64,000 bases of DNA from an uncultured Lachnospiraceae bacterium. Lineage in GTDB: Bacteria; Bacillota; Clostridia; Lachnospirales; Lachnospiraceae. Under the pieces are notes generated by a model that was not told the origin of the DNA, did no database searches, and worked only from the letters and a program-made list of their open reading frames with translations. Each line of letters begins with the position of its first letter. Within the stretch, counting starts at the first letter, position 1. Made by a program: the position numbers and the translations under genes. Below, piece by piece: positions 1-64,000 of the stretch. Location of the stretch: assembly GCA_944380605.1 (NCBI GenBank), contig CALWIA010000006.1, positions 106,683-170,682 on the forward strand, written 5' to 3'.

Positions 1-2
1 TC

Positions 3-1403
3 GCGGAAAGCGTCACCATTACGCTGCAGCCCCAGGTGTCCTTCGTCCTGATGGACCAGGCCACCGGAGAGGTCAAGGCCATAAGCGGCGGACGGGGAGA
101 GAAAACCGCCAACCTGACCCTGAACCGGGCCACCAACGTGCCCCGGCAGCCGGGTTCCACCTTCAAGGTGATTTCCGCGTTCGCGCCGGCGCTGGATACC
201 TGCGGCGCCACCCTGGGCACCGTCTACTACGACGCGCCTTACACCGTGGGAGCCAAGTCCTTCCGGAACTGGTATTCCGGCGGCTACCAGGGCTATTCCA
301 GCATCCGGGACGGCATCATCTATTCCATGAACATCGTGGCCGTCCGCTGCATGATGGAGACGGTTACGCCGCAGCTGGGCGTGGAGTACGCCCAGAACTT
401 CGGCATCACTACCATGACTTCCAGCGACTTAAACGCCGCTACCGCCCTAGGCGGGCTGACGGAAGGCGTTACCAATCTGGAACTGACGGCGGCCTTTGCT
501 TCCATTGCCAACCAGGGCGTATACACGGAACCGATTTTCTTTACCAGGATCCTGGACCGCAACGGCAAGGTGCTCATTGAAAATGAGCCGGAGACCCGCC
601 AGGTGCTGAAAGATTCCACGGCGTTTCTTCTGACGGACGCCATGAAGGACTCTATGATCTCCAACCGGAAATTTGCCCGGCCGGGGGCAGGGCCTTCCTC
701 CACCAGCACCCGGGCCAAGCTGGACGGCATGTCCTGCGCCGGCAAGAGCGGCACCACTACCAACAATGTGGACCTCTGGTTTGTCGGCTTTACGCCATAC
801 TACACTGCCGGCATCTGGAGCGGCTACGATCTGAACCAGACCATGAACCGCAACGTGGAAGGGACTTCCTACCACAAAGACATCTGGAAAAAGATTATGA
901 CCCGGGTCCACGAAGGGCTTTCGGATCCCGGATTTTCCGTTCCGGACAGCATTGAAACAGCGCAGATCTGCCGCAAATCCGGCAAACTTGCCATTCCCGG
1001 CGTCTGCGATCACGACCAGCGGGGCAACGCGGTCTATACCGAATACTTCGCCAAGGGCACCGCGCCTACAGAGGTCTGCAGCGTGCATACCACGGCGACG
1101 GTCTGCAGCGAGTCGGGACAGCTGCTGACCGAATTCTGTCCGGCAGGCGAATCCCGCGTATTTATCTCCCTTCCGGCAGGCGAGTCCGGTCCCACCGACG
1201 ATTCCTACTTTGCCATGCCGGGCTCCTGCACGGTGCACACCGCGCAGTCCACGATTATTGAGACCAATCCTTCCGCGGAAATCGGTCCTTCCGGAGAACC
1301 GGGCAGCAGCATTCTGCCTACGGTGCCTGTAGGCCCCGGCTACACGCCCTCCGGCGGCACGTCCACGGAAAACATAGGGCCCGGAGTTTCCGGTCCCCGC
1401 TGA
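3..1403 (+). CDS. Class A penicillin-binding protein (PBP1A-like), 5'-truncated by the window edge; transpeptidase domain plus Cys-rich tail
   Basis: Frame open from position 3; SxxK (STFK), SxN (SMN) and KSGT motifs; TGA at 1401-1403. Confidence 0.9.
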   Translation, partial: AESVTITLQPQVSFVLMDQATGEVKAISGGRGEKTANLTLNRATNVPRQPGSTFKVISAFAPALDTCGATLGTVYYDAPYTVGAKSFRNWYSGGYQGYSSIRDGIIYSMNIVAVRCMMETVTPQLGVEYAQNFGITTMTSSDLNAATALGGLTEGVTNLELTAAFASIANQGVYTEPIFFTRILDRNGKVLIENEPETRQVLKDSTAFLLTDAMKDSMISNRKFARPGAGPSSTSTRAKLDGMSCAGKSGTTTNNVDLWFVGFTPYYTAGIWSGYDLNQTMNRNVEGTSYHKDIWKKIMTRVHEGLSDPGFSVPDSIETAQICRKSGKLAIPGVCDHDQRGNAVYTEYFAKGTAPTEVCSVHTTATVCSESGQLLTEFCPAGESRVFISLPAGESGPTDDSYFAMPGSCTVHTAQSTIIETNPSAEIGPSGEPGSSILPTVPVGPGYTPSGGTSTENIGPGVSGPR

Positions 1404-1408
1404 TAAGG

Positions 1409-1458
1409 AAAGCCGGAACCGAAGGTTTCCCCACGGAAACCTCCGGTTCCGGCTTTTT
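1409..1458. terminator. Bidirectional intrinsic terminator between the convergent PBP and spoVAE genes
   Basis: AAAGCCGGAACCGAAGGTTTCC-ccac-GGAAACCTCCGGTTCCGGCTTTTT hairpin. Confidence 0.85.
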
Positions 1459-1810
1459 ATTTCATCCGCGGCTTCCAGATCAGCGAAGCCAGATATCCAA
1501 ACACCAGGGCGGCGCAGATGCCGGCGGCTCCGGCAGTCAGACCGCCGGTGAAAATCCCTGTAAAGCCATCCTGACGGACGCCTTCCTTCACACCCTTCCA
1601 CAGCGTATTTCCAAATCCCGGGAGAGGCACGCCCGCTCCCGCGCCGGCCCACTGGGCAAAAGGCTCATACAGCCCCAGACATCCCAGCACAGCTCCGGAA
1701 ACCACCAGGGTCACCATAATCCGGCCCGGCATCAGTTTGGTCCGGTCCAGCAGGATCTGCACCGCCGCGCAGATCAGCCCTCCCACCGCAAACGCCTTGA
1801 GATATTCCAT
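1457..1810 (-). CDS. spoVAE: Stage V sporulation protein AE
   Basis: MEYLKAFAVGGLIC...GAGAGVPLPGFG, SpoVAC/AE family; follows spoVAD; GGAGGG RBS. Confidence 0.9.
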   Translation of the reverse strand: MEYLKAFAVGGLICAAVQILLDRTKLMPGRIMVTLVVSGAVLGCLGLYEPFAQWAGAGAGVPLPGFGNTLWKGVKEGVRQDGFTGIFTGGLTAGAAGICAALVFGYLASLIWKPRMK

Positions 1811-1833
1811 ACAGCCCTCCTTTTTTCTGACCC

Positions 1834-2880
1834 TCAGTCCCGAAGACTGCAGGCTTCCAGTATAATTCCGTGGGCAATGCCCGGCACACTTCTGCCTTCG
1901 TTGAAGCTTACCGGAGACAGAAGCGCCCCGGTCGGCAGAAACAGCACCCGCTTCCAGATTCCAGCGCGCAGGTTCGGCAGAATCCGCGCGCACAGCGTTA
2001 CCGCGCAGCATCCGCTGCCGCTGCCTCCCGCATGCACATCCTGGCGTTTCCGGTCATAGATCTCTTTTCCGCAGTCGGCGTGCACCGGCTCCAGATCCAG
2101 CCCTTCTTTTTTCAGCAGGTCTAAAAGCGCCCGGCTCCCCACCTCTCCCAGATCTCCGGTAATGATCCGGTCATAATAAGACAGGTCCGTCTGCAGATCT
2201 TCCAGGTTCCGGCAGATGGTATGGGCGGCGGCCGGCGCCATGGCGGCTCCCATATTCATGGAATCCCGGATGCCTGCGTCTACGATGCGTCCCGGCGTCA
2301 CCCCCGCAATGGTCACGGCGCAGCCGCCGGAAGTTTCCGGCCCGGCGGCCGTTTCCCGGTTTTCCACCACCACGGCCCCGCATCCCGTCACGGTCCACGA
2401 CGCAGAGGAAGGCCGCTGGGCCCCGTAGCCCAGCGGAAAGCGGAACTGTTTTTCCGCCGTAGCAAAGTGGCTGGAAGCCATGGCCAGAACCCGGTCTGCG
2501 GCTCCGGCGTGCACCGTCACCGCCGCCAGCGCCATGGCCTCTCCCATGGTGGAACAGGCGCCGTACAGGCCGAACAGCGGAATCCCCAATTCCCGGACGC
2601 CGAAGGAAGTCGCGGTCAGCTGCCCCAGCAGGTCCCCCGCGAACAGATACCGGATGTCCGCCGCTTTCAGCCCCGCCTTTTTCAGGGTCAGCCGCGCCGT
2701 CCGCCTCTGCAGTTCACTTTCCGCCGCTTCCCAGGTTTCCTGGCCCAGGCGGTCATCCGTCTCTGTCCGGTCCAGGCCGCCGCCCAGCGGCCCTTCTGCC
2801 TCCTTTTTCCCGGCGATGCAGCCCCAGCAGCCGACGGCCGGAGGCTTTTCAAACAAAATGCTTGCGTTTCCTTTCTGCAT
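1834..2880 (-). CDS. spoVAD: Stage V sporulation protein AD
   Basis: AGDLLGQL, GLYGACST, ITGDLG and GGSGSGC motifs; start set at ATG 2880 after a GGAGAGGGGG RBS. Confidence 0.92.
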   Translation of the reverse strand: MQKGNASILFEKPPAVGCWGCIAGKKEAEGPLGGGLDRTETDDRLGQETWEAAESELQRRTARLTLKKAGLKAADIRYLFAGDLLGQLTATSFGVRELGIPLFGLYGACSTMGEAMALAAVTVHAGAADRVLAMASSHFATAEKQFRFPLGYGAQRPSSASWTVTGCGAVVVENRETAAGPETSGGCAVTIAGVTPGRIVDAGIRDSMNMGAAMAPAAAHTICRNLEDLQTDLSYYDRIITGDLGEVGSRALLDLLKKEGLDLEPVHADCGKEIYDRKRQDVHAGGSGSGCCAVTLCARILPNLRAGIWKRVLFLPTGALLSPVSFNEGRSVPGIAHGIILEACSLRD

Positions 2881-2943
2881 AAGGTTCCCCCTCTCCGTAT
2901 CAGTTTCTCCGGATCCGGCCATCTTATGCGTCCCGGGCCCGTT

Positions 2944-4398
2944 TTACTCTTCGTCCCGGATCAGGGCGATCATCGCCCGCAGATTGACAGGCTGTTCCTT
3001 CATCTCTTCTCTGGCCGCCGGCAGATAATGCTCCAGCAGCGGAATCAGAATCAGCGCGGTAATTCCGGCGGTAAAGCCGCCGTTGTACAGCACCAGGCCG
3101 CCGTAGAGGACGCTGGTGGCCGTGCAGAGAGAGGCGCAGACAAATCCTGCCAGAATGCCGGCCCGCACCCCGTAGCGTCCCGCAATGGGGCATAAACCGG
3201 TGGCAAAAGCCACGCCGTTGATGTAGCTCTGAGTGGAAACCGTCCAGGTGATTTCCCGGCCCTGCAGGTGACAGCAAAACAGGGTGACAAAATACAGGAG
3301 CCAGTATCCGGTAATGATGGGCCAGACGTTTCTCGGATGCTGTCCCATAGCGTTAAAGGTCAGGGAGGCCACGATCACCCCCAGCGTCGGCCCCGTAAAT
3401 CCCGCGCCCTCCGTATGATGCACCACCAGCTGTATGTAAAGCAGAAACAGAAGGCCGTGGCAGCCCAGATTCACCAGGCACAGCGGCATGCCGTAGCGCT
3501 GGGCGAAATCACTGTTGTATCCGGTGTCCTTCAGCAGCCGGCAGTACCCGCCGAAGGACCTTCCGTTCAGCAGCCAGCCCGCCGCGATACAGATGACAAA
3601 AATCAGGATCAGATAGACGGTGGCAAAGGAAACATAGCTGTAGCCGAACCGCTCATACACCGGGTTCCCGTGAATCGTCTGCTGGGTCTCCGGATGCCCC
3701 ATGGTCTCGTACATCAGGTTGTACAGGAAAAATCCCAGCAGGCCGAAGGCCAGCCCGCCGTTGTAAAGGTTGTATCCTTTATGCCAGACCCTGGCGCCGG
3801 GCAGAATCACCGGAACCGTGAACCCCAGCAGCAGGGCAAAGGCAAGCACCAGCCCCGGCCCCAGAGGCGACAGCCGGAACTGGCCGAACACAAATTCCGA
3901 CGCCTGGCCGTACCGGAACAGAAACTCACTGACAAACGGGGCAAAACTGGTGGCGAACATGCAGATGTGCAGATTGGCCTTGTAATTCAGCCGATTCCGG
4001 CGGAAATAGAGAAACGGCGCCAGAAAGCAGGGCCACATATTGAGAAAATTCAGACCGTAGAAACAGTGCCCCACCACCAGAAAGAATCCCGCCAGGGTAT
4101 TGGCCCTGGACTCTCCCTTCAAAAGCAGCATAAAGGCACAGCAGGCCAGGCCGCAGGCGCCTGCGTTCAGCAGCGTGCTGGCCAGCCCTCCAATAGCAAA
4201 ATAGTCCGTTACCAGCGGACAGGGGGAAATCAGAATCCGGTGCCACCCGCGAAGCACCGACCCCCATGTCTCCGTGTAGCTTGCCGCAGCCAGAGCCGCC
4301 AGCAGAAATGCCAGGGAAAATCCCAGGGCGGTGCCGTTGATCAGCCGGCTGTTTCTCCGCTCCCGTTCTTTTTCCAGACGATTTTCTTCCTTCCCCAT
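2944..4398 (-). CDS. DUF1576-family polytopic membrane protein
   Basis: Very hydrophobic 484 aa with duplicated motifs (FATSFAPF / FATGLCPI; HKGYNLYNGG / YGGLVLYNGG) recognised as DUF1576. Confidence 0.75.
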   Translation of the reverse strand: MGKEENRLEKERERRNSRLINGTALGFSLAFLLAALAAASYTETWGSVLRGWHRILISPCPLVTDYFAIGGLASTLLNAGACGLACCAFMLLLKGESRANTLAGFFLVVGHCFYGLNFLNMWPCFLAPFLYFRRNRLNYKANLHICMFATSFAPFVSEFLFRYGQASEFVFGQFRLSPLGPGLVLAFALLLGFTVPVILPGARVWHKGYNLYNGGLAFGLLGFFLYNLMYETMGHPETQQTIHGNPVYERFGYSYVSFATVYLILIFVICIAAGWLLNGRSFGGYCRLLKDTGYNSDFAQRYGMPLCLVNLGCHGLLFLLYIQLVVHHTEGAGFTGPTLGVIVASLTFNAMGQHPRNVWPIITGYWLLYFVTLFCCHLQGREITWTVSTQSYINGVAFATGLCPIAGRYGVRAGILAGFVCASLCTATSVLYGGLVLYNGGFTAGITALILIPLLEHYLPAAREEMKEQPVNLRAMIALIRDEE

Positions 4399-4485
4399 AA
4401 CCTACCCCCATACAGCGATTCAGAAAGCTTCGCAGACCCTCTGTACTTTTATTGTATGGGAAAATTTTATTTAATCAAGCCATTC

Positions 4486-4941
4486 TTACAAAAAAATCCC
4501 CAGCCGCAGCCCCGCCCAGTACAAAAGCCCCAGCACCCAGCTGGCCAGGACGCCGTAGAGAATCACCGGGCCGGAAATGGTGAATATTTTGCAGCCCACG
4601 CCGAACACGTCGCCCTCCGCCTGGTTCTCAATGGCCGGCGCCGCCACGGAGTTGGCAAAGCCGGTAATGGGCACCAGCGCTCCGGCGCCGCCCCACTGCA
4701 CCAGCTTCGGGTATACGCCCAGCCCCGTAAGCACCACGCTCAAAAGAATCAGGGCCAGAATCTGAAAAACCGCCGTCTGCTCTTCTCCAGCCCCCAGGGC
4801 CTGCAGCCCGCTGCGGATTCCCTGCCCCAGCGTGCAGATGGCGCCGCCGGTGACAAACGCCCGGAGCATATTTTTCCAGAGGGGAAATACCGGCGTGATG
4901 GTTTTTATATATTCCTGATACTCCTTTTTATCAATTTCCAA
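4486..4941 (-). CDS. spoVAC: Stage V sporulation protein AC
   Basis: RAFVTGGAIC, GAGALVPITGFANS and FTISGPVILYG motifs; TTG start at 4941 after a GGAGG RBS. Confidence 0.9.
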   Translation of the reverse strand: MEIDKKEYQEYIKTITPVFPLWKNMLRAFVTGGAICTLGQGIRSGLQALGAGEEQTAVFQILALILLSVVLTGLGVYPKLVQWGGAGALVPITGFANSVAAPAIENQAEGDVFGVGCKIFTISGPVILYGVLASWVLGLLYWAGLRLGIFL

Positions 4942-4954
4942 CGGTTTACCTCCT

Positions 4955-5377
4955 TCATCCGCCGATCTGCTGATAAAAATAAAACAGAGATCCCAGCATT
5001 TTTCCGATGCCGATCCACAAAACCACATAGGGAAATCCCACCGCCAGGCGGATGCGCCGGTTCATCACCGGCAGCGCCTTCAGCGTCTCCGCCAGAGACA
5101 TCACCAGGCACCCTACAAAAATCCCGACGGCGCCGCCAAAAGCGGCCAGCGCCGGCTTCCCCGCCGGCAGCGGAACCAGAAACAGATCTGCCGCGTTTCC
5201 CAGGCTGCCGCCCAGGATCATCATGGTTTCATACAGCCGGGTCTGCCGCTTCGTCCCCGTTTTTCCGATCAGCCGGGGCAGAATGCCGATCATGGCCAGA
5301 AAGGCAAAGACGCCGGCAGCGGTCATGCCTCCCGCGCACAGCCCAAAAAAGCCCAGAAACAGCTGCTTAATCCACAT
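4955..5377 (-). CDS. spoVAB: Stage V sporulation protein AB
   Basis: GVFAFLAMIGILPRL and GIFVGCLVMSLAETL; position between spoVAA and spoVAC. Confidence 0.8.
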   Translation of the reverse strand: MWIKQLFLGFFGLCAGGMTAAGVFAFLAMIGILPRLIGKTGTKRQTRLYETMMILGGSLGNAADLFLVPLPAGKPALAAFGGAVGIFVGCLVMSLAETLKALPVMNRRIRLAVGFPYVVLWIGIGKMLGSLFYFYQQIGG

Positions 5378-5993
5378 CGGTGCCAGACTCCTTTCTCCCG
5401 GCATTCTGAATCAGGGTTTTGGAAATGTTGTCCTCGTACATGCGCATTTCCACCTCCAGCGGCGTCGGATCCGTATTCAGCTTCCAGACGGAAAAATGAT
5501 TGAAAAAGATCAGAATGCCGGCGGCCAGCCCTATAGAATACGAAATTTCCAGAATGGTATAGCCATCGGATTCGGTTCCCATGACCAGCTGGTACAGCCG
5601 GCCGAACACCTCCCCTACGCCCACGTCATTGTTGAAGGTCATAATGGCAAATGCGGCTCCGCAGAAGCTGATCAGGCAGACAAAGGCCGCCTTCAGCCGC
5701 TGCAGCCACAGCCTTGGCGGCCGCTTCTTCCGGAAGCTGATGACAAAGTCCGAGCCGCCCAGGCTGGTAACCGGAATCTCCGGATCCATCTCGTGGATCT
5801 TCCGGATCACCGACAGCACATTTTTCACATACCGCCGTTCCCGCTCCGGGTCCAGCGCATACAGCTTCAGTTCCCGGCAGCGGCGCAGCACCGCCTCGTC
5901 GTCGCAGTACAGCTGGGCCACGTCTTTGAGATACACGTCGGCCTCCTGCACCTCCGACATCTCATTCAGTTTCAGATACAGCGTCCGGTCCAG
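5367..5993 (-). CDS. spoVAA: Stage V sporulation protein AA; start uncertain (CTG 5993 or GTG 6002)
   Basis: FCGAAFAIMTFNNDV and DPTPLEVEMRMYE motifs; operon context. Confidence 0.8.
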   Translation of the reverse strand: MDRTLYLKLNEMSEVQEADVYLKDVAQLYCDDEAVLRRCRELKLYALDPERERRYVKNVLSVIRKIHEMDPEIPVTSLGGSDFVISFRKKRPPRLWLQRLKAAFVCLISFCGAAFAIMTFNNDVGVGEVFGRLYQLVMGTESDGYTILEISYSIGLAAGILIFFNHFSVWKLNTDPTPLEVEMRMYEDNISKTLIQNAGRKESGTDVD

Positions 5994-6183
5994 CGCTTCC
6001 ACCTCCCATTCCGTCCGGAGCCGCCGGAAACACCGGCATCTCCGGCGCGGCCTGCACCAGCATGCCTCCCGCGTACGGGTCGCTGCCGCCGGCCGCCGAC
6101 AAAACATACCACCCCAGAAAGGCCGCCGCCGACAAAAGAAGCAGCGCCGTCCAGAAAAGCCATTTGCGTTTCAGAAATCCCAC
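5962..6183 (-). CDS. Small single-TM hypothetical protein (73 aa) between sigF and spoVAA
   Basis: GTG start with AGGAAG RBS; basic N-terminus then a hydrophobic helix (WLFWTALLLLSAAAFLGWYVL). Confidence 0.55.
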   Translation of the reverse strand: MGFLKRKWLFWTALLLLSAAAFLGWYVLSAAGGSDPYAGGMLVQAAPEMPVFPAAPDGMGGGSAGPDAVSETE

Positions 6184-6242
6184 GGTATCACTTCCTTTTT
6201 CTCGTTCTGTTCTTCCTGGTTAGTATGCCCGGTCCGGCGGAT

Positions 6243-6962
6243 TTACAGTCGCGCCCGCATCTGTTTTAAAATTTTCTTTTCCAGCCGGGAAATCTGCACC
6301 TGGGACACCCCCAGCGCCTGCGCCACCTGGGTCTGGGTCTGATTCTCAAAATACCGGCGGACAATGATTTCTTTTTCCTTTTCCTCCAGCTGCCCGATCA
6401 GTTCTTCCAGCACCATGCGGTTCAGCAGCTGCTCCTGCTCTCCGCTGCGCCCCATGTCTTCCATCCGATCCAGCAGGCAGCTGCCGCCCTCCCCGTCCCG
6501 GCCCGGCGTCTGATACAGGGATTCCACCTGGGCGCCCGCCTCCAGGCTGGCCGCCACTTCTTCCCGGCTGACCCCCAGCTCCCCGGCGATCTCTTCAATG
6601 GTCGGTTCCCGCCCCAGCCGGAACGACAACTGCTCCCTGGCGCCTTTCACCCGGCCGCCCAGCTCCTTTATGGTCCGGCTGACCCGGATCATCCCGTCGT
6701 CCCGCAGAAAGCGCCGGATCTCCCCGGTGATCATCGGCACCGCGTACGTGGAAAAACACACGTCAAAGGCCAGGTCAAATTTGTCGATGGCTTTGATCAG
6801 TCCGATGCAGCCGATCTGGAACAGATCCTCAGACTCGCAGCCCCTGCCGCAAAACCGCCGCACAATGCTCCAGACCAGTCCCATGTTGTCCAGCACCAGC
6901 TGTTCTCTGGCGCTTTTATCCCCCTGGTGCGCTTTGGCGAGCAGAGCCCTGGTCTCCTCCAT
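6243..6962 (-). CDS. sigF: Forespore sigma factor F
   Basis: DLFQIGCIGLIKAIDKFD and FSTYAVPMITGEIRRFLRDDG; follows spoIIAB. Confidence 0.95.
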   Translation of the reverse strand: MEETRALLAKAHQGDKSAREQLVLDNMGLVWSIVRRFCGRGCESEDLFQIGCIGLIKAIDKFDLAFDVCFSTYAVPMITGEIRRFLRDDGMIRVSRTIKELGGRVKGAREQLSFRLGREPTIEEIAGELGVSREEVAASLEAGAQVESLYQTPGRDGEGGSCLLDRMEDMGRSGEQEQLLNRMVLEELIGQLEEKEKEIIVRRYFENQTQTQVAQALGVSQVQISRLEKKILKQMRARL

Positions 6963-6966
6963 GGGT

Positions 6967-7452
6967 TCACCTGCCGATCCGCTTGGTCATCAGCACCGTG
7001 GTCCCTTCGCCGGGCCGGGACCGGACTTCCACCCGATCCATAAACGCTTCCATAAACGAAAATCCCATACCGGACCGCTCCCCGGTGGTATCCGTGGTGT
7101 ACATCGGCTCCATGGCCTTTTCCACATCCGGAATCCCCGCCCCATCGTCCTGAATCTGAATCACAAATTCCTTTCCCCGGATACAGGCTTCCATGTGAAT
7201 CCGCCCGGTTCCGTTTCCGTATCCGTGAATCACCGCGTTGGTCACCGCCTCCGACACCGCGGTCCGGATGTCTTCCAGTTCTTCCAGCGTCGGATCCAGC
7301 CGGCTTGCGAACACCGCCGCCACCGTCCGGGCAAATGCCTCGTTGCGGGAGCCGCTGTCCATGTCCATGGAAAACCACCCTTCCTGCTTTTCTCCCGGCC
7401 CGGCCGCTTCCGCCTTTGTCTGTACCGCCATATCTGTCTTCTTTTCCTCCAT
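6967..7452 (-). CDS. spoIIAB: Anti-sigma-F factor
   Basis: NEAFAR, AVSEAVTNAVIHGY and ERSGMGFSFMEAFMD; GHKL fold. Confidence 0.95.
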   Translation of the reverse strand: MEEKKTDMAVQTKAEAAGPGEKQEGWFSMDMDSGSRNEAFARTVAAVFASRLDPTLEELEDIRTAVSEAVTNAVIHGYGNGTGRIHMEACIRGKEFVIQIQDDGAGIPDVEKAMEPMYTTDTTGERSGMGFSFMEAFMDRVEVRSRPGEGTTVLMTKRIGR

Positions 7453-7464
7453 GTCTTCCTCCTT

Positions 7465-7806
7465 TTATCCGGCCAGCGCCGCTTCCTTTGTTGCGTAGCA
7501 GGGCATCAGCCTGCTGATGCCGCCAATAGACAGAATCCGCTGAATCTGCGGCCCCGCTCCGTACAGCACCACCGAGCCGCCGCTCCGTTCCATCTGCTTG
7601 TACCGGTTCAGCAGGATGCCGATGCCGGAAGAGTCCATAAACAGGGTTCTGGAAAAATCAAATACGATTTTCGTTATGTAATTCTCCGCCAGCAGCAGGT
7701 CCGTCTCATACCGCAGGTTCCGGCAGTTGTGATGGTCCAGTTCTTTCGGCAGGTGAATGATCAGCACCTGGCCCTCCGCTTCGTAAATAAACGAGGTTTC
7801 TGTCAT
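7465..7806 (-). CDS. spoIIAA: Anti-anti-sigma-F factor (STAS domain)
   Basis: ELDHH and FMDSSGIG (phospho-Ser motif); AAGGAG RBS before ATG 7806. Confidence 0.93.
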   Translation of the reverse strand: MTETSFIYEAEGQVLIIHLPKELDHHNCRNLRYETDLLLAENYITKIVFDFSRTLFMDSSGIGILLNRYKQMERSGGSVVLYGAGPQIQRILSIGGISRLMPCYATKEAALAG

Positions 7807-7834
7807 ACCGTTTGGTCTCCTTTCCGGAAAATAG

Positions 7835-7870
7835 AAAAAGAAAGACATCCCGTTTCCGCAATGTCTTTCT
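7835..7870 (-). terminator. Intrinsic terminator after the TPR gene, upstream of spoIIAA
   Basis: AGAAAGACAT...ATGTCTTTCT stem followed by a T tract on the minus strand. Confidence 0.7.
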
Positions 7871-7897
7871 CTTCTTTGGTATCTGTGTGAACGTTAT

Positions 7898-9202
7898 CTA
7901 ATAGCCTCGGGCGGTTCGGGCCGCCTCGGCTAACTCCGTATTCGGATAGTTTAAAATCACCTGGCCAAACAGCTTGTCCGCCTGTTCTTCCTCTCCCCGG
8001 GCCTGGCGCAGCAGCGCCATGTCGTAGAGCACCTGAGGATTGTCTCCGTTGATCCGCAGGCTTCTCTCATAGTAATCCAGCGCCTGATCCGCATTTCCCG
8101 CGTCCCTGGCCGCATCTCCCATCTGCTGGAGCGCCGGTCCGCCGGCCGCGTTCAGTTCCTCCTGTATCTGCGCGATGGTTCCCTGCATATTCTCCGCGGT
8201 AATCTGCGACGGATCCCAGTCGGTATACAGCACCGCCGCGGTTCCCACATCCTGGCCGCGCAGGGCGCTTAAGATCTGTACCAGGATCTGGTACTGTCCC
8301 AGTTCCCCGGCGTGCACGCCGCCGATGTTCTGCAGGTCCTGCTGGGCCTGTCCCAGTTCCTCCTGAGCCGCCGCCAGCTGGTCCTCCAGTTCCGTTATAT
8401 CCAGATCCCGCTGGCTTAACTGGTCCATGACCCGGATCAGCTCCTGGTTGTGCCTGGCGTTCAGTTCCTCTCTGGAAGCAGGCATCACCAGGAAAAAGAT
8501 CACCGCGGCTCCCAGAACCAGGCCTGCCAGAATGTTGAGAATGGTCAGCCACCCGGTGGTCTCCCGGTAGGTCGGCGGCAGGATGATGTCGTCGTCCTGC
8601 ATCTGCCGATGGGAAAAGGCGTTTTTTAGCTTCCGCCGCTCGATCTCCGCCCGCCCCGTATTGGCTTTGACAATGGACATGTACCACAGGGCCTTGGGGT
8701 GGTTCTTGTCGATCTGCAGCACCTTGTACAGAGATTTCCCCGCTTTGGTAAAATCTTCCCGGCTCATGTACAGAAGCGCCAGCACCAGATGCGCCTTAAT
8801 AAAATGGGGGTTGTACTCCACCACCCGGCTCAGCTGCAGAATCGCCAGGTCTTCGCTGCCGTTCTGGGCCTGAAACAGGGCCTGGTTGTATTTGCGGATA
8901 TTGGCGCTTTCCGCCTCCAGCCGCCCCGGCTTTCCCTGGATCTCGTGGAGATAGTGGACCGCCCGGTTTTTCTCCGGCTGCAGGTTGGTGCTGATGACCC
9001 ACTGCACCAGGGCCTGGGCCGTCTCTCCGATTTCATAGTAAATCAGCCCCAGCAGGTTTCTGGCGTCGGTCTGGTATTTATAAAAATGCAGGCTTTTCTT
9101 CAGGCACTCCGCCGCGCCGGTCAGGTCCCGGATTCCTGCCTTTTCCAACCCCTGGTTGTAATAGCTGTTGGCAATCCGTCGGCATTTTTCTATGTAATCC
9201 AT
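7898..9202 (-). CDS. Membrane-anchored TPR / coiled-coil protein
   Basis: N-terminal TPR-like helices, one TM (WLTILNILAGLVLGAAVIFFLVM), heptad region, C-terminal TPR. Confidence 0.8.
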   Translation of the reverse strand: MDYIEKCRRIANSYYNQGLEKAGIRDLTGAAECLKKSLHFYKYQTDARNLLGLIYYEIGETAQALVQWVISTNLQPEKNRAVHYLHEIQGKPGRLEAESANIRKYNQALFQAQNGSEDLAILQLSRVVEYNPHFIKAHLVLALLYMSREDFTKAGKSLYKVLQIDKNHPKALWYMSIVKANTGRAEIERRKLKNAFSHRQMQDDDIILPPTYRETTGWLTILNILAGLVLGAAVIFFLVMPASREELNARHNQELIRVMDQLSQRDLDITELEDQLAAAQEELGQAQQDLQNIGGVHAGELGQYQILVQILSALRGQDVGTAAVLYTDWDPSQITAENMQGTIAQIQEELNAAGGPALQQMGDAARDAGNADQALDYYERSLRINGDNPQVLYDMALLRQARGEEEQADKLFGQVILNYPNTELAEAARTARGY

Positions 9203-9206
9203 ATAA

Positions 9207-9344
9207 CTACTCTTTTCTTTCCTTGATCAGCTCCATCATGATATCCGTCATATCCGTCAGATCGCTGTTTACAATGGCGTCTTCCACCACTTCAATTTCC
9301 AGACTGGGCTTGAAGCGGCTCAGTTCTTCCTCAAAATCAATCAT
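9207..9344 (-). CDS. Small acidic hypothetical protein (45 aa)
   Basis: MIDFEEELSRFKPSLE...; AGGAGG RBS; overlaps the folC stop and ends 4 nt before the TPR start. Confidence 0.7.
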   Translation of the reverse strand: MIDFEEELSRFKPSLEIEVVEDAIVNSDLTDMTDIMMELIKERKE

Positions 9345-10644
9345 GGCGTTCCTCCTTAAGCATTGCCCGGATCTCACCCACCAGGTACAGGGATCCGGCG
9401 CAGACCGCCAGCCCGCTGCCTTTGCGGGCCAGCAGGCGGTTCCATGCCGGCTCCGTGTCGTCAAAAATTTCCGGCTTGACACCGCAGGCTTCCTGCAGTT
9501 CCTCCGCCAGCAGCGCCGGATCCGCGCTCCGCTCACTGCGCAGCCGGACTGCCGCCGCGTACCCCACCGGCAGCTGCCGGCACAGCGCCTGCAGCACCTT
9601 CTTATGTTCCTTATCGGCGGCGGCTCCCACCAGCAGGGAAACCGGCGCCCCCGTCTCTTTCTGCATCCGCCGCAGCGTGCGGTTTAAACTCTCCGCAGCC
9701 CCCGGATTGTGGGCTCCATCCAGAAAAACCCCCGGCAGCACTTCCTCCATGCGGCCCGGCCATGCAAACCGCCGGATCCCCCGCGCCGCGTCCTCCGGCG
9801 AAAACCGGCAGACCCCGGACCTGCGCAGCACGCTCATGGCCCGGATGGCCACCGCCGCGTTCCTCTGCTGGTACTCCGCTTCCGACGGCACCGTCACCGC
9901 CAGCGGTCCGCCGTCCGCCGTCTCTGCGGCAATCCGGACGCCGCCTTCCTCTCTTCCCAGACAGACAACCTCCTGCTCCGTCACCGGAAACTGCGGACAG
10001 CCCAGTTCCACGGCCCGCGCGGAAATCACGGCGGCGGCCTCCGCATCCGACGCGTCAAAAACTGCCGGAACGCCGGGTTTCAAAATTCCAGCTTTCTGCA
10101 CGGCGATCTCCCGGATGCTGTTTCCCAGCTGGCTCCGGTGATCCATACTGATGGACGTCAGCACCGTCAGCACCGGCCGGCGGATGACGTTGGTGGCGTC
10201 CAGCCGCCCGCCCAGTCCCGTTTCCAGAATGACAAAATCCGGCCGGCACGTCTCGTACACCGCCATGGCCATATAGAACAGAAACTCAAAATAGGTAGGG
10301 GGCGCAGACCCCTCGGCCGTCTTCTCATCCGACAGCTTCTTCACCCGCAGGAAAGCCTGCCGGAACCATGCTTCCTCTATCATTTCCCCGTTCAGCAGAA
10401 ACCGCTCCCGCAGGGAAACCAGATGGGGCGAGACAAAGGTGCCCACCGTATATCCGGCTTCCAGAAGCATGGACGTCAGGAACATGCAGACCGAGCCTTT
10501 TCCATTGGTGCCCGCCACATGAATGATCTTCATGCGCTGGTCCGGATCGCCCATCCGGCACAGATATCTGCGGATGTCTTCCAGACTGTTCTTTTTTGAC
10601 GCCCACATGGGAATCCGTTCAATATAGGCTTCGATCTCCGACAT
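9337..10644 (-). CDS. folC: Folylpolyglutamate synthase / dihydrofolate synthase
   Basis: HVAGTNGKGS, SPHL, ETGLGGRLDATN and LDGAHN motifs. Confidence 0.93.
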   Translation of the reverse strand: MSEIEAYIERIPMWASKKNSLEDIRRYLCRMGDPDQRMKIIHVAGTNGKGSVCMFLTSMLLEAGYTVGTFVSPHLVSLRERFLLNGEMIEEAWFRQAFLRVKKLSDEKTAEGSAPPTYFEFLFYMAMAVYETCRPDFVILETGLGGRLDATNVIRRPVLTVLTSISMDHRSQLGNSIREIAVQKAGILKPGVPAVFDASDAEAAAVISARAVELGCPQFPVTEQEVVCLGREEGGVRIAAETADGGPLAVTVPSEAEYQQRNAAVAIRAMSVLRRSGVCRFSPEDAARGIRRFAWPGRMEEVLPGVFLDGAHNPGAAESLNRTLRRMQKETGAPVSLLVGAAADKEHKKVLQALCRQLPVGYAAAVRLRSERSADPALLAEELQEACGVKPEIFDDTEPAWNRLLARKGSGLAVCAGSLYLVGEIRAMLKEERHD

Positions 10645-10787
10645 GCTCCCAACCTTCCTGTTTTTTCGTTCCGCCCGGTTCTCCTGGCTATGACGATACC
10701 ACGGACTGCCTGATTATGCAACCGGTTTTTTTCGCAGGAAATGACAAAAACGGGGAGCGTGTGTTTCTCTCCCCGCCTGTCTTTTTC

Positions 10788-13433
10788 CTACTGGTTTTGC
10801 AGCTGGGCCAGTCTCTGCCGCACCTGGTCCATCATCTGCTGGTATTTCTTCTGTTTCTCTTTCTCTTCCTCGATCTTGGCCGCCGGAGCCTTGCTCACGA
10901 ACCGTTCGTTGCTCAGCATGCCGTCCACCCGGGCCAGTTCCTTTTTCAGCCGCTCTTCTTCCTTTTTCAGACGTTCCGTCTCTTTGGCAATGTCCACCAG
11001 CTCGGCAAAAGGCATATAGATCACCGCCTGGGGAATCACCGCCGATACGGCGTCGCTGCCGATGCCGGTCTTGTCCTTCTGCAGCACCACCTGGCTGGCA
11101 TAGCCCAGAGAAGCGAAGAACAGCCGGCTGTGCTCGAAGATATCCAGCAGTTCCTGGTTTTCCGATACCACGTACACCCGGGCCTTCTTGCTGGGAGGCA
11201 CGTTCATGGACGTGCGGACGTTGCGGATGGCGCGGACCGCTTCCTTTATGGTCTCCACCGCCGTCTCTTCCTCCCGGAAGTTCCAGTCGTCCCGGTATAC
11301 CGGCCAGGAAGAAATCATAATGGACTCTTCTTCCTCCTGCAGGTTGCAGAAAATTTCTTCCGTAATAAACGGAATGTAGGGATGCAAAAGCTTCAGGAAC
11401 TGGATCAGCACCGTCTTCAGGGTCCAGACCGCCGCCGCCTTTGTGGTGTCGTCGTCTTTCCAGAGTCTGGGCTTGACCATCTCGATGTACCAGTCGCAGA
11501 ATTCCTCCCAGACAAAATCATAGACCTTCTGGAAGGCGATGCCCAGTTCGAACTTGTCCAGGTTTTCCGTCACTTCCTGCGCCAGGCGGTTGGCCCGGGA
11601 CAGAATCCACCGGTCCGCCATGGTCAGGTCCGACAGGCTTACCGGCGTATCCGGCGCCTTTTCCACATTCATCATAATAAACCGGGACGCGTTCCACACC
11701 TTGTTGGCAAAGTTGCGGCTGTTTTCCACCCGTTCCCAGTAGAACCGCATATCGTTGCCCGGCGCGTTGCCGGTAATCAGGGTCATGCGCAGGGCGTCGG
11801 CTCCGTATTTGTCGATCACTTCCAGGGGATCGATGCCGTTGCCCAGGGATTTGCTCATCTTGCGGCCCTGGGAATCCCGCACCAGTCCGTGGAACAGCAC
11901 CGTATGGAACGGCGCCTTTCCGGTCTGCTCATAGCCGGAGAAAATCATCCGGATCACCCAGAAAAAGATGATGTCATAGCCGGTAACCAGCACGTCTGTG
12001 GGATAAAAATACTCCAGGTCTTTGGTCTTTTCCGGCCAGCCAAGGGTAGAGAAAGGCCACAGCGCCGAAGAAAACCAGGTGTCCAGGGTATCCTCGTCCT
12101 GTTTGAAATGGGTGCCGCCGCACCGGGGACATACCTTCGGCATTTCAGCGGCCACCACCGTCTCCTTGCAGTCCTGGCAGTAATAGGCCGGAATCCGGTG
12201 TCCCCACCACAGCTGTCGGGAAATGCACCAGTCCCGGATGTTGTCGGTCCAGTTGAAATAGGTCTTGTCCATGCGGGACGGCAGCAGCCGGATTTCTCCG
12301 TTTTTCACCGCCTCCACCGCCGGCTTGATCATCTCGTCCATTTTCACGAACCACTGGGGCTTGATCATGGGCTCCACCGTCACGCCGCAGCGGTCGTGAA
12401 CGCCCACCGCGTGGGTGTGGGGCACCACCTTTACCAGCAGGCCCTGGGCCTTCAGGTCTTCCACCATGGCCTTTCTGGCTTCGTAGCGGTCCATGCCGTC
12501 GTATTTGCTGCCAGGCAGGCAGATGGTAGCGTCGTCATTTAAGATGTTGATTTCCGGCAGGTGATGGCGCTTGCCCACCTCAAAGTCGTTGGGATCGTGG
12601 GCCGGCGTGATCTTTACGCAGCCGGTTCCGAACTCCCGGTCCACGTAGGAGTCGGCAATCACCGGAATCTCCCGGTCCGTCAGCGGCAGCTTCAGCATCT
12701 TGCCTACCAGGTCCTGATACCGCTCGTCCTCCGGGTTCACCGCCACCGCCGTATCGCCCAGCAGCGTCTCCGGGCGGGTAGTGGCGATTTCCACAAAGCG
12801 GCCTTCTTCCCCTACAATGGGGTAATTGATATGCCAGAAAAAGCCTTCCTGGTCCTCATGCTCCACCTCGGCGTCGGAAATGGACGTGCCGCATACGGGG
12901 CACCAGTTGATAATCCGGGAACCCCGATAGATCCATCCCTTTTCATACAGCTTTAAGAATACGTCCTGCACCGCTTTGGAGCAGCCTTCGTCCATGGTAA
13001 ACCGCTCCCGGTCCCAGTCCGCGGAAGACCCCAGCCGGTGCAGCTGATTGATAATCCGGGAACCGTACTCCCTGCGCCACTCCCAGCACTTCTCCAGAAA
13101 ACCTTCCCGTCCCAGGTCCTCTTTCTCGATGCCCTGCTCCTTCAGGCTCTCGATGACCTTGACTTCCGTGGCGATGGCCGCGTGGTCGGTGCCCGGCTGC
13201 CACAGCGCCTCGTATCCCTGCATCCGCTTATAGCGGGTCAGGATGTCCTGCATGGTATTGTCCAGGGCATGGCCCATATGCAGCTTGCCGGTGATGTTGG
13301 GCGGCGGCATCACAATGGTAAACGGTTTCTTATCCGGGTTGGGCTCGGCATGGAAATACTTCTTGTCCAGCCACTTCTGGTACAGCTTGTCCTCAATCTC
13401 CGAAGGGTTGTAATTTTTTTCCAGCTCCTTCAT
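10788..13433 (-). CDS. valS: Valyl-tRNA synthetase
   Basis: PPPNITGKLHMGH (HIGH), KMSKS, WCISRQLWWGH, C-terminal coiled coil. Confidence 0.98.
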   Translation of the reverse strand: MKELEKNYNPSEIEDKLYQKWLDKKYFHAEPNPDKKPFTIVMPPPNITGKLHMGHALDNTMQDILTRYKRMQGYEALWQPGTDHAAIATEVKVIESLKEQGIEKEDLGREGFLEKCWEWRREYGSRIINQLHRLGSSADWDRERFTMDEGCSKAVQDVFLKLYEKGWIYRGSRIINWCPVCGTSISDAEVEHEDQEGFFWHINYPIVGEEGRFVEIATTRPETLLGDTAVAVNPEDERYQDLVGKMLKLPLTDREIPVIADSYVDREFGTGCVKITPAHDPNDFEVGKRHHLPEINILNDDATICLPGSKYDGMDRYEARKAMVEDLKAQGLLVKVVPHTHAVGVHDRCGVTVEPMIKPQWFVKMDEMIKPAVEAVKNGEIRLLPSRMDKTYFNWTDNIRDWCISRQLWWGHRIPAYYCQDCKETVVAAEMPKVCPRCGGTHFKQDEDTLDTWFSSALWPFSTLGWPEKTKDLEYFYPTDVLVTGYDIIFFWVIRMIFSGYEQTGKAPFHTVLFHGLVRDSQGRKMSKSLGNGIDPLEVIDKYGADALRMTLITGNAPGNDMRFYWERVENSRNFANKVWNASRFIMMNVEKAPDTPVSLSDLTMADRWILSRANRLAQEVTENLDKFELGIAFQKVYDFVWEEFCDWYIEMVKPRLWKDDDTTKAAAVWTLKTVLIQFLKLLHPYIPFITEEIFCNLQEEEESIMISSWPVYRDDWNFREEETAVETIKEAVRAIRNVRTSMNVPPSKKARVYVVSENQELLDIFEHSRLFFASLGYASQVVLQKDKTGIGSDAVSAVIPQAVIYMPFAELVDIAKETERLKKEEERLKKELARVDGMLSNERFVSKAPAAKIEEEKEKQKKYQQMMDQVRQRLAQLQNQ

Positions 13434-13480
13434 CTTCTTCTCCTTTCCTGCGGACGAAAACGCCCCGGTTTACGGGAAAT

Positions 13481-13740
13481 AAAAACGCCCTCTGCCAAAC
13501 GGCAAAGGGCGAAATCCATCCGCGGTACCACCTTTGTTACGCGGCATTCTGACGCCGCGCGTCTCTTCTGTCCGGTAACGGGGACAAATCGGAAGCGGCT
13601 ACTGTCCGCGCCTGCCGGCGCCCGGGGTTTGCCGCTCCGGCTCCGAAGCTACCTTCTGTCCACACCTTCTGAAACCGTCTTGCAGCCGGCGAACGGTTCT
13701 CTCTGTCAGGGCCGTGAACCTACTCCTCTTCTTCTCAGCC
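13481..13740 (-). promoter_or_regulatory. T-box riboswitch leader of valS with a Val (GTA) specifier
   Basis: Minus strand: AAGGTGGTACCGCG T-box (plus 13521-13534); terminator CGCCCTTTGCC-gttt-GGCAGAGGGCG-TTTTT; GAAG-GTA-GC specifier at 13650-13652. Confidence 0.93.
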
Positions 13741-13756
13741 TGTCGCTATGTATGCT

Positions 13757-13785
13757 ATCATACCCAATTCCCTGGGGTTTGTCAA
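13757..13785 (-). promoter_or_regulatory. Sigma-A promoter of the valS leader
   Basis: TTGACA-17 nt-TATGAT. Confidence 0.8.
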
Positions 13786-15176
13786 TGGATTTTTATCCGA
13801 TGGGCCTTGCCCTGGGCCTCCATATGCCGGATGAACAGGTAGGTGGCCAGATGCACCAGAAACGTCAGCAGCCAGGACGCCGGGTAAGACCAGTACAGGG
13901 TAACCAGCTGCCGGTCCATGGCAAACACCGTGTAAATCCACACAATCCGGAAGGCGCAGGCGCCGGTGAGGGACACCACCATGGGAATCACCGAATATCC
14001 CATGCCCCGCAGGCCGCCGACCATCACGTCCATAAGACCGCAAAAGAAATACAGGCCGCTGCAGATCCGCAGCCGGTTCATGCCGTACTGGATCACTTCC
14101 GCCTCGGAAGAGTAAATGGAAAGCAGCTGGGGCCCGATCAGCACCGCGCCTTCTCCCAGAATCACGCCTACCGCCGTCACCAGTCCCAGGCAGTACAGCA
14201 GCACCCGGGTCATGCGCTTGTAATTTTTCGCTCCGTAGTTCTGGCTGGTAAAACTCAGCGCCGTCTGGTACACCGCGTTCATGCAGGTGTATACAAACCC
14301 TTCAATGTTGGAGGACGCCGTATTGCCGGCCATGGCCACGGAACCGAAGGAGTTGACCGACGACTGGATCAGCACGTTGGAAATGGAAAAAATCGCTCCC
14401 TGAAAACCGGCGGGCAGACCGATTTTGGCAATGGAAATCAGCTTGTCCTTTACGATGCGCACCCGCTTCAGATTCAGCCGGTAAGCCGCGTCGGACTGCA
14501 CCAGGCAGCGGATGATCAGCATAGCGGAAATGCACTGGGAAATCACCGTGGCCAGAGCCACGCCCGCCACGTCCATGTGGAATACAATGACGAAAAACAG
14601 GTTCAGAAATACGTTGACAATACCGGCGGTCAGCAGATAGTACAGAGGCCGGCGGGTATCTCCCACCGCCCGCAGAATGGCGCTGCCGAAGTTGTACAGA
14701 AGCGTCGCCGGCATGCCGGCGAAATAGATCCGCATGTACAGAACCGCAAGCGGCAGCACGTCGTCCGGCGTTCCCATAAGTTCCAGCATCGGCGCCGCCA
14801 GCAGCACGCCGACAAAAATCAGAATCACGCCGCCCACCGCCGCGATAAGAATGGAGGTGTGCACCGTTTCTTCCAGATCCCTCTCATTGCGGGAGCCGTA
14901 AAACCGGGCCACCAGCACGTTGGCGCCGATGGACAGGCCGATAAACACGTTGACGATCAGGTTGATCAGCGACGACGTAGATCCTACCGCCGCCATGGAT
15001 TCGCTGCCGGCAAACCGCCCCACCACGATAATATCCGCCGCGTTGAACAAAAGCTGCAGAACTCCCGAGGCCATAAGCGGCACTGCAAATAAAATAATCT
15101 TGGACATCAGCGGTCCGCTGCACATGTCGATCTCATAGTTTCTGGACGCCGTTTTCCTCCGTTTTGGTTCTCCCAT
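13782..15176 (-). CDS. MATE family efflux transporter
   Basis: LQLLFNAADIIVVGRF, LRAVGDTRRPL and NVFLNLFFV; 12-TM MATE pattern. Confidence 0.9.
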   Translation of the reverse strand: MGEPKRRKTASRNYEIDMCSGPLMSKIILFAVPLMASGVLQLLFNAADIIVVGRFAGSESMAAVGSTSSLINLIVNVFIGLSIGANVLVARFYGSRNERDLEETVHTSILIAAVGGVILIFVGVLLAAPMLELMGTPDDVLPLAVLYMRIYFAGMPATLLYNFGSAILRAVGDTRRPLYYLLTAGIVNVFLNLFFVIVFHMDVAGVALATVISQCISAMLIIRCLVQSDAAYRLNLKRVRIVKDKLISIAKIGLPAGFQGAIFSISNVLIQSSVNSFGSVAMAGNTASSNIEGFVYTCMNAVYQTALSFTSQNYGAKNYKRMTRVLLYCLGLVTAVGVILGEGAVLIGPQLLSIYSSEAEVIQYGMNRLRICSGLYFFCGLMDVMVGGLRGMGYSVIPMVVSLTGACAFRIVWIYTVFAMDRQLVTLYWSYPASWLLTFLVHLATYLFIRHMEAQGKAHRIKIH

Positions 15177-15257
15177 GATGTTCCTTCCCGCTCCTGTCTG
15201 TTCAGATTTGCATCAGCTGCTCAGCCCATTATAGCACCAGTTTCCCGGTATGTAAAC

Positions 15258-15300
15258 AGCCGCGGAAAACCCTGTTTTCACAGGTGTTTCCCGCGGCTGC
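15258..15300 (-). terminator. Hairpin/terminator downstream of oppA
   Basis: AGCCGCGGAAAACCCTG...CAGGTGTTTCCCGCGGCT inverted repeat. Confidence 0.6.
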
Positions 15301-15330
15301 CATCCGGCCTGTCCGCCGGTTTTTCACAGC

Positions 15331-17073
15331 TTACTGCTGAGAGGTATAGCCGAAGAAGAAGTATCCCAGAGGCGTGTAGTACATGCCGCTTACGCTGTCA
15401 TCCAGCATATACTTCTGAGTGTAGAAGTAGATGGGAGCATGTACGCTGTCCTGGCCCATCAGGATATCTTCCGCCTGATGGAACGCTTCCATACGCTCGC
15501 TCTGTACGGAGGTCGCCTTGGCGGCGTCGATCAGAGCGTCGTATTCCGGATTGGAGTACTGGGCATCGTTGTTGCCGCCGTCGGTGTACCACATATCCAG
15601 GAAGGAGCAGGGATCGTTGTAGTCGGCGATCCAGCCGTTTCTGGCGATCTGGTAGTCGCCATCCTTACGGGTCTGCAGGAATACGTTCCAGTCCTGGTTG
15701 TTCAGGTTTACGGTTACGCCCAGCTCCGTCTGCCACATGTTCTGCAGCGCTTCGGCGATGGACTTGTGCTCGTCGCCGGTGTTGTACAGATAATCCACCG
15801 CCGGGAAGCCTTCGCCGTCCGGATAGCCGGCCTCTGCCAGCAGCTGGCGGGCCTCCTCGCAGTTGGCCTCATAGTCCTCGGCCGCTACGCTGTAGTAGTC
15901 GCCGCCGACGGTACGGAAGTCGTCGCCGGAGGAACCTTCCGCGTCATACACGCCGTAGGGCACAAAGCCGCTGGCGGGCACCTGACCGGTCTGGGTTACC
16001 TGCTCCACAATGTAGTTGCGGTCGATCACCAGAGAAAAGGCCTTGCGGATTCTGGGATCGGAGAAAATCTCGTCCTCGGTGTTGAAGCATACATAATAGG
16101 TTCCGATGTAGTCCACGATCTGCAGTTCGCCGGAAGCCAGGTAGTTGGCAACCTCGTCGGTGGGCAGAGATTCAATGAACTGCAGCTCGCCGCTGTTGTA
16201 GGCAGCCAGAATGGCGTTGTCGTCGTCCAGCAGGGTGTAGCGGATGGTATCCGGTCCCAGATTCTCGTAATCATAGTACTCCGGATTCTTTTCCGTCAGA
16301 ATGTACGCGTTGTGGGACCACTCGGTCATGCGATACTGGCCGTTGCCGATATAGGTAGCGGGGTCATAGGTCCACTCCTCGTTGCCTTCCACGATGTCCT
16401 GACGAACCGGGAACGTAGCCGGGAATGCCATGATCTCCTCGAAGTACGGGCAGTCGTAGGTCAGCACGATCTCCAGGGTCTTGTCGTCCACCGCGGTAAT
16501 GGCCAGGGTGTCGGGGTCCGCCTCACCGGTGGATACTTCCGCGTAGCCCTTTACCATATCGATCATATAGCAGTAGTCGGCAGCCGTCTCCGGGCTGGCC
16601 AGACGCTTCCAGCTGTACTCAAAGTCTCCGGCAGTTACCGGCTGGCCGTCAGACCATTTGATGCCGTCCCGCAGGGTCACGGTATAGGTAACGGTGCCGT
16701 CGTCGTTGACAGTCTTTTCCCAGCTCTCCGCCTGTCCGGGAGCCAGCTCGGCAGCGCCTTCGCCGTTGTCCACCCATTTTACCAGGCCTTCAAACATGTG
16801 GTTGATCATGATGGCGCCGTCCACCGCGCTGTTTAACGCGGGATCGATGGTCTGGGGCTCGGAAGCCAGGCATACCGCCAGGTTGAAGCCCTCGCCTTCC
16901 GCGGCTGCCGCCGTGGTCTCTTCCTCAGAAGCCGCCGTGGTTTCCTCCGCGGCTGCCGTGGTTTCCGCTGCCGCCGTGGTGGTTTCCTCCGCCGTACCGC
17001 TGCTGCAGGCTGCCAAAGACAGCGCCATGGCAGAAGCAAGTGCCGCGGACAGAATCTTCTTTCCTTTTCTCAT
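15331..17073 (-). CDS. oppA: Oligopeptide ABC transporter substrate-binding lipoprotein
   Basis: Lipobox LAAC, EPQTIDP, RxGIKWSDG and ARNGWIADYNDP; SBP family 5. Confidence 0.92.
   Translation of the reverse strand: MRKGKKILSAALASAMALSLAACSSGTAEETTTAAAETTAAAEETTAASEEETTAAAAEGEGFNLAVCLASEPQTIDPALNSAVDGAIMINHMFEGLVKWVDNGEGAAELAPGQAESWEKTVNDDGTVTYTVTLRDGIKWSDGQPVTAGDFEYSWKRLASPETAADYCYMIDMVKGYAEVSTGEADPDTLAITAVDDKTLEIVLTYDCPYFEEIMAFPATFPVRQDIVEGNEEWTYDPATYIGNGQYRMTEWSHNAYILTEKNPEYYDYENLGPDTIRYTLLDDDNAILAAYNSGELQFIESLPTDEVANYLASGELQIVDYIGTYYVCFNTEDEIFSDPRIRKAFSLVIDRNYIVEQVTQTGQVPASGFVPYGVYDAEGSSGDDFRTVGGDYYSVAAEDYEANCEEARQLLAEAGYPDGEGFPAVDYLYNTGDEHKSIAEALQNMWQTELGVTVNLNNQDWNVFLQTRKDGDYQIARNGWIADYNDPCSFLDMWYTDGGNNDAQYSNPEYDALIDAAKATSVQSERMEAFHQAEDILMGQDSVHAPIYFYTQKYMLDDSVSGMYYTPLGYFFFGYTSQQ
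16901..16993 (-). repeat. Low-complexity E-T-T-A-A-A linker repeats in the oppA N-terminus
   Basis: Repeated GCCG(CCG)TGGTTTCC units encoding AEETTTAAAETTAAAEETTAASEEETTAAAA. Confidence 0.7.
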
Positions 17074-17145
17074 AATTATCCTCCTATCTGTATCAGAACG
17101 CCTGTTTCACAGGCGAAGATACCTGTGCTTCCGGCCTGTGCCGGC

Positions 17146-18159
17146 TTACGAATCCAGCAGGTGGCACGCCGCCCAGTGTCCCGGCTCGTGCTCCTTAAAC
17201 CGGGGCGCCTCCTGGCTGCACCGCTCCGTCGCGTAGGGACAGCGGGTGTGGAACCGGCATCCCGACGGCGGGTTCATGGGGCTGGGAATATCGCCCTGCA
17301 GCACAATCCGGTGACGGCTGCGGCTCAGCTGCGGATCCGGCACCGGAACCGCCGACAAAAGCGTCTGGGTATAGGGATGCAGCGGATGGCGGTTCAGCTC
17401 ATAGCTCTCTCCCAGCTCCACCATAGTTCCCAGATACATGACACCGATGCGGCTGGAAATGTGCCGCACCACCGACAGGTCGTGGGCGATAAACAGATAC
17501 GTCAGCCCCAGATCCTGCTGCATGTCTTCCAGCATGTTGACCACCTGCGACTGAATGGACACGTCCAGCGCCGAAATCGGCTCGTCGCAGACAATGAATT
17601 CCGGTTTGACCGCCAGCGCCCGGGCGATGCCCACCCGCTGCTGCTGACCGCCGGAAAACTCGTGGGGATAGCGGTTGGTGTGCTCCGTATTCAGCCCCAC
17701 TCTGGCCAGCAGCTCCTTGATCATATCGGAGCGGTCTTTCTTGCTGGCCGCCAGTTTATGGATATCAATGGCCTCTCCGATAATCTCTCCCACCGTCATG
17801 CGGGGGTCCAGAGACGCGGAAGGGTCCTGAAAAATAATCTGCATCTTTCTGCGGTACGGCAGCATGTTCACCGCCTTGGCTTTTCCCTCCGGCTTTCCGT
17901 CGGGTCCCAGCGGGTTGTCGTACAGCACCTCGCCGTCGTAGACGATCCGGCCTCCGGTGGGCTCATGCAGGCGCAGCACCGTTCTGCCCAGCGTCGTCTT
18001 GCCGCAGCCGGACTCTCCTACCAGTCCCAGGGTCTCCCCCTTCCGGATGAAAAAGGACACGTCCTGCACCGCCTGTACGCCTGGTCCTTTGACTCCCTTG
18101 ACAGGAAAATATTTCCGCAGGCTGGTGACTTCCAGGAGGTGTTTTTCATTCTTATTCAT
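17146..18159 (-). CDS. oppF: Oligopeptide ABC ATP-binding protein
   Basis: [16 protein letters not shown] and CRFHTRC oligopeptide C-terminal domain. Confidence 0.92.
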
Positions 18160-19168
18160 CTGCGCTTTCCTCCCTGTTCAGCCGCTCCTGCACCCGCAGC
18201 CAGCAGGCGGAGCGGTGCTTTTCTCCTACTTCCACATAGGGCGGCATCTTCTTCAGACAGATCTTCATGCAGTGCTCGCACCGGGGCGCGAAGGGGCAGC
18301 CCTCCGGCGGATTCAGCATGTCCACCGGCGTTCCCTCGATGGGAATCAGGCGCTCATAGGACTCGGCGTCCACCCGGGGCATGGACCGCAGAAGGCCCAG
18401 GGTATAGGGGTGCGCCGCATGGTAGAAGATGTCGTCCACCGGCCCCTGTTCCACAATCCGTCCAGCGTACATCACGGACACCTTGTCGCAGATATCCGCC
18501 ACCACGCCCAGGTTGTGGGTAATAAAGATGATGCCCATGCCGGTCTTTTTCTGCAGGTCCTTCATCAGTTCCAGAATCTGGGCCTGGATGGTCACGTCCA
18601 GCGCCGTGGTAGGCTCGTCGGCGATCAGCAGCTGGGGATGGCAGATCAGTCCCATGGCGATCATCACCCGCTGGCGCATGCCGCCGGAAAATTCGTGGGG
18701 ATACTGCTTCATCCGCTTTTCCACATTGTTGATGCCCACCATTTCCATCATTTCCATGGCACGCTTTCTCGCGTCCTCCGCGGAAATGGACTTGTCGTGG
18801 GCCCGCAGCGCCTCCACCAGCTGGTTGCCGATGGTGTACACCGGGTTTAAACAGGTCATGGGGTTCTGGAAAATCATGGCCACCCGGCTGCCTCGGAAGC
18901 TGGTCATCTGTTCTTTGGAAAAATGCAGGACGTCCTCGCCCTCAAAGGTAATGGAGCCTCCGATCACCTTGCCCGGCTGCTGCAGCAGTCCCATAATGGC
19001 ATAGGCCTCCTGGCTCTTTCCGGAGCCGGACTCTCCCACCACGCCCATGACCTCGCCGTAGTCCAGGTCATAGGAAATGCCGCCTACCGCCTTGACTTCA
19101 CCGGCCGGCGTAAAGAAGGAGACCTTCAGATCTTTGACTTCCAGCAGTTTCGGTTTCTGTTCTGACAT
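18152..19168 (-). CDS. oppD: Oligopeptide ABC ATP-binding protein
   Basis: [31 protein letters not shown]. Confidence 0.92.
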
Positions 19169-19183
19169 CGGTTCTCCTCCTTC

Positions 19184-20536
19184 CTACTTTTTCAGTTTGG
19201 GATCCAGCGCGTCCCGCAGCCCATCTCCGAAGAGGTTGAAGGACAGGATCATAATGCTCAGTACCAGCGACGGAATAATCAGCCGGTAGGTATAGGTGTA
19301 CATGCCGCTTAAGGCGTCGGTAGCCATGGAACCCAGGCTGGGCAGCGGAGCGGATACGCCCACGCCCAGATAGGACAGAAACGACTCCAGGAAAATGGCC
19401 GACGGAATCTGCAGGCAGGTGGTCACCACGATCTGCCCAATGCAGTTGGGCAGCAGGTGCCGGCGGATAATCCGGCCGCCGGAGGCGCCCAGGGCCCGGG
19501 CTGCGGTCACATACTCCTGCTGCTTTAACTGCAGCACCTGTCCGCGGATGATCCGGCTCATGGTCACCCAGTACAGCATGCCGAAGGCAATAAACAAAGA
19601 AATCAGGTTGGGGCCCAGCACCGAAACAAAGTCCCGAAGCGGGCCGGTCTGGGTGTTTACAAACTCAGTCAGGATCGGCTTCAGCGCCGTAGCGATCAAA
19701 AGCACCACCAGCATTTCCGGAACTGAATAGATGATTTCCACGATCCGCTGCATCACCGCGTCCACTTTGCCGCCGCAGTATCCGGAGATGGCTCCGTAGG
19801 TGGCGCCGATCAGCAGCACCAGAAGGGCCGCGCAGATGCCCACGCTCATGGATACCCGCGCTCCGTACATCACCCGCACCAGAATATCACGGCCGTACAT
19901 GTCCGTGCCGAACACATGGGGAAATACCTGTTCTCCCGCCGCCTTGCGCTCCAGCTCGTCCGCGGAATAGCCGAACAATTTCTTTTTGATGCCCAGTTCC
20001 TTGCGGAGGGTCTCCGTATCCACTTCGCTTTCGCCGCCCTGGGCGTTCTGCTGGGCCACTTTGGCCTGCGCCCGGATTTTGGCGATGTCCACGGTGCTCA
20101 GTTTTTCTCCCTTCGCTTCCGCCTCTGCCTGGGCTTCCGCGATCATCTCATCTACGCTCTTGGTCCCCGTCTGGGTTCTGGCCGCCACTTCCGCCTCCAG
20201 CCTCTGCTGGTCTTCCAGGCTGTAGTGGTAGGGATGGAGATTCTCCGCTCCCTTGTTGAACTGGTCGTAATCATAAGGTACCAGCAGCGGTCCCACAAAG
20301 GCGAACAGCACCAGGAAAATAATCACTCCCAGAGCCACCATGGCCACCACGTTGCGGCGCAGCCGGCGCCAGGCGTCTTTCCAGTAGGAAACGCTCTGCC
20401 GGTCCGGAATAAACTCTTCTTTTTCCGTCTGGGAGGCGCTTTCAAAATCTTCCGGGCTGAGACTGCCTGCGTTCAGCATCTCTTCGATATCCGGCTGAAA
20501 ACTCACCGGACAGCGCTTCATCTTCTTTTCAGCCAC
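19184..20536 (-). CDS. oppC: Oligopeptide ABC permease with a large loop insertion
   Basis: FGTDMYGRD, EYVTAARALGA and SFNLFGDGLRDALDP. Confidence 0.9.
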   Translation of the reverse strand: MAEKKMKRCPVSFQPDIEEMLNAGSLSPEDFESASQTEKEEFIPDRQSVSYWKDAWRRLRRNVVAMVALGVIIFLVLFAFVGPLLVPYDYDQFNKGAENLHPYHYSLEDQQRLEAEVAARTQTGTKSVDEMIAEAQAEAEAKGEKLSTVDIAKIRAQAKVAQQNAQGGESEVDTETLRKELGIKKKLFGYSADELERKAAGEQVFPHVFGTDMYGRDILVRVMYGARVSMSVGICAALLVLLIGATYGAISGYCGGKVDAVMQRIVEIIYSVPEMLVVLLIATALKPILTEFVNTQTGPLRDFVSVLGPNLISLFIAFGMLYWVTMSRIIRGQVLQLKQQEYVTAARALGASGGRIIRRHLLPNCIGQIVVTTCLQIPSAIFLESFLSYLGVGVSAPLPSLGSMATDALSGMYTYTYRLIIPSLVLSIMILSFNLFGDGLRDALDPKLKK

Positions 20537-20538
20537 CG

Positions 20539-21486
20539 TTACTCTCCTCCCTTTGTCAGATTGATCCGCGGATCCGCGATCTTATACAGAATATCTACCG
20601 CCATGTTCATCAGGATGATGAAGCTGGCCAGGAAAATGGTGGTTCCCATAATCACCGGATAGTCCCGGTTCTGAATGGACTGCACAAAATATCTTCCCAG
20701 TCCGGGAATGGAAAACACGCTCTCCACCACGAAGCCGCCGCACAGGGTAAACGCCACCTGGGGGCCCAGATAGGTAATAACGGGGATCAGGGCGTTGCGC
20801 AGCGCGTGCTTGAAAATGATCCGGCCGTTTTTCAGGCCTTTGGCCCGGGCCGTCTTGATGTATTCCTGGTTCAGGGAATCCAGCATGGCCGAGCGGGTCT
20901 GCCGGGCCGTATAGCACATGGGATAGAACCCCAGGGCAAAACAGGGAAGCACGTACGTCTTCCACCCCTGCGACGGATCAAAAAGCGTCGGGAAAATCTT
21001 CAGGGCCTGGATGCCGCCGGCAAACACCACCAGCAGAATCGAAGCCACCACAAAGCTGGGCATGGAAATGCCCAGGGTGCAGACCACCCGCAGGAAGCTG
21101 TCCGTCAGTCTTCCTCTCTTAAACGCCGCCAGGCATCCCAGGGGAACGCCCACCAGCACCGCCCAGCACAGGGCAATGGCGCCTACCTTGGCCGACACCG
21201 GGAACATCTCCAGAATAATGCTTAACACATCCCGGTTCTTCTGCATCTTCAGGGACACGCCGAAATCTCCGTGCAGCAGGTTCTGCAGGTACTTCAGAAG
21301 CTGCACCGGAACCGGCTGGTCCAGGCCGTACTTCGCGTTCAGCGCCGCCAGCGTAGCCTCCGAAGGCGTCTTCTCGCTGAGCCACGGGCTTCCCGGCACC
21401 GCGTTCATCAGCAGGAAGGTCAGACAGGTTACAAAAAAGATGGTAACCAGGGCCATACACAGCCGTTTGATTACGTACTTACCCAT
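20539..21486 (-). CDS. oppB: Oligopeptide ABC permease
   Basis: GDFGVS, YIKTARAKGL, HALRNAL and NRDYPVIMG. Confidence 0.92.
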   Translation of the reverse strand: MGKYVIKRLCMALVTIFFVTCLTFLLMNAVPGSPWLSEKTPSEATLAALNAKYGLDQPVPVQLLKYLQNLLHGDFGVSLKMQKNRDVLSIILEMFPVSAKVGAIALCWAVLVGVPLGCLAAFKRGRLTDSFLRVVCTLGISMPSFVVASILLVVFAGGIQALKIFPTLFDPSQGWKTYVLPCFALGFYPMCYTARQTRSAMLDSLNQEYIKTARAKGLKNGRIIFKHALRNALIPVITYLGPQVAFTLCGGFVVESVFSIPGLGRYFVQSIQNRDYPVIMGTTIFLASFIILMNMAVDILYKIADPRINLTKGGE

Positions 21487-21540
21487 TTTCTCACATCCTA
21501 TTTTTCTTTTCTCCGCTTTACATAAAGCGCATTGTACCCT

Positions 21541-21569
21541 AGTTTAGTCCAAAAGTATGGGTAAGTCAA
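21541..21569 (-). promoter_or_regulatory. Sigma-A promoter of the opp operon
   Basis: TTGACT-17 nt-TAAACT. Confidence 0.65.
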
Positions 21570-21698
21570 TAGAAAAAGTCAAAATCGCCCACTTTTTTGT
21601 CAAACCAGGGCAGACAATTGTCTTTATCTGGAAAACAGGCACATTCCTTCCAGACCGTCCATAGGATATGGCATACCCATTATCTGCAGGAGTCTGCT

Positions 21699-22703
21699 AT
21701 GAAACTTTCTCTTCTGCGCGGCCTTGCCGCCGCCCTTCCGCTTCTGTTTCTCGCCGGCTGCCAGGAAAGCGCCGGCGCCAATTCCCTGACGCCGGTCACC
21801 TTAAACGAAGTCGCCCACTCCATCTTCTACGCGCCTCAGTACGCCGCCATCGAACTGGGGTATTTTGAAGAAGAAGGCATCGACTTAACCCTGGTCAACG
21901 GCGCCGGCGCCGACAAAGTCATGACGGCTCTGGTGTCCGGCGACGCGGACATCGGCTTTATGGGGTCGGAAGCCAGCATCTATACCTACGCCGGCGGCGC
22001 GGCGGACTGGGCCGTCAATTTTGCCCAGCTGACCCAGCGGGCCGGTAACTTCCTGGTGGGCCGGACGCCTCAGCCGGACTTTTCCTGGGACCTTCTGCGG
22101 GGCAAAACCGTACTGGGCGGCCGGGCCGGCGGCATGCCCCAGATGGTCTTTGAATACATTCTGAAGAAAAACGGCCTGGATCCCAAAACGGACCTTTCCA
22201 TCGACCAGAGCATCAGCTTCGGCCTTACCGCCGCCGCCTTTCCCGGCAGCGAAGCCGACTACACCGTGGAATTTGAACCGTACGCCACCGCGCTGGAGTC
22301 GGAAGGCAGCGGCTATGTGGTAGCGTCTCTGGGCACCGATTCCGGCTACGTTCCCTATACCGCCTATTCCGCCAGACAGAGCTATATCGAGGAACATCCG
22401 GAGATCATCCAGAGTTTTACCAACGCCATCCAGAAAGGGCTGGCCTACGTCAACTCCCACTCCGCCCAGGAAATCGCCGAAACCATACAGCCCCAATTCC
22501 CGGAGACGGACCTGGAAGACATCGCCATCATTGTAGACCGGTATCTGCAGCAGGACACCTGGAAAGAGGATACGATTTTTACAAAAGAAAGCTTTGATCT
22601 GCTGCAGAACATTCTGGAAGAAGCCGGCGAGCTGCCCCGGCGGGTTCCCTATGAAGACCTGGTAACCACCGAATTTTCCGAAGCGGCGGCAGACCTGCCC
22701 TGA
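21699..22703 (+). CDS. NMT1/THI5/SsuA-type ABC substrate-binding lipoprotein (YtlA-like)
   Basis: Lipobox LAGC, EVAHSIFYAPQY and GGRAGGMP; GGAG RBS before ATG 21699. Confidence 0.8.
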   Translation: MKLSLLRGLAAALPLLFLAGCQESAGANSLTPVTLNEVAHSIFYAPQYAAIELGYFEEEGIDLTLVNGAGADKVMTALVSGDADIGFMGSEASIYTYAGGAADWAVNFAQLTQRAGNFLVGRTPQPDFSWDLLRGKTVLGGRAGGMPQMVFEYILKKNGLDPKTDLSIDQSISFGLTAAAFPGSEADYTVEFEPYATALESEGSGYVVASLGTDSGYVPYTAYSARQSYIEEHPEIIQSFTNAIQKGLAYVNSHSAQEIAETIQPQFPETDLEDIAIIVDRYLQQDTWKEDTIFTKESFDLLQNILEEAGELPRRVPYEDLVTTEFSEAAADLP

Positions 22704-22798
22704 TCTCGGTTGCCGCTTCATGACCGCTGCCTGCCGGGCACACCAAAAACGGCGGCTTCCGGATATGCTCCGGAAACCGCCGCCAGGTCTGACGCAGG

Positions 22799-23761
22799 TT
22801 ATTCGGTTGGTGTTCCGTCCTCTTCCTCCAGGTTGGTCTCCCGGCAGAGGTAAATGGGACGCTTTTTCACTTCCAGATAGGTCTTGGACAGATATTCTCC
22901 CAGAAGCCCCAGGCAGAACAGCTGAATGCCGCTGAGCAGCAGGATCACGCAGAGGGTGGACGGCCAGCCGGCCACCGGATCCCCGAACATCAGCGTGCGG
23001 GCCACGATCACCAGAATAAAGATAAAAGCCAGGCTGCAGAACAGCAGGCCGATCCAGGCCGCGATCCGCACCGGCATGGTGGAGAACGCCACAATGCCGT
23101 CGATGCTGTACATCAGCAGCTTGAAAAACGACCACTTGGTCTCTCCCTTGGTCCGTTCGATGTTCTCATATTCCAGCCAGCGGGTCTTGTATCCCACCCA
23201 ACCGAACAGTCCTTTGGAAAACCGGTTGTACTCCTTCAGTTCCAGCAGGCTGTCCACATACCGGCGGGTCATCAGCCGGAAATCCCTGGCGCCGTCCACA
23301 ATTTCCACATCGGAAATGTGGCGCATCAGCCGGTAAAACGCTCTGGCAAAAAAGGACCGGATCACCGGCTCCCCCTTCCGGTCCACCCGGCGGGTCGCCA
23401 CGCAGTCGCAGTCGCTGTTTCTTAAGATGTCCAGCATCTGGGGAATCAGCGCCGGCGGGTCCTGCAGGTCCACGTCCATCAGGCTGACGTATTCGCCTCT
23501 GGCGTGGGTAAGGCCGGCGTAAATCGCCGCTTCCTTGCCGAAATTGCGGGTGAAGGACAGATACCGGATCCAGCCGTTGTTCCGGGACAATTCCTTCATC
23601 CGGGCCAGGGTTTCATCTGAAGAGCCGTCGTCCACCAGCAGAATCTCCAGCCGGCAGTCCATATCCAAAAGCTGTTCCCGTACCCGGGAAATCGCCTGAT
23701 AATAATCCTCCAGCGTCTCCTGCTCATTATAGCAGGGCACAATAATGGTCATCCGATCCAT
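22799..23761 (-). CDS. GT2 polyprenol-phosphate glycosyltransferase (GtrB/YkoT-like)
   Basis: VPCYNE, VDDGSSD, FTRNFGKEAA, DVDLQDPP, DFRLM; two C-terminal TMs. Confidence 0.9.
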   Translation of the reverse strand: MDRMTIIVPCYNEQETLEDYYQAISRVREQLLDMDCRLEILLVDDGSSDETLARMKELSRNNGWIRYLSFTRNFGKEAAIYAGLTHARGEYVSLMDVDLQDPPALIPQMLDILRNSDCDCVATRRVDRKGEPVIRSFFARAFYRLMRHISDVEIVDGARDFRLMTRRYVDSLLELKEYNRFSKGLFGWVGYKTRWLEYENIERTKGETKWSFFKLLMYSIDGIVAFSTMPVRIAAWIGLLFCSLAFIFILVIVARTLMFGDPVAGWPSTLCVILLLSGIQLFCLGLLGEYLSKTYLEVKKRPIYLCRETNLEEEDGTPTE

Positions 23762-23864
23762 GGCAGGTCCTCCGAAGTCTCTGATATGATTCTTATTGTA
23801 AGCGATTCCGCGGCCAAAGTCAATTTATCCGGCTTCCGTCTCCGGCACATTTCCGTTTTTTTGG

Positions 23865-23893
23865 TTGCGCATCCCCGCTCCCCCAGTTATAAT
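23865..23893 (+). promoter_or_regulatory. Sigma-A promoter of the sugar isomerase gene
   Basis: TTGCGC-17 nt-TATAAT. Confidence 0.65.
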
Positions 23894-23958
23894 AAGAATA
23901 AGGCCGTACCGCCGTTCCGGGCGGACCGCCTGAATATAAGATTGGAGGCTTACTTACT

Positions 23959-25377
23959 ATGTTAGTGGATACCAAAGCAAAAGTAGGTGTATTTTCCATT
24001 GCTTTAGGCGCGTACCTGCCGCAGTTCCCTTCTCTGGTTCCTGAGTTCCAGGCTCAGTACGAGGCATTTAAGAAAACGCTGCCGGATACCGTAGAGATCA
24101 TCGACGGCGGAATGGTTACGACCAAAGAGCAGTCCCAGGCGGCCGGAGACCTGTTCCGGGCCGCGGACGTGGACCTGGTCTTTCTGCAGCTGCTGACCTA
24201 TGCCACTTCCTACAACATGCTCCCCGCGGTGAAGGATCTGGACGTTCCCGTGGTTTTGGTCAACATCCAGAAGCTGAAAGCGCTGGACTATGACCACACC
24301 GACATCGCTTCCTGGCTGGGCGAAGGCTATGCCTGCGGAGCGGTAGGCGAGATGGTGGCCGACCTGGAGCGGTTCGGCAAGCGCCACGCGGTGATCACCG
24401 GCGTGGTCGAAGGCGGAGATCCCGGCGTCGCTAAGGAAATCGCAGAATGGTGCCGCGCGGCTCAGGTCAGAAGAAGATTCCGCGACACCAACATCGCCCA
24501 GATCGGAAGACCCTACCCCGGCATGATGGACCTCTACATCGACGAGTCCAACCTGTACCGGCGGATGCATCTGTACACCAAGCAGTTTGACTGGGAGAAG
24601 ATGTGGGCCATCGCCGACCACATCACCGACGAAGACGCTATCCGCGCCAAGGCCCAGGATATTCTGGATACCTTCGACATCGAAGGCGGCGGAAGCATCG
24701 AGGAAGTATGGGAAATGGCCCGGTACGTCGTCGCTTTTGAAGAATGGGTCAAGGAAGAAAAGCTGGGCCTGATCGCTTCTCACTACGACGGATTCGCCAC
24801 CGGAAAGGCCGGCGTTCTGGACAGCATGCTGATCCCCGCGTTCTCCATGCTGATCAAGCAGGGCACCGCCTGCGCCGTGGAAGGCGATATGAAAGTGGCC
24901 ATGGCCATGAGCATCTTAAAGACCATTTCCGGCACCGGCCAGCTGGCTGAGATGTACTCCATCGACTTCAACGACGACATCGCCATCATCGGCCACAGCG
25001 GTTCCGGCGACGCGGATATTTCCGACAAGAAACCTACCATGAAGATCGTAAAAGTGTTCCACGGCAAGACCGGCGGCGGATACCTGACCCAGTTCTATCC
25101 CTACACCGGTCCCGTCACCTACCTGGCCATTACCCAGGATGGCGATGGACGCTTCAAATTCGTAGCGGCGGAAGGCGTCAACGAAGAGGGCAAGATCCTT
25201 TCCTTCGGCGACACCAACATGCGGACCCGCTTCACCTGCGGCGCCAGAGAGTTTGTGACCCGCTGGAGCGAATGCGGCCCCACCCACCACTTCGCGGCAG
25301 CCACCGGAAGACACATCGACACCATTCTGAAAGTGGCCAAGATTTTCAACGTGCCGGTGGAAGTAGTCACCCGGTAA
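23959..25377 (+). CDS. L-arabinose/L-fucose isomerase-family protein
   Basis: AraA-like residue pattern AVEGD, AEMY, IGHSG, GPTHH; GGAGG RBS; substrate not assignable. Confidence 0.8.
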   Translation: MLVDTKAKVGVFSIALGAYLPQFPSLVPEFQAQYEAFKKTLPDTVEIIDGGMVTTKEQSQAAGDLFRAADVDLVFLQLLTYATSYNMLPAVKDLDVPVVLVNIQKLKALDYDHTDIASWLGEGYACGAVGEMVADLERFGKRHAVITGVVEGGDPGVAKEIAEWCRAAQVRRRFRDTNIAQIGRPYPGMMDLYIDESNLYRRMHLYTKQFDWEKMWAIADHITDEDAIRAKAQDILDTFDIEGGGSIEEVWEMARYVVAFEEWVKEEKLGLIASHYDGFATGKAGVLDSMLIPAFSMLIKQGTACAVEGDMKVAMAMSILKTISGTGQLAEMYSIDFNDDIAIIGHSGSGDADISDKKPTMKIVKVFHGKTGGGYLTQFYPYTGPVTYLAITQDGDGRFKFVAAEGVNEEGKILSFGDTNMRTRFTCGAREFVTRWSECGPTHHFAAATGRHIDTILKVAKIFNVPVEVVTR

Positions 25378-25416
25378 TTCTTAAACGTGAGATTCCTGCC
25401 GTCATCCAGCGGCAAA

Positions 25417-25466
25417 GGCCAGGCGGCGGAGCCTGTACAGGGTTCCGCCGCCTGCTTCTTTTTATT
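25417..25466 (+). terminator. Intrinsic terminator after the isomerase
   Basis: CAGGCGGCGGAGCCTGT-ACAGGGTTCCGCCGCCTG followed by a T tract. Confidence 0.75.
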
Positions 25467-25525
25467 TGAACCGAAAACAAGAACGTAGTATAATAGGAAC
25501 AAAACCATAAGACAGGAGCTCTGCC

Positions 25526-26458
25526 ATGATCGCCATTCCGCTGGTTGAAAAAATCACAGAACTGTTTCTGATTCTCTTTGCCGCCGCCGCTCTGGTGCGG
25601 GCCGGCATTCTGAAAACCGAGGACAGCCGGATCCTTTCCCGCCTGTCCCTGAATTTTGTCACGCCCTGCGTCATTTTCAATTCTTTTCAGAAAGATCTGA
25701 CGCCGGAAATCCTCCAGGGGCTGGCCACTGCCATTGCCCTGGCCATCACCTTCCAGATTCTGTATATCCTGTTTGCCAAACTGCTGCAGCATGTCTGGAA
25801 AGCCACGGTGGTGGAGCGGGCGTCGGTGATTTTTACCAACGCCGGCAACCTGATTATCCCGCTGGTGGCCTACATCCTGGGACAGGAATGGGTCATCTAT
25901 GTCAGCGGATACATCCTGGTCTTCAACGTGCTGTTCTGGACCTACGGCATCCGGATGTTTGACAGTTCTAGTTCTCCCGACTTTAAAAAGATCCTGCTCA
26001 ACCCCAACATTCTGGCGGTGCTCGCCGGGCTGGCGTTTCTGGCCGCCGGCATCCGCCTGCCGGGTCCCCTGGCCATCGCCTTTGACGACGTGGCCGCCAT
26101 GATCGGACCCTTGAGCATGATCATCACCGGCATGGTGGTGGGCAGCATGAACTGGAAGGAAATGACCGGCAACCGCCGCATCTGGCTGGTGCTGCTGTTC
26201 CGCATGGTCATCGGTTCCGGCATCGCCGTGGCCTTTGTGATCCTGACCGGCATCCCGTACCGGATTCCTTCCGGCCGTTCCATCGTCATGATCACCCTGC
26301 TGTCCGCCATCGCGCCTTCTGCGTCCAACATCAACCAGGTGGCCATCCTGTACGGCAAGGACGAAAAATACGCCTCTGCCATCAACGTTTTGTCCACCCT
26401 GTCCTGCATCCTCACCATGCCCTTCTGGATTCTGGTCTACGAGACCCTGATTCCCTGA
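25526..26458 (+). CDS. AEC family transporter
   Basis: FVTPCVIF, FTNAGNLIIPL, LLNPNI, APSASN and STLSCILTMP. Confidence 0.85.
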   Translation: MIAIPLVEKITELFLILFAAAALVRAGILKTEDSRILSRLSLNFVTPCVIFNSFQKDLTPEILQGLATAIALAITFQILYILFAKLLQHVWKATVVERASVIFTNAGNLIIPLVAYILGQEWVIYVSGYILVFNVLFWTYGIRMFDSSSSPDFKKILLNPNILAVLAGLAFLAAGIRLPGPLAIAFDDVAAMIGPLSMIITGMVVGSMNWKEMTGNRRIWLVLLFRMVIGSGIAVAFVILTGIPYRIPSGRSIVMITLLSAIAPSASNINQVAILYGKDEKYASAINVLSTLSCILTMPFWILVYETLIP

Positions 26459-27735
26459 CCTGCCTGGCAGAGCCAGAATTCCCAGGCCTTTTTCAGGCAG
26501 TCCCCGTACCGGGACTCCCGCACCGCTTCCGAGGCCAGCACCGGAATTTCGCCCAGTTTTTTCCCATTCAGAAAATACTCCAGGACGCCGGCCGGCTGCC
26601 CGGTTTCCACCGGCGCCTCCAGAGACGGCTCCAGCGTCAGCCTGGTTTCCACGGCGGAAAAGTCTTCGCCGTTCATCCCCAGATAAGAAAACACCTGTCC
26701 GTACATCAGCCCGGCGCTGTCCTCGATTCCTCCGGTTACCGGAATCCGGGGCAGCGCCGGCGGTTCTTTGTCCTCATACAGCCGGCAGATGGAATATCCG
26801 TAGTTGAGAAGGGTCCGGGCGTCCGAGAACCGGGCCTTATAGTCCGGCGCCGCCATAATGGACGCGATCAGGCGGATGCCGTCCTTCTGGGCCGTAGCCG
26901 CCAGGCAGTATTTCGCCGCCGACGTGGAGCCGGTTTTCAGTCCGGTTACCGTAAAATCCGCGGACATTTTCAGCAGCTTATTGGTATTGGCCAGGCCGAA
27001 TTCTTTGGTCCCCTGCCTGGTCACATGGGTAATGGTGTCCATCCATATGGTGGCATATTCGTGAATCTTGGGGTACCGGTTGATCAGTTCCCTGGACATA
27101 ATCGCAATATCCCTGGCGGTGGTTACGTGGTCCGGCGACTCCGTCAGGCCGCAGCAGTCCACGAAATGGGTATGTTCCATGCCAAGCCCTCTGGCCCGTT
27201 CGTTCATCCGTTCCACAAACGCTTCTTCCGTCCCCGCTATGTACTCCGCCATGGCTACGGACGCGTCGTTTCCGGAAGCGATGACAATGCATTTGATCAG
27301 CGTCTCCACCGTCTGCACCTCTCCCTCTTCCAGAAACACCTGGGAACCGCCCATGGATTTGGCATAGGCGCTGGTGACTACCTCATCTTCCAGCCGTATG
27401 GTTCCGTTTTCCAGGGCGTCAAAAATCAGAATCAGCGTCATAATCTTGGTAATGCTGGCCGGGCTTCTGGGCTCGTCGGCATTTTTTTCATAGATCACTT
27501 CTCCGGTGGACGCTTCCATAAGCAGGGCGGAGGGCGCCGATACTTCTGGCCCCGCCGGAATCTGCGCCGGCGCTTCCGAGATCAGCGCCCCTGCCGGAAT
27601 CGCCTCCGCCGGCTCCGCCGCCAATGCCTGAGACGCCCACAGCACCGCGGCCGCCGCCGAAATCAGAAGCCGGGCGGCCCGCCGGATTCCGGGCCGGCTG
27701 CCTGTCTGCCGGTCCGGCCGTTTGCTCTGTTTCAT
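26437..27735 (-). CDS. dacF: D-alanyl-D-alanine carboxypeptidase, peptidase S11 (DacF-like)
   Basis: PASITK (SxxK), SMGGSQVFLE, IASGNDAS (SxN) and GLKTG; the SMGGSQ stretch is DacF-type. Confidence 0.8.
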   Translation of the reverse strand: MKQSKRPDRQTGSRPGIRRAARLLISAAAAVLWASQALAAEPAEAIPAGALISEAPAQIPAGPEVSAPSALLMEASTGEVIYEKNADEPRSPASITKIMTLILIFDALENGTIRLEDEVVTSAYAKSMGGSQVFLEEGEVQTVETLIKCIVIASGNDASVAMAEYIAGTEEAFVERMNERARGLGMEHTHFVDCCGLTESPDHVTTARDIAIMSRELINRYPKIHEYATIWMDTITHVTRQGTKEFGLANTNKLLKMSADFTVTGLKTGSTSAAKYCLAATAQKDGIRLIASIMAAPDYKARFSDARTLLNYGYSICRLYEDKEPPALPRIPVTGGIEDSAGLMYGQVFSYLGMNGEDFSAVETRLTLEPSLEAPVETGQPAGVLEYFLNGKKLGEIPVLASEAVRESRYGDCLKKAWEFWLCQAGQGIRVS

Positions 27736-27799
27736 TGTTTTCTCCCGATGCGGTCTTGTTACACTGTATGCGGACCGGAGGAGAATCTTGCTTTTCCGG

Positions 27800-28399
27800 T
27801 TATCTTCCGTGGATGATCACGCTGATCCGCTTGTAAATCAGCGCCGTAATCACCGACACCAGGGCGCCTTTGATCAGGTTAAAGGGCGCCACCGCCAGCA
27901 GCACAAAGGTCCATACGTTGGAAATCGCCGGGTTGATGGCCGCCCCTGCTTCAATAATGGATTCCAGCGGCATAAAATTGGAGTAAAACGGCAGCATCAC
28001 CACCGCGTTCAGCACCGCTCCCACCGCCGCCATGCACACGGTTCCCGCGGCCATGCCGGCCATGGCCCGCTTTCTGTTCTTGTGCAGCTTGTAGATCCAG
28101 CCGGCGGGAAGAATCAGGGAACAGCCGATGCAGAAATTGGCAAACTCGCCCACAAACCCGGTGGAAGTGGGTTTGAGCACCAGTTTCACCAGGATTTTGA
28201 CCAGTTCAATCACCGTGCCCGCCAGCGGCCCCATGGCAAAGGTCCCCACCAGTACGGGGATCTCGCTGAGATCCAGGCCGTAGAAAGACGGCGCGATAAA
28301 GGGCAGGGGAAATTCAAACAGCATCAGCACCGCCCCCAGCGCTCCGAACATGGCCATCAGCACCACATTTCTTACGGTAAACAGTTTCTTTGTCTCCAT
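27800..28399 (-). CDS. ribU: ECF transporter S component, riboflavin transporter
   Basis: LDLSEIPVL, GEFANF and PFNLIKG; directly downstream of an FMN riboswitch. Confidence 0.85.
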   Translation of the reverse strand: METKKLFTVRNVVLMAMFGALGAVLMLFEFPLPFIAPSFYGLDLSEIPVLVGTFAMGPLAGTVIELVKILVKLVLKPTSTGFVGEFANFCIGCSLILPAGWIYKLHKNRKRAMAGMAAGTVCMAAVGAVLNAVVMLPFYSNFMPLESIIEAGAAINPAISNVWTFVLLAVAPFNLIKGALVSVITALIYKRISVIIHGR

Positions 28400-28447
28400 G
28401 ACAGCATCCTCCTTTTCAGGAAGTTCTTCCGGTGGTTCCGACACAGC

Positions 28448-28476
28448 AAAAAGCCCTGAGTGAATACACTCAGGGC
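28448..28476 (-). terminator. Expression-platform terminator of the FMN riboswitch
   Basis: GCCCTGAGTG-tatt-CACTCAGGGC-TTTTT on the minus strand. Confidence 0.8.
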
Positions 28477-28507
28477 GCAGCCGGCGTACGCGAAACATAC
28501 GCATCGT

Positions 28508-28622
28508 TTCTTCTTCCATCCAGACTGTAACTGTTGGTTTTGGAATCGCACCAAATCAGCCGCCCTGCGGCGGGTCGCGGACTGTACCGCCAGTGGGGAA
28601 TTGCACCCCGCCCTGAAGAACT
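28508..28622 (-). promoter_or_regulatory. FMN (RFN) riboswitch
   Basis: TTCAGGGCGGGGTGCAATTCCCCACTGGCGGTA...GTCCGCGA...CTGATTTGGTGCGATTCCAAAACCAACAGTTACAGTCTGGATGGAAGAAG; upstream TTGCAT-17-TATACT promoter at 28644-28672. Confidence 0.95.
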
Positions 28623-28689
28623 TTCTTTTCTTTTTTCCAGATCAGTATAATCCTTCCGCCGCGAAAATGCAACGGTTTCTTTTTCGGTT

Positions 28690-29967
28690 CTATGCCAGCG
28701 CCTGCTCCAGGTCCGCGATAATGTCGTCCACGTTTTCAATGCCGACGCTGAAGCGGATCATCGCCGGATCCACACCGGCCTCCACCAGCTGCTCGTCGCT
28801 TAACTGCCGGTGGGTATGGCTGGCCGGATGCAGCACGGAGGTGCGGGCGTCGGCCACATGGGTCACGATGGCCGCCAGCTTCAGCTTGTCCATAAATACG
28901 GCGGCAGCCTGGCGTCCGCCCTTCAGTCCGAAGGAAATCACGCCGCAGGTTCCGTTTGGCATATACTTCTGCGCCAGCGCGTAGTATTTGTCGCCTTCCA
29001 GGCCGGGATAGCTGACCCAGGCCACATCCTCCCTGGATTTCAGATAGCGGGCCACCGCCAATGCGTTTTCACAGTGTCTCGGCATCCGCAGGTGCAGCGT
29101 CTCCAGCCCCACATTCAGCAGGAACGCGTTCTGCGGCGACTGAATGGATCCCATATCCCGCATCAGCTGCGCCGTAGCTTTGGTGATATAGGCCTTTTTG
29201 CCGAAGCGCTTGGTGTAGACCACGCCGTGGTAGGACTCATCCGGCGTCGTCAGCCCCGGGAACTTGTCTGCGTGGGCGTCCCAGTCAAAATTGCCGCTGT
29301 CCACAATGCAGCCGCCTACCGCCAGCGCGTGTCCGTCCATGTACTTGGTGGTGGAGTGGGTGACGATGTCGGCGCCCCATTCGAAGGGCCGGCAGTTGAT
29401 AGGCGTGGCAAAGGTGTTGTCCACAATCAGCGGCACGCCGTGGCGATGAGCCAGGCGGGCAAATTTTTCAATGTCCAGCACCACCAGCGCCGGGTTGGCG
29501 ATGGTCTCCCCGAACACCGCCTTGGTGTTGGGCCGGAATTCCTTTTCCAGCTCTTCTTCCGGCGCGTCCGGATCCACCAGGGTGCACTGGATGCCGAACC
29601 GCTTCAGCGTCACCGTAAACAGGTTGGAGGTGCCTCCGTAGATGGTGGCGGAGCTGATCACGTGATCTCCCTCCGAGCAGATATTCAGGATGGCGTACAT
29701 ATTGGCCGCCTGCCCTGAAGAGGTCAGCATCGCCGCCTCTCCTCCTTCCAGCTGGCAGATCTTGTCCGCCACCGCGTCATTGGTGGGATTGGCCAGCCGG
29801 GTATAAAAATAGCCGTCTTCCTCCAGATCAAACAGACGTCCCATCTGTTCGCTGGTCTCATACTTAAACGTGGTGCTCTGATAAATGGGAAGCACCCGGG
29901 GCTCTCCGTTTTTCGGCTTCCAGCCGCCCTGGATGCAGATGGTCTCAAGAGATGGTTTCCGGCTCAT
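28690..29967 (-). CDS. metY: O-acetylhomoserine aminocarboxypropyltransferase (sulfhydrylase)
   Basis: YTRLANPT, SSGQAA, VDNTF, HSTTKY (PLP Lys), HPASHTHRQL and IRFSVGIE. Confidence 0.9.
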   Translation of the reverse strand: MSRKPSLETICIQGGWKPKNGEPRVLPIYQSTTFKYETSEQMGRLFDLEEDGYFYTRLANPTNDAVADKICQLEGGEAAMLTSSGQAANMYAILNICSEGDHVISSATIYGGTSNLFTVTLKRFGIQCTLVDPDAPEEELEKEFRPNTKAVFGETIANPALVVLDIEKFARLAHRHGVPLIVDNTFATPINCRPFEWGADIVTHSTTKYMDGHALAVGGCIVDSGNFDWDAHADKFPGLTTPDESYHGVVYTKRFGKKAYITKATAQLMRDMGSIQSPQNAFLLNVGLETLHLRMPRHCENALAVARYLKSREDVAWVSYPGLEGDKYYALAQKYMPNGTCGVISFGLKGGRQAAAVFMDKLKLAAIVTHVADARTSVLHPASHTHRQLSDEQLVEAGVDPAMIRFSVGIENVDDIIADLEQALA

Positions 29968-30133
29968 AGGATCCTCCTTCAGTATGTGCAGATATTTTTT
30001 CTAAGTCTATCACAAACCGGCTTTCAAAGTCAATTCCTGTCAAATAGAACTTGCGTTCGCTTTTCTCTTGTATTATAATATGCCAAGGAGTTGTCACTGC
30101 ACACAGAATACAGATAAGGAGGAAGCACCCCCT

Positions 30134-31240
30134 ATGGCACCATCGAAAGTATATTTTACCGATCTCCATGTCACCTTCCAGGAGAATCTGCTGCAGAAGC
30201 TGGCCCGTCTGGTCAAGACCGCCGGCATGCTGGACCAGATTGATTTCAGCAACAAGTACACCGCCATCAAGATCCATTTCGGAGAGCCGGGGAACCTGTC
30301 TTATCTGCGTCCCAACTACTCTAAGGTCTTAGTGGATTTAATCAAGGCCCAGGGCGGCCGGGTTTTCTTAACCGACTGCAATACCCTGTACGTCGGCCGC
30401 CGCAAGAACGCCCTGGATCATCTGGACACCGCTTACGAAAACGGCTACAATCCCTTTGCCACCGGCTGCCATGTCATCATCGCCGACGGCCTGAAGGGCA
30501 CCGATGAGGCCCTGGTGCCCATCAATGGCGACTATGTCAAGGAAGCCAAGATCGGCCGCGCCATTATGGACGCCGATATCTTTATTTCCCTGACCCATTT
30601 CAAAGGACATGAAAGCACCGGTTTCGGCGGCACCCTGAAAAACATCGGCATGGGCTGCGGTTCCCGGGCCGGCAAGATGGAGATGCACAACGCCGGCAAG
30701 CCCCACGTGGTGCAGGAACGCTGCGTCGGCTGCGGCGCCTGCCGCAAAAACTGCGCCCACAGCGCCATCACCATTACGGACCGGAAGGCCTCCATCGACC
30801 ACAGCAAGTGCGTCGGCTGCGGCCGCTGCATCGGCGTCTGCCCCATGGACGCCGTAGATACGGATCTGGACGAAGCCAACGATATCTTAAACTGCAAGAT
30901 CGCCGAGTACACCCTGGCCGTCCTGAAAGACCGTCCCAGCTTCCACATCAGCCTGGTTATGGACGTCTCTCCCTACTGCGACTGCCATGCGGAAAACGAC
31001 GTACCCATCGTGCCCAGCATCGGCATGTTCGCCTCCTTTGATCCGGTGGCGCTGGATATGGCCTGCGTCGACGCGGTCAACCGCCAGCCGGTGATCGAAG
31101 GCAGCCTGCTGAGCCGCCAGCCCCACACCCACCACGACCACTTCACCGATACCCATCCGGATACCAACTGGAAATCCGCCATCGATCACGCGGTGAAACT
31201 GGGACTGGGCCAGAAAGAATACGAACTGATTACCATCTGA
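30134..31240 (+). CDS. DUF362 domain protein with a 2x[4Fe-4S] ferredoxin domain
   Basis: IKIHFGEPGN, HFKGH, KNIGMGC and two CxxCxxCxxxC motifs; TTGCGT-17-TATAAT promoter. Confidence 0.85.
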   Translation: MAPSKVYFTDLHVTFQENLLQKLARLVKTAGMLDQIDFSNKYTAIKIHFGEPGNLSYLRPNYSKVLVDLIKAQGGRVFLTDCNTLYVGRRKNALDHLDTAYENGYNPFATGCHVIIADGLKGTDEALVPINGDYVKEAKIGRAIMDADIFISLTHFKGHESTGFGGTLKNIGMGCGSRAGKMEMHNAGKPHVVQERCVGCGACRKNCAHSAITITDRKASIDHSKCVGCGRCIGVCPMDAVDTDLDEANDILNCKIAEYTLAVLKDRPSFHISLVMDVSPYCDCHAENDVPIVPSIGMFASFDPVALDMACVDAVNRQPVIEGSLLSRQPHTHHDHFTDTHPDTNWKSAIDHAVKLGLGQKEYELITI

Positions 31241-31315
31241 CAAGGATTATCGCCGGCCGGCAGGGCGCGGGGCGCATGCCCCGCCGCCTTCCAGGCCGGC
31301 CTTTTTTTCTTTTCC

Positions 31316-32029
31316 CTATCTCTGCGGATCGGAAGCCAGAAAATCCTTCAGCGTTTTTCGGTACGGCTGGCTGACGGACAGGGATTCCCCCCGGTTCTGC
31401 AGATAGATCCGGTTCTGCAGCTTTCCCGCAATACAGCTGCCGTTTACGATATAGGATTTGTGAATCCGAATAAAGGTTTCCGGTATTCCCCGTTCTAATA
31501 CTTCCGACAATTTTCCATTGTATTCATAAATTCCCTGTTGTGTATGTATCTGGATTTTTCTCCCTGCGCTCTGAAAGAACAGAATCTCTGAATATGGGAT
31601 CTGATAAAGAAATTTGCTTTTTCTGTAAAAATAAAACCTGCCGCTTCGCTGATCCTCCATGCGGATCCGGTCCAGCACTGCCGCGATCTGGTCTGCCTGC
31701 AGCGGCTTGCTTAACAGGTCCGCGGGCTCATTCTGCCGCAGCTTTTCCTGCTTCACCATTTCGGAAATCATGTATACGATTCTGGTCTCGGAAGCCTTCC
31801 ACCTCTGCCGGATTCTTCTGCCTGCCTCTGTCCCGCCGCCGCTTTTTGGCCGGACTTCCAGAAAAATCAGATCGTACCGTTTTCCCGCCTCTGCCTCCTG
31901 GCAAAGCGCGCCGCTTTCCGAAAACAGCTCCGTTTCCAAAAACACCCGTTCCTTTTCTCCATACCGATCCAGCATGCGCCTGATTTCCCGGCACGCCTTC
32001 ACATCGCCATCACAAACAGCGATTTTCAT
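31316..32029 (-). CDS. LytTR-family response regulator with a degenerate receiver domain
   Basis: Receiver-like N-terminus (LIFLE in place of IFLD); LytTR motif FIRIHKSYIVN. Confidence 0.8.
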   Translation of the reverse strand: MKIAVCDGDVKACREIRRMLDRYGEKERVFLETELFSESGALCQEAEAGKRYDLIFLEVRPKSGGGTEAGRRIRQRWKASETRIVYMISEMVKQEKLRQNEPADLLSKPLQADQIAAVLDRIRMEDQRSGRFYFYRKSKFLYQIPYSEILFFQSAGRKIQIHTQQGIYEYNGKLSEVLERGIPETFIRIHKSYIVNGSCIAGKLQNRIYLQNRGESLSVSQPYRKTLKDFLASDPQR

Positions 32030-32045
32030 ACTGTATCTCCCCCTT

Positions 32046-32303
32046 TTACTTCAACTGATCCAACGGCCCCATGATGACGTCATAGCTGATCTGGAACAAA
32101 TCCAGAATCGCCTTCAGTTCAATGTCCGTCACAAAACGCTTGTTGGTCTCAATCCTGGTTATGACATTTTTGTCGATGTCATAGCCTCTCAGCTGCAGAC
32201 GGTTCGCCACGTCCCGCTGAGACATCTGATAATAGGCCCGCAGCCGTTTCAGCTTCTGGGCAATCAGATTCTTTTCCCCTGTTTCCGTTCGTGGTTTCGG
32301 CAT
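32046..32303 (-). CDS. XRE-family HTH transcriptional regulator
   Basis: LKRLR...MSQRDVA...ITRIETNKR HTH_3 pattern; AAGGAG RBS. Confidence 0.85.
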   Translation of the reverse strand: MPKPRTETGEKNLIAQKLKRLRAYYQMSQRDVANRLQLRGYDIDKNVITRIETNKRFVTDIELKAILDLFQISYDVIMGPLDQLK

Positions 32304-32422
32304 AGGCAGACGCTCTCCTTTTCTTTGGTATACCTTTCATTTTAAGCGTTTTCTGCCTCGCCTTAGGTTGTAAAAATGATCTAAATACAAAGTTATATAA
32401 GTTTTTTCGCGTATCGCGCAAA

Positions 32423-32450
32423 AAAAAGCAGGGAAGTCCCTGCTTTTTCC
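32423..32450 (-). terminator. Terminator after the LTA-synthase-family gene
   Basis: AAAAAGCAGGGA-AG-TCCCTGCTTTTT. Confidence 0.7.
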
Positions 32451-32460
32451 TGTTTCCGCG

Positions 32461-34374
32461 TCACAACGGATACGTGCCCAGCGCCTGCTTGTCCTTCCCC
32501 ACCTGTTTTACGGATATCTGATCCCGGTACCTGGCATAGACATCCGGATCCACATCTTTCACCAGAATCAGCTCCGGCCAGACATAGGTGGTCTCCTGCA
32601 TCTCGTCTCCCAGAAATACCTTAGAATACCGGTTGAACCCTTCTCCAAAAATCAGCAGATGCGAATCTTTGTACACCGCGTCTTCCGGCACAATGGGATC
32701 GATTCCCATCTGCAGCTGCGTGGCCGCAAAGGGGCTTTCTCCCTGGTAAATCTCATGGTCTCCGTAAAGAATGTCGTATTCCAGCACCTTCATCCCGTCC
32801 AGATACTGCTGCTTGCTCTCGATTTCGCCGTCCAGATAGCTCTGGTGGTACCGGATCATGGTGCCCTCGTGAATCTCCGCCATATCCAGCACCCAGGCCG
32901 CCAGCTGATACGCCTCCACCGTCCGGTGGGTCTGCTCCAGATTCAGGTTGTTCCACACCACATACTGGGTCTGGAACAGGGAATAATTTTTCATATCTGC
33001 CGCTTCCCATTCAAACCCCGGCAGGTGGTCGCCGTACAGCACCAGCACCGTCGGCTCTTCCCTGCGGTTCAGCGCGTAGACCAGATCCTGGATAAAGCGG
33101 TCCATTTCGCTGATTTGCTCGCAGTAATATTCAAAACTGGGATAGGCCCCGTGTCCCTGGACCGAAATCGTGTAGACGAAGTCCGGCTCTTTCGTGGAAT
33201 CCAGCGCCTTTTCTATCTCTCCCACCAGAATCTCATCTTTACACCAGCCAGTGGGATTGCGCTCCTCGTCATACATGTATTCAATGGGCGTAAAGGTGTC
33301 AAACCCCAGCTGGGCAAACACTTTGTGACGGTCGTAAAACGTGCCTTCGTTGTTGTGGATGGCGTGGGCGCTGTAACCCAGTTTCTTCAGATCAAAGGCC
33401 GTGCTCTCGCAGGCGGTTTTCTGCAGCACCGTCTTGTAGGGATATTCCCCGGGCCCGAAAAAGTCCAGGTTCATACCGGTGATGCACTCAAACTCCGTAT
33501 TGGCCGTGCCGGCGCCTACGGAGGGTACGCTTAAGTAACCGGAAGGATAGCGGTCCTTCAGATAGCGGAAAAACGGGATCGGGTCCTTTTCAAACTGATA
33601 GTTCCGGTACTGCAGCGGATCAAAGAACGATTCCAGCTGCACCATGATCACATTGGGCATCCGCTCGCTGCCCACCTCATACCGCTCCGACGACTTCAGT
33701 TCCTCCTCAATGGCCGCCACCGTCTCGCTGTCGTAGCCTTCCGGCCGGGAAATTCCCGTGTTCAGCAGCGAATTGGAAAAGCAGTAGGGAAATCCGTAGT
33801 CCAGAAACGCCTGGCCGATATTGCCGAAACGCACCGCCAGAATGCCCTGGCCCATAGCCGCCGTGGTGCCGCCCACCACAAGCAGCGCGCAGGCCGCCGC
33901 CAGAGCCGCGGACACCGGCAGGCGCACAGGCTCCGGTTCCGCCGGCGCCTTTTGAAAGCACCAGGCCCACAGCGCCAGCAGCAGCACAATGCCGGCGCCG
34001 GCGCCGATGATCTGGGGCCAGGTCATGTAGTCCGTCAGCAGGCTCACCGCGTACTTTACCAGGCGGAAATCCGCCGCCGTAAAAGGCGTGGTCCGGAACG
34101 TCAGCAGAAACCCGTTGACCGCTCCGGCCAGAATCCACAGCGAAGCCGCCGCCGTCATCACAAAATACCGGCGCCGGGTAAAGAAGAGCAGCACAAAAGG
34201 AAGTGCCACAATCAGCGTATTCAGAAGAAACACCAGCGGGCTTCTTCCCATATACGCCAGCACTTCCCACAGCGATCCCCGGCTTATGGTTTCAATCAGT
34301 ATATGGACTGCCAGAGAAACTCCCAGTATGGCAGCCAGCCATTTCCCCTGTCTTTTCAGGTAATCCATGCTCAT
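32461..34374 (-). CDS. LTA synthase family protein (membrane sulfatase fold)
   Basis: About 5 N-terminal TMs; QLESFFDP, GAGTANTEFE (catalytic Thr), LYGDHLP. Confidence 0.88.
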   Translation of the reverse strand: MSMDYLKRQGKWLAAILGVSLAVHILIETISRGSLWEVLAYMGRSPLVFLLNTLIVALPFVLLFFTRRRYFVMTAAASLWILAGAVNGFLLTFRTTPFTAADFRLVKYAVSLLTDYMTWPQIIGAGAGIVLLLALWAWCFQKAPAEPEPVRLPVSAALAAACALLVVGGTTAAMGQGILAVRFGNIGQAFLDYGFPYCFSNSLLNTGISRPEGYDSETVAAIEEELKSSERYEVGSERMPNVIMVQLESFFDPLQYRNYQFEKDPIPFFRYLKDRYPSGYLSVPSVGAGTANTEFECITGMNLDFFGPGEYPYKTVLQKTACESTAFDLKKLGYSAHAIHNNEGTFYDRHKVFAQLGFDTFTPIEYMYDEERNPTGWCKDEILVGEIEKALDSTKEPDFVYTISVQGHGAYPSFEYYCEQISEMDRFIQDLVYALNRREEPTVLVLYGDHLPGFEWEAADMKNYSLFQTQYVVWNNLNLEQTHRTVEAYQLAAWVLDMAEIHEGTMIRYHQSYLDGEIESKQQYLDGMKVLEYDILYGDHEIYQGESPFAATQLQMGIDPIVPEDAVYKDSHLLIFGEGFNRYSKVFLGDEMQETTYVWPELILVKDVDPDVYARYRDQISVKQVGKDKQALGTYPL

Positions 34375-34449
34375 ACAGCCTCATGTAAACGCGCGGCAGC
34401 ACTGCTGCGCTGCCGCGCGTTCCGTCTTTTCGTTTCCGGTAAACCCAGC

Positions 34450-34887
34450 CTACAGTTCCGTTTTTTCTTCTTCGAAAACGGCCTCTGCTTCTTCCGGCGC
34501 TGCCGCTTCCAGAGCGGCGGGTTCCTCCCGTTCCGGCTCCGCCGGCGCTCCGCACTTGCCGCAGAACGCGTCGCCTCTGCGGATCATCGCCCCGCATCTG
34601 CCGCAGGCGCGCCCGCCTTCCAGCTTCATGACTTTCTCTTCCAGCTGGGCAACCTGCGCCAGGCCTTTTTCAATCTCCGGGAAGAACATGCGGTACTCGT
34701 CCGCTTCTTCTCCCCGGTGCTTTTTAAAATACAGCGCGCCGATAGCCGCGTACAGTTCCTTGATCTTTCCCTTCTCCGAACTGATCTGCGCCTTCAGCTG
34801 CAGCACTTCCGCCGCGTCTTTGGCCTTCTGCGCCGCTTCCTTTCCCCGTCCGGCAATGGTTTTTCCGATTTCATCCAGAAATGCCAT
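34450..34887 (-). CDS. Zinc-ribbon domain protein with an N-terminal coiled coil
   Basis: CGRCG and FCGKCG; TTGACA-17-TAAGAT promoter at 34909-34937. Confidence 0.8.
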   Translation of the reverse strand: MAFLDEIGKTIAGRGKEAAQKAKDAAEVLQLKAQISSEKGKIKELYAAIGALYFKKHRGEEADEYRMFFPEIEKGLAQVAQLEEKVMKLEGGRACGRCGAMIRRGDAFCGKCGAPAEPEREEPAALEAAAPEEAEAVFEEEKTEL

Positions 34888-34963
34888 AACAACCCCTCCT
34901 TTTTCTCTATCTTAGTCGCTGTAAGAAGGAATGTCAATCGCCATTTCCAAACCCATGTCTTTG

Positions 34964-37162
34964 TCAGGAAACCGGATGCAGCTGGTACGTTTCCGCCGTT
35001 TCCTCAGAGATCCGGTTCAGATCCAGTTCACAGGAAATAACCCTGGGCTCTGCCTCGTCCGCTTCCTGCTTCATGGTCACCGTAACATCCGTGCCGCCGG
35101 AACGGACGATTTCATAGTAGGGATTCATGGAAAGGTAGGCGGTGCTGCACAGCGCCGGCGCCAGTTCCCGGATCATCGCCGGCTCCTTGTAAACCGCGTT
35201 CCACGCCGTATCGGAAGAATCGTCATAAGTTCCATCTTCTCCGTAAACCGCGTAGTGGTAAACCGCCACCGACTCTATGATGTCTTCGTTCATAAGTTTC
35301 GGCGAGATGCCCGCTTCTTCCAAGGCTTCCAGAGTCCGGGCAAAGGACGGATACACCGGATAATAGCAGCGGTCTTCCAGCCCTTCGTACGGATGCTCCG
35401 CCTGGTTCCATTTCATGGCCTCTTCCATCTGGACCGTCCGGAACTGGATGGTTCCCAGGGGCAGTTCCTTCCGGCGGCTTTCCAGGGTCTGTTCCATCAG
35501 GTCCGCCTGATAGGCCTGCAGCAGATGTTCCATGCCGTCCCGGTCCAGTTTTACCGGTTTGGAACGGTTGTACTGCTGGAAATACACCGACGCCAGATCG
35601 CCGCTCTCCTGCTGCAGCAGCGGATAAATGCCGGTTTTGTATTCCAGATTGTCGTGTACCGAAGCCAGGGCCTCCTGGGCCGCCTCGTCCATCACCACCA
35701 CATAGGTCCGGGTCTTCCGGCTTCCGTTGGTCATCCGGTACTGCACCACATACCGCATCCCGTCGTATCCGCTTTCCTCATAAAACTCCGCCTGGGAACG
35801 CATCCGTCTGGCCGCAGCTGCGCCGTTTTCCGCCAGTTCCAGCACCGGATACAGGTCTGTGATCTGCATATGGTCAAAGATGTACTCCGTCTGGCCCCAT
35901 CCGTAATCCCAGCCGTAATACTCTTCTCCGTTGTAATCCTTCCGCTTTTCCAGGCTGCCGTAAGTGACCCAGTCGTCCCCGTATCCCAGCTGCACCGACG
36001 CCGATTCCACATCCGCCGCGTCGGGAACCCAGCTGTCATATCCGTACCAGTCGTAGCGTCCGGCCAGGGACAAAAGGACGGCAAACGCCGTGCACAGCCC
36101 CAGGCAGATCCGATGGGCGAACAGCTTCCGGAAATCGAAATGGTAAATGATCTCCATAACGCAGTGCATCAGCACCGCGCCGCAGACCGTACCAAACAGC
36201 AGCCACACCGTGGTGGGGCGCAGGAGATAGAAAAACATGCCGAACACTTCCGCCGCGGGAATCACTAACAGCACCTTGATAGGCATGCAGGTCCTGGGAA
36301 ACGCCATGGCCTTTCCCGCCGCTTCCGAGGGCCGGATCCGGTACAGCCCGTACACCGCCATAGCAAGCGCCGCCGTCACTGCAGCGGCCCCCGCCGCCTG
36401 CGGGAAGTTCCACAGTCCCTCTCCCAGATCCGTCACCGCGTACATATAGTTGGCAAAGGGAGAGGAATACTGGACGATCCGGTACAGCAGGTCGTTGGCT
36501 TCCCGGGTCATGTAAAAGGTCTCAAACCAGTTGTCCAGATAGCCGAAGACCAGCGCTGCCGCCATGGGGCCGTATCCGTAGAACACGCCGGTTCCCAGAA
36601 TCCCCACCACCAGATTGCCCGTCAGCATCATAGCCGCGGCCGCCGTGGTATACAGCATGCTGTAGTATACCATGTTCATCACCCACGCACGCCACCAGAT
36701 GTCTCCCAGCTCATAAGCAGGGATTCCGCTGCGCAGAATCAGCGCCGCCGCGCAGACCTGAAACAGCAGGTACACCGCCGCCGGCACCAGAATGCCGTTG
36801 GCGTAGCGGGAGAAAAACAGCAGATGCCGCTTCACGGGAATGCTGTGGTAAAAATCCACTTTCCGGCTGTTGTGCAGATACTGGAAGCCGGAAGCCGCCC
36901 ACAGCAGGGACAGGATAATCAATATAAAAATAGCGAATCCATTGACTCCCGCCAGGTTAATGATATTTTCTATCTGGCGGTACTGGGCCGAGCTGACCGG
37001 CGCCATGGGGTCCGCTCCGTACCGCTCCGCGTATTCGCTGCACTTTAAAGCCACCGGCACCAGGATGCTGAACAGAAGCCCCAGAATCGTGATGGCCAGG
37101 GTCCAGGTCCGGCGCTTTAAATCCTCTTTCATCAATTTAAAGCACAAGTTTCTTGATGTCAT
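34964..37162 (-). CDS. ABC permease-like membrane protein (probably DUF6449 type)
   Basis: FQYLHNSRKVDFYHSIPVKR motif; many TMs then a large soluble domain; follows the ABC ATPase. Confidence 0.7.
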   Translation of the reverse strand: MTSRNLCFKLMKEDLKRRTWTLAITILGLLFSILVPVALKCSEYAERYGADPMAPVSSAQYRQIENIINLAGVNGFAIFILIILSLLWAASGFQYLHNSRKVDFYHSIPVKRHLLFFSRYANGILVPAAVYLLFQVCAAALILRSGIPAYELGDIWWRAWVMNMVYYSMLYTTAAAAMMLTGNLVVGILGTGVFYGYGPMAAALVFGYLDNWFETFYMTREANDLLYRIVQYSSPFANYMYAVTDLGEGLWNFPQAAGAAAVTAALAMAVYGLYRIRPSEAAGKAMAFPRTCMPIKVLLVIPAAEVFGMFFYLLRPTTVWLLFGTVCGAVLMHCVMEIIYHFDFRKLFAHRICLGLCTAFAVLLSLAGRYDWYGYDSWVPDAADVESASVQLGYGDDWVTYGSLEKRKDYNGEEYYGWDYGWGQTEYIFDHMQITDLYPVLELAENGAAAARRMRSQAEFYEESGYDGMRYVVQYRMTNGSRKTRTYVVVMDEAAQEALASVHDNLEYKTGIYPLLQQESGDLASVYFQQYNRSKPVKLDRDGMEHLLQAYQADLMEQTLESRRKELPLGTIQFRTVQMEEAMKWNQAEHPYEGLEDRCYYPVYPSFARTLEALEEAGISPKLMNEDIIESVAVYHYAVYGEDGTYDDSSDTAWNAVYKEPAMIRELAPALCSTAYLSMNPYYEIVRSGGTDVTVTMKQEADEAEPRVISCELDLNRISEETAETYQLHPVS

Positions 37163-38036
37163 AGCCGACCACCTCCGTTTCACTGATAAAGATCTCTTCC
37201 AGAGACAGAGGAATCAGTTCCGCGAAAATCGGCTGGCTGGCTGCCAGCGCCGCTTCCACTTCTTCCCGCTTGCCCCGCACCGTCAGCGTCAGCAGGCTTC
37301 CCCGTTCCTCTTTTTTCATAATTGTCAGCCCCGTCAGATCCTCCGCCGTCATCCCCGGCCGCAGCACGCACTGCAGCTTGTGGATATTCAGCTTCATATC
37401 GTCTAAATCCCGGGACAGCAGAATGCCGCCTTTGTGCAGCAGTCCCACATGGTCGCAGATATCCTCCAGCTCCCGCAGGTTGTGGGAAGCGATAATCGGC
37501 GTCAGATTCCGTTCCTCCATATCGCCGATAAAAATACTCTTCACCGCCTGGCGCATCACCGGGTCCAGGCCGTCAAAGGTCTCGTCGCAGAACAGATAAT
37601 CCGTCCCGGCGCATACGCCGCAGATCACCGATACCTGCTTGCGCATGCCCTTGGAAAAGGTGTTGATCTTGCGCCGGCGGTTCAGTTCAAAACTCTCCAT
37701 CAAGTGGATGAAGCGGCGGGTATCGAACCGGGGATACACCGTCCGGTAAAAAATCATCATCTCCTCCGGCGTCGCGTTGCTGAAAAAGTACTGGTCGTCG
37801 GATATGTAAAAGAACCGGGACTTTACCTCGGTATGCTCAAATACTTCCTGTCCGTCGATGGTCACGGAGCCTTCGTCCGGCTTCAGCACCCCGGACAGCA
37901 GCCGCAGAAACGTGCTCTTGCCCGCTCCGTTGGTTCCAATGAGGCCGAATACGCTTCCTTCCCGTATATCCGCTGACACGTGGTCCACCGCGGTGATATC
38001 GCCGAACCGCTTGGTCAGATTTCTGGTCTCTATCAT
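37137..38036 (-). CDS. ABC transporter ATP-binding protein (YtrB-like)
   Basis: GTNGAGKST, FSKGM, CDETFDGLDP, SHNL. Confidence 0.9.
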   Translation of the reverse strand: MIETRNLTKRFGDITAVDHVSADIREGSVFGLIGTNGAGKSTFLRLLSGVLKPDEGSVTIDGQEVFEHTEVKSRFFYISDDQYFFSNATPEEMMIFYRTVYPRFDTRRFIHLMESFELNRRRKINTFSKGMRKQVSVICGVCAGTDYLFCDETFDGLDPVMRQAVKSIFIGDMEERNLTPIIASHNLRELEDICDHVGLLHKGGILLSRDLDDMKLNIHKLQCVLRPGMTAEDLTGLTIMKKEERGSLLTLTVRGKREEVEAALAASQPIFAELIPLSLEEIFISETEVVGYDIKKLVL

Positions 38037-38410
38037 CTCTCGTCTCCTCCTTCGCTGTAGATCCGGCCAATGATCCCTTCCAGTTCTTCCCGGTCCATTC
38101 CCAGGGCCAGGGCCTCTCTGGCCGTTTCCTCCTGGTGCCGGCAGACTTCCTGGCGCCGGCTGTCCCGGATCCTGCCGCTGTCGGCTACAAAACTGCCTTT
38201 CCCCTTTACCGAGTAAATATACCCCTGCCGCTCCAGCTCCACATAGGCCCGCTGAATGGTGTTGGGATTGATGGAAAGCTCCATAGCCAGACTTCGGACG
38301 GAAGGCAGCTGACTGCCTTCTTCCAGCGCGCCGGTGGCCATCAGTTCCTCAAACCGCTCCACGATCTGTTCATAAATCGGCCGCCGGTCCCTGTAATCCA
38401 GAATGATCAT
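38033..38410 (-). CDS. GntR-family regulator, YtrA subfamily
   Basis: PIYEQI, LPSVRSLA, INPNTIQRAY and GKGSFV; short C-terminus. Confidence 0.9.
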   Translation of the reverse strand: MIILDYRDRRPIYEQIVERFEELMATGALEEGSQLPSVRSLAMELSINPNTIQRAYVELERQGYIYSVKGKGSFVADSGRIRDSRRQEVCRHQEETAREALALGMDREELEGIIGRIYSEGGDER

Positions 38411-38433
38411 TCTGCCCCTCCTTTCTCTGTATT

Positions 38434-38462
38434 CAACTGTATTAGTTCATTTAATACAGTTG
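38434..38462. promoter_or_regulatory. YtrA-type palindromic operator
   Basis: CAACTGTATTA-N7-TAATACAGTTG perfect inverted repeat (ACTGTA-N13-TACAGT) just upstream of the GntR gene. Confidence 0.75.
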
Positions 38463-38583
38463 TAGCACAAAAAATGCCGGCTGTCAACCGGCAAACGATT
38501 GCTTTTTTCACAGATTCATACTAAGATGATACTGGCGCCGGCTCTGCCGGCCTCCCGATTACATTCAAAATGGAGACTTTGCC

Positions 38584-39492
38584 ATGGGATACCTGTATCT
38601 GCTCTGCGTCGCGTTTATGTTCAGCTTTGGCGGAACCTGCGTCAAACTCATCAGCCCTTATTTCAGTTCCGGCTACATCACCTGCTTCCGGTTTTTGGTG
38701 GGCATCCTGTTTCTGCTGCTTTTGAAAGTCATCAAGCGGCAGGGCTTTCCCCGGGATTTCGGACGGCTCCTCTGTATGTGCGCCGGCTGGATTCTCTTCG
38801 GCGCCATCACCAAATGGCTGGCCTATCTGGCGGAAAACTACGGCCTTTCCCACGGACCTTCCTACGGAAATATCATCACCCAGCCGGCCCAGACCATTTT
38901 CATCACCCTGGCCAGCGTCCTGCTGTTTAAGGAAAAGCTGGGGCCGAAACGGGTCTTCTGCATCTTTTTGTGCATGGCCGGCGTGCTGTGCGTATCCTGG
39001 AACGGCCGTCCCATTTCTGTTTTCTTCCAGGAAAACCTGTTCCTGACCTTTTTGTTTATCCTCACCGGCATCCTGGCCGGATGCCATGTGCTGGCTCAGA
39101 AGATGATCGGAGACCGCATGGACATCATTGACAGCAACCTTTCCATCTTCGTGGTGTCCGCCATCTGTTCCTCTCTGTTTCAGCTGCCCGGCGTCATGGC
39201 CGGCGACCTGGCCGGCGTGCGGCCGGATCTGCCCTGCATTCTGGCTATCATCGGCTTCGGCATGATTACCGGCATCGGCTTTTACTTAAATGCCCGGGCC
39301 ATTCCCCTGGTGCCCTTCTACATGGTTCCGGTGATCCAGAGCATGATGTCCATTTTCGCCATTCTGTGGGCCGTGCTGTTCTTCCACGAATCTATCAGCC
39401 TCTATGTGGTCGGCGGCACCGGCGCCTTTCTCCTGGGACTGATCGGCCTGCAGCTGACCAAGGAACCGGCACCGGTTCCGGAAACCAAATAG
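38584..39492 (+). CDS. DMT/EamA family transporter
   Basis: About 10 TMs in two repeats; LASVLLFKEKL and AVLFFHESI. Confidence 0.85.
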   Translation: MGYLYLLCVAFMFSFGGTCVKLISPYFSSGYITCFRFLVGILFLLLLKVIKRQGFPRDFGRLLCMCAGWILFGAITKWLAYLAENYGLSHGPSYGNIITQPAQTIFITLASVLLFKEKLGPKRVFCIFLCMAGVLCVSWNGRPISVFFQENLFLTFLFILTGILAGCHVLAQKMIGDRMDIIDSNLSIFVVSAICSSLFQLPGVMAGDLAGVRPDLPCILAIIGFGMITGIGFYLNARAIPLVPFYMVPVIQSMMSIFAILWAVLFFHESISLYVVGGTGAFLLGLIGLQLTKEPAPVPETK

Positions 39493-39501
39493 TCCTGCTT
39501 T

Positions 39502-39536
39502 AAAAAAGGGACCGCGCAATGCGCGGTCCTCTTTTT
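39502..39536. terminator. Bidirectional terminator between the DMT and PFOR genes
   Basis: AAAAAAGGGACCGCGCA-A-TGCGCGGTCCTCTTTTT. Confidence 0.85.
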
Positions 39537-39558
39537 ATTTGGAATGAATTTCTGAAAA

Positions 39559-42500
39559 TCAGTTGTTTCCGTACAGGGTAACCAGCTTCTTCAGATATTC
39601 GTATCTCTCCTTGGCTTCCTGCTCGTTCTTTGCGAACAGCTTGGCAGCTCTCTCCGGATTCTTCATAGCCAGGGACGCGTAACGTACTTCGCCCTTCAGG
39701 AAGTCCTGATAGCCTTCCATCTTCGGCTCCTTGCTGTCCAGAGTGAACTTCTGCTCAGCAGCCGGGTTGTAGCGGAAGTTGTTCCAGTAACCGGTCTCCA
39801 CAGCCAGCTTCTCTTCGGTCTGAGCCTTCGCCATGCCCTTCTTGATACCATGGTTGATACAGGGAGCGTAAGCGATGATCAGGGACGGACCCGGATATGC
39901 CTCAGCCTCGGAAATTGCCTTCACCGTCTGGGCGTAGTCAGCGCCCATGGAGATCTGCGCTACATATACGTAACCGTAGCTCATGGCGATGCTGGCCAGA
40001 TCTTTCTTCTTGGTTTCCTTACCGCCTGCCGCGAACTGAGCCACAGCGCCGGTCTTGGTCGCCTTGGAGGACTGTCCGCCGGTGTTGGAGTAAACTTCGG
40101 TATCGAATACCATTACATTGATATCCTTGCCGCTGGCCAGTACGTGGTCCACGCCGCCGAAGCCGATATCATAGGCCCAGCCGTCGCCGCCGAAGATCCA
40201 CTGGGACTTCTTGGCCAGGAAATCTTTGTTCTTTACGATGTCCTTGCATACCGGGCAGTCGCAGCCTTCCAGAGCAGCCACCAGCTTGTCGGTAGCCGTA
40301 CCGTTGGTCGCGCCTACGCCGAAGGTATCCAGGTACTCCTTGCAGGCAGCCTTTACTTCGTCGCTGGCCTTGTCGCTGGCCATAACTTCTTCTACCTTCG
40401 CCTTCAGTCCGTTGCGGATAGCGGTCTGAGCCAGCAGCATGCCGTAACCGAACTCAGCGTTGTCCTCGAACAGGGAGTTGTCCCAGGCAGGACCCTGGCC
40501 CTTGGCATTTACGGTGTAAGGAGTGGACGGTGAGGAGTTGCCCCAAATGGAGGAACATCCCGTCGCATTGGCAATGTACATCCGATCGCCGAACAGCTGA
40601 GTGATCAGCTTCGCATAAGGAGTCTCGCCGCAGCCTGCGCATGCGCCGGAGAACTCAAGCAGAGGCTTCTTGAACTGGCTGCCCTTAACGGTGTTCTCTT
40701 TGAACTTGGCAACCACTTCGGTCTTCTCCGGCAGGGACTGGCCGTGCTCGAAGATGGCCTGCTCGTCCAGGTGCTTCTCCAGAGTGTCCATGGTAAGAGC
40801 CTTCTCGCCCTTCTTGCCGGGACATACGTTCGCGCAGGAGCCGCATCCGGTACAGTCAAGCGCGGAGATGGTAACCGCGAACTTGTATCCGGGCATTCCG
40901 GTCATATCCAGCAGCTTCATGCCTTCCGGAGCCTTGGCAGCTTCTTCCGCCGTCATGGCAACGGGACGGATTACCGCGTGCGGGCAGACATAGGAGCAGA
41001 AGTTACACTGGATGCAGTTGTCAGGATTCCATACCGGCACATTTACCGCAATGCCGCGCTTCTCGTATGCGGAGGAGCCGGAGGGCGTGGTGCCGTCTAC
41101 ATATTCCGTAAACGCGGATACCGGAAGCGTATTGCCTTCCTGCGCGCTTACCTTGGTCTGTACATTGTTGACAAAGTCCACAACATCTTTTCTTCCGCTG
41201 GTGATCACTTCGTAGTCCAGACCTTCGTCCTCGCAGTTCTTCCAGCTTTCGGGAACGTCTACCTTCACTACGCCCTGAGCGCCGGCGTCGATAGCGGCCC
41301 AGTTCTTCTTAACCACGTCTTCGCCCTTGCGGCCGTAGGTCTTCTGAGCGGCGTCCTTCATCAGCTCGATGGCTCTCTCTTCCGGAATGATGCCGGTCAG
41401 CTTAAAGAACGCGGACTGCAGAATGGTGTTGATACGGGTCGGGCCCATGCCGGTCTCGATACCGATCTTTACGCCGTCGATGGTGTAGAAGTTGATGTTG
41501 TGATCCGCGATGAATTTCTTCATCTGGCCAGGCAGATGCTTGTCCAGCTCTTCCGCGGTCCACGGGCAGTTCAGCAGGAACGTACCGTCGTCAACCAGCT
41601 CCTGAACCATGTTGTACTTGCGCACATATGCCGGATTGTGGCAGGCCACGAAGTCCGCCTTGTGGATCAGGTAGGTGGATTTGATCTTCTTGTGTCCGAA
41701 ACGCAGGTGAGACATGGTCACGCCGCCGGACTTCTTGGAATCGTAGTCAAAATACGCCTGCGCGTACATATCGGTGTTGTCGCCGATGATCTTGATGGAG
41801 TTCTTGTTGGCGCCTACGGTACCGTCCGCGCCCAGGCCCCAGAACTTGCAGTTGGTGGTTCCCTCGGGAGTGGTCACCAGCGCTTCGCCCAGATCCAGAG
41901 ACATATGGGTCACATCGTCTACGATACCCACGGTGAATCTCTTCTTCTCGGTGTTGTTGTAAACAGCTACGATCTGTGCCGGAGTGGTATCCTTGGAACC
42001 CAGACCATAACGGCCGCTGTAGATCTCTACGCCGTCAAACTTGGTTCCCTTCAGGGCAGCCACTACATCCAGGTACAGCGGCTCACCCAGGGAGCCGGGC
42101 TCTTTCGTTCTGTCCAGAACGGTGATCTTCTTAACCGTATCCGGAATCGCAGCCAGCAGGGCTTCCGCGCAGAACGGACGGTACAGGCGAACCTTTACCA
42201 CGCCGACTTTGGCGCCGCTGGTCTTTACCATGTAATCAATAGTCTCTTCAATGGTATCATTGACGGAACCCATAGCAACAATGATCTGCTCGGCATCTGC
42301 CGCGCCGTAGTAGTTGAACAGCTTATAGTCCGTACCGATCTTGGCGTTGACCTTGTCCATGTACTCCTGTACGATGGCCGGCAGCGCGTTGTAGTAGGGG
42401 TTGCAGGCCTCTCTCGCCTGGAAGAAGATATCCGGGTTCTGAGCGGAACCTCTCTGACACGGATGGTTGGGGTTCAGCGCGTGCTTGCGGAACGCGTCGA

Positions 42501-43098
42501 TGGCATCCCAGTCTACCATCTCAGCCAGATCGTCGTAATCCCAGGTCTCGATCTTCTGGATCTCGTGGGAAGTACGGAATCCGTCAAAGAAGTTGATAAA
42601 CGGAACCTTGCCCTTAATGGCGGACATATGCGCTACGGGAGTCAGGTCCATAACTTCCTGTACGCTGGACTCACACAGCATCGCGCAGCCGGTCTGACGG
42701 CAGGCGTATACGTCGGAGTGATCGCCGAAAATGGAAAGGGCATGGCTGGCAATGGCACGGGCGGATACGTTGATAACGCCCGGCAGCTGCTCGCCTGCGA
42801 TTTTATACAGATTGGGGATCATCAGCAGCAATCCCTGAGAAGCCGTGTATGTAGTGGTCAGCGCACCCGCTGCCAGAGAACCGTGCACGGCGCCTGCGGC
42901 ACCTGCCTCAGACTGCATCTCCGTTACCTGAACAGTCTGGCCAAAAATGTTCTTTCTTCCTTCCGTAGCCCACTCGTCGGTGTGCTCGGCCATGACGGAA
43001 GAAGGAGTAATCGGGTAAATCGCTGCCACATCGGTAAACGCGTACGATGCATGGGAAGCGGCCTGATTACCATCCATGGTCTTCATTTTTCTTGCCAT
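39559..43098 (-). CDS. nifJ: Pyruvate:ferredoxin (flavodoxin) oxidoreductase
   Basis: AIYPITPSS, MQSEAGAAG, GLGADGTVGANK, two 4Fe-4S motifs and GGDGWAYDIG. Confidence 0.97.
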   Translation of the reverse strand: MARKMKTMDGNQAASHASYAFTDVAAIYPITPSSVMAEHTDEWATEGRKNIFGQTVQVTEMQSEAGAAGAVHGSLAAGALTTTYTASQGLLLMIPNLYKIAGEQLPGVINVSARAIASHALSIFGDHSDVYACRQTGCAMLCESSVQEVMDLTPVAHMSAIKGKVPFINFFDGFRTSHEIQKIETWDYDDLAEMVDWDAIDAFRKHALNPNHPCQRGSAQNPDIFFQAREACNPYYNALPAIVQEYMDKVNAKIGTDYKLFNYYGAADAEQIIVAMGSVNDTIEETIDYMVKTSGAKVGVVKVRLYRPFCAEALLAAIPDTVKKITVLDRTKEPGSLGEPLYLDVVAALKGTKFDGVEIYSGRYGLGSKDTTPAQIVAVYNNTEKKRFTVGIVDDVTHMSLDLGEALVTTPEGTTNCKFWGLGADGTVGANKNSIKIIGDNTDMYAQAYFDYDSKKSGGVTMSHLRFGHKKIKSTYLIHKADFVACHNPAYVRKYNMVQELVDDGTFLLNCPWTAEELDKHLPGQMKKFIADHNINFYTIDGVKIGIETGMGPTRINTILQSAFFKLTGIIPEERAIELMKDAAQKTYGRKGEDVVKKNWAAIDAGAQGVVKVDVPESWKNCEDEGLDYEVITSGRKDVVDFVNNVQTKVSAQEGNTLPVSAFTEYVDGTTPSGSSAYEKRGIAVNVPVWNPDNCIQCNFCSYVCPHAVIRPVAMTAEEAAKAPEGMKLLDMTGMPGYKFAVTISALDCTGCGSCANVCPGKKGEKALTMDTLEKHLDEQAIFEHGQSLPEKTEVVAKFKENTVKGSQFKKPLLEFSGACAGCGETPYAKLITQLFGDRMYIANATGCSSIWGNSSPSTPYTVNAKGQGPAWDNSLFEDNAEFGYGMLLAQTAIRNGLKAKVEEVMASDKASDEVKAACKEYLDTFGVGATNGTATDKLVAALEGCDCPVCKDIVKNKDFLAKKSQWIFGGDGWAYDIGFGGVDHVLASGKDINVMVFDTEVYSNTGGQSSKATKTGAVAQFAAGGKETKKKDLASIAMSYGYVYVAQISMGADYAQTVKAISEAEAYPGPSLIIAYAPCINHGIKKGMAKAQTEEKLAVETGYWNNFRYNPAAEQKFTLDSKEPKMEGYQDFLKGEVRYASLAMKNPERAAKLFAKNEQEAKERYEYLKKLVTLYGNN

Positions 43099-43249
43099 TT
43101 GATTTTCCTCCTACAAATGTGAATATTGCATAGTGAAGCGCATGTAAAAAACACGCACTGACCTGACCTTATTATAGCAACAAATTTCTGGTTTGAAAAG
43201 GACAAAAACCTCAATTTTACGTACTAATTTAGAAACAATTCCGCCCCGC

Positions 43250-45142
43250 CTACTCCGGCTTGGGAGCCACCAGCTGTCCCTGGTCTCCCGCCGCGGATGA
43301 CGGTCCGCCGGAAGGAGCCGCGGCCGTCGACGCCGGCGTCTCGGAAGGCTGCGCCGCTCCCGGCCCTGCCGGCTGCGTAGTCTCGCCTGGCCCTATGGGC
43401 GCGGACGTGGTCTGCGCCGGCGTTTCCACGCCCAGTCCGCCGGAACTGCCCGGCCCTGTCACCGCGCCGGAGGTTGGCGTCGCCGCCGTGGTTTCCGTTC
43501 CTTCCGAAGCCTCCAGGGACGAAGCGTCCGAGGATGCCGACGAAGCGGAGGGATCCACCGATGAAGAAGTGCCGCCGCCGATAACAATGCCCGACGTATT
43601 TCTGCGGATCACCGGCGCGTGGCCCTTGTACGTAGTGCTGTGGTCCACTTCCTGGCTGACAATTTCCCCGTCCTTTTTGATGATCAGACGGGTCTGCCAG
43701 CGGCTTCCCCGGGTTCCCGACGAAGACATCACCTCCACGCCGGGCTGCAGCGTCTGATCTTCTTCATAGGTAGGCGCCGGCAGGTCCAGATCTTCCAGTT
43801 TCTCCGACTTCAGGTCGTAGGTAACGCCCTCTTCCAGAATCGGGATGCCGTACACCGACACCGTCACCTTCTGGTTGGCATAGTGGGCCCGGATGCCGAT
43901 GGCCGTGCTGGAGTTGTTGAGGAATTTGAAATCCGGCCCACCCCAGCTGACGGTGGCGTCCTGTCCCGGTGTAATATAGGAAGGTTCAAAGGTATGGGAC
44001 CGGCGGACGGTGATCTTCAGTCCAGCCCGAACCACCGCGTTGTACAGCGTCGTGGAGGTCTGGCAGACGCCGCCTCCGATCTCCTGCACCACTTCTCCGT
44101 TGTTGTAGGCGGCGGCGCCCTGGTAGCCCTTCGCTTCCGTCCGTTCGCCTACGGTATCGTTAAAGGAAAGTTCCTGCCCCGGCTGTACGATGGCGCCGTT
44201 TAACGCCTCGCAGGACAGCCGGATATTGGTATTGCGCTTGCTGTTGGCCGTGGTGGTGGTGGTAAAGGTGCTGATGGTCCGATACTGTTCCTTAGCCTGG
44301 GCCGCCGTAATCTCCGGCTCCGTCTGCAGCAGCTCCGCGGAAATCTCCGCGTCAAAATCCCGGTTTTCCAGCGCCGCCAGCATATCTTCCTTCAGTTTGT
44401 CTCCGTTGACCTCCCTGCCGGGCGTACCTTCCGAGAAGGTAAAGGTATCGCTGGACGCGTCATAGCCGGAAATGGAGCCGTTTTTCGCCGCCGTATTCCA
44501 GCGGTCCTGCAGAACCTGCACCTGGATGTCCACTTCTTCTTCCATGCCGGAAGTGTCCAGGCTGTAAATTTCCTGGGAATCGCCGGAAGCGCCTTCCGCG
44601 TCTGTTCCGGCGGTTTCCGCCTCCGTCTCCTGATAGATCTGGTCAAGCAGTCCTTCGATGCGGCCGCTCATCAGATCCGGCACCTCGTAGGTCTCTCCAT
44701 CGCAGACCACCGTCATGCCCCAGGCATAGGTTTCCTGCAGCTTCTGAAGCGCCTCCGTCCGGGAAAGGCCGATCAGAGATACGTCTTCTACCATCACATT
44801 GCGCTCCATCTGCGCTTCTGCCGACGGCTCAGTCCCGCTTTCCGCGGAGGCGTCCACCGCCTGCCGCTTTTCCTGGCTCAGGCCGAACACCGCCGCCGCG
44901 ATAATCAGAATCAGGATCACGCCTATGGCCGCGATCAGCCGGTAATCCGGCTCCGGTTTTCTTCTCCTTCTGTTTCTGCCGCTGCGGCTCCGATAGGACG
45001 AGCGGTAAGACGAGGAACGCCCCGCGTTCTGCCGTCCCGCGCCGGTCTGCCTTCCTGCCGCCCCCGCCCGGGACCGGCCTGCGGAAGACGTGCTTCTGCC
45101 GGAAGAGACATTTCTTCCGGACGAACGGTTTGCTGTACTCAT
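43250..45142 (-). CDS. VanW-family membrane-anchored protein (peptidoglycan-binding, VanW and G5 domains; S/T/P/G-rich tail)
   Basis: RNTNIRL, LSFNDTVGER, GGGVCQTSTTLYNA, GQDATV; Arg-rich N-terminus then one TM. Confidence 0.85.
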   Translation of the reverse strand: MSTANRSSGRNVSSGRSTSSAGRSRAGAAGRQTGAGRQNAGRSSSYRSSYRSRSGRNRRRRKPEPDYRLIAAIGVILILIIAAAVFGLSQEKRQAVDASAESGTEPSAEAQMERNVMVEDVSLIGLSRTEALQKLQETYAWGMTVVCDGETYEVPDLMSGRIEGLLDQIYQETEAETAGTDAEGASGDSQEIYSLDTSGMEEEVDIQVQVLQDRWNTAAKNGSISGYDASSDTFTFSEGTPGREVNGDKLKEDMLAALENRDFDAEISAELLQTEPEITAAQAKEQYRTISTFTTTTTANSKRNTNIRLSCEALNGAIVQPGQELSFNDTVGERTEAKGYQGAAAYNNGEVVQEIGGGVCQTSTTLYNAVVRAGLKITVRRSHTFEPSYITPGQDATVSWGGPDFKFLNNSSTAIGIRAHYANQKVTVSVYGIPILEEGVTYDLKSEKLEDLDLPAPTYEEDQTLQPGVEVMSSSGTRGSRWQTRLIIKKDGEIVSQEVDHSTTYKGHAPVIRRNTSGIVIGGGTSSSVDPSASSASSDASSLEASEGTETTAATPTSGAVTGPGSSGGLGVETPAQTTSAPIGPGETTQPAGPGAAQPSETPASTAAAPSGGPSSAAGDQGQLVAPKPE

Positions 45143-45323
45143 ATTTTCACCTAATTTTACATGATATTGTAGTTTTCAACCTGTAGTATACCATATTTAT
45201 GTAAAAAAGAAATATGTTTTTTCCTGTTTTACTTATTGTTTTACTTATTTTCCAGCACGTGTTACTATAGTGTTGCGAAAGTATTTCAAGTGTTGCGAAA
45301 ATGATGAGAAATGGAGACAAATT

Positions 45324-46178
45324 ATGAATTATGTAGATCTGCACGTACATTCCGACGCGTCCGATGGCACGCTGCCGCCGGAAGAAGTTGTATCCGCCGC
45401 CGCTGCCGCCGGCTTAAAAGCCATTGCCCTGACGGACCACGACACGGTGGCCGGCATCGTCCGGGCGCGGGCCGCGGCAGAACGCCTTCCTCTGGAACTG
45501 GTGCCCGGCATCGAGCTTTCCTGCGTCTGGCAGGGAACGGAAATTCACATCCTGGGACTGTTTATCGACGAGACCTGTCCGGCCCTGCAGCAGGCCCTGG
45601 ACCGTCTGGTGCAGATCCGCACACGGAGAAACCTCCAGATGCTGGCCCGTTTTCAGGAAGACGGCTTTGCCATCACGCTGGAGGATTTAAGAAGCGGCAA
45701 CCCGGATACGGTCATTACCCGGGCCCACTTTGCGAGAATCCTGACAGAAAAAGGCTACGCCCCTTCTATGGACGCCGCCTTCCGCGAATACCTGCAATAT
45801 GGCGGGCGCTACTGCGCCCGGAAAGAAATGGTCACCCCCGAAGAGGCCATGGAACTGCTGCGCACGGCAGACGCCTGGCCCTGCCTGGCCCATCCGGTGC
45901 AGTACCACCTGGATGGCACCCAGCTGGAAGCGCTGATCCGGCACCTGAAGCAGCGGGGCCTTCGCGGACTGGAAGTCTACCACCCTTCCCAGACGCCCGG
46001 CCAGAGCTGCCAGCTGCGGGAAATGGCCCGAAGCCACGGCCTGCTGCCCTCCGGCGGTTCCGATTTTCACGGTTCCAACAAGCCGGATATCCGGCTGGGC
46101 GTAGGACGGGGCGGGCTGCGGGTGTCTCAGGCGCTGCTGGAAGATATCCGCAAAGACCACGCCGCAAAAAGCCGCTGA
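45324..46178 (+). CDS. PHP-domain metal-dependent phosphoesterase (TrpH/YciV-like)
   Basis: DLHVHSDASDG, ALTDHDT, GIELS, LAHP and GGSDFHG. Confidence 0.9.
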   Translation: MNYVDLHVHSDASDGTLPPEEVVSAAAAAGLKAIALTDHDTVAGIVRARAAAERLPLELVPGIELSCVWQGTEIHILGLFIDETCPALQQALDRLVQIRTRRNLQMLARFQEDGFAITLEDLRSGNPDTVITRAHFARILTEKGYAPSMDAAFREYLQYGGRYCARKEMVTPEEAMELLRTADAWPCLAHPVQYHLDGTQLEALIRHLKQRGLRGLEVYHPSQTPGQSCQLREMARSHGLLPSGGSDFHGSNKPDIRLGVGRGGLRVSQALLEDIRKDHAAKSR

Positions 46179-46232
46179 ATTTCCAAAAATCCGGCCCAGG
46201 CAGAACGCCCGGGCCGGTAAATCCGCCGCCGG

Positions 46233-47087
46233 TCAGCCTTTTACTGCCCCTGCGGTAATTCCCGCGATAAACTGTTTGTTGGCAAACAGATACACGATCA
46301 GGATGGGAATGAGGGCTATGGAAGCGCCGGCCGCCATGATGTGCCACTCCGCCGCCGCGTTGGAAGAGTACCGCAGGTTGGCCACCGCCACGCTCAGCGT
46401 CTTCAGTCCGGGATTGGACATGGTAAATACCTGGGCGGTAATAAATTCATTCCAGGCGGTCCGGAAGGAGAACAGGGCTACGATGCCCAGAATCGGCCGG
46501 ATCATGGGCACGATAATCTGCCAGTAGATGCGGAACACCCCGGCTCCGTCGATGGTCGCCGCGTCGTCCAGTTCCTTGGGCACGCTTCTGGCAAAGCCGG
46601 AAATCAGGAAGATGTTGGACACCTGGCCGCCGGTCAGAATCAGCGCCAGGCCCATCAGGTTGGACGTCAGCCCCAGGCCGTTTAACAGCTTGTACAGCGG
46701 GTACAGCGCTACGGAGCCCACGGAGATGAACATGGAAGCCAGGTACATGCCGGTCAGCAGCTTTTTCCCTACAAACTGCCGTCTTCCGATGACATAGCCT
46801 GCCATGGAAGAAGTCAGCACCGACAGCACCACCGTAAGCAGGGCCAGCGCCACGCTGTTGAAGGTGTAAAGCCCGAAGTCCAGCTGCTGGAACGCGTAGA
46901 TATAGTTTTCATAGTGCCACTGCTCCGGAAACAGCGCGTTGCCCAGGGTCAGTTCCGCATTGGTTTTGAAGGAACCGATGACGGCGTAGAAGACAGGGTA
47001 AAGGGTAAAGACGCACATCGCCACAAGAAACGTCCATTTTATAACGGCTTTTACCGTCCACCAGACGGTGATTTTCTTCTTTTTCAT
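46233..47087 (-). CDS. Carbohydrate ABC permease (MalG-like)
   Basis: LDDAATIDGAG EAA loop; AWNEF; MAAGASIALIP. Confidence 0.9.
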   Translation of the reverse strand: MKKKKITVWWTVKAVIKWTFLVAMCVFTLYPVFYAVIGSFKTNAELTLGNALFPEQWHYENYIYAFQQLDFGLYTFNSVALALLTVVLSVLTSSMAGYVIGRRQFVGKKLLTGMYLASMFISVGSVALYPLYKLLNGLGLTSNLMGLALILTGGQVSNIFLISGFARSVPKELDDAATIDGAGVFRIYWQIIVPMIRPILGIVALFSFRTAWNEFITAQVFTMSNPGLKTLSVAVANLRYSSNAAAEWHIMAAGASIALIPILIVYLFANKQFIAGITAGAVKG

Positions 47088-47096
47088 ACGCGCCTC

Positions 47097-48017
47097 CTAT
47101 TCCATGATCTTGTCCAGCCGTCTGGCCAGGAACAGATACAAAAGCGTCACGCCGCCTACGATCAGAGCGGCCACGATGCTGACCGCGGCGCCGTATCCGA
47201 ACTCCTGCAGCACCGTGGAACCGGACGTCACCGGGAAGAACAGCTGGTAGATGTACAGGAACATGACGTTGGTGGCATTCATGGGACCGCCTTCCGTCAG
47301 CACCAGGATGCTCTGCATATCCATGAAGGAGATCACCAGCGCCAGCATCAGGATCATCTTGATAATCGGCGCCAGCATGGGAATGGTGATATAAAACAGC
47401 AGCTGCGTTTCGTTTCCTCCGTCAATTCTGGCGCTTTCGTATATGTCCTCGGAAATCCCTGTCAGGCCGGTGATAAAGTAGACCATGTAGTTTCCGATGC
47501 CGCCCCAGGCCGCAATGATCACCACCGTCAGCATGGCGTATTTTACGCCCAGCCAGTTGATATTCTGGTTGATCAGCCCCAGGGACATGAGAATCTTGTT
47601 GACGCTGCCATTATAGGTATTGAAAATGAGGTAGAAAATCAGTGCCATAACCGCGCTGCTCATAATGGTAGGCGTAAAGATAATGGACTGAACCACGGCG
47701 TTTCTGCGGAAGCTCTTGTTGACCATAACCGCTATGAGAAAGGCAATGGGCAGCGTAATAATCAGCTTTCCGCCTACATAGACAAAGGTGTTGACCACCG
47801 AATCCCAGAACACCGGGTCTCTGGTAAATACCCGGACAAAATTGTCCAGTCCTACAAACCTGGCTTCGCCGTATCCTTTATAGTCGTAAAGCATGTAGCG
47901 AAGCGCCCACAAAATCGGGTATACCGTAAAGACCAAGAACATGATGACATTGGGAAGCAGCATTAGATACGATACTTTTTCCCGCCGGATCTGGTCTAAG
48001 ATTTTCTTTTTTTTCAT
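47097..48017 (-). CDS. Carbohydrate ABC permease (MalF-like)
   Basis: FVGLDNF, IYESARIDGG and ITIPML. Confidence 0.9.
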   Translation of the reverse strand: MKKKKILDQIRREKVSYLMLLPNVIMFLVFTVYPILWALRYMLYDYKGYGEARFVGLDNFVRVFTRDPVFWDSVVNTFVYVGGKLIITLPIAFLIAVMVNKSFRRNAVVQSIIFTPTIMSSAVMALIFYLIFNTYNGSVNKILMSLGLINQNINWLGVKYAMLTVVIIAAWGGIGNYMVYFITGLTGISEDIYESARIDGGNETQLLFYITIPMLAPIIKMILMLALVISFMDMQSILVLTEGGPMNATNVMFLYIYQLFFPVTSGSTVLQEFGYGAAVSIVAALIVGGVTLLYLFLARRLDKIME

Positions 48018-48054
48018 TCCTTCCCCTCTCCTTATATAGTTTTTTCTTTTATCC

Positions 48055-48876
48055 TTATCGGATACTGTTCAGATCGTAATACAGCCGTACCTTCCCGCAG
48101 CGGATGCCAAGTCCCTTGTGAATGCCGTCATCGATCTCCTGAGGGCTTGCCTGGCCGGACAGGATGATTTCCGTCGCCGTCAGGTAGTCGGTGATAAAGG
48201 ACTTGTCCGCAATGGTCAGCGTGTCATGTCCCTGGCAGAGTCCGTCATATTCCCCTTCGCGGGCCCACAGCTTCTGAATGGATTCATGGTACTGCGCCAC
48301 CGTAGAGGTATGGGGCGGGAAATTCAGAAGCAGGCAGTCATTGACCGTATCTCCCGTAACCAGCAGACGCTCTTTATGATCCAGGAAGCATACCGATCCC
48401 ATGCTGTGTCCCGGCGTATGGATCACTTCCACTGCGCGGCCGCCCAGTTCAAATACCTCTCCGTCCTCCAGCGTCCCATATTCCGCCGGGCCGTAAGGAC
48501 GGATGATCTGCTTCCAGTCCTCGTCCGTAGCTTCCGGGTTGCGCACCGGTCCTCTCGTCTTCACGTAATTGTCGATAAACTCCTGCGCGTACGCTTCCGT
48601 AAATTCCTCGGCGAAAAACATATCTTCCGGATGGATCAGGCTTTTAACCCCCGGAAAGAGATGACAGCCGCCCAGGTGATCCGCGTGGCCATGGGTGAGG
48701 GCCAGAATCAGCGGCTTGTCCGTCAGGCTCTTCACCTGTTCCTCCAAAGGCCCCAGGCCGGATCCCGCGTCGATAAGCAGGGCTTTCTCGTCGCCTTCCA
48801 GCAGAAACATGTTGGCCAGCAGATAATCGCTGATCAGCCAGGTTCTGGGGGCGATTTCCACAATCTTCCGTTCCAT
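48055..48876 (-). CDS. Metallo-beta-lactamase-fold hydrolase
   Basis: THGHADH (HxHxDH), HTPGHS, TGD, GH; AGGAGG RBS. Confidence 0.88.
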   Translation of the reverse strand: MERKIVEIAPRTWLISDYLLANMFLLEGDEKALLIDAGSGLGPLEEQVKSLTDKPLILALTHGHADHLGGCHLFPGVKSLIHPEDMFFAEEFTEAYAQEFIDNYVKTRGPVRNPEATDEDWKQIIRPYGPAEYGTLEDGEVFELGGRAVEVIHTPGHSMGSVCFLDHKERLLVTGDTVNDCLLLNFPPHTSTVAQYHESIQKLWAREGEYDGLCQGHDTLTIADKSFITDYLTATEIILSGQASPQEIDDGIHKGLGIRCGKVRLYYDLNSIR

Positions 48877-49117
48877 TACCTCTCCTCCTTTCATTTTGTA
48901 CATAATACCATGTTTTGTCTGATTTTCTGGTCGATTATTTTACTTTTTGTGGTATAAATTTTTAAGATTTTGTCTTATCGGTTGTGAAAATGACGTTTTT
49001 AAATCTATTTAGTCGTATAGATTTATAATTTATATACAATTTTTTTGCCCTTTCCGGCCGGAACCAGACACGTTTCTTACGTTTTCCTGACTTTTTCCCA
49101 CACCTCCCCTTCCCTCA

Positions 49118-49145
49118 TTTACAGTTTATTTATTTATGGTATAAT
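49118..49145 (+). promoter_or_regulatory. Extended -10 sigma-A promoter upstream of the structured leader and deacetylase
   Basis: TTTACA-16 nt-TATAAT with a TG at 49137-49138. Confidence 0.6.
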
Positions 49146-49170
49146 GTTCACGAAAGCATTAAGCAGTGCG

Positions 49171-49410
49171 AAAAAAGCCGGATCTGAAAACGGCGATGTG
49201 CTCGCACATGAGCCGTTAAAGAGCCGGATTTTTTCATAGGGCGCAAGCCCGTGAGCGAACGAACGGAGTTCGTGAGCGCGCACTGCGCCTATGCGGCAAA
49301 GACGCCGAGTGCTTGCACGAGCATCTTTTTGTATCTGGCAGATGACATAGGGCGCAAGCCCGTGAGCGAGGAAACGCAGTTTCCGAGCACGCACGGCGCC
49401 TATGCGCCCC
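49171..49410. repeat. Tandem two-unit hairpin repeat (REP-like), period 111 nt
   Basis: CATAGGGCGCAAGCCCGTGAGCGA identical at 49235-49258 and 49346-49369; GCGCCTATGCG at 49285-49295 and 49396-49406; GTGC-YY-GCAC hairpins before each copy. Confidence 0.85.
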
Positions 49411-49477
49411 CTCCCCGCAGGGATTTCTGCCCGCACGGCGGACACCACTACATCAAATGAGCTAAGAGGTACTTTCC

Positions 49478-50974
49478 ATGAGTTACAACAGCCGTAAATC
49501 CGATTACCGCAGACGTATGATGCGCAGAAGACGGCGGGCCCTGGCGCGGCGCCTGCCCCTTCTGGCGCTGGCCATTCTGGGCGCCGCCGTCATCGGCTGC
49601 GGATTTTTTGTCATAAAACGCCAGCTTGCGGCCGGTTCGGCGCCGGCCGCCGGCACGGTCCTGGCAGATTCCGAAAACGGAACCGCGCCTTCCGGATCCG
49701 CGCCGGGATCTCCGTCTGCCCAGCCGGAAACCGGCACCAGCGCTCCCGATTCTTCTGAAGAGACCGGGACTCCCGCGGAAAGTAAAGGATCCGAAGAGGC
49801 CGACGCGCTGCTTGAGGAAGCGGCCCGAACTGCCGCCGGGTACGACTACGACGCCGCCATCGAGATGCTGTCCGCCTCTCCTTTCATGGAGACGGACCCC
49901 CGGTTCCGGGAAGCGGCTGACGAATACGAAGCCACCCGCGCCTCCCTGGTTCCCTATGACATCAACCAGGTCACCCACGTGTTTTTCCATTCCCTGGTCA
50001 TCGACGAAGCCAAAGCCTTTGACGGCGACGCCGACGAAAGCGGCTACAACCAGGTGATGACCACCCGGGACGAATTCTTAAAAATCCTGCAGTCCATGTA
50101 CGACAAGGGCTTTGTCCTGGTGCGGCTCCACGACCTGGCCTCGGAAACTGTAGACGAAGACGGGAACGTCCGCATGGAAGCCGGTACCATCCTGCTTCCG
50201 GAAGGCAAAAAAGCGTTTGTCATGTCCCAGGACGACGTCTGCTACTACGAATATATGGATGGGGATGGCTTTGCCAGCCGTATGGTCATCGGCGAAGACG
50301 GAAAGCCCACCTGTGAGATGAAGATGGACAATGGCACCGTCGCCACCGGCGCCTATGACCTGGTGCCCATTCTGGAAGAATTTATCCAGGAACATCCGGA
50401 CTTTTCCTACCGGGGCGCCCGGGCGGTGCTGGCCTTTACCGGCTACCAGGGAATCCTGGGCTACCGCACCGCCGCCTCCTACAGCGATTCTCCCACCTAT
50501 GAGCAGGACCGGGAAGCCGCGGCAGCCGTGGCGCAGTGTCTCCGGGACAACGGCTGGGAACTGGCTTCCCACAGCTGGGGCCACCGGGATCTGGGCGCCA
50601 TCGAATACAGCCACTTCAAAACCGACTGCGACAAATGGGAGTCCGAAGTGGAATCCCTCATCGGCCCAACAGACATCATTCTGTTCCCCTTCGGCGCCGA
50701 CGTAGGCGACTGGCACCCCTATTCCAGTGATAACGACCGGTTCAACTACCTGTACTCCCTGGGATTCCGCTATTTCTGCAACGTGGATTCCAGCCAGTAC
50801 TGGGTGCAGCTGGGCCGCACTTCCCTGCGTCAGGGACGCCGCAACCTGGACGGCTACCGCATGTGGCAGGACATCGCCGCCGGAGACAATTCCGAAAAAC
50901 GCAGGCTGGACGACCTGTTCCGGGCGGAAGACGTCTTTTCTCCCAACCGGCCCACACCGGTCACCTGGGACTAA
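49478..50974 (+). CDS. Membrane-anchored polysaccharide deacetylase-family protein
   Basis: Arg-rich N-terminus and TM; SQDD and SHSWGH (Asp-His-His triad); LFPFG. Confidence 0.75.
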   Translation: MSYNSRKSDYRRRMMRRRRRALARRLPLLALAILGAAVIGCGFFVIKRQLAAGSAPAAGTVLADSENGTAPSGSAPGSPSAQPETGTSAPDSSEETGTPAESKGSEEADALLEEAARTAAGYDYDAAIEMLSASPFMETDPRFREAADEYEATRASLVPYDINQVTHVFFHSLVIDEAKAFDGDADESGYNQVMTTRDEFLKILQSMYDKGFVLVRLHDLASETVDEDGNVRMEAGTILLPEGKKAFVMSQDDVCYYEYMDGDGFASRMVIGEDGKPTCEMKMDNGTVATGAYDLVPILEEFIQEHPDFSYRGARAVLAFTGYQGILGYRTAASYSDSPTYEQDREAAAAVAQCLRDNGWELASHSWGHRDLGAIEYSHFKTDCDKWESEVESLIGPTDIILFPFGADVGDWHPYSSDNDRFNYLYSLGFRYFCNVDSSQYWVQLGRTSLRQGRRNLDGYRMWQDIAAGDNSEKRRLDDLFRAEDVFSPNRPTPVTWD

Positions 50975-51032
50975 TCGGTCCGGCGTCTGCTGCCGCAGCC
51001 GCGGCGCCCGTTTTCCCCTTTTATCACAGCAC

Positions 51033-51284
51033 GGAGCTGCTGCAAAGCAGATGTAATAGTAGCATCTGCAGAGCATCGGCTCTGTTTTTATGTCTCATCC
51101 ATGACACTACGGCTGAAGCCGCGGCATAGCGGTCGTCAGCCGTACAATTTAAGGGGAACTGCGTCCAAAATCCCGCTCCGTCATCGATTGTGATGATTTT
51201 GCGGCGCTGCCTTTCCATTTTAGACATAAAAATAGAGCTGCGGCTCCAGCAGATGGATGATTCATCTGCTTTTGCAGCAGCTCC
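51033..51284. mobile_element. 252-bp MITE-like element with ~63-bp imperfect terminal inverted repeats
   Basis: 51033-51095 versus reverse complement of 51222-51284 share GGAGCTGCTGCAAA, a GCAGATG..CATCTGC hairpin, GCTCT and TTTTTATGTCT; no transposase and no TSD seen. Confidence 0.65.
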
Positions 51285-51300
51285 TTTTGTTTCAGCGGCA

Positions 51301-52671
51301 TCAGCCGAAGAACTTGCTCCAGTATCCTTCCAGGAACAGTCCGATGATTACCAGCGGAAGGATATAGGTTACATACACTCTGGCCCAGCGGGGGAAGGAA
51401 ATACCTTTTCCCTCATTGGCTTCTTTCATGAAATTGTCAAATCCCCATCCGTACCGGCTGGTGCAGAACAGCAGGTAGATCAGGCTTCCAATGGGCAGCA
51501 GGTTATTGCTGACGATAAAATCTTCCAGATCCTGCACCGTGGTGCCGGCGCCCAGCGGAGCGAAGCCGCTCCAGACGTTGAAGCCCAGCACGCAGGGAAT
51601 GGAAAGCACGATAATGGCTATGGTATTGATCACCACCGCCTTTTTTACGGAACAGCCAGTCATGTCCGTGGCAAAGGACACGATGTTCTGGAACACGGCG
51701 ATTACCGTGGACATAGCCGCAAAGAACATAAATACGAAGAACAGCGCACCCCAGATCCGTCCGCCGGCCATGTGGTTGAACACGTTGGGCAGCGTCACGA
51801 AAATCAGGGAAGGACCGGTGCCTGCCTCAATGCCGTAGGAAAAGCAGGCGGGAAAAATAATCAGACCCGAAGTAAAGGCCACAAAGGTGTCCAGGCAGAG
51901 GACACTTATGGCCTCTCCTGTCAGCTTCCGCTCTTTTCCAATATAGCTTCCAAAGATCGCCAGCGCCCCGATGCCGATGCTCAGGGTAAAGAACGACTGG
52001 CCCAGCGCCGCGAACACCGCTTCGCCGACGCCCGCCTCTTTCAGTTTGTTGAAATCCGGCTTTAAGTAGAATTCCAGGCCGGCGGCAGCCCCGTCCAGGG
52101 TAATGGAGTGCACCGCCAGAACCAGGAGCAGCAGAAACAGGCACAGCATCATATACTTGGTAATCCGTTCCACGCCGTTCTGCAGGCCGGCGCTGCAAAT
52201 GGCAAACCCGGCCACAATCACCAGCACCGTGGTAAACATCATCAGGCCCGGATTGGCCAGCACACCGTTAAAGGCGTCCGCCACGCCGGCGGCGTCCAGG
52301 CCGGCAAAATCGCCCATAACCATTTTGGCGAAGTAGATCAGCATCCAGCCGGTAACGGTAGTATAGAACATCATCAGCAGGTAGTTGCCGGCAAAGGCAA
52401 TGTACTTGTTGAGATGCCATTTGGTTCCTTTGGGTTCCAGCACCTCATAAGACTTGGCCGCGCTCTTCTGGCTGGCCCGGCCCACAGCAAACTCCATAAC
52501 TACAATGGGAAGTCCCAGCAGCAGCAAAAACGCCAGATAGATCAGCACAAACGCCGCCCCGCCGTATCTGCCTACAATGTAGGGAAATCTCCATACATTT
52601 CCCAGACCAATGGCGCATCCGGCAGAGATCAGAATAAATCCCAGCCTGGACGCAAATTTTTCCCTGTCCAT
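51301..52671 (-). CDS. Sodium-dependent transporter (SNF/NSS family)
   Basis: SAGCAIGLGNVWRFPY, GGAAF, QSFFTLSIG and GPSLIF. Confidence 0.92.
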   Translation of the reverse strand: MDREKFASRLGFILISAGCAIGLGNVWRFPYIVGRYGGAAFVLIYLAFLLLLGLPIVVMEFAVGRASQKSAAKSYEVLEPKGTKWHLNKYIAFAGNYLLMMFYTTVTGWMLIYFAKMVMGDFAGLDAAGVADAFNGVLANPGLMMFTTVLVIVAGFAICSAGLQNGVERITKYMMLCLFLLLLVLAVHSITLDGAAAGLEFYLKPDFNKLKEAGVGEAVFAALGQSFFTLSIGIGALAIFGSYIGKERKLTGEAISVLCLDTFVAFTSGLIIFPACFSYGIEAGTGPSLIFVTLPNVFNHMAGGRIWGALFFVFMFFAAMSTVIAVFQNIVSFATDMTGCSVKKAVVINTIAIIVLSIPCVLGFNVWSGFAPLGAGTTVQDLEDFIVSNNLLPIGSLIYLLFCTSRYGWGFDNFMKEANEGKGISFPRWARVYVTYILPLVIIGLFLEGYWSKFFG

Positions 52672-52811
52672 TCCTCTTTCTCCTTTTCGTAAACAGCATT
52701 TGTGCGGAACCGGAAATCCCTGGCGGGAATCCGGCGTCCGCACCGCTTTCCATTGTACTACAGATTTGCTGTTTCGAAAAGTCCGGACAGGCAACTTAAC
52801 GTATCAACGTC

Positions 52812-55208
52812 TTAAACCGCCTTCAGGCTGTCGGCGTACTGCCGGATGCTGCCAGCGTTGATAAACTTCTGGACCTGTCCGTCTTCCGACAGCACCAGCG
52901 ACGGCGCCTGACGGATGCCGAACTGCTCCGCCAGCTCCGGATGCTCTTCCGCGTCGATCAGCTGATAGTTCACGCCCTTTAAAAATTCCTTGGCCGCCCG
53001 GCAGTTGGGGCAGGTTTTGGTCACAAACAGGAAGGTGCCCGACGGCGCCGCTTCCGCCGGATTCTGTCTGGCTTCCTTCCGCTCCTGCAGCGTTTCCTTC
53101 ACCGCGGACGCGGCTTCCGGATGCCGCTTCATCATGGAACGGGCCGTATCATAGGTCACCCGGTTCTTGTACTCCTGGGCCTTGCCCTCGTTCCAGTTTT
53201 TCACCGGCCGGTAATAACCGGTAATGCGGCTGTACACCTCCGCCTCCTGTCCGCAGATGGGGCATACCGGATGTTCGCCGATGAGATATCCGTGCTCTCT
53301 GCAGATGGAATAGGTGGGCGACAGGGTGTAGTAGGGCAGGCGGTAGTTTTCCGCAATGGTGCGGACCAGGCCGGCAGCCGCCTTCCAGTCCGGCAGTTTT
53401 TCACCCAGAAACGCGTGGAACACCGTTCCCGACGTATACAGGGTCTGCAGCTCGTCCTGGATGTCCAGGGCGTCGAAAATATCCGCCGTATAATCCACCG
53501 GCAGGTGAGAACTGTTGGTGTAGTAGGGCGTATCTCCATCGCGGCCTGCGGTAATGATATCCGGATAGCGTTCCTTGTCGTGCTTGGCCAGCCGGTAGGT
53601 GGTGGACTCCGCCGGCGTGGCTTCCAGGTTGTACAGGTCGCCGTACATCTCCTGATAATCCGACAGCCGCTCCCGCATGTGGTTCAGCACGTCTTTCGTA
53701 AAGGCCTGGGCTTCGGGACTGGTCAGATCCTTCCGGATCCATTTGGCGTTCAGGGCGGCTTCGTTCATGCCGATGAGGCCAATGGTGGAAAAATGGTTCT
53801 CAAAGCTGCCCAGATACCGTTTGGTATAGGGATACAGGCCGTTGTCCAGCAGTTTGGTGATGACTTCCCGCTTGGTCTTTAAGGAACGGGCGGAAATGTC
53901 CATCATATGGTCCAGGCGTTTGTAGAAATCCGCCTCGTCCTTGGCCAGATAGGCGATCCGGGGCATGTTGATGGTCACCACGCCGACGGAGCCGGTGCTT
54001 TCGCCGGAACCGAAAAATCCTCCCGTCTTTCTGCGCAGTTCCCGCAGATCCAGACGCAGGCGGCAGCACATGCTGCGGACGTCGCTGGGCTCCATGTCGC
54101 TGTTGATGTAATTGGAGAAATACGGCGTGCCGTACTTGGCCGTCATTTCAAACAGCAGCCGGTTGTTTTCCGTCTCCGACCAGTCGAAATCCTTGGTAAT
54201 GGAATAGGTGGGGATGGGGTACTGGAATCCTCTTCCGTTGGCGTCTCCCTCGATCATGGTCTCGATAAACGCCTTGTTGATCATGTCCATCTCCGCCTTG
54301 CAGTCTCCGTAGGTAAAGTCCATCTCTTTTCCGCCTACGATGGCCGGCATGGCCGCCATATCCGCCGGCACCGTCCAGTCCAGGGTAATGTTGGAAAACG
54401 GCGCCTGGGTGCCCCAGCGGCTGGGGGTATTAACGCCGTAGATAAACGACTCGATGCACTTTTTCACCTCGTCATAGGACAGGTGATCCGCCTTGACAAA
54501 GGGCGCCAGGTAGGTGTCAAAAGAGGAAAACGCCTGGGCCCCCGCCCACTCGTTCTGCATAATGCCCAGGAAATTGACCATCTGGTTGCAAAGCACCGAC
54601 AAATGCTTGGCCGGAGACGAGGTGATCTTGCCGGGAATGCCGCCCAGCCCTTCCAAAAGCAGCTGCTTTAAGGACCATCCGGCGCAGTAGCCGGTGAGCA
54701 TGGACAGATCGTGCAGATGGATGTCCGCGTTCCGATGGGCGTCGGCGATCTCCTGATCATAGATCTCCGACAGCCAGTAGTTGGCCGTCACCGCGCCGGA
54801 ATTGCTCAGAATCAGTCCGCCCACGGAATAGGTCACCGTGGAGTTTTCCTTGACCCGCCAGTCCTCTACCTTGACGTAGCTGTTGACCACGTCTTTGTAG
54901 TCCAGAATGGTGTTTTTCATATTGCGGATCTTCTCCCGCTGCTTCCGGTACAGGATATAGGCCTTGGCCACCTCCGTATAGCCCGCCTGCTCCAACACGT
55001 GCTCCACGCTGTCCTGGATCTCCTCTACCGTCACCTGTCCGTCCTTTAACTTGGTCTGGAAATCCGCCGTCACCCGCAGCGCCAGAAGCTCCAGAATCTC
55101 CGGGCTGTACTCCTTTCCCGTGGCTTTGAAGGCTTTCTTAATGGCCTCCTGTATCTTATTCAGGCTGAAATCCGCGATTTCGCCGTCCCGCTTGACTACA
55201 TGAATCAT
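52812..55208 (-). CDS. nrdD: Class III ribonucleoside-triphosphate reductase: ATP cone, NrdD core and C-terminal glutaredoxin-like domain
   Basis: VVKRDG ATP cone; SMCCRL; CREHG/CPICG Zn site; YSRITGYYRP glycyl-radical loop; TKTCPNC domain at the C-terminus. Confidence 0.93.
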   Translation of the reverse strand: MIHVVKRDGEIADFSLNKIQEAIKKAFKATGKEYSPEILELLALRVTADFQTKLKDGQVTVEEIQDSVEHVLEQAGYTEVAKAYILYRKQREKIRNMKNTILDYKDVVNSYVKVEDWRVKENSTVTYSVGGLILSNSGAVTANYWLSEIYDQEIADAHRNADIHLHDLSMLTGYCAGWSLKQLLLEGLGGIPGKITSSPAKHLSVLCNQMVNFLGIMQNEWAGAQAFSSFDTYLAPFVKADHLSYDEVKKCIESFIYGVNTPSRWGTQAPFSNITLDWTVPADMAAMPAIVGGKEMDFTYGDCKAEMDMINKAFIETMIEGDANGRGFQYPIPTYSITKDFDWSETENNRLLFEMTAKYGTPYFSNYINSDMEPSDVRSMCCRLRLDLRELRRKTGGFFGSGESTGSVGVVTINMPRIAYLAKDEADFYKRLDHMMDISARSLKTKREVITKLLDNGLYPYTKRYLGSFENHFSTIGLIGMNEAALNAKWIRKDLTSPEAQAFTKDVLNHMRERLSDYQEMYGDLYNLEATPAESTTYRLAKHDKERYPDIITAGRDGDTPYYTNSSHLPVDYTADIFDALDIQDELQTLYTSGTVFHAFLGEKLPDWKAAAGLVRTIAENYRLPYYTLSPTYSICREHGYLIGEHPVCPICGQEAEVYSRITGYYRPVKNWNEGKAQEYKNRVTYDTARSMMKRHPEAASAVKETLQERKEARQNPAEAAPSGTFLFVTKTCPNCRAAKEFLKGVNYQLIDAEEHPELAEQFGIRQAPSLVLSEDGQVQKFINAGSIRQYADSLKAV

Positions 55209-55316
55209 GCTGTCTGTCCCCTTTCCTCTGACCTCCGTCTGTATTCTTTCGTTTTTTTCCGTGCCGGAACCCATTTCCGGCGCTATGGGTCTTATTATAA
55301 CAGAGGCAAAAGAAAA

Positions 55317-55362
55317 ACACAACATCTTGTTTTGACTTTCGTCAGAAACATAGATGTTGTGT
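55317..55362. promoter_or_regulatory. Tandem NrdR boxes
   Basis: ACACAACATCTTGTTT (55317-55332) and AACATAGATGTTGTGT (55347-55362), 30 nt apart, resembling acaCwAtATaTwGtgt, upstream of nrdD. Confidence 0.75.
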
Positions 55363-55399
55363 TTTCATAACAGCCGTATTTCTTTAAAAATCAGGCAGA

Positions 55400-56446
55400 T
55401 CAGTCAAAGACTACCGCCACCTTGCCGCAGTGGCCTCCGGCCATAAGGGCATAGGCTTCTCCGGCCTTTTCCAGCGGGAACTCGTCGGTAATCAGATCTT
55501 CCGGATGGATGTTCCAGCGGACCAGACGCTCCACCAGGTCTTCCATGCGCCACAGTGACGTTACCCAGGAACCGTAAATGGTCTTCTGACCGTGGATGAT
55601 GTCCGGGCTGGGTTCGAAGGTGCAGGTGCCGCCCTCTCCTACGAAAGCGATCTTGCCCCACTCCCTGGTAGCCTGAATCGCCAGTCTTCTGCCGGCATCG
55701 TTGGCGCTGGCGTCAATGGCCTTTTCCACACCGTGGCCGCCGGTCAGCTCCCGGATCTTCTCCAGCGCTTCGTCGGGGGAGAACACATAGTCCGCCAGCC
55801 CCTTTTCCAGAGCCAGGTTTCTGCGGTACTCGCTGACTTCCACGCCGAACAGCTTGTTAGCACCCAGCGCCTTGGCCAGCATCAGAGCTGCCAGACCTAC
55901 CGGGCCCAGTCCCGTTACCAGCACCGCGTCGTTTCCGCTGATGCCGATCTTTTCAATGGCCTCATATACGGTACCGAAGCCGCAGGCCACCTGCGCGCCG
56001 TCTTTGTAAGTCAGCTCGTCCGGCAGAGCGATCAGGTCCTTTTCATCCGCCAGGATGTAGGGGGCCATGCCGCCGTTGCGCTGCCAGCCGTAGGCCTGCC
56101 GGTGCTCGCTCTTGCAGGAAATGTAGTAGCCCATGCGGCAGTCGTGGCATACGCCGCAGCCGGAGATATGATATACGATGACCCGGTCGCCCTTTTTAAA
56201 GCGCTTCAGGCCTTCGCCCTCTTCCACGATCACGCCGCAGGGCTCGTGGCCGGCGATGGTTCCGGGGATGTAGGCTTCCGGTCCTTTTCCTACGTGTTCC
56301 CGGTAAATGCAGCGGATATCGCTGCCGCAGATGGTGGTGGCCTTGGTCTGGATCAGCACCTGGCCGTGTCCCGGTTTGGGAATCTCAAATTTTTTCAGTT
56401 CGACGGTACTGTTGCCCGGCAGCACCGCACCCAGCATTTCTGCCAT
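55400..56446 (-). CDS. Zn-dependent (MDR) dehydrogenase, YphC-like
   Basis: LPGNSTV, ICGSD, GHEPCG, CGVCHDC, YGWQRNGG and GLGPVG; closely resembles E. coli YphC as I recall it. Confidence 0.85.
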   Translation of the reverse strand: MAEMLGAVLPGNSTVELKKFEIPKPGHGQVLIQTKATTICGSDIRCIYREHVGKGPEAYIPGTIAGHEPCGVIVEEGEGLKRFKKGDRVIVYHISGCGVCHDCRMGYYISCKSEHRQAYGWQRNGGMAPYILADEKDLIALPDELTYKDGAQVACGFGTVYEAIEKIGISGNDAVLVTGLGPVGLAALMLAKALGANKLFGVEVSEYRRNLALEKGLADYVFSPDEALEKIRELTGGHGVEKAIDASANDAGRRLAIQATREWGKIAFVGEGGTCTFEPSPDIIHGQKTIYGSWVTSLWRMEDLVERLVRWNIHPEDLITDEFPLEKAGEAYALMAGGHCGKVAVVFD

Positions 56447-56658
56447 GTTCATACGCTCCTTCCTTTTTGGGAAACTCATGTATCTGATGATTCCATTATA
56501 CCTGCCGCTTCTCTTTTTTTCTACAGCGGCAGCCGACTCCCCGCCGTTTTCCATGTCGCATCAGCGCAGGTTTCTTGACACCGGGACGGGGCCATGCTAC
56601 ACTGAACATCAATACCGGCGGCCATGCAAAAGCCGCCGTCAAAAGGAGATCTGCCGTC

Positions 56659-57528
56659 ATGCTGGAGCAGTACAACAACCTGGACATTTCCTTTCAGGAA
56701 GACAACATCCGTTTCCGCACGCTGAACATCGCCTTCGAGACGCTGCAGCGCATCATTCCCAGCCACAGCCACGGCGAGGACAGCTACGAAATCCACTACG
56801 TACCTTCCGGCGAAGGCATCGTAGGCGTCCGCCAGAAGGCTTGCCGGATTACTCCCGGCACCCTGTACGTGGTGGGCCCCCACGTCCCCCACGCGCAGAT
56901 TTCCATGCCCGGCAGCCCCATGGAAGATTACTGCATCTACCTGCGAATGGAAAAAACGGCGCCTCCCCCCAGGCATTCCGGGGGAATCGCCGCCCTTTTC
57001 ATTGAAAAAAATTTCTGGATCGGTCCCGGCTCCGACCGGGTCCGGGAAATTCTGGAATCCATTTTTGAAGAACTGCGCCGGCAGCCCATCGGCTACACCT
57101 CCTGCGTGGAGACTCTGCTGCGGCAGCTGATGATCCATACCGTGCGCTGCTACCACAGACGCGCCGGAGCCCGTCTGCACTTTCAGCCGGCCACCCTGGC
57201 CGACGCCCAGGATTTTATTCTGGAAGAATCCTTCCTCTACGACTATCCCACCCTGACGCTGGAACAGCTGGCGGACCGTCTGGGACTCAGCGTCCGGCAG
57301 ACCCAGCGGCTGCTGCAGGAACGCCACGGCCAGACCTTTCTGCAGAAGCGCAGCAGCGCCCGCATCTCCGCGTCGGAGATCCTGCTGGCCTATACCGACA
57401 AGTCCATTGAAGAGATCGCCCTGGAAGTGGGCTACTCCTCTTCCGAGCACTTTTCCGGCGCCTTCCGCGCCTTTCACGGCATGTCGCCCCGGCAGTACCG
57501 GAAAACCAGCCGCCAGAACGGCGGCTGA
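56659..57528 (+). CDS. AraC-family regulator with a cupin N-terminus
   Basis: HSHGEDSYEIHY; TLEQLAD...SVRQTQRL; IALEVGYSSSEHFSGAF; divergent from the dehydrogenase. Confidence 0.9.
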   Translation: MLEQYNNLDISFQEDNIRFRTLNIAFETLQRIIPSHSHGEDSYEIHYVPSGEGIVGVRQKACRITPGTLYVVGPHVPHAQISMPGSPMEDYCIYLRMEKTAPPPRHSGGIAALFIEKNFWIGPGSDRVREILESIFEELRRQPIGYTSCVETLLRQLMIHTVRCYHRRAGARLHFQPATLADAQDFILEESFLYDYPTLTLEQLADRLGLSVRQTQRLLQERHGQTFLQKRSSARISASEILLAYTDKSIEEIALEVGYSSSEHFSGAFRAFHGMSPRQYRKTSRQNGG

Positions 57529-57575
57529 CCGGCCCATACCGGCCATGCCCGCTCCAAACCGGCCCGCGCCGGGTT

Positions 57576-58844
57576 TTAATGCCGCGGGCCGCCGGGCTCC
57601 ATCAGCCGGCTGTACAGTTCCGCCGGCACATAAGCCCGCACCCGGATGCCGTCCTCTTCATAATCTTCCGAAAGCAGTTCTCCGTATCTGCGGATCAGCT
57701 GGATCTGTCCCGCCTCGCTGTAAGCGTACGTCTTTTCCAGATAGATCTTCCGGCTGCGCAGCACCATTTCCAGCGTTTCCAGCAGTTCATCGATGCCCTC
57801 TCCCGTCTTCGCGGATAGTTTTACCTGATAGTCCGCCGACAGATCCTTCACCATCATCTCCCCATCCAGCCGGTCGATTTTGTTGAACAGGGTGATCATC
57901 ACCTTGTCCTTCACTTCCAGCTGCTTCAGCGTGTCGTAGACCACGTGCATCTGCATATCCATCTGGGGATTGGAGCAGTCCACCACATGGAGGATGATGT
58001 CGCAGTACCGGGCTTCTTCCAGCGTGCTCTGAAACGCCTCGATCAGATGGTGAGGCAGTTTGCGGATAAAGCCCACGGTGTCCGTCAGCAGAATCTGCTG
58101 GCCGCCGGGCAGCTGCAGGTTCCGGGTGGTGGGGTCCAGAGTGGCGAACAGCTTGTCCTCCGCCAGGATGCCGGCGCTGGTCAGCCGGTTTAACAGCGTG
58201 GACTTGCCGGCATTGGTATAGCCCACAATGGCCGCCGTCATCACATGAGAGCGCTGCCGCTGCTGCCGCTGCAGCGTCCGATGGCGCTCCACGTCCCGCA
58301 GTTCCGCCTTCAGCTGGCCGATGCGCTCGTGAATCAGCCGCCGGTCCATCTCCAGCTTTTTCTCGCCGGGTCCCCGGGTTCCGATGCCGCCGCCCAGACG
58401 GGACAGGGAACTGCGCAGGCCCACCAGCCGGGCCGCCCGGTATTTCAGCTGGGCCAGTTCCACCTGGATCTTGCCCTCCCGGGTGTTGGCCCTGGAAGCG
58501 AAAATGTCCAGAATCACCATGGTCCGGTCCATGATCTTGATCTCCAGTGCCTCTTCCAGGTTCCGCATCTGCGCCGGCGTCAGTTCGTCGTCGCACACCA
58601 CGCCGGTGGCCTCCGTCTCCCAGATCATTTCCCGGATTTCTTCGATTTTTCCTTTGCCCAGATACGTCCCCGGATGGATGTTCTCCCGGTTCTGAATCAC
58701 CGTGCCCGCCACGGCGGCGCCCGCCGTCTTTACCAGTTCTCCCAGTTCCTCCAGGCAGCTTTTGGCGTCCTCTCCCGACCCGGTCTGCACCGCCGCCAGG
58801 ATGACCCGCTCCTGTGTCTCTTTGATCTCAATCAGCTCTGACAC
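57576..58844 (-). CDS. hflX: Ribosome-splitting GTPase HflX
   Basis: GIGTRGPGEKKLE, VGYTNAGKST, LFATLDPT, DTVGFI, FNKID. Confidence 0.96.
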   Translation of the reverse strand: MSELIEIKETQERVILAAVQTGSGEDAKSCLEELGELVKTAGAAVAGTVIQNRENIHPGTYLGKGKIEEIREMIWETEATGVVCDDELTPAQMRNLEEALEIKIMDRTMVILDIFASRANTREGKIQVELAQLKYRAARLVGLRSSLSRLGGGIGTRGPGEKKLEMDRRLIHERIGQLKAELRDVERHRTLQRQQRQRSHVMTAAIVGYTNAGKSTLLNRLTSAGILAEDKLFATLDPTTRNLQLPGGQQILLTDTVGFIRKLPHHLIEAFQSTLEEARYCDIILHVVDCSNPQMDMQMHVVYDTLKQLEVKDKVMITLFNKIDRLDGEMMVKDLSADYQVKLSAKTGEGIDELLETLEMVLRSRKIYLEKTYAYSEAGQIQLIRRYGELLSEDYEEDGIRVRAYVPAELYSRLMEPGGPRH

Positions 58845-58855
58845 CCGTTTCTCCT

Positions 58856-59644
58856 TTACCTTGTTTTTAAAAACGCGATTTCTTTGCGGATCTCCGGCGT
58901 GGCGCCGAATTCCGCCTCATAGGTCTCCAGCGCGCGCAGCGCCGAAGAAAAGTCCAGCATATGTTCATAGACCACCGCCTGGCTGTACAGCAGCTCCGCG
59001 CGGGCCTGGGCGTCTCCCGCCGCCAGCCCCTGCTCCAGATAGGCCAGAGCGCCTTCGTAGTCGCCGGCGTCCATCCGGCACAGCGCCATCCGGCTGTACA
59101 GCGCCCCGCTTTCCATGCCGCCGGCCAGAGCCTGCTCATACAGCGCCAGCGCCTCTTCCCCGCGGTCCTCTGCTTCCAGCGCGTCTCCCAGCGCCATCAG
59201 GGCGTCTTTGGTCTCCTCTTCTTCCGGTGCCTGGGCAAAGGCCTTCTCATAGCAGGCCAGGGCCGCTTCCGTATCGCCGGCCAGGGCGTGCATGACGCAG
59301 CCCCGGTTCAGATACTCCGGCCGCTCCCCATCCGCCTGGACCAAAATGTCATAGGTATGGGCCGAAGCCGCGTAATCCGCCAGCGCGTATTCCGCCTCCG
59401 CCCGGTATTTCAGCACGTCCAGTTCAAATTCCCCGACAAATCCGTCGGAATGCTCCAGCGCCTGTTCAAAGGACTGTATGGCCCCTTCGTAGTCGCCGGC
59501 GTCCATCTGGCTGATGCCCGTCTCGCGGAAGGCGTACTTTTCCTTTCCGCCCTGGCATCCGGACGCCAAAAGCGCCGTCAGAAAAAGAGCCGCCGCCAGT
59601 CCCGCCGCTCTTCGTTTCCTTCCCGTGATCTTCGTCTTTCTCAT
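58856..59644 (-). CDS. TPR-repeat lipoprotein
   Basis: Lipobox LASGC; repeated GDYEGA TPR helices. Confidence 0.82.
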   Translation of the reverse strand: MRKTKITGRKRRAAGLAAALFLTALLASGCQGGKEKYAFRETGISQMDAGDYEGAIQSFEQALEHSDGFVGEFELDVLKYRAEAEYALADYAASAHTYDILVQADGERPEYLNRGCVMHALAGDTEAALACYEKAFAQAPEEEETKDALMALGDALEAEDRGEEALALYEQALAGGMESGALYSRMALCRMDAGDYEGALAYLEQGLAAGDAQARAELLYSQAVVYEHMLDFSSALRALETYEAEFGATPEIRKEIAFLKTR

Positions 59645-59654
59645 CTGTCTCTCC

Positions 59655-60089
59655 TTACCGGACGCCGGTACTGCCCAGGCCTCCCCGGTCCTGGTCCGCC
59701 AGCCGCTCTACCGTTTCAAAGGTCACCGCCGGCTGATGCTCCACGATCCGGAACTGACAGATCCGGTCGTTGACATGGATCCGCGTATCCCGCAGCGCGT
59801 AGGCCGGGAAAAACCACTGGTCGCCGTCGCCGCAGTAGCTTTCGTCGATAATGCCGCAGTGATTGGTCTGGATGATGCCGAAGTTTTTGAAGGTGGAGCT
59901 TCTGGGAACCACATGGGCCTCGTAGCCCCTGGGAAGCTTCATAGCCACGCCCAGAGGAATCAGCCGGAACTCCCCGGCCTTCATCTCCACATCCTCCGCC
60001 GCCCGCAGGTCAATCCAGTCCGACTTTCCTCCGATATAGGTCAGCCGGTCGATCTGATCCGTAAAATATTTGATCTGAATGGTCTCCAT
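59655..60089 (-). CDS. dut: dUTP diphosphatase (trimeric type)
   Basis: [25 protein letters not shown] and RGGLGSTG motifs. Confidence 0.92.
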
Positions 60090-60094
60090 CCGCG

Positions 60095-60475
60095 TCAGTC
60101 CTCTTCTTTCTCCCGATTTCTGTACCGGCGGATCATCTCCGCGATCTGGGCACGGGTATAGGGTTTGATGATAAAGCCGAAGGCCTGGATTTTCCAGGCT
60201 TCCAGGGAAAATCCGGGAATACCGGACAGAAGCACCACTTCCGGATGCCGCGGCAGGCGATAAATGGACGCCGCCAACGTAATGCCGCTGATGTCCGGCA
60301 TCACCACATCCGAGAACACCAGGTCTACCGGATGCTCTTCCACGTACTGCATGGCCGCCACCGCGTCCTCAAAGGAAGCGGCCATCTCCACGTCTTCCAT
60401 CTTTTCCAGGATACCCGTCAGCCGTTCCCTCAGGTCCGGCGCGTTATCCACCACAATCGCCCGTATCTTCTCCAT
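60095..60475 (-). CDS. Single-domain response regulator (receiver only)
   Basis: [21 protein letters not shown] and FIIKP; 126 aa; TTGCCA-17-TATAAT promoter at 60515-60543. Confidence 0.82.
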
Positions 60476-60559
60476 GACTCCCCGCCCTGTCCGTTTCCGC
60501 CGTTTTACCTGACCATTATAACAAAAATGAGAAAGCATGGCAACCAGGGGAACCCCATA

Positions 60560-60604
60560 GAAGAAAGGATCTGCCGTGCCGGCGGCACCGCAGATCCCTT
60601 CTTT
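60560..60604 (-). terminator. Terminator after copA
   Basis: AAGAAAGGATCTGC...GCAGATCCCTTCTT inverted repeat. Confidence 0.75.
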
Positions 60605-60618
60605 CGTTTTCTGGAAAG

Positions 60619-60828
60619 TCAGGCGATGGAAATCACCTTGTAATCCTGGTCTTCCACCGCTTTTTTCAGCACATCGTCCGCCACCGGCTGGCTCATGGTG
60701 ACTACGGCGGTGCCCGCCTCGTGGCTGACGGCGGCTTCCGTCACGCCGGGAAGCGCTTCCAAGCACTTTTTCACTCTGGATTCGCAGTGTCCGCACATCA
60801 TTCCTTCAATTTTCATGGTCTTGGTCAT
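60619..60828 (-). CDS. Putative internally initiated CopZ-like copper chaperone (69 aa, same frame as copA)
   Basis: AAGGAGG (60837-60843), 8-nt spacer, in-frame ATG at 60828; [15 protein letters not shown]... Confidence 0.5.
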
Positions 60829-63147
60829 GGTTTCGTCCTCCTTCTGAGTGATGTTTCTTTCTTTGTGCTTTATTTTTCTGTCCCTGGCCGCGCTGCGGAT
60901 ATCCAGCCAGTTCAGCCGCAGGGCGTTGGTTACTACGCAGAAGCTGGAAAGGCTCATGGCCGCGGCCCCGAACATGGGATTTAACTTCCAGCCGAATACC
61001 GGATACCACAGCCCCGCCGCCAGCGGGATTCCCACCGCGTTGTAAAAGAACGCCCAGAACAGATTCTCATGGATGTTGCGCAGTACGCCCCGGCTCAAGC
61101 GTATGGCTGCCGGCACGTCGCTTAACCGGCTTTTCATCAGCACCACGTCGGCGGCCTCAATGGCCACGTCAGTTCCCGCGCCTATGGCGATGCCGGTATC
61201 CGCCCGGGTCAGGGCCGGCGCGTCGTTGATGCCGTCTCCCACCATAGCGGTTCTGCCCTTGCGCTTCAGCGCCCGGATCACTGCTTCCTTGCCGTCCGGC
61301 AGTACGCCGGCAATGACCTCGTCTACGCCGGCCTGGTCTCCTATGGCTCTGGCGGTCCGCTGGTTGTCGCCGGTGAGCATCACCACCCGGATGCCCATAT
61401 GCTGCAGTTCCTTTACCGCCTGCGGACTGTCTTCCTTGATGGTGTCCGCTACGGCGATCATGCCTGCCAGCGCGCCGCCGCGGCCAAACAGCAGCGGCGT
61501 CTTCCCGGCCTCCGCCAGGGTTTCCGCCTTTCTTTTCAAATCTTCCGGCACCGGAATCCGGCCGCTGACAAAGGCCAGGCTGCCTCCCAGCAGCGGCACG
61601 TCTCCCAGGCGGGCCGACAGCCCGTTGCCCGGCAGCGCCTCAAACCCTTCCGTCTCCCCGCCGGCAATATTCCTCGCCTGCGCTTCCCGCAGAATGGCCT
61701 TTGCCAGGGGATGCTCGCTTTTCTGCTCCAGAGCGCAGGCCAGAGAAAGCAGTTCCTCTTCCGACATGCCTTCTGCCGGAACCAGATCCGTCACCTGCGG
61801 CTCGCCGCTGGTGATGGTCCCGGTTTTGTCCAGCGCCACAATCTCCACTTTTCCGGTCTCCTCCAGAGAAACCGCCGTCTTGAACATAATGCCGTTTCTG
61901 GCGCCGACGCCGCTTCCCACCATAATCGCCACCGGCGTCGCCAGGCCCAGGGCGCAGGGACAGCTGATCACCAGCACGGAAATGCCTCTGGCCAGGGCAA
62001 AGCCCGCCGTTTCTCCCGCCAGCAGCCACCCGGCGGCAGTCAGCACCGCGATGGTGATCACCGCCGGCACAAATACGCCGGACACCCGGTCCGCCACCTT
62101 GGCGATGGGCGCCTTGGTGGCCGCGGCGTCGCTGACCATCTGGATGATCTGGGACAGGGTCGTATCTTCTCCCACCCGGGTGGCCTGGCACCGCAGGAAT
62201 CCCGACTGGTTGGCGGTGGCGGCAGACACCGGGTCACCGGCCGCCTTGTCCACGGGAATGCTCTCCCCGGTCAGCGCCGATTCGTCCACGGCGCTGCTTC
62301 CCTCCAGCACCACGCCGTCTACCGGTACATGCTCGCCCGGCCGCACCACAAACACGTCTCCGGCCCGCACCTGTTCCACCGGCACTTCGGTCTCCGCTCC
62401 GCCGCGGATGACCACCGCGGTTTTGGGGGCCAGCCGCATCAGCCCCTTCAGCGCATCTGTGGTTTTCCCCTTGGAGCGGGCTTCCAGCATCTTGCCCACA
62501 GTAATCAGCGTCAGGATCATCGCCGCCGACTCAAAGTAGAACTCGTGCATATAGGTCATGACGCCTTCCATGTCGCCGGCCGCTTCCGCGTCCAGCAGCA
62601 GAAACAGGGCGTAGGTGCTCCAGACAAAGGATGCGCCGGAGCCCAGAGCCACCAGCGTGTCCATATTGGGCGCCCGGTGCCAAAGTCCCTTAAAGCCGCT
62701 GATGAAAAATTTCTGGTTGATCACCATGACAATCCCGGCCAGCAGCAGCTGCAGCAGGCCCGCGGCCCCGTGATTTTCCTCAAAAAACGCCGGCAGCGGC
62801 CAGCCCCACATCATATGTCCCATGGAGACGTACATCAGGACCGCCAGAAATCCCAGAGACGCCAGAAGCCGCCGTTTTAAAACCGGCGTCTCCCGGTCTT
62901 TGAGCATCTCTTCTCCGGCGGACGCCAAAGCGGCAGAGGCGGCGTTCGGCTTTTTCTCCGCCGCTCCGTAGCCGGCCTCTTCCACCGCCCGGATGATCGC
63001 CTCGGGAGAAGCGGTGCCTTCCACGCCCATGGAGTTGGTCAGCAGGCTGACGGAGCAGGCCGTCACGCCTTCTACTTTAGAAACCGCCTTTTCCACCCGG
63101 GCGCTGCAGGCGGCGCAGCTCATGCCCGTTACGGTATATTGTTCCAT
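60619..63147 (-). CDS. copA: Cu(I)-exporting P1B-type ATPase with N- and C-terminal HMA domains
   Basis: GMSCAAC, CPC, DKTGT, SEHP, GDGIND, YN and MSLSS; C-terminal GMMCGHC. Confidence 0.95.
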
Positions 63148-63192
63148 ATTTTCCCTTCTTTCCGCCGGAGGTTTGCCTGCCGGCCGCGCTAA

Positions 63193-63492
63193 CTACCTCA
63201 TCAGTCTCTGCAGGGTGGCCACCAGCTCGTCGATGGTCTCTTCCTTCCCCTCCCGGATGTCATGGGCCACGCAGGTGCGGATATGGCTGGCCAGCAGCTG
63301 CTTGTTGAAGCTGTTCATCGCCGCGCTGACCGCCGCGGACTGAATCAGGATGTCGGGACAATAGGCATTCTTTTCCACCATATTCCGGATGCCCCGCACC
63401 TGTCCCTCAATGCGGTTCAGCCGGTGAATCAGGTCTTTGTATTCCGCTTCCGTCCGCTCCTTGGTTCTGCGGCAGCAGTTTTTCTCTTCCAT
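63193..63492 (-). CDS. csoR: CsoR-family copper-sensing repressor
   Basis: RLNRIEGQVRGI, YCPDILIQ and HIRTCV (Cys-His-Cys ligands); upstream of copA. Confidence 0.92.
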   Translation of the reverse strand: MEEKNCCRRTKERTEAEYKDLIHRLNRIEGQVRGIRNMVEKNAYCPDILIQSAAVSAAMNSFNKQLLASHIRTCVAHDIREGKEETIDELVATLQRLMR

Positions 63493-63539
63493 GGCATATC
63501 CTCCGGTATTTCTGCTTTTTCCTTTTGTTTCTCATCCGT

Positions 63540-63568
63540 ATTATATACCCCTGTGGGGTATATTGCAA
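63540..63568 (-). promoter_or_regulatory. Sigma-A promoter with a CsoR operator in the spacer
   Basis: TTGCAA-17-TATAAT; palindrome ATATACCCC-TGT-GGGGTATAT at 63543-63563. Confidence 0.88.
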
Positions 63569-63670
63569 GTCTTTTTTTCATCAGGCACGGCGGCTGATCT
63601 CCGGGCACGCAAAAAAACCGGCCGGGAAGTCCCCGGGCCGGGAAAAGAGCGGCCAATGCCGCCGTATCTT

Positions 63671-64000
63671 TTATTGTCCATACCGTTTTCCAATGGAAGT
63701 CAGCTGCTCTCTGGACAGCACCAGATTGACGCCGCCGGGATTTAAAATAAATCCCTTGGCCTGCGGCACCAGCGACGGCAGCAGCTTCTGGAAATCCACC
63801 GCGGCCATCCGCAGCTTCATCTCCGGCTTCTTCTGGAATTTCTGAAATTCCCAGACATCGGTAAACAGCGGCTGGTACATGTCGCCGGAAGGCGTTTTTA
63901 CATAGGGAATCTGCACGTTGGCGCCGGACTTTGCCGGATCCTGTCCCTCCGGCACTTTGGAAACGTCCACCGCCAGAATAAAGCGGGACCGATACAGATC
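63671..64000 (-). CDS. C-terminal part of a probable SseB-family protein, truncated by the window edge
   Basis: YQPLFTDVWEF and GFILNPGGVNL pattern. Confidence 0.55.
   Translation of the reverse strand, partial: DLYRSRFILAVDVSKVPEGQDPAKSGANVQIPYVKTPSGDMYQPLFTDVWEFQKFQKKPEMKLRMAAVDFQKLLPSLVPQAKGFILNPGGVNLVLSREQLTSIGKRYGQ

Follow-up and report, generated by a model that had tools for sequence, protein, structure and literature searches.

The leader of a gene in an uncultured Lachnospiraceae bacterium carries two similar hairpin units in tandem, which raises the question of whether the array is a single-stranded DNA repeat, a regulatory RNA or a structure of another kind. The window analysed here is the whole stretch of 64,000 nucleotides that contains this leader. 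It holds two 61-nt units (49235-49295 and 49346-49406) that repeat with a period of 111, as reported in a preliminary description of the DNA. The units are 85% identical, and the 24-mer common to both occurs twice in the window, against an expectation of zero. The inner hairpins that had been described, ACGAAC-GGA-GTTCGT (49259-49273) and GGAAAC-GCA-GTTTCC (49370-49384), were found again, as were the related GTGC-YY-GCAC hairpins before the units (GTGCTCGCAC, 49198-49207; GTGCTTGCAC, 49309-49318) and the promoter with TG and TATAAT. The features of the leader are as follows.

49118..49123, plus strand: -35 hexamer TTTACA, apparently native to the promoter of the downstream gene; the orthologous loci of congeners keep CATTTACA-N17-TGTGCTATACT and a short leader.
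49137..49145, plus strand: extended -10 box TGGTATAAT, part of the repeated cassette; the likeness among genomic copies starts here.
49150..49162, plus strand: single-stranded conserved 5' tail ACGAAAGCAUUAA, with at most one change per copy in 16 aligned copies; the family consensus is ACGUAAGCAAUGA.
49163..49169, plus strand: P1 5' strand GCAGUGC, pairing with 49280-49286 and 100% paired in the 16 copies.
49170..49235, plus strand: P2, a long hairpin that is interrupted by internal loops and tipped by G(CUCG)C at 49198-49207; its sequence varies while pairing is kept.
49239..49250, plus strand: P3, GGGC-GCAA-GCCC, a 4-bp GNRA-capped hairpin that is invariant in the 16 copies.
49255..49277, plus strand: P4, with two G-C pairs, a tandem G-A and ACGAAC-GGA-GUUCGU (a 6-bp hairpin with a GNA loop); three of its pairs covary.
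49280..49286, plus strand: P1 3' strand GCACUGC, the closing helix partner of 49163-49169.
49292..49398, plus strand: truncated second copy, covariance model positions 18-133, 52.4 bits.
49429..49440, plus strand: terminal mini-unit GCCCGCACGGCG, in which the 3' half of P3 is fused to a P1' strand and which marks the 3' end of the repeat.
49464..49480, plus strand: ribosome-binding site (RBS) AAGAGG and ATG (49478) of a 498-aa membrane protein; the RBS region is like that of element-free orthologues.

The promoter (49118-49145) is near consensus, with TTTACA, a 16-nt spacer and a TATAAT preceded by TG (11 of 12 matches), and the transcript start is predicted at about 49150-49152. Scanning the leader in the window revealed no terminator-like site between this promoter and the ATG at 49478. 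The 498-aa membrane protein encoded downstream (49478-50971) is kept in 36 of 40 congeners with 57-74% identity. The preliminary description called the product a deacetylase, but this identity is uncertain, as the score against the polysaccharide deacetylase family PF01522 is marginal (22.3 bits; cut-off, 23.1). At the gathering level, the only Rfam matches in the window were an FMN riboswitch (28504-28624, minus strand, 109 bits) and a T-box leader (13502-13745, minus strand), the latter barely above its cut-off (93.5 versus 93 bits). The window also contains a separate ~250-bp element (252 bp; 51033-51284) with inverted arms between convergent genes; kinship with the leader module was considered and dropped, as no shared feature was evident on reading.

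RNAalifold applied to the 16 copies and folding of the single sequence gave the same result for the ~140-nt core, a four-way junction of helices P1-P4. The folding energy of this core (-61.1 kcal/mol, z = -5.8) was equalled by none of 200 shuffles. Within the source genome, 98.8% of the pair cells in the 16 copies are standard and 16 of 37 pairs have changed on both sides, a value that none of 500 shuffles reached, and sliding the partner strand by 1-3 columns left 27-45% paired. Across 81 Lachnospiraceae copies among the matches listed, 96.1% of cells are paired and 27 of the 37 pairs show compensatory change, in alignments fitted to the covariance model. P1 has one compensatory change (A-U to C-G) and three G-U wobbles in the 16-copy alignment, and in the 81 copies (among the matches listed) it is 97.8% paired with 4 pairs altered on both sides. 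Below the tip of P2 (helices 2-3), both sides have changed in 11 of 14 pairs within the source genome alone, and its G(CUYG)C tip is found in 15 of the 16 aligned copies and in the family consensus. P3 has a single compensatory variant, in the congener L071, and its invariance in the 81-copy set is partly forced by the pattern used to collect the copies. The three covarying pairs of P4 divide the copies 8/8. Non-Watson-Crick combinations on the transcribed strand are biased towards G-U/U-G (55) over A-C/C-A (19), about 3:1, and this excess fits selection on a transcript of the element strand.

A pseudoknot between the 5' tail and the rest of the element is supported neither by covariation in the family alignments nor by mutual information (at most 0.31), and the short complementarity that links the tail (RGC) to the P2 tip (GCU) either does not vary or does not covary. 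Most family members contain the motif CGUAAGC two times, in the single-stranded tail and in a bulge just 3' of the P2 tip, and the family alignment has three GAGC motifs at the junction; both motifs may be recognition sites for a protein or nuclease. The stems contain indels and compensatory changes, which speaks against protein coding by the module. The outer stem CATAGG(G)CGC/GCGCCTATG that had been assigned to each unit is present at the locus, but it is not a conserved helix: near forms were seen elsewhere only in the first units of two copies (C20 and C27_226095) and in one second unit (C3), and the stem overlaps P3 and P1, competing with the covarying helices. In unit 2, where P1 lacks a 5' partner, the stem may form locally.

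The units are not equal tandem partners, as unit 2 belongs to a second copy truncated at its 5' end. This copy contains the distal part of P2 with its GUGCUUGCAC tip (49309-49318), P3' (49350-49361), P4' (49366-49388) and the P1' strand GCACGGC (49391-49397), and it is without promoter, tail, P1 5' strand and P2 base. It is 95% identical to a copy on another contig (C34:44108-44206), the P1 of which is a compensatory CCGUGC/GCACGG variant that unit 2 retains. The first 156 nt from 49150 are 96% identical to a copy on contig C27 (at 226095), and the following ~100 nt are 95% identical to the C34 copy. Given that the two halves match different paralogues, the leader is a recombinant of the two. 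Endings similar to the terminal mini-unit were also detected in other genomic copies.

We searched the whole assembly (2.53 Mb, 34 contigs, 93.6% complete) by BLAST and by motif and found 18 copies, i.e., the window locus and 17 further loci with the same layout, which bears out the idea of a dispersed repeat family. Each copy starts with TGGTATAAT, 4 nt and the conserved tail ACGAAAGCATTAA, continues with GCAGTGC and a ~65-nt hairpin of variable sequence tipped by GTGCTYGCAC, and has a 3' half composed of ATA-GGGCGCAAGCCC-GTGAGCGA, a variable hairpin and GAGCGC-GCACTGC. The copies end in 0-3 extra partial units, and each leader has 1-4 P1' strands. All 18 are followed by a gene on the same strand, with the start codon 157-347 nt past the tail start. 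These genes are functionally unrelated, including rarA, dnaE, holB, pyrH, murA and glgC, genes for an Asp23 protein, an S1-domain protein, a purine nucleoside phosphorylase, a pectinesterase, a GNAT enzyme, a histidine kinase, a response regulator and lipoproteins, and others. No T-runs were found in the 18 leaders outside the P2 stem or the final bases before the start codon.

A covariance model (R1) built from the 16 aligned copies gave full-length matches in 33 of the 36 other species of the genus (1-13 per species); of 24 other families of the order, one gave a match. Scanning species-representative genomes with a sequence pattern yielded at least 117 stretches. Nearly all titled records among the matches listed are Lachnospiraceae or unclassified gut Clostridia, and the genera represented there include Hungatella, Lacrimispora, Enterocloster, Cuneatibacter, Lachnotalea, Candidatus Mediterraneibacter, Roseburia and others. 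Among the same matches, 68 of 73 family copies (about 93%) are co-oriented with a downstream open reading frame that is supported by homologues.

The family is closely tied to RNA 5' ends. TATAAT with at most one mismatch was found in the 16 nt upstream of 76 of the 106 full-length copies with enough flank (among the matches listed), nearly always placed as TATAAT, 4 nt and ACG. Seven loci start at most 5 nt from the 3' end of tRNA-Ala(UGC). Four of these (L119, L149, L165 and L205) lie in tRNA-Ala/tRNA-Asn operons, and three of the four are within the 106 aligned copies; the other three (L129, L146 at 4767-4894, and L152) occupy the spacer between tRNA-Ala and 23S rRNA in rRNA operons. The -10 boxes and the tRNA-Ala 3' ends together place ~80% of the copies where an RNA 5' end arises, by initiation or by tRNA 3' processing. 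The three rRNA operons have an unusual order, 16S-5S-tRNA-tRNA-Ala-element-23S.

Comparison of orthologous loci gave information on gain and loss. The element is absent from the orthologues of the window gene in 13 congeners, where a plain CATTTACA-N17-TGTGCTATACT promoter is followed by a leader of 30-60 nt, and from 35 homologous metagenomic loci. Empty sites were found between species and not at the strain level, the closest of the metagenomic loci being at most 86% identical. Since the native -35 hexamer and an orthologue-like RBS have been kept, the cassette either took the place of the segment that runs from the -10 box into the leader or was inserted there. This comparison shows a gain at the window locus in the source lineage only. 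A few positions recur between species (pyrH, glgC, the S1 gene and holB) and most differ. A tree was built from 52 copies of six genomes and rests on about 140 nt; in it, all 16 aligned source-genome copies form one clade (mean identity, 79%; maximum, 98%), and copies of three other genomes interleave as apparent orthologous pairs. The clustering of the source-genome copies points to a lineage-specific burst or to homogenisation by concerted evolution.

A second dispersed repeat of ~127 nt with ~10 copies, which we call module U, is associated with the element. It starts with a palindrome made of the extended -10 box and its complement, TGGTATAAT-ATCGAAAG-ATATTATACCA, and ends in another TGGTATAAT. 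Module U precedes five element copies; elsewhere it is joined directly to P3-P4 units or genes. It had no match in Rfam. The following copies were located.

L010:1372-1498 (C27:225966-226092): module U.
C9:35291-35418: module U.
C27:241-365: module U.
C2:50098-50214: module U.
C14:17265-17347: module U.

Module U and the arrangement of the partial units indicate that the repeat system is a mosaic. Several possible sources of mobility were considered. A search for the Y1 transposase (PF01797) gave no match in the 93.6%-complete assembly, and the control search was positive in 6 of 14 reference genomes. We rejected a guide-RNA scaffold of an IS200/605 element and a retroelement origin, as the assembly has no TnpB zinc-ribbon domain and no RVT_1 domain. 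An IS1182-driven mini-transposon was likewise rejected, with neither PF13751 nor PF05598 in the assembly, though it is possible in principle because a metagenome-assembled genome (MAG) may lose IS copies. No blastn match to the element was obtained in phage or plasmid collections. Inspection of the copy ends by eye showed no target-site duplication, and the 3' ends vary.

The preliminary description had also suspected a match to a Clostridiales motif already in Rfam. An Rfam scan at relaxed threshold confirmed the kinship but not the membership: Clostridiales-1 (RF01699) was the only family to match the element, globally and exactly from P1 to P1', with 26.7 bits in the window, 26.2 in a paralogue and 30.5-42.6 in four relatives, against a gathering cut-off of 48. 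None of the 18 best-scoring family copies tested from other genera reached the gathering score, and the reciprocal match of R1 to true RF01699 copies was weak (12-16 bits). As scores of 26-43 bits fall below 48, the element is not a member by Rfam's criterion and ranks as a shortened, unannotated RF01699 variant; judged by model scores and alignment, the family as a whole is a shortened, sub-threshold variant of the orphan Clostridiales-1. The source genome also encodes true RF01699, with five matches of 50-131 bits at three loci (L001-L006), each with partial tandem duplications directly before genes.

C27:112876-113160: true RF01699.
C23:16615-16884: true RF01699.
C15:190092-190430: true RF01699.

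In these true copies, a -10-like box lies so near P1 that initiation at the usual distance would take place within the P1 5' strand. The gene at C27:113199 is preceded by a true RF01699 copy in the source genome and by the short variant in its Hungatella and Lacrimispora orthologues.

Both RNAs have a four-stem junction closed by a 7-bp P1 and a long P2 with a GCUUGC cap, as aligned to the Rfam consensus, and both are multi-copy in gut Clostridia and Lachnospiraceae, with tandem partial duplications and positions just 5' of genes in the source genome. The P4 of Clostridiales-1 has a GGGA/GGA internal loop, a short stem and a GNA triloop; the elements of many congeners have GAU-GGA-GC-GAA-GC-GGA-AUC at this place, with GGA/GGA internal loops and a GNA triloop, whereas those of the source genome have a simpler GA/GA loop and a 6-bp hairpin. 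The long P3 of Clostridiales-1 carries conserved internal loops (UGAG...GAAG / CGGA...CGAA), while that of the element is just GGGC-GNRA-GCCC, and cmscan deletes most of the P3 of the RF01699 model when aligning the window element. The P3 tip of one true copy (C23) is GGGC-GCCA-GCCC and resembles the P3 of the element. The element is also shorter (~125 versus 166 nt), has a conserved 5' tail of 13 nt and comes with a -10 box. Clostridiales-1 was described by Weinberg et al. (2010; PMC2864571) as a large structure of four stems that is common in the human gut and has distant homologues of lower conservation; no function was given. They deemed it probably not cis-regulatory (PMC2864571), whereas the element is found consistently upstream of genes. 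In Rfam, RF01699 is classed as an sRNA, and a full-text literature search found no later functional work on Clostridiales-1.

Considering these results, we regard it as probable that the leader is a promoter-plus-leader cassette with a four-way-junction RNA related to RF01699, and we propose that it is a constitutive 5' module acting in cis. The extended -10 box (49137-49145) would drive a transcript of which the first ~140 nt (49150-49289) fold as P1-P4, the truncated second copy and the mini-unit would come next, and transcription would read through into the downstream gene in the absence of a terminator. Situated at the 5' terminus, the module would act constitutively and in cis, without ligand sensing, protecting or processing whatever RNA is downstream; possible ways are a block to 5'-to-3' decay by RNase J, use of the long P2 as an RNase III site, and insulation. 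Spread would take place at the DNA level, together with the -10 box, via recombination between copies. This specific combination, a constitutive cis-acting role in protection or processing at the 5' terminus with spread alongside the -10 box, is something we infer tentatively and hold at somewhat below an even chance, and a polymerase-modifying role is a further possibility. The single-stranded tail of 11-13 nt exceeds that of classical 5' stabilisers, which counts against the proposal. A broader idea, serious enough to keep in mind but doubtful, would make the family a general Lachnospiraceae 5'-end device that has to occupy the very beginning of an RNA, be it generated by a promoter or by tRNA 3' processing. 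Such a device would stall RNase J or modify polymerase like the put RNAs of phage HK022, would thereby shield mRNAs, tRNA-Asn and pre-23S rRNA, and would spread with the -10 box.

Alternatively, the element could be a selfish, non-autonomous MITE-like repeat whose fold serves propagation, with promoter activity and pre-gene position as by-products. Its variable presence at orthologous promoters, the single clade of aligned source-genome copies with up to 98% identity, the mosaic build with module U and tandem partial units, and the P1 strands, which amount to a short terminal inverted repeat, would all suit such an origin. We nevertheless consider it unlikely, because its 5' boundary is an RNA 5'-end determinant even within tRNA and rRNA operons, ~93% of copies are co-oriented with genes, and both the conservation of junction nucleotides and the G-U bias point to selection at the RNA level. 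The lack of noticed target-site duplications, the variable 3' ends and the absence from phage and plasmid collections also speak against it, as does an assembly without Y1, TnpB, reverse transcriptase, PF13751 or PF05598, with the reservation that IS copies can be missing from a MAG. A trans-acting small RNA or protein sponge, processed from 5' leaders and from the spacers of tRNA and rRNA operons, has a still smaller share of our belief. The tRNA-flanked copies would be excised as free RNAs by RNase Z and RNase P, the tetraloops are stable and structural, the purine-rich conserved motifs (three GAGC and two CGUAAGC) could be protein sites, and both the Rfam class of RF01699 and the verdict of Weinberg et al. 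(PMC2864571) agree with a role in trans; yet the mRNA leaders have no terminator or conserved 3' end after the module, and such an RNA would have no need of ~93% co-orientation immediately 5' of genes.

The earlier suggestion of a structured cis-regulatory RNA has stood as far as a structured 5'-leader RNA is concerned. A riboswitch-like sensor governing a housekeeping regulon is, by contrast, very improbable: junction nucleotides are conserved across the bacterial family and the position is that of a 5' UTR, but there is no terminator, anti-terminator or platform sequestering the Shine-Dalgarno sequence, the distance to the RBS varies (as in the 157-347 nt from tail start to start codon), and truncated copies are tolerated. 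The downstream genes share no function, form sets that differ between species, and are joined by tRNA and rRNA operons. The other earlier suggestion, a single-stranded DNA element of the REP/BIME type that a RAYT or an IS200-type HUH nuclease recognises, now appears hardly credible. A dispersed family with modular mosaic structure would be expected of it, and C(GNA)G triloops are stable in DNA as well, but the RAYT search found no Y1 gene, although its controls were positive. Moreover, the units are direct and not REPIN-like inverted pairs, a four-way junction with a 60-nt covarying arm is unlike short palindromes, and the copies have a uniform orientation to genes (18/18 in the source genome and 68/73 among the matches listed) and are tied to a promoter or a tRNA end. 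The ~3:1 ratio of G-U over A-C and the GNRA and CUUG tetraloops are typical of RNA.

The constitutive cis-acting module that we favour bears on an abundant RNA of the human gut microbiota, Clostridiales-1, which has been an orphan since 2010 and of which Rfam annotation misses the short variant. Most species of a large Lachnospiraceae genus and members of many other genera carry that variant, a single genome having as many as 18 copies, and it accounts for long 'mystery' leaders in Lachnospiraceae genomes. Its tie to 5' ends, its own consensus promoter and its gain and loss before housekeeping genes make function testable in terms of mRNA stability, processing and antitermination. A further use of the module could be as a portable expression part in gut Clostridia.

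Among known repeats, the Correia/NEMIS elements of Neisseria are promoter-bearing MITEs with transcribed hairpins cut by RNase III. They are marked by clear terminal inverted repeats and by duplicated TA targets, and they occur in both orientations. The present element is likewise a dispersed intergenic repeat that supplies promoter elements, places a co-transcribed long hairpin in 5' UTRs and varies in insertion between lineages; it differs in that neither such ends nor such duplications were noticed, in its uniform orientation and in its four-way junction. BOX of Streptococcus pneumoniae and BIME/REP of Enterobacteria are mosaic repeats, and REPs depend on RAYTs. To our knowledge, they have no fixed promoter, no fixed gene orientation and no four-way junction conserved throughout a family. 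They share with the element a modular build and a variable number of tandem sub-units (here P3-P4-P1' units, plus module U), whereas the element has a promoter, a gene orientation and a four-way junction, and RAYTs are absent from the source assembly.

Nijveen, Matus-Garcia and van Passel (2012; PMC3575422) described putative mobile promoters as very similar upstream regions that contain a promoter and precede non-homologous genes, and noted that RNA motifs can ride on them. That is a descriptive class with no defined structure, while the conserved part of the element is mainly RNA and also occurs without a promoter after tRNA-Ala. The aprE and ermC leaders of Firmicutes are 5' stabilisers, which have a stable structure at the extreme 5' end of the transcript. 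The element resembles both these stabilisers and exoribonuclease-resistant RNAs in having a stable structure at the extreme 5' end that is independent of the downstream sequence; its single-stranded tail is longer than that of the stabilisers, and covariation supports no ring-like pseudoknot of the kind found in the resistant RNAs. If it stalls RNase J, the element would be a bacterial counterpart of the exoribonuclease-resistant RNAs.
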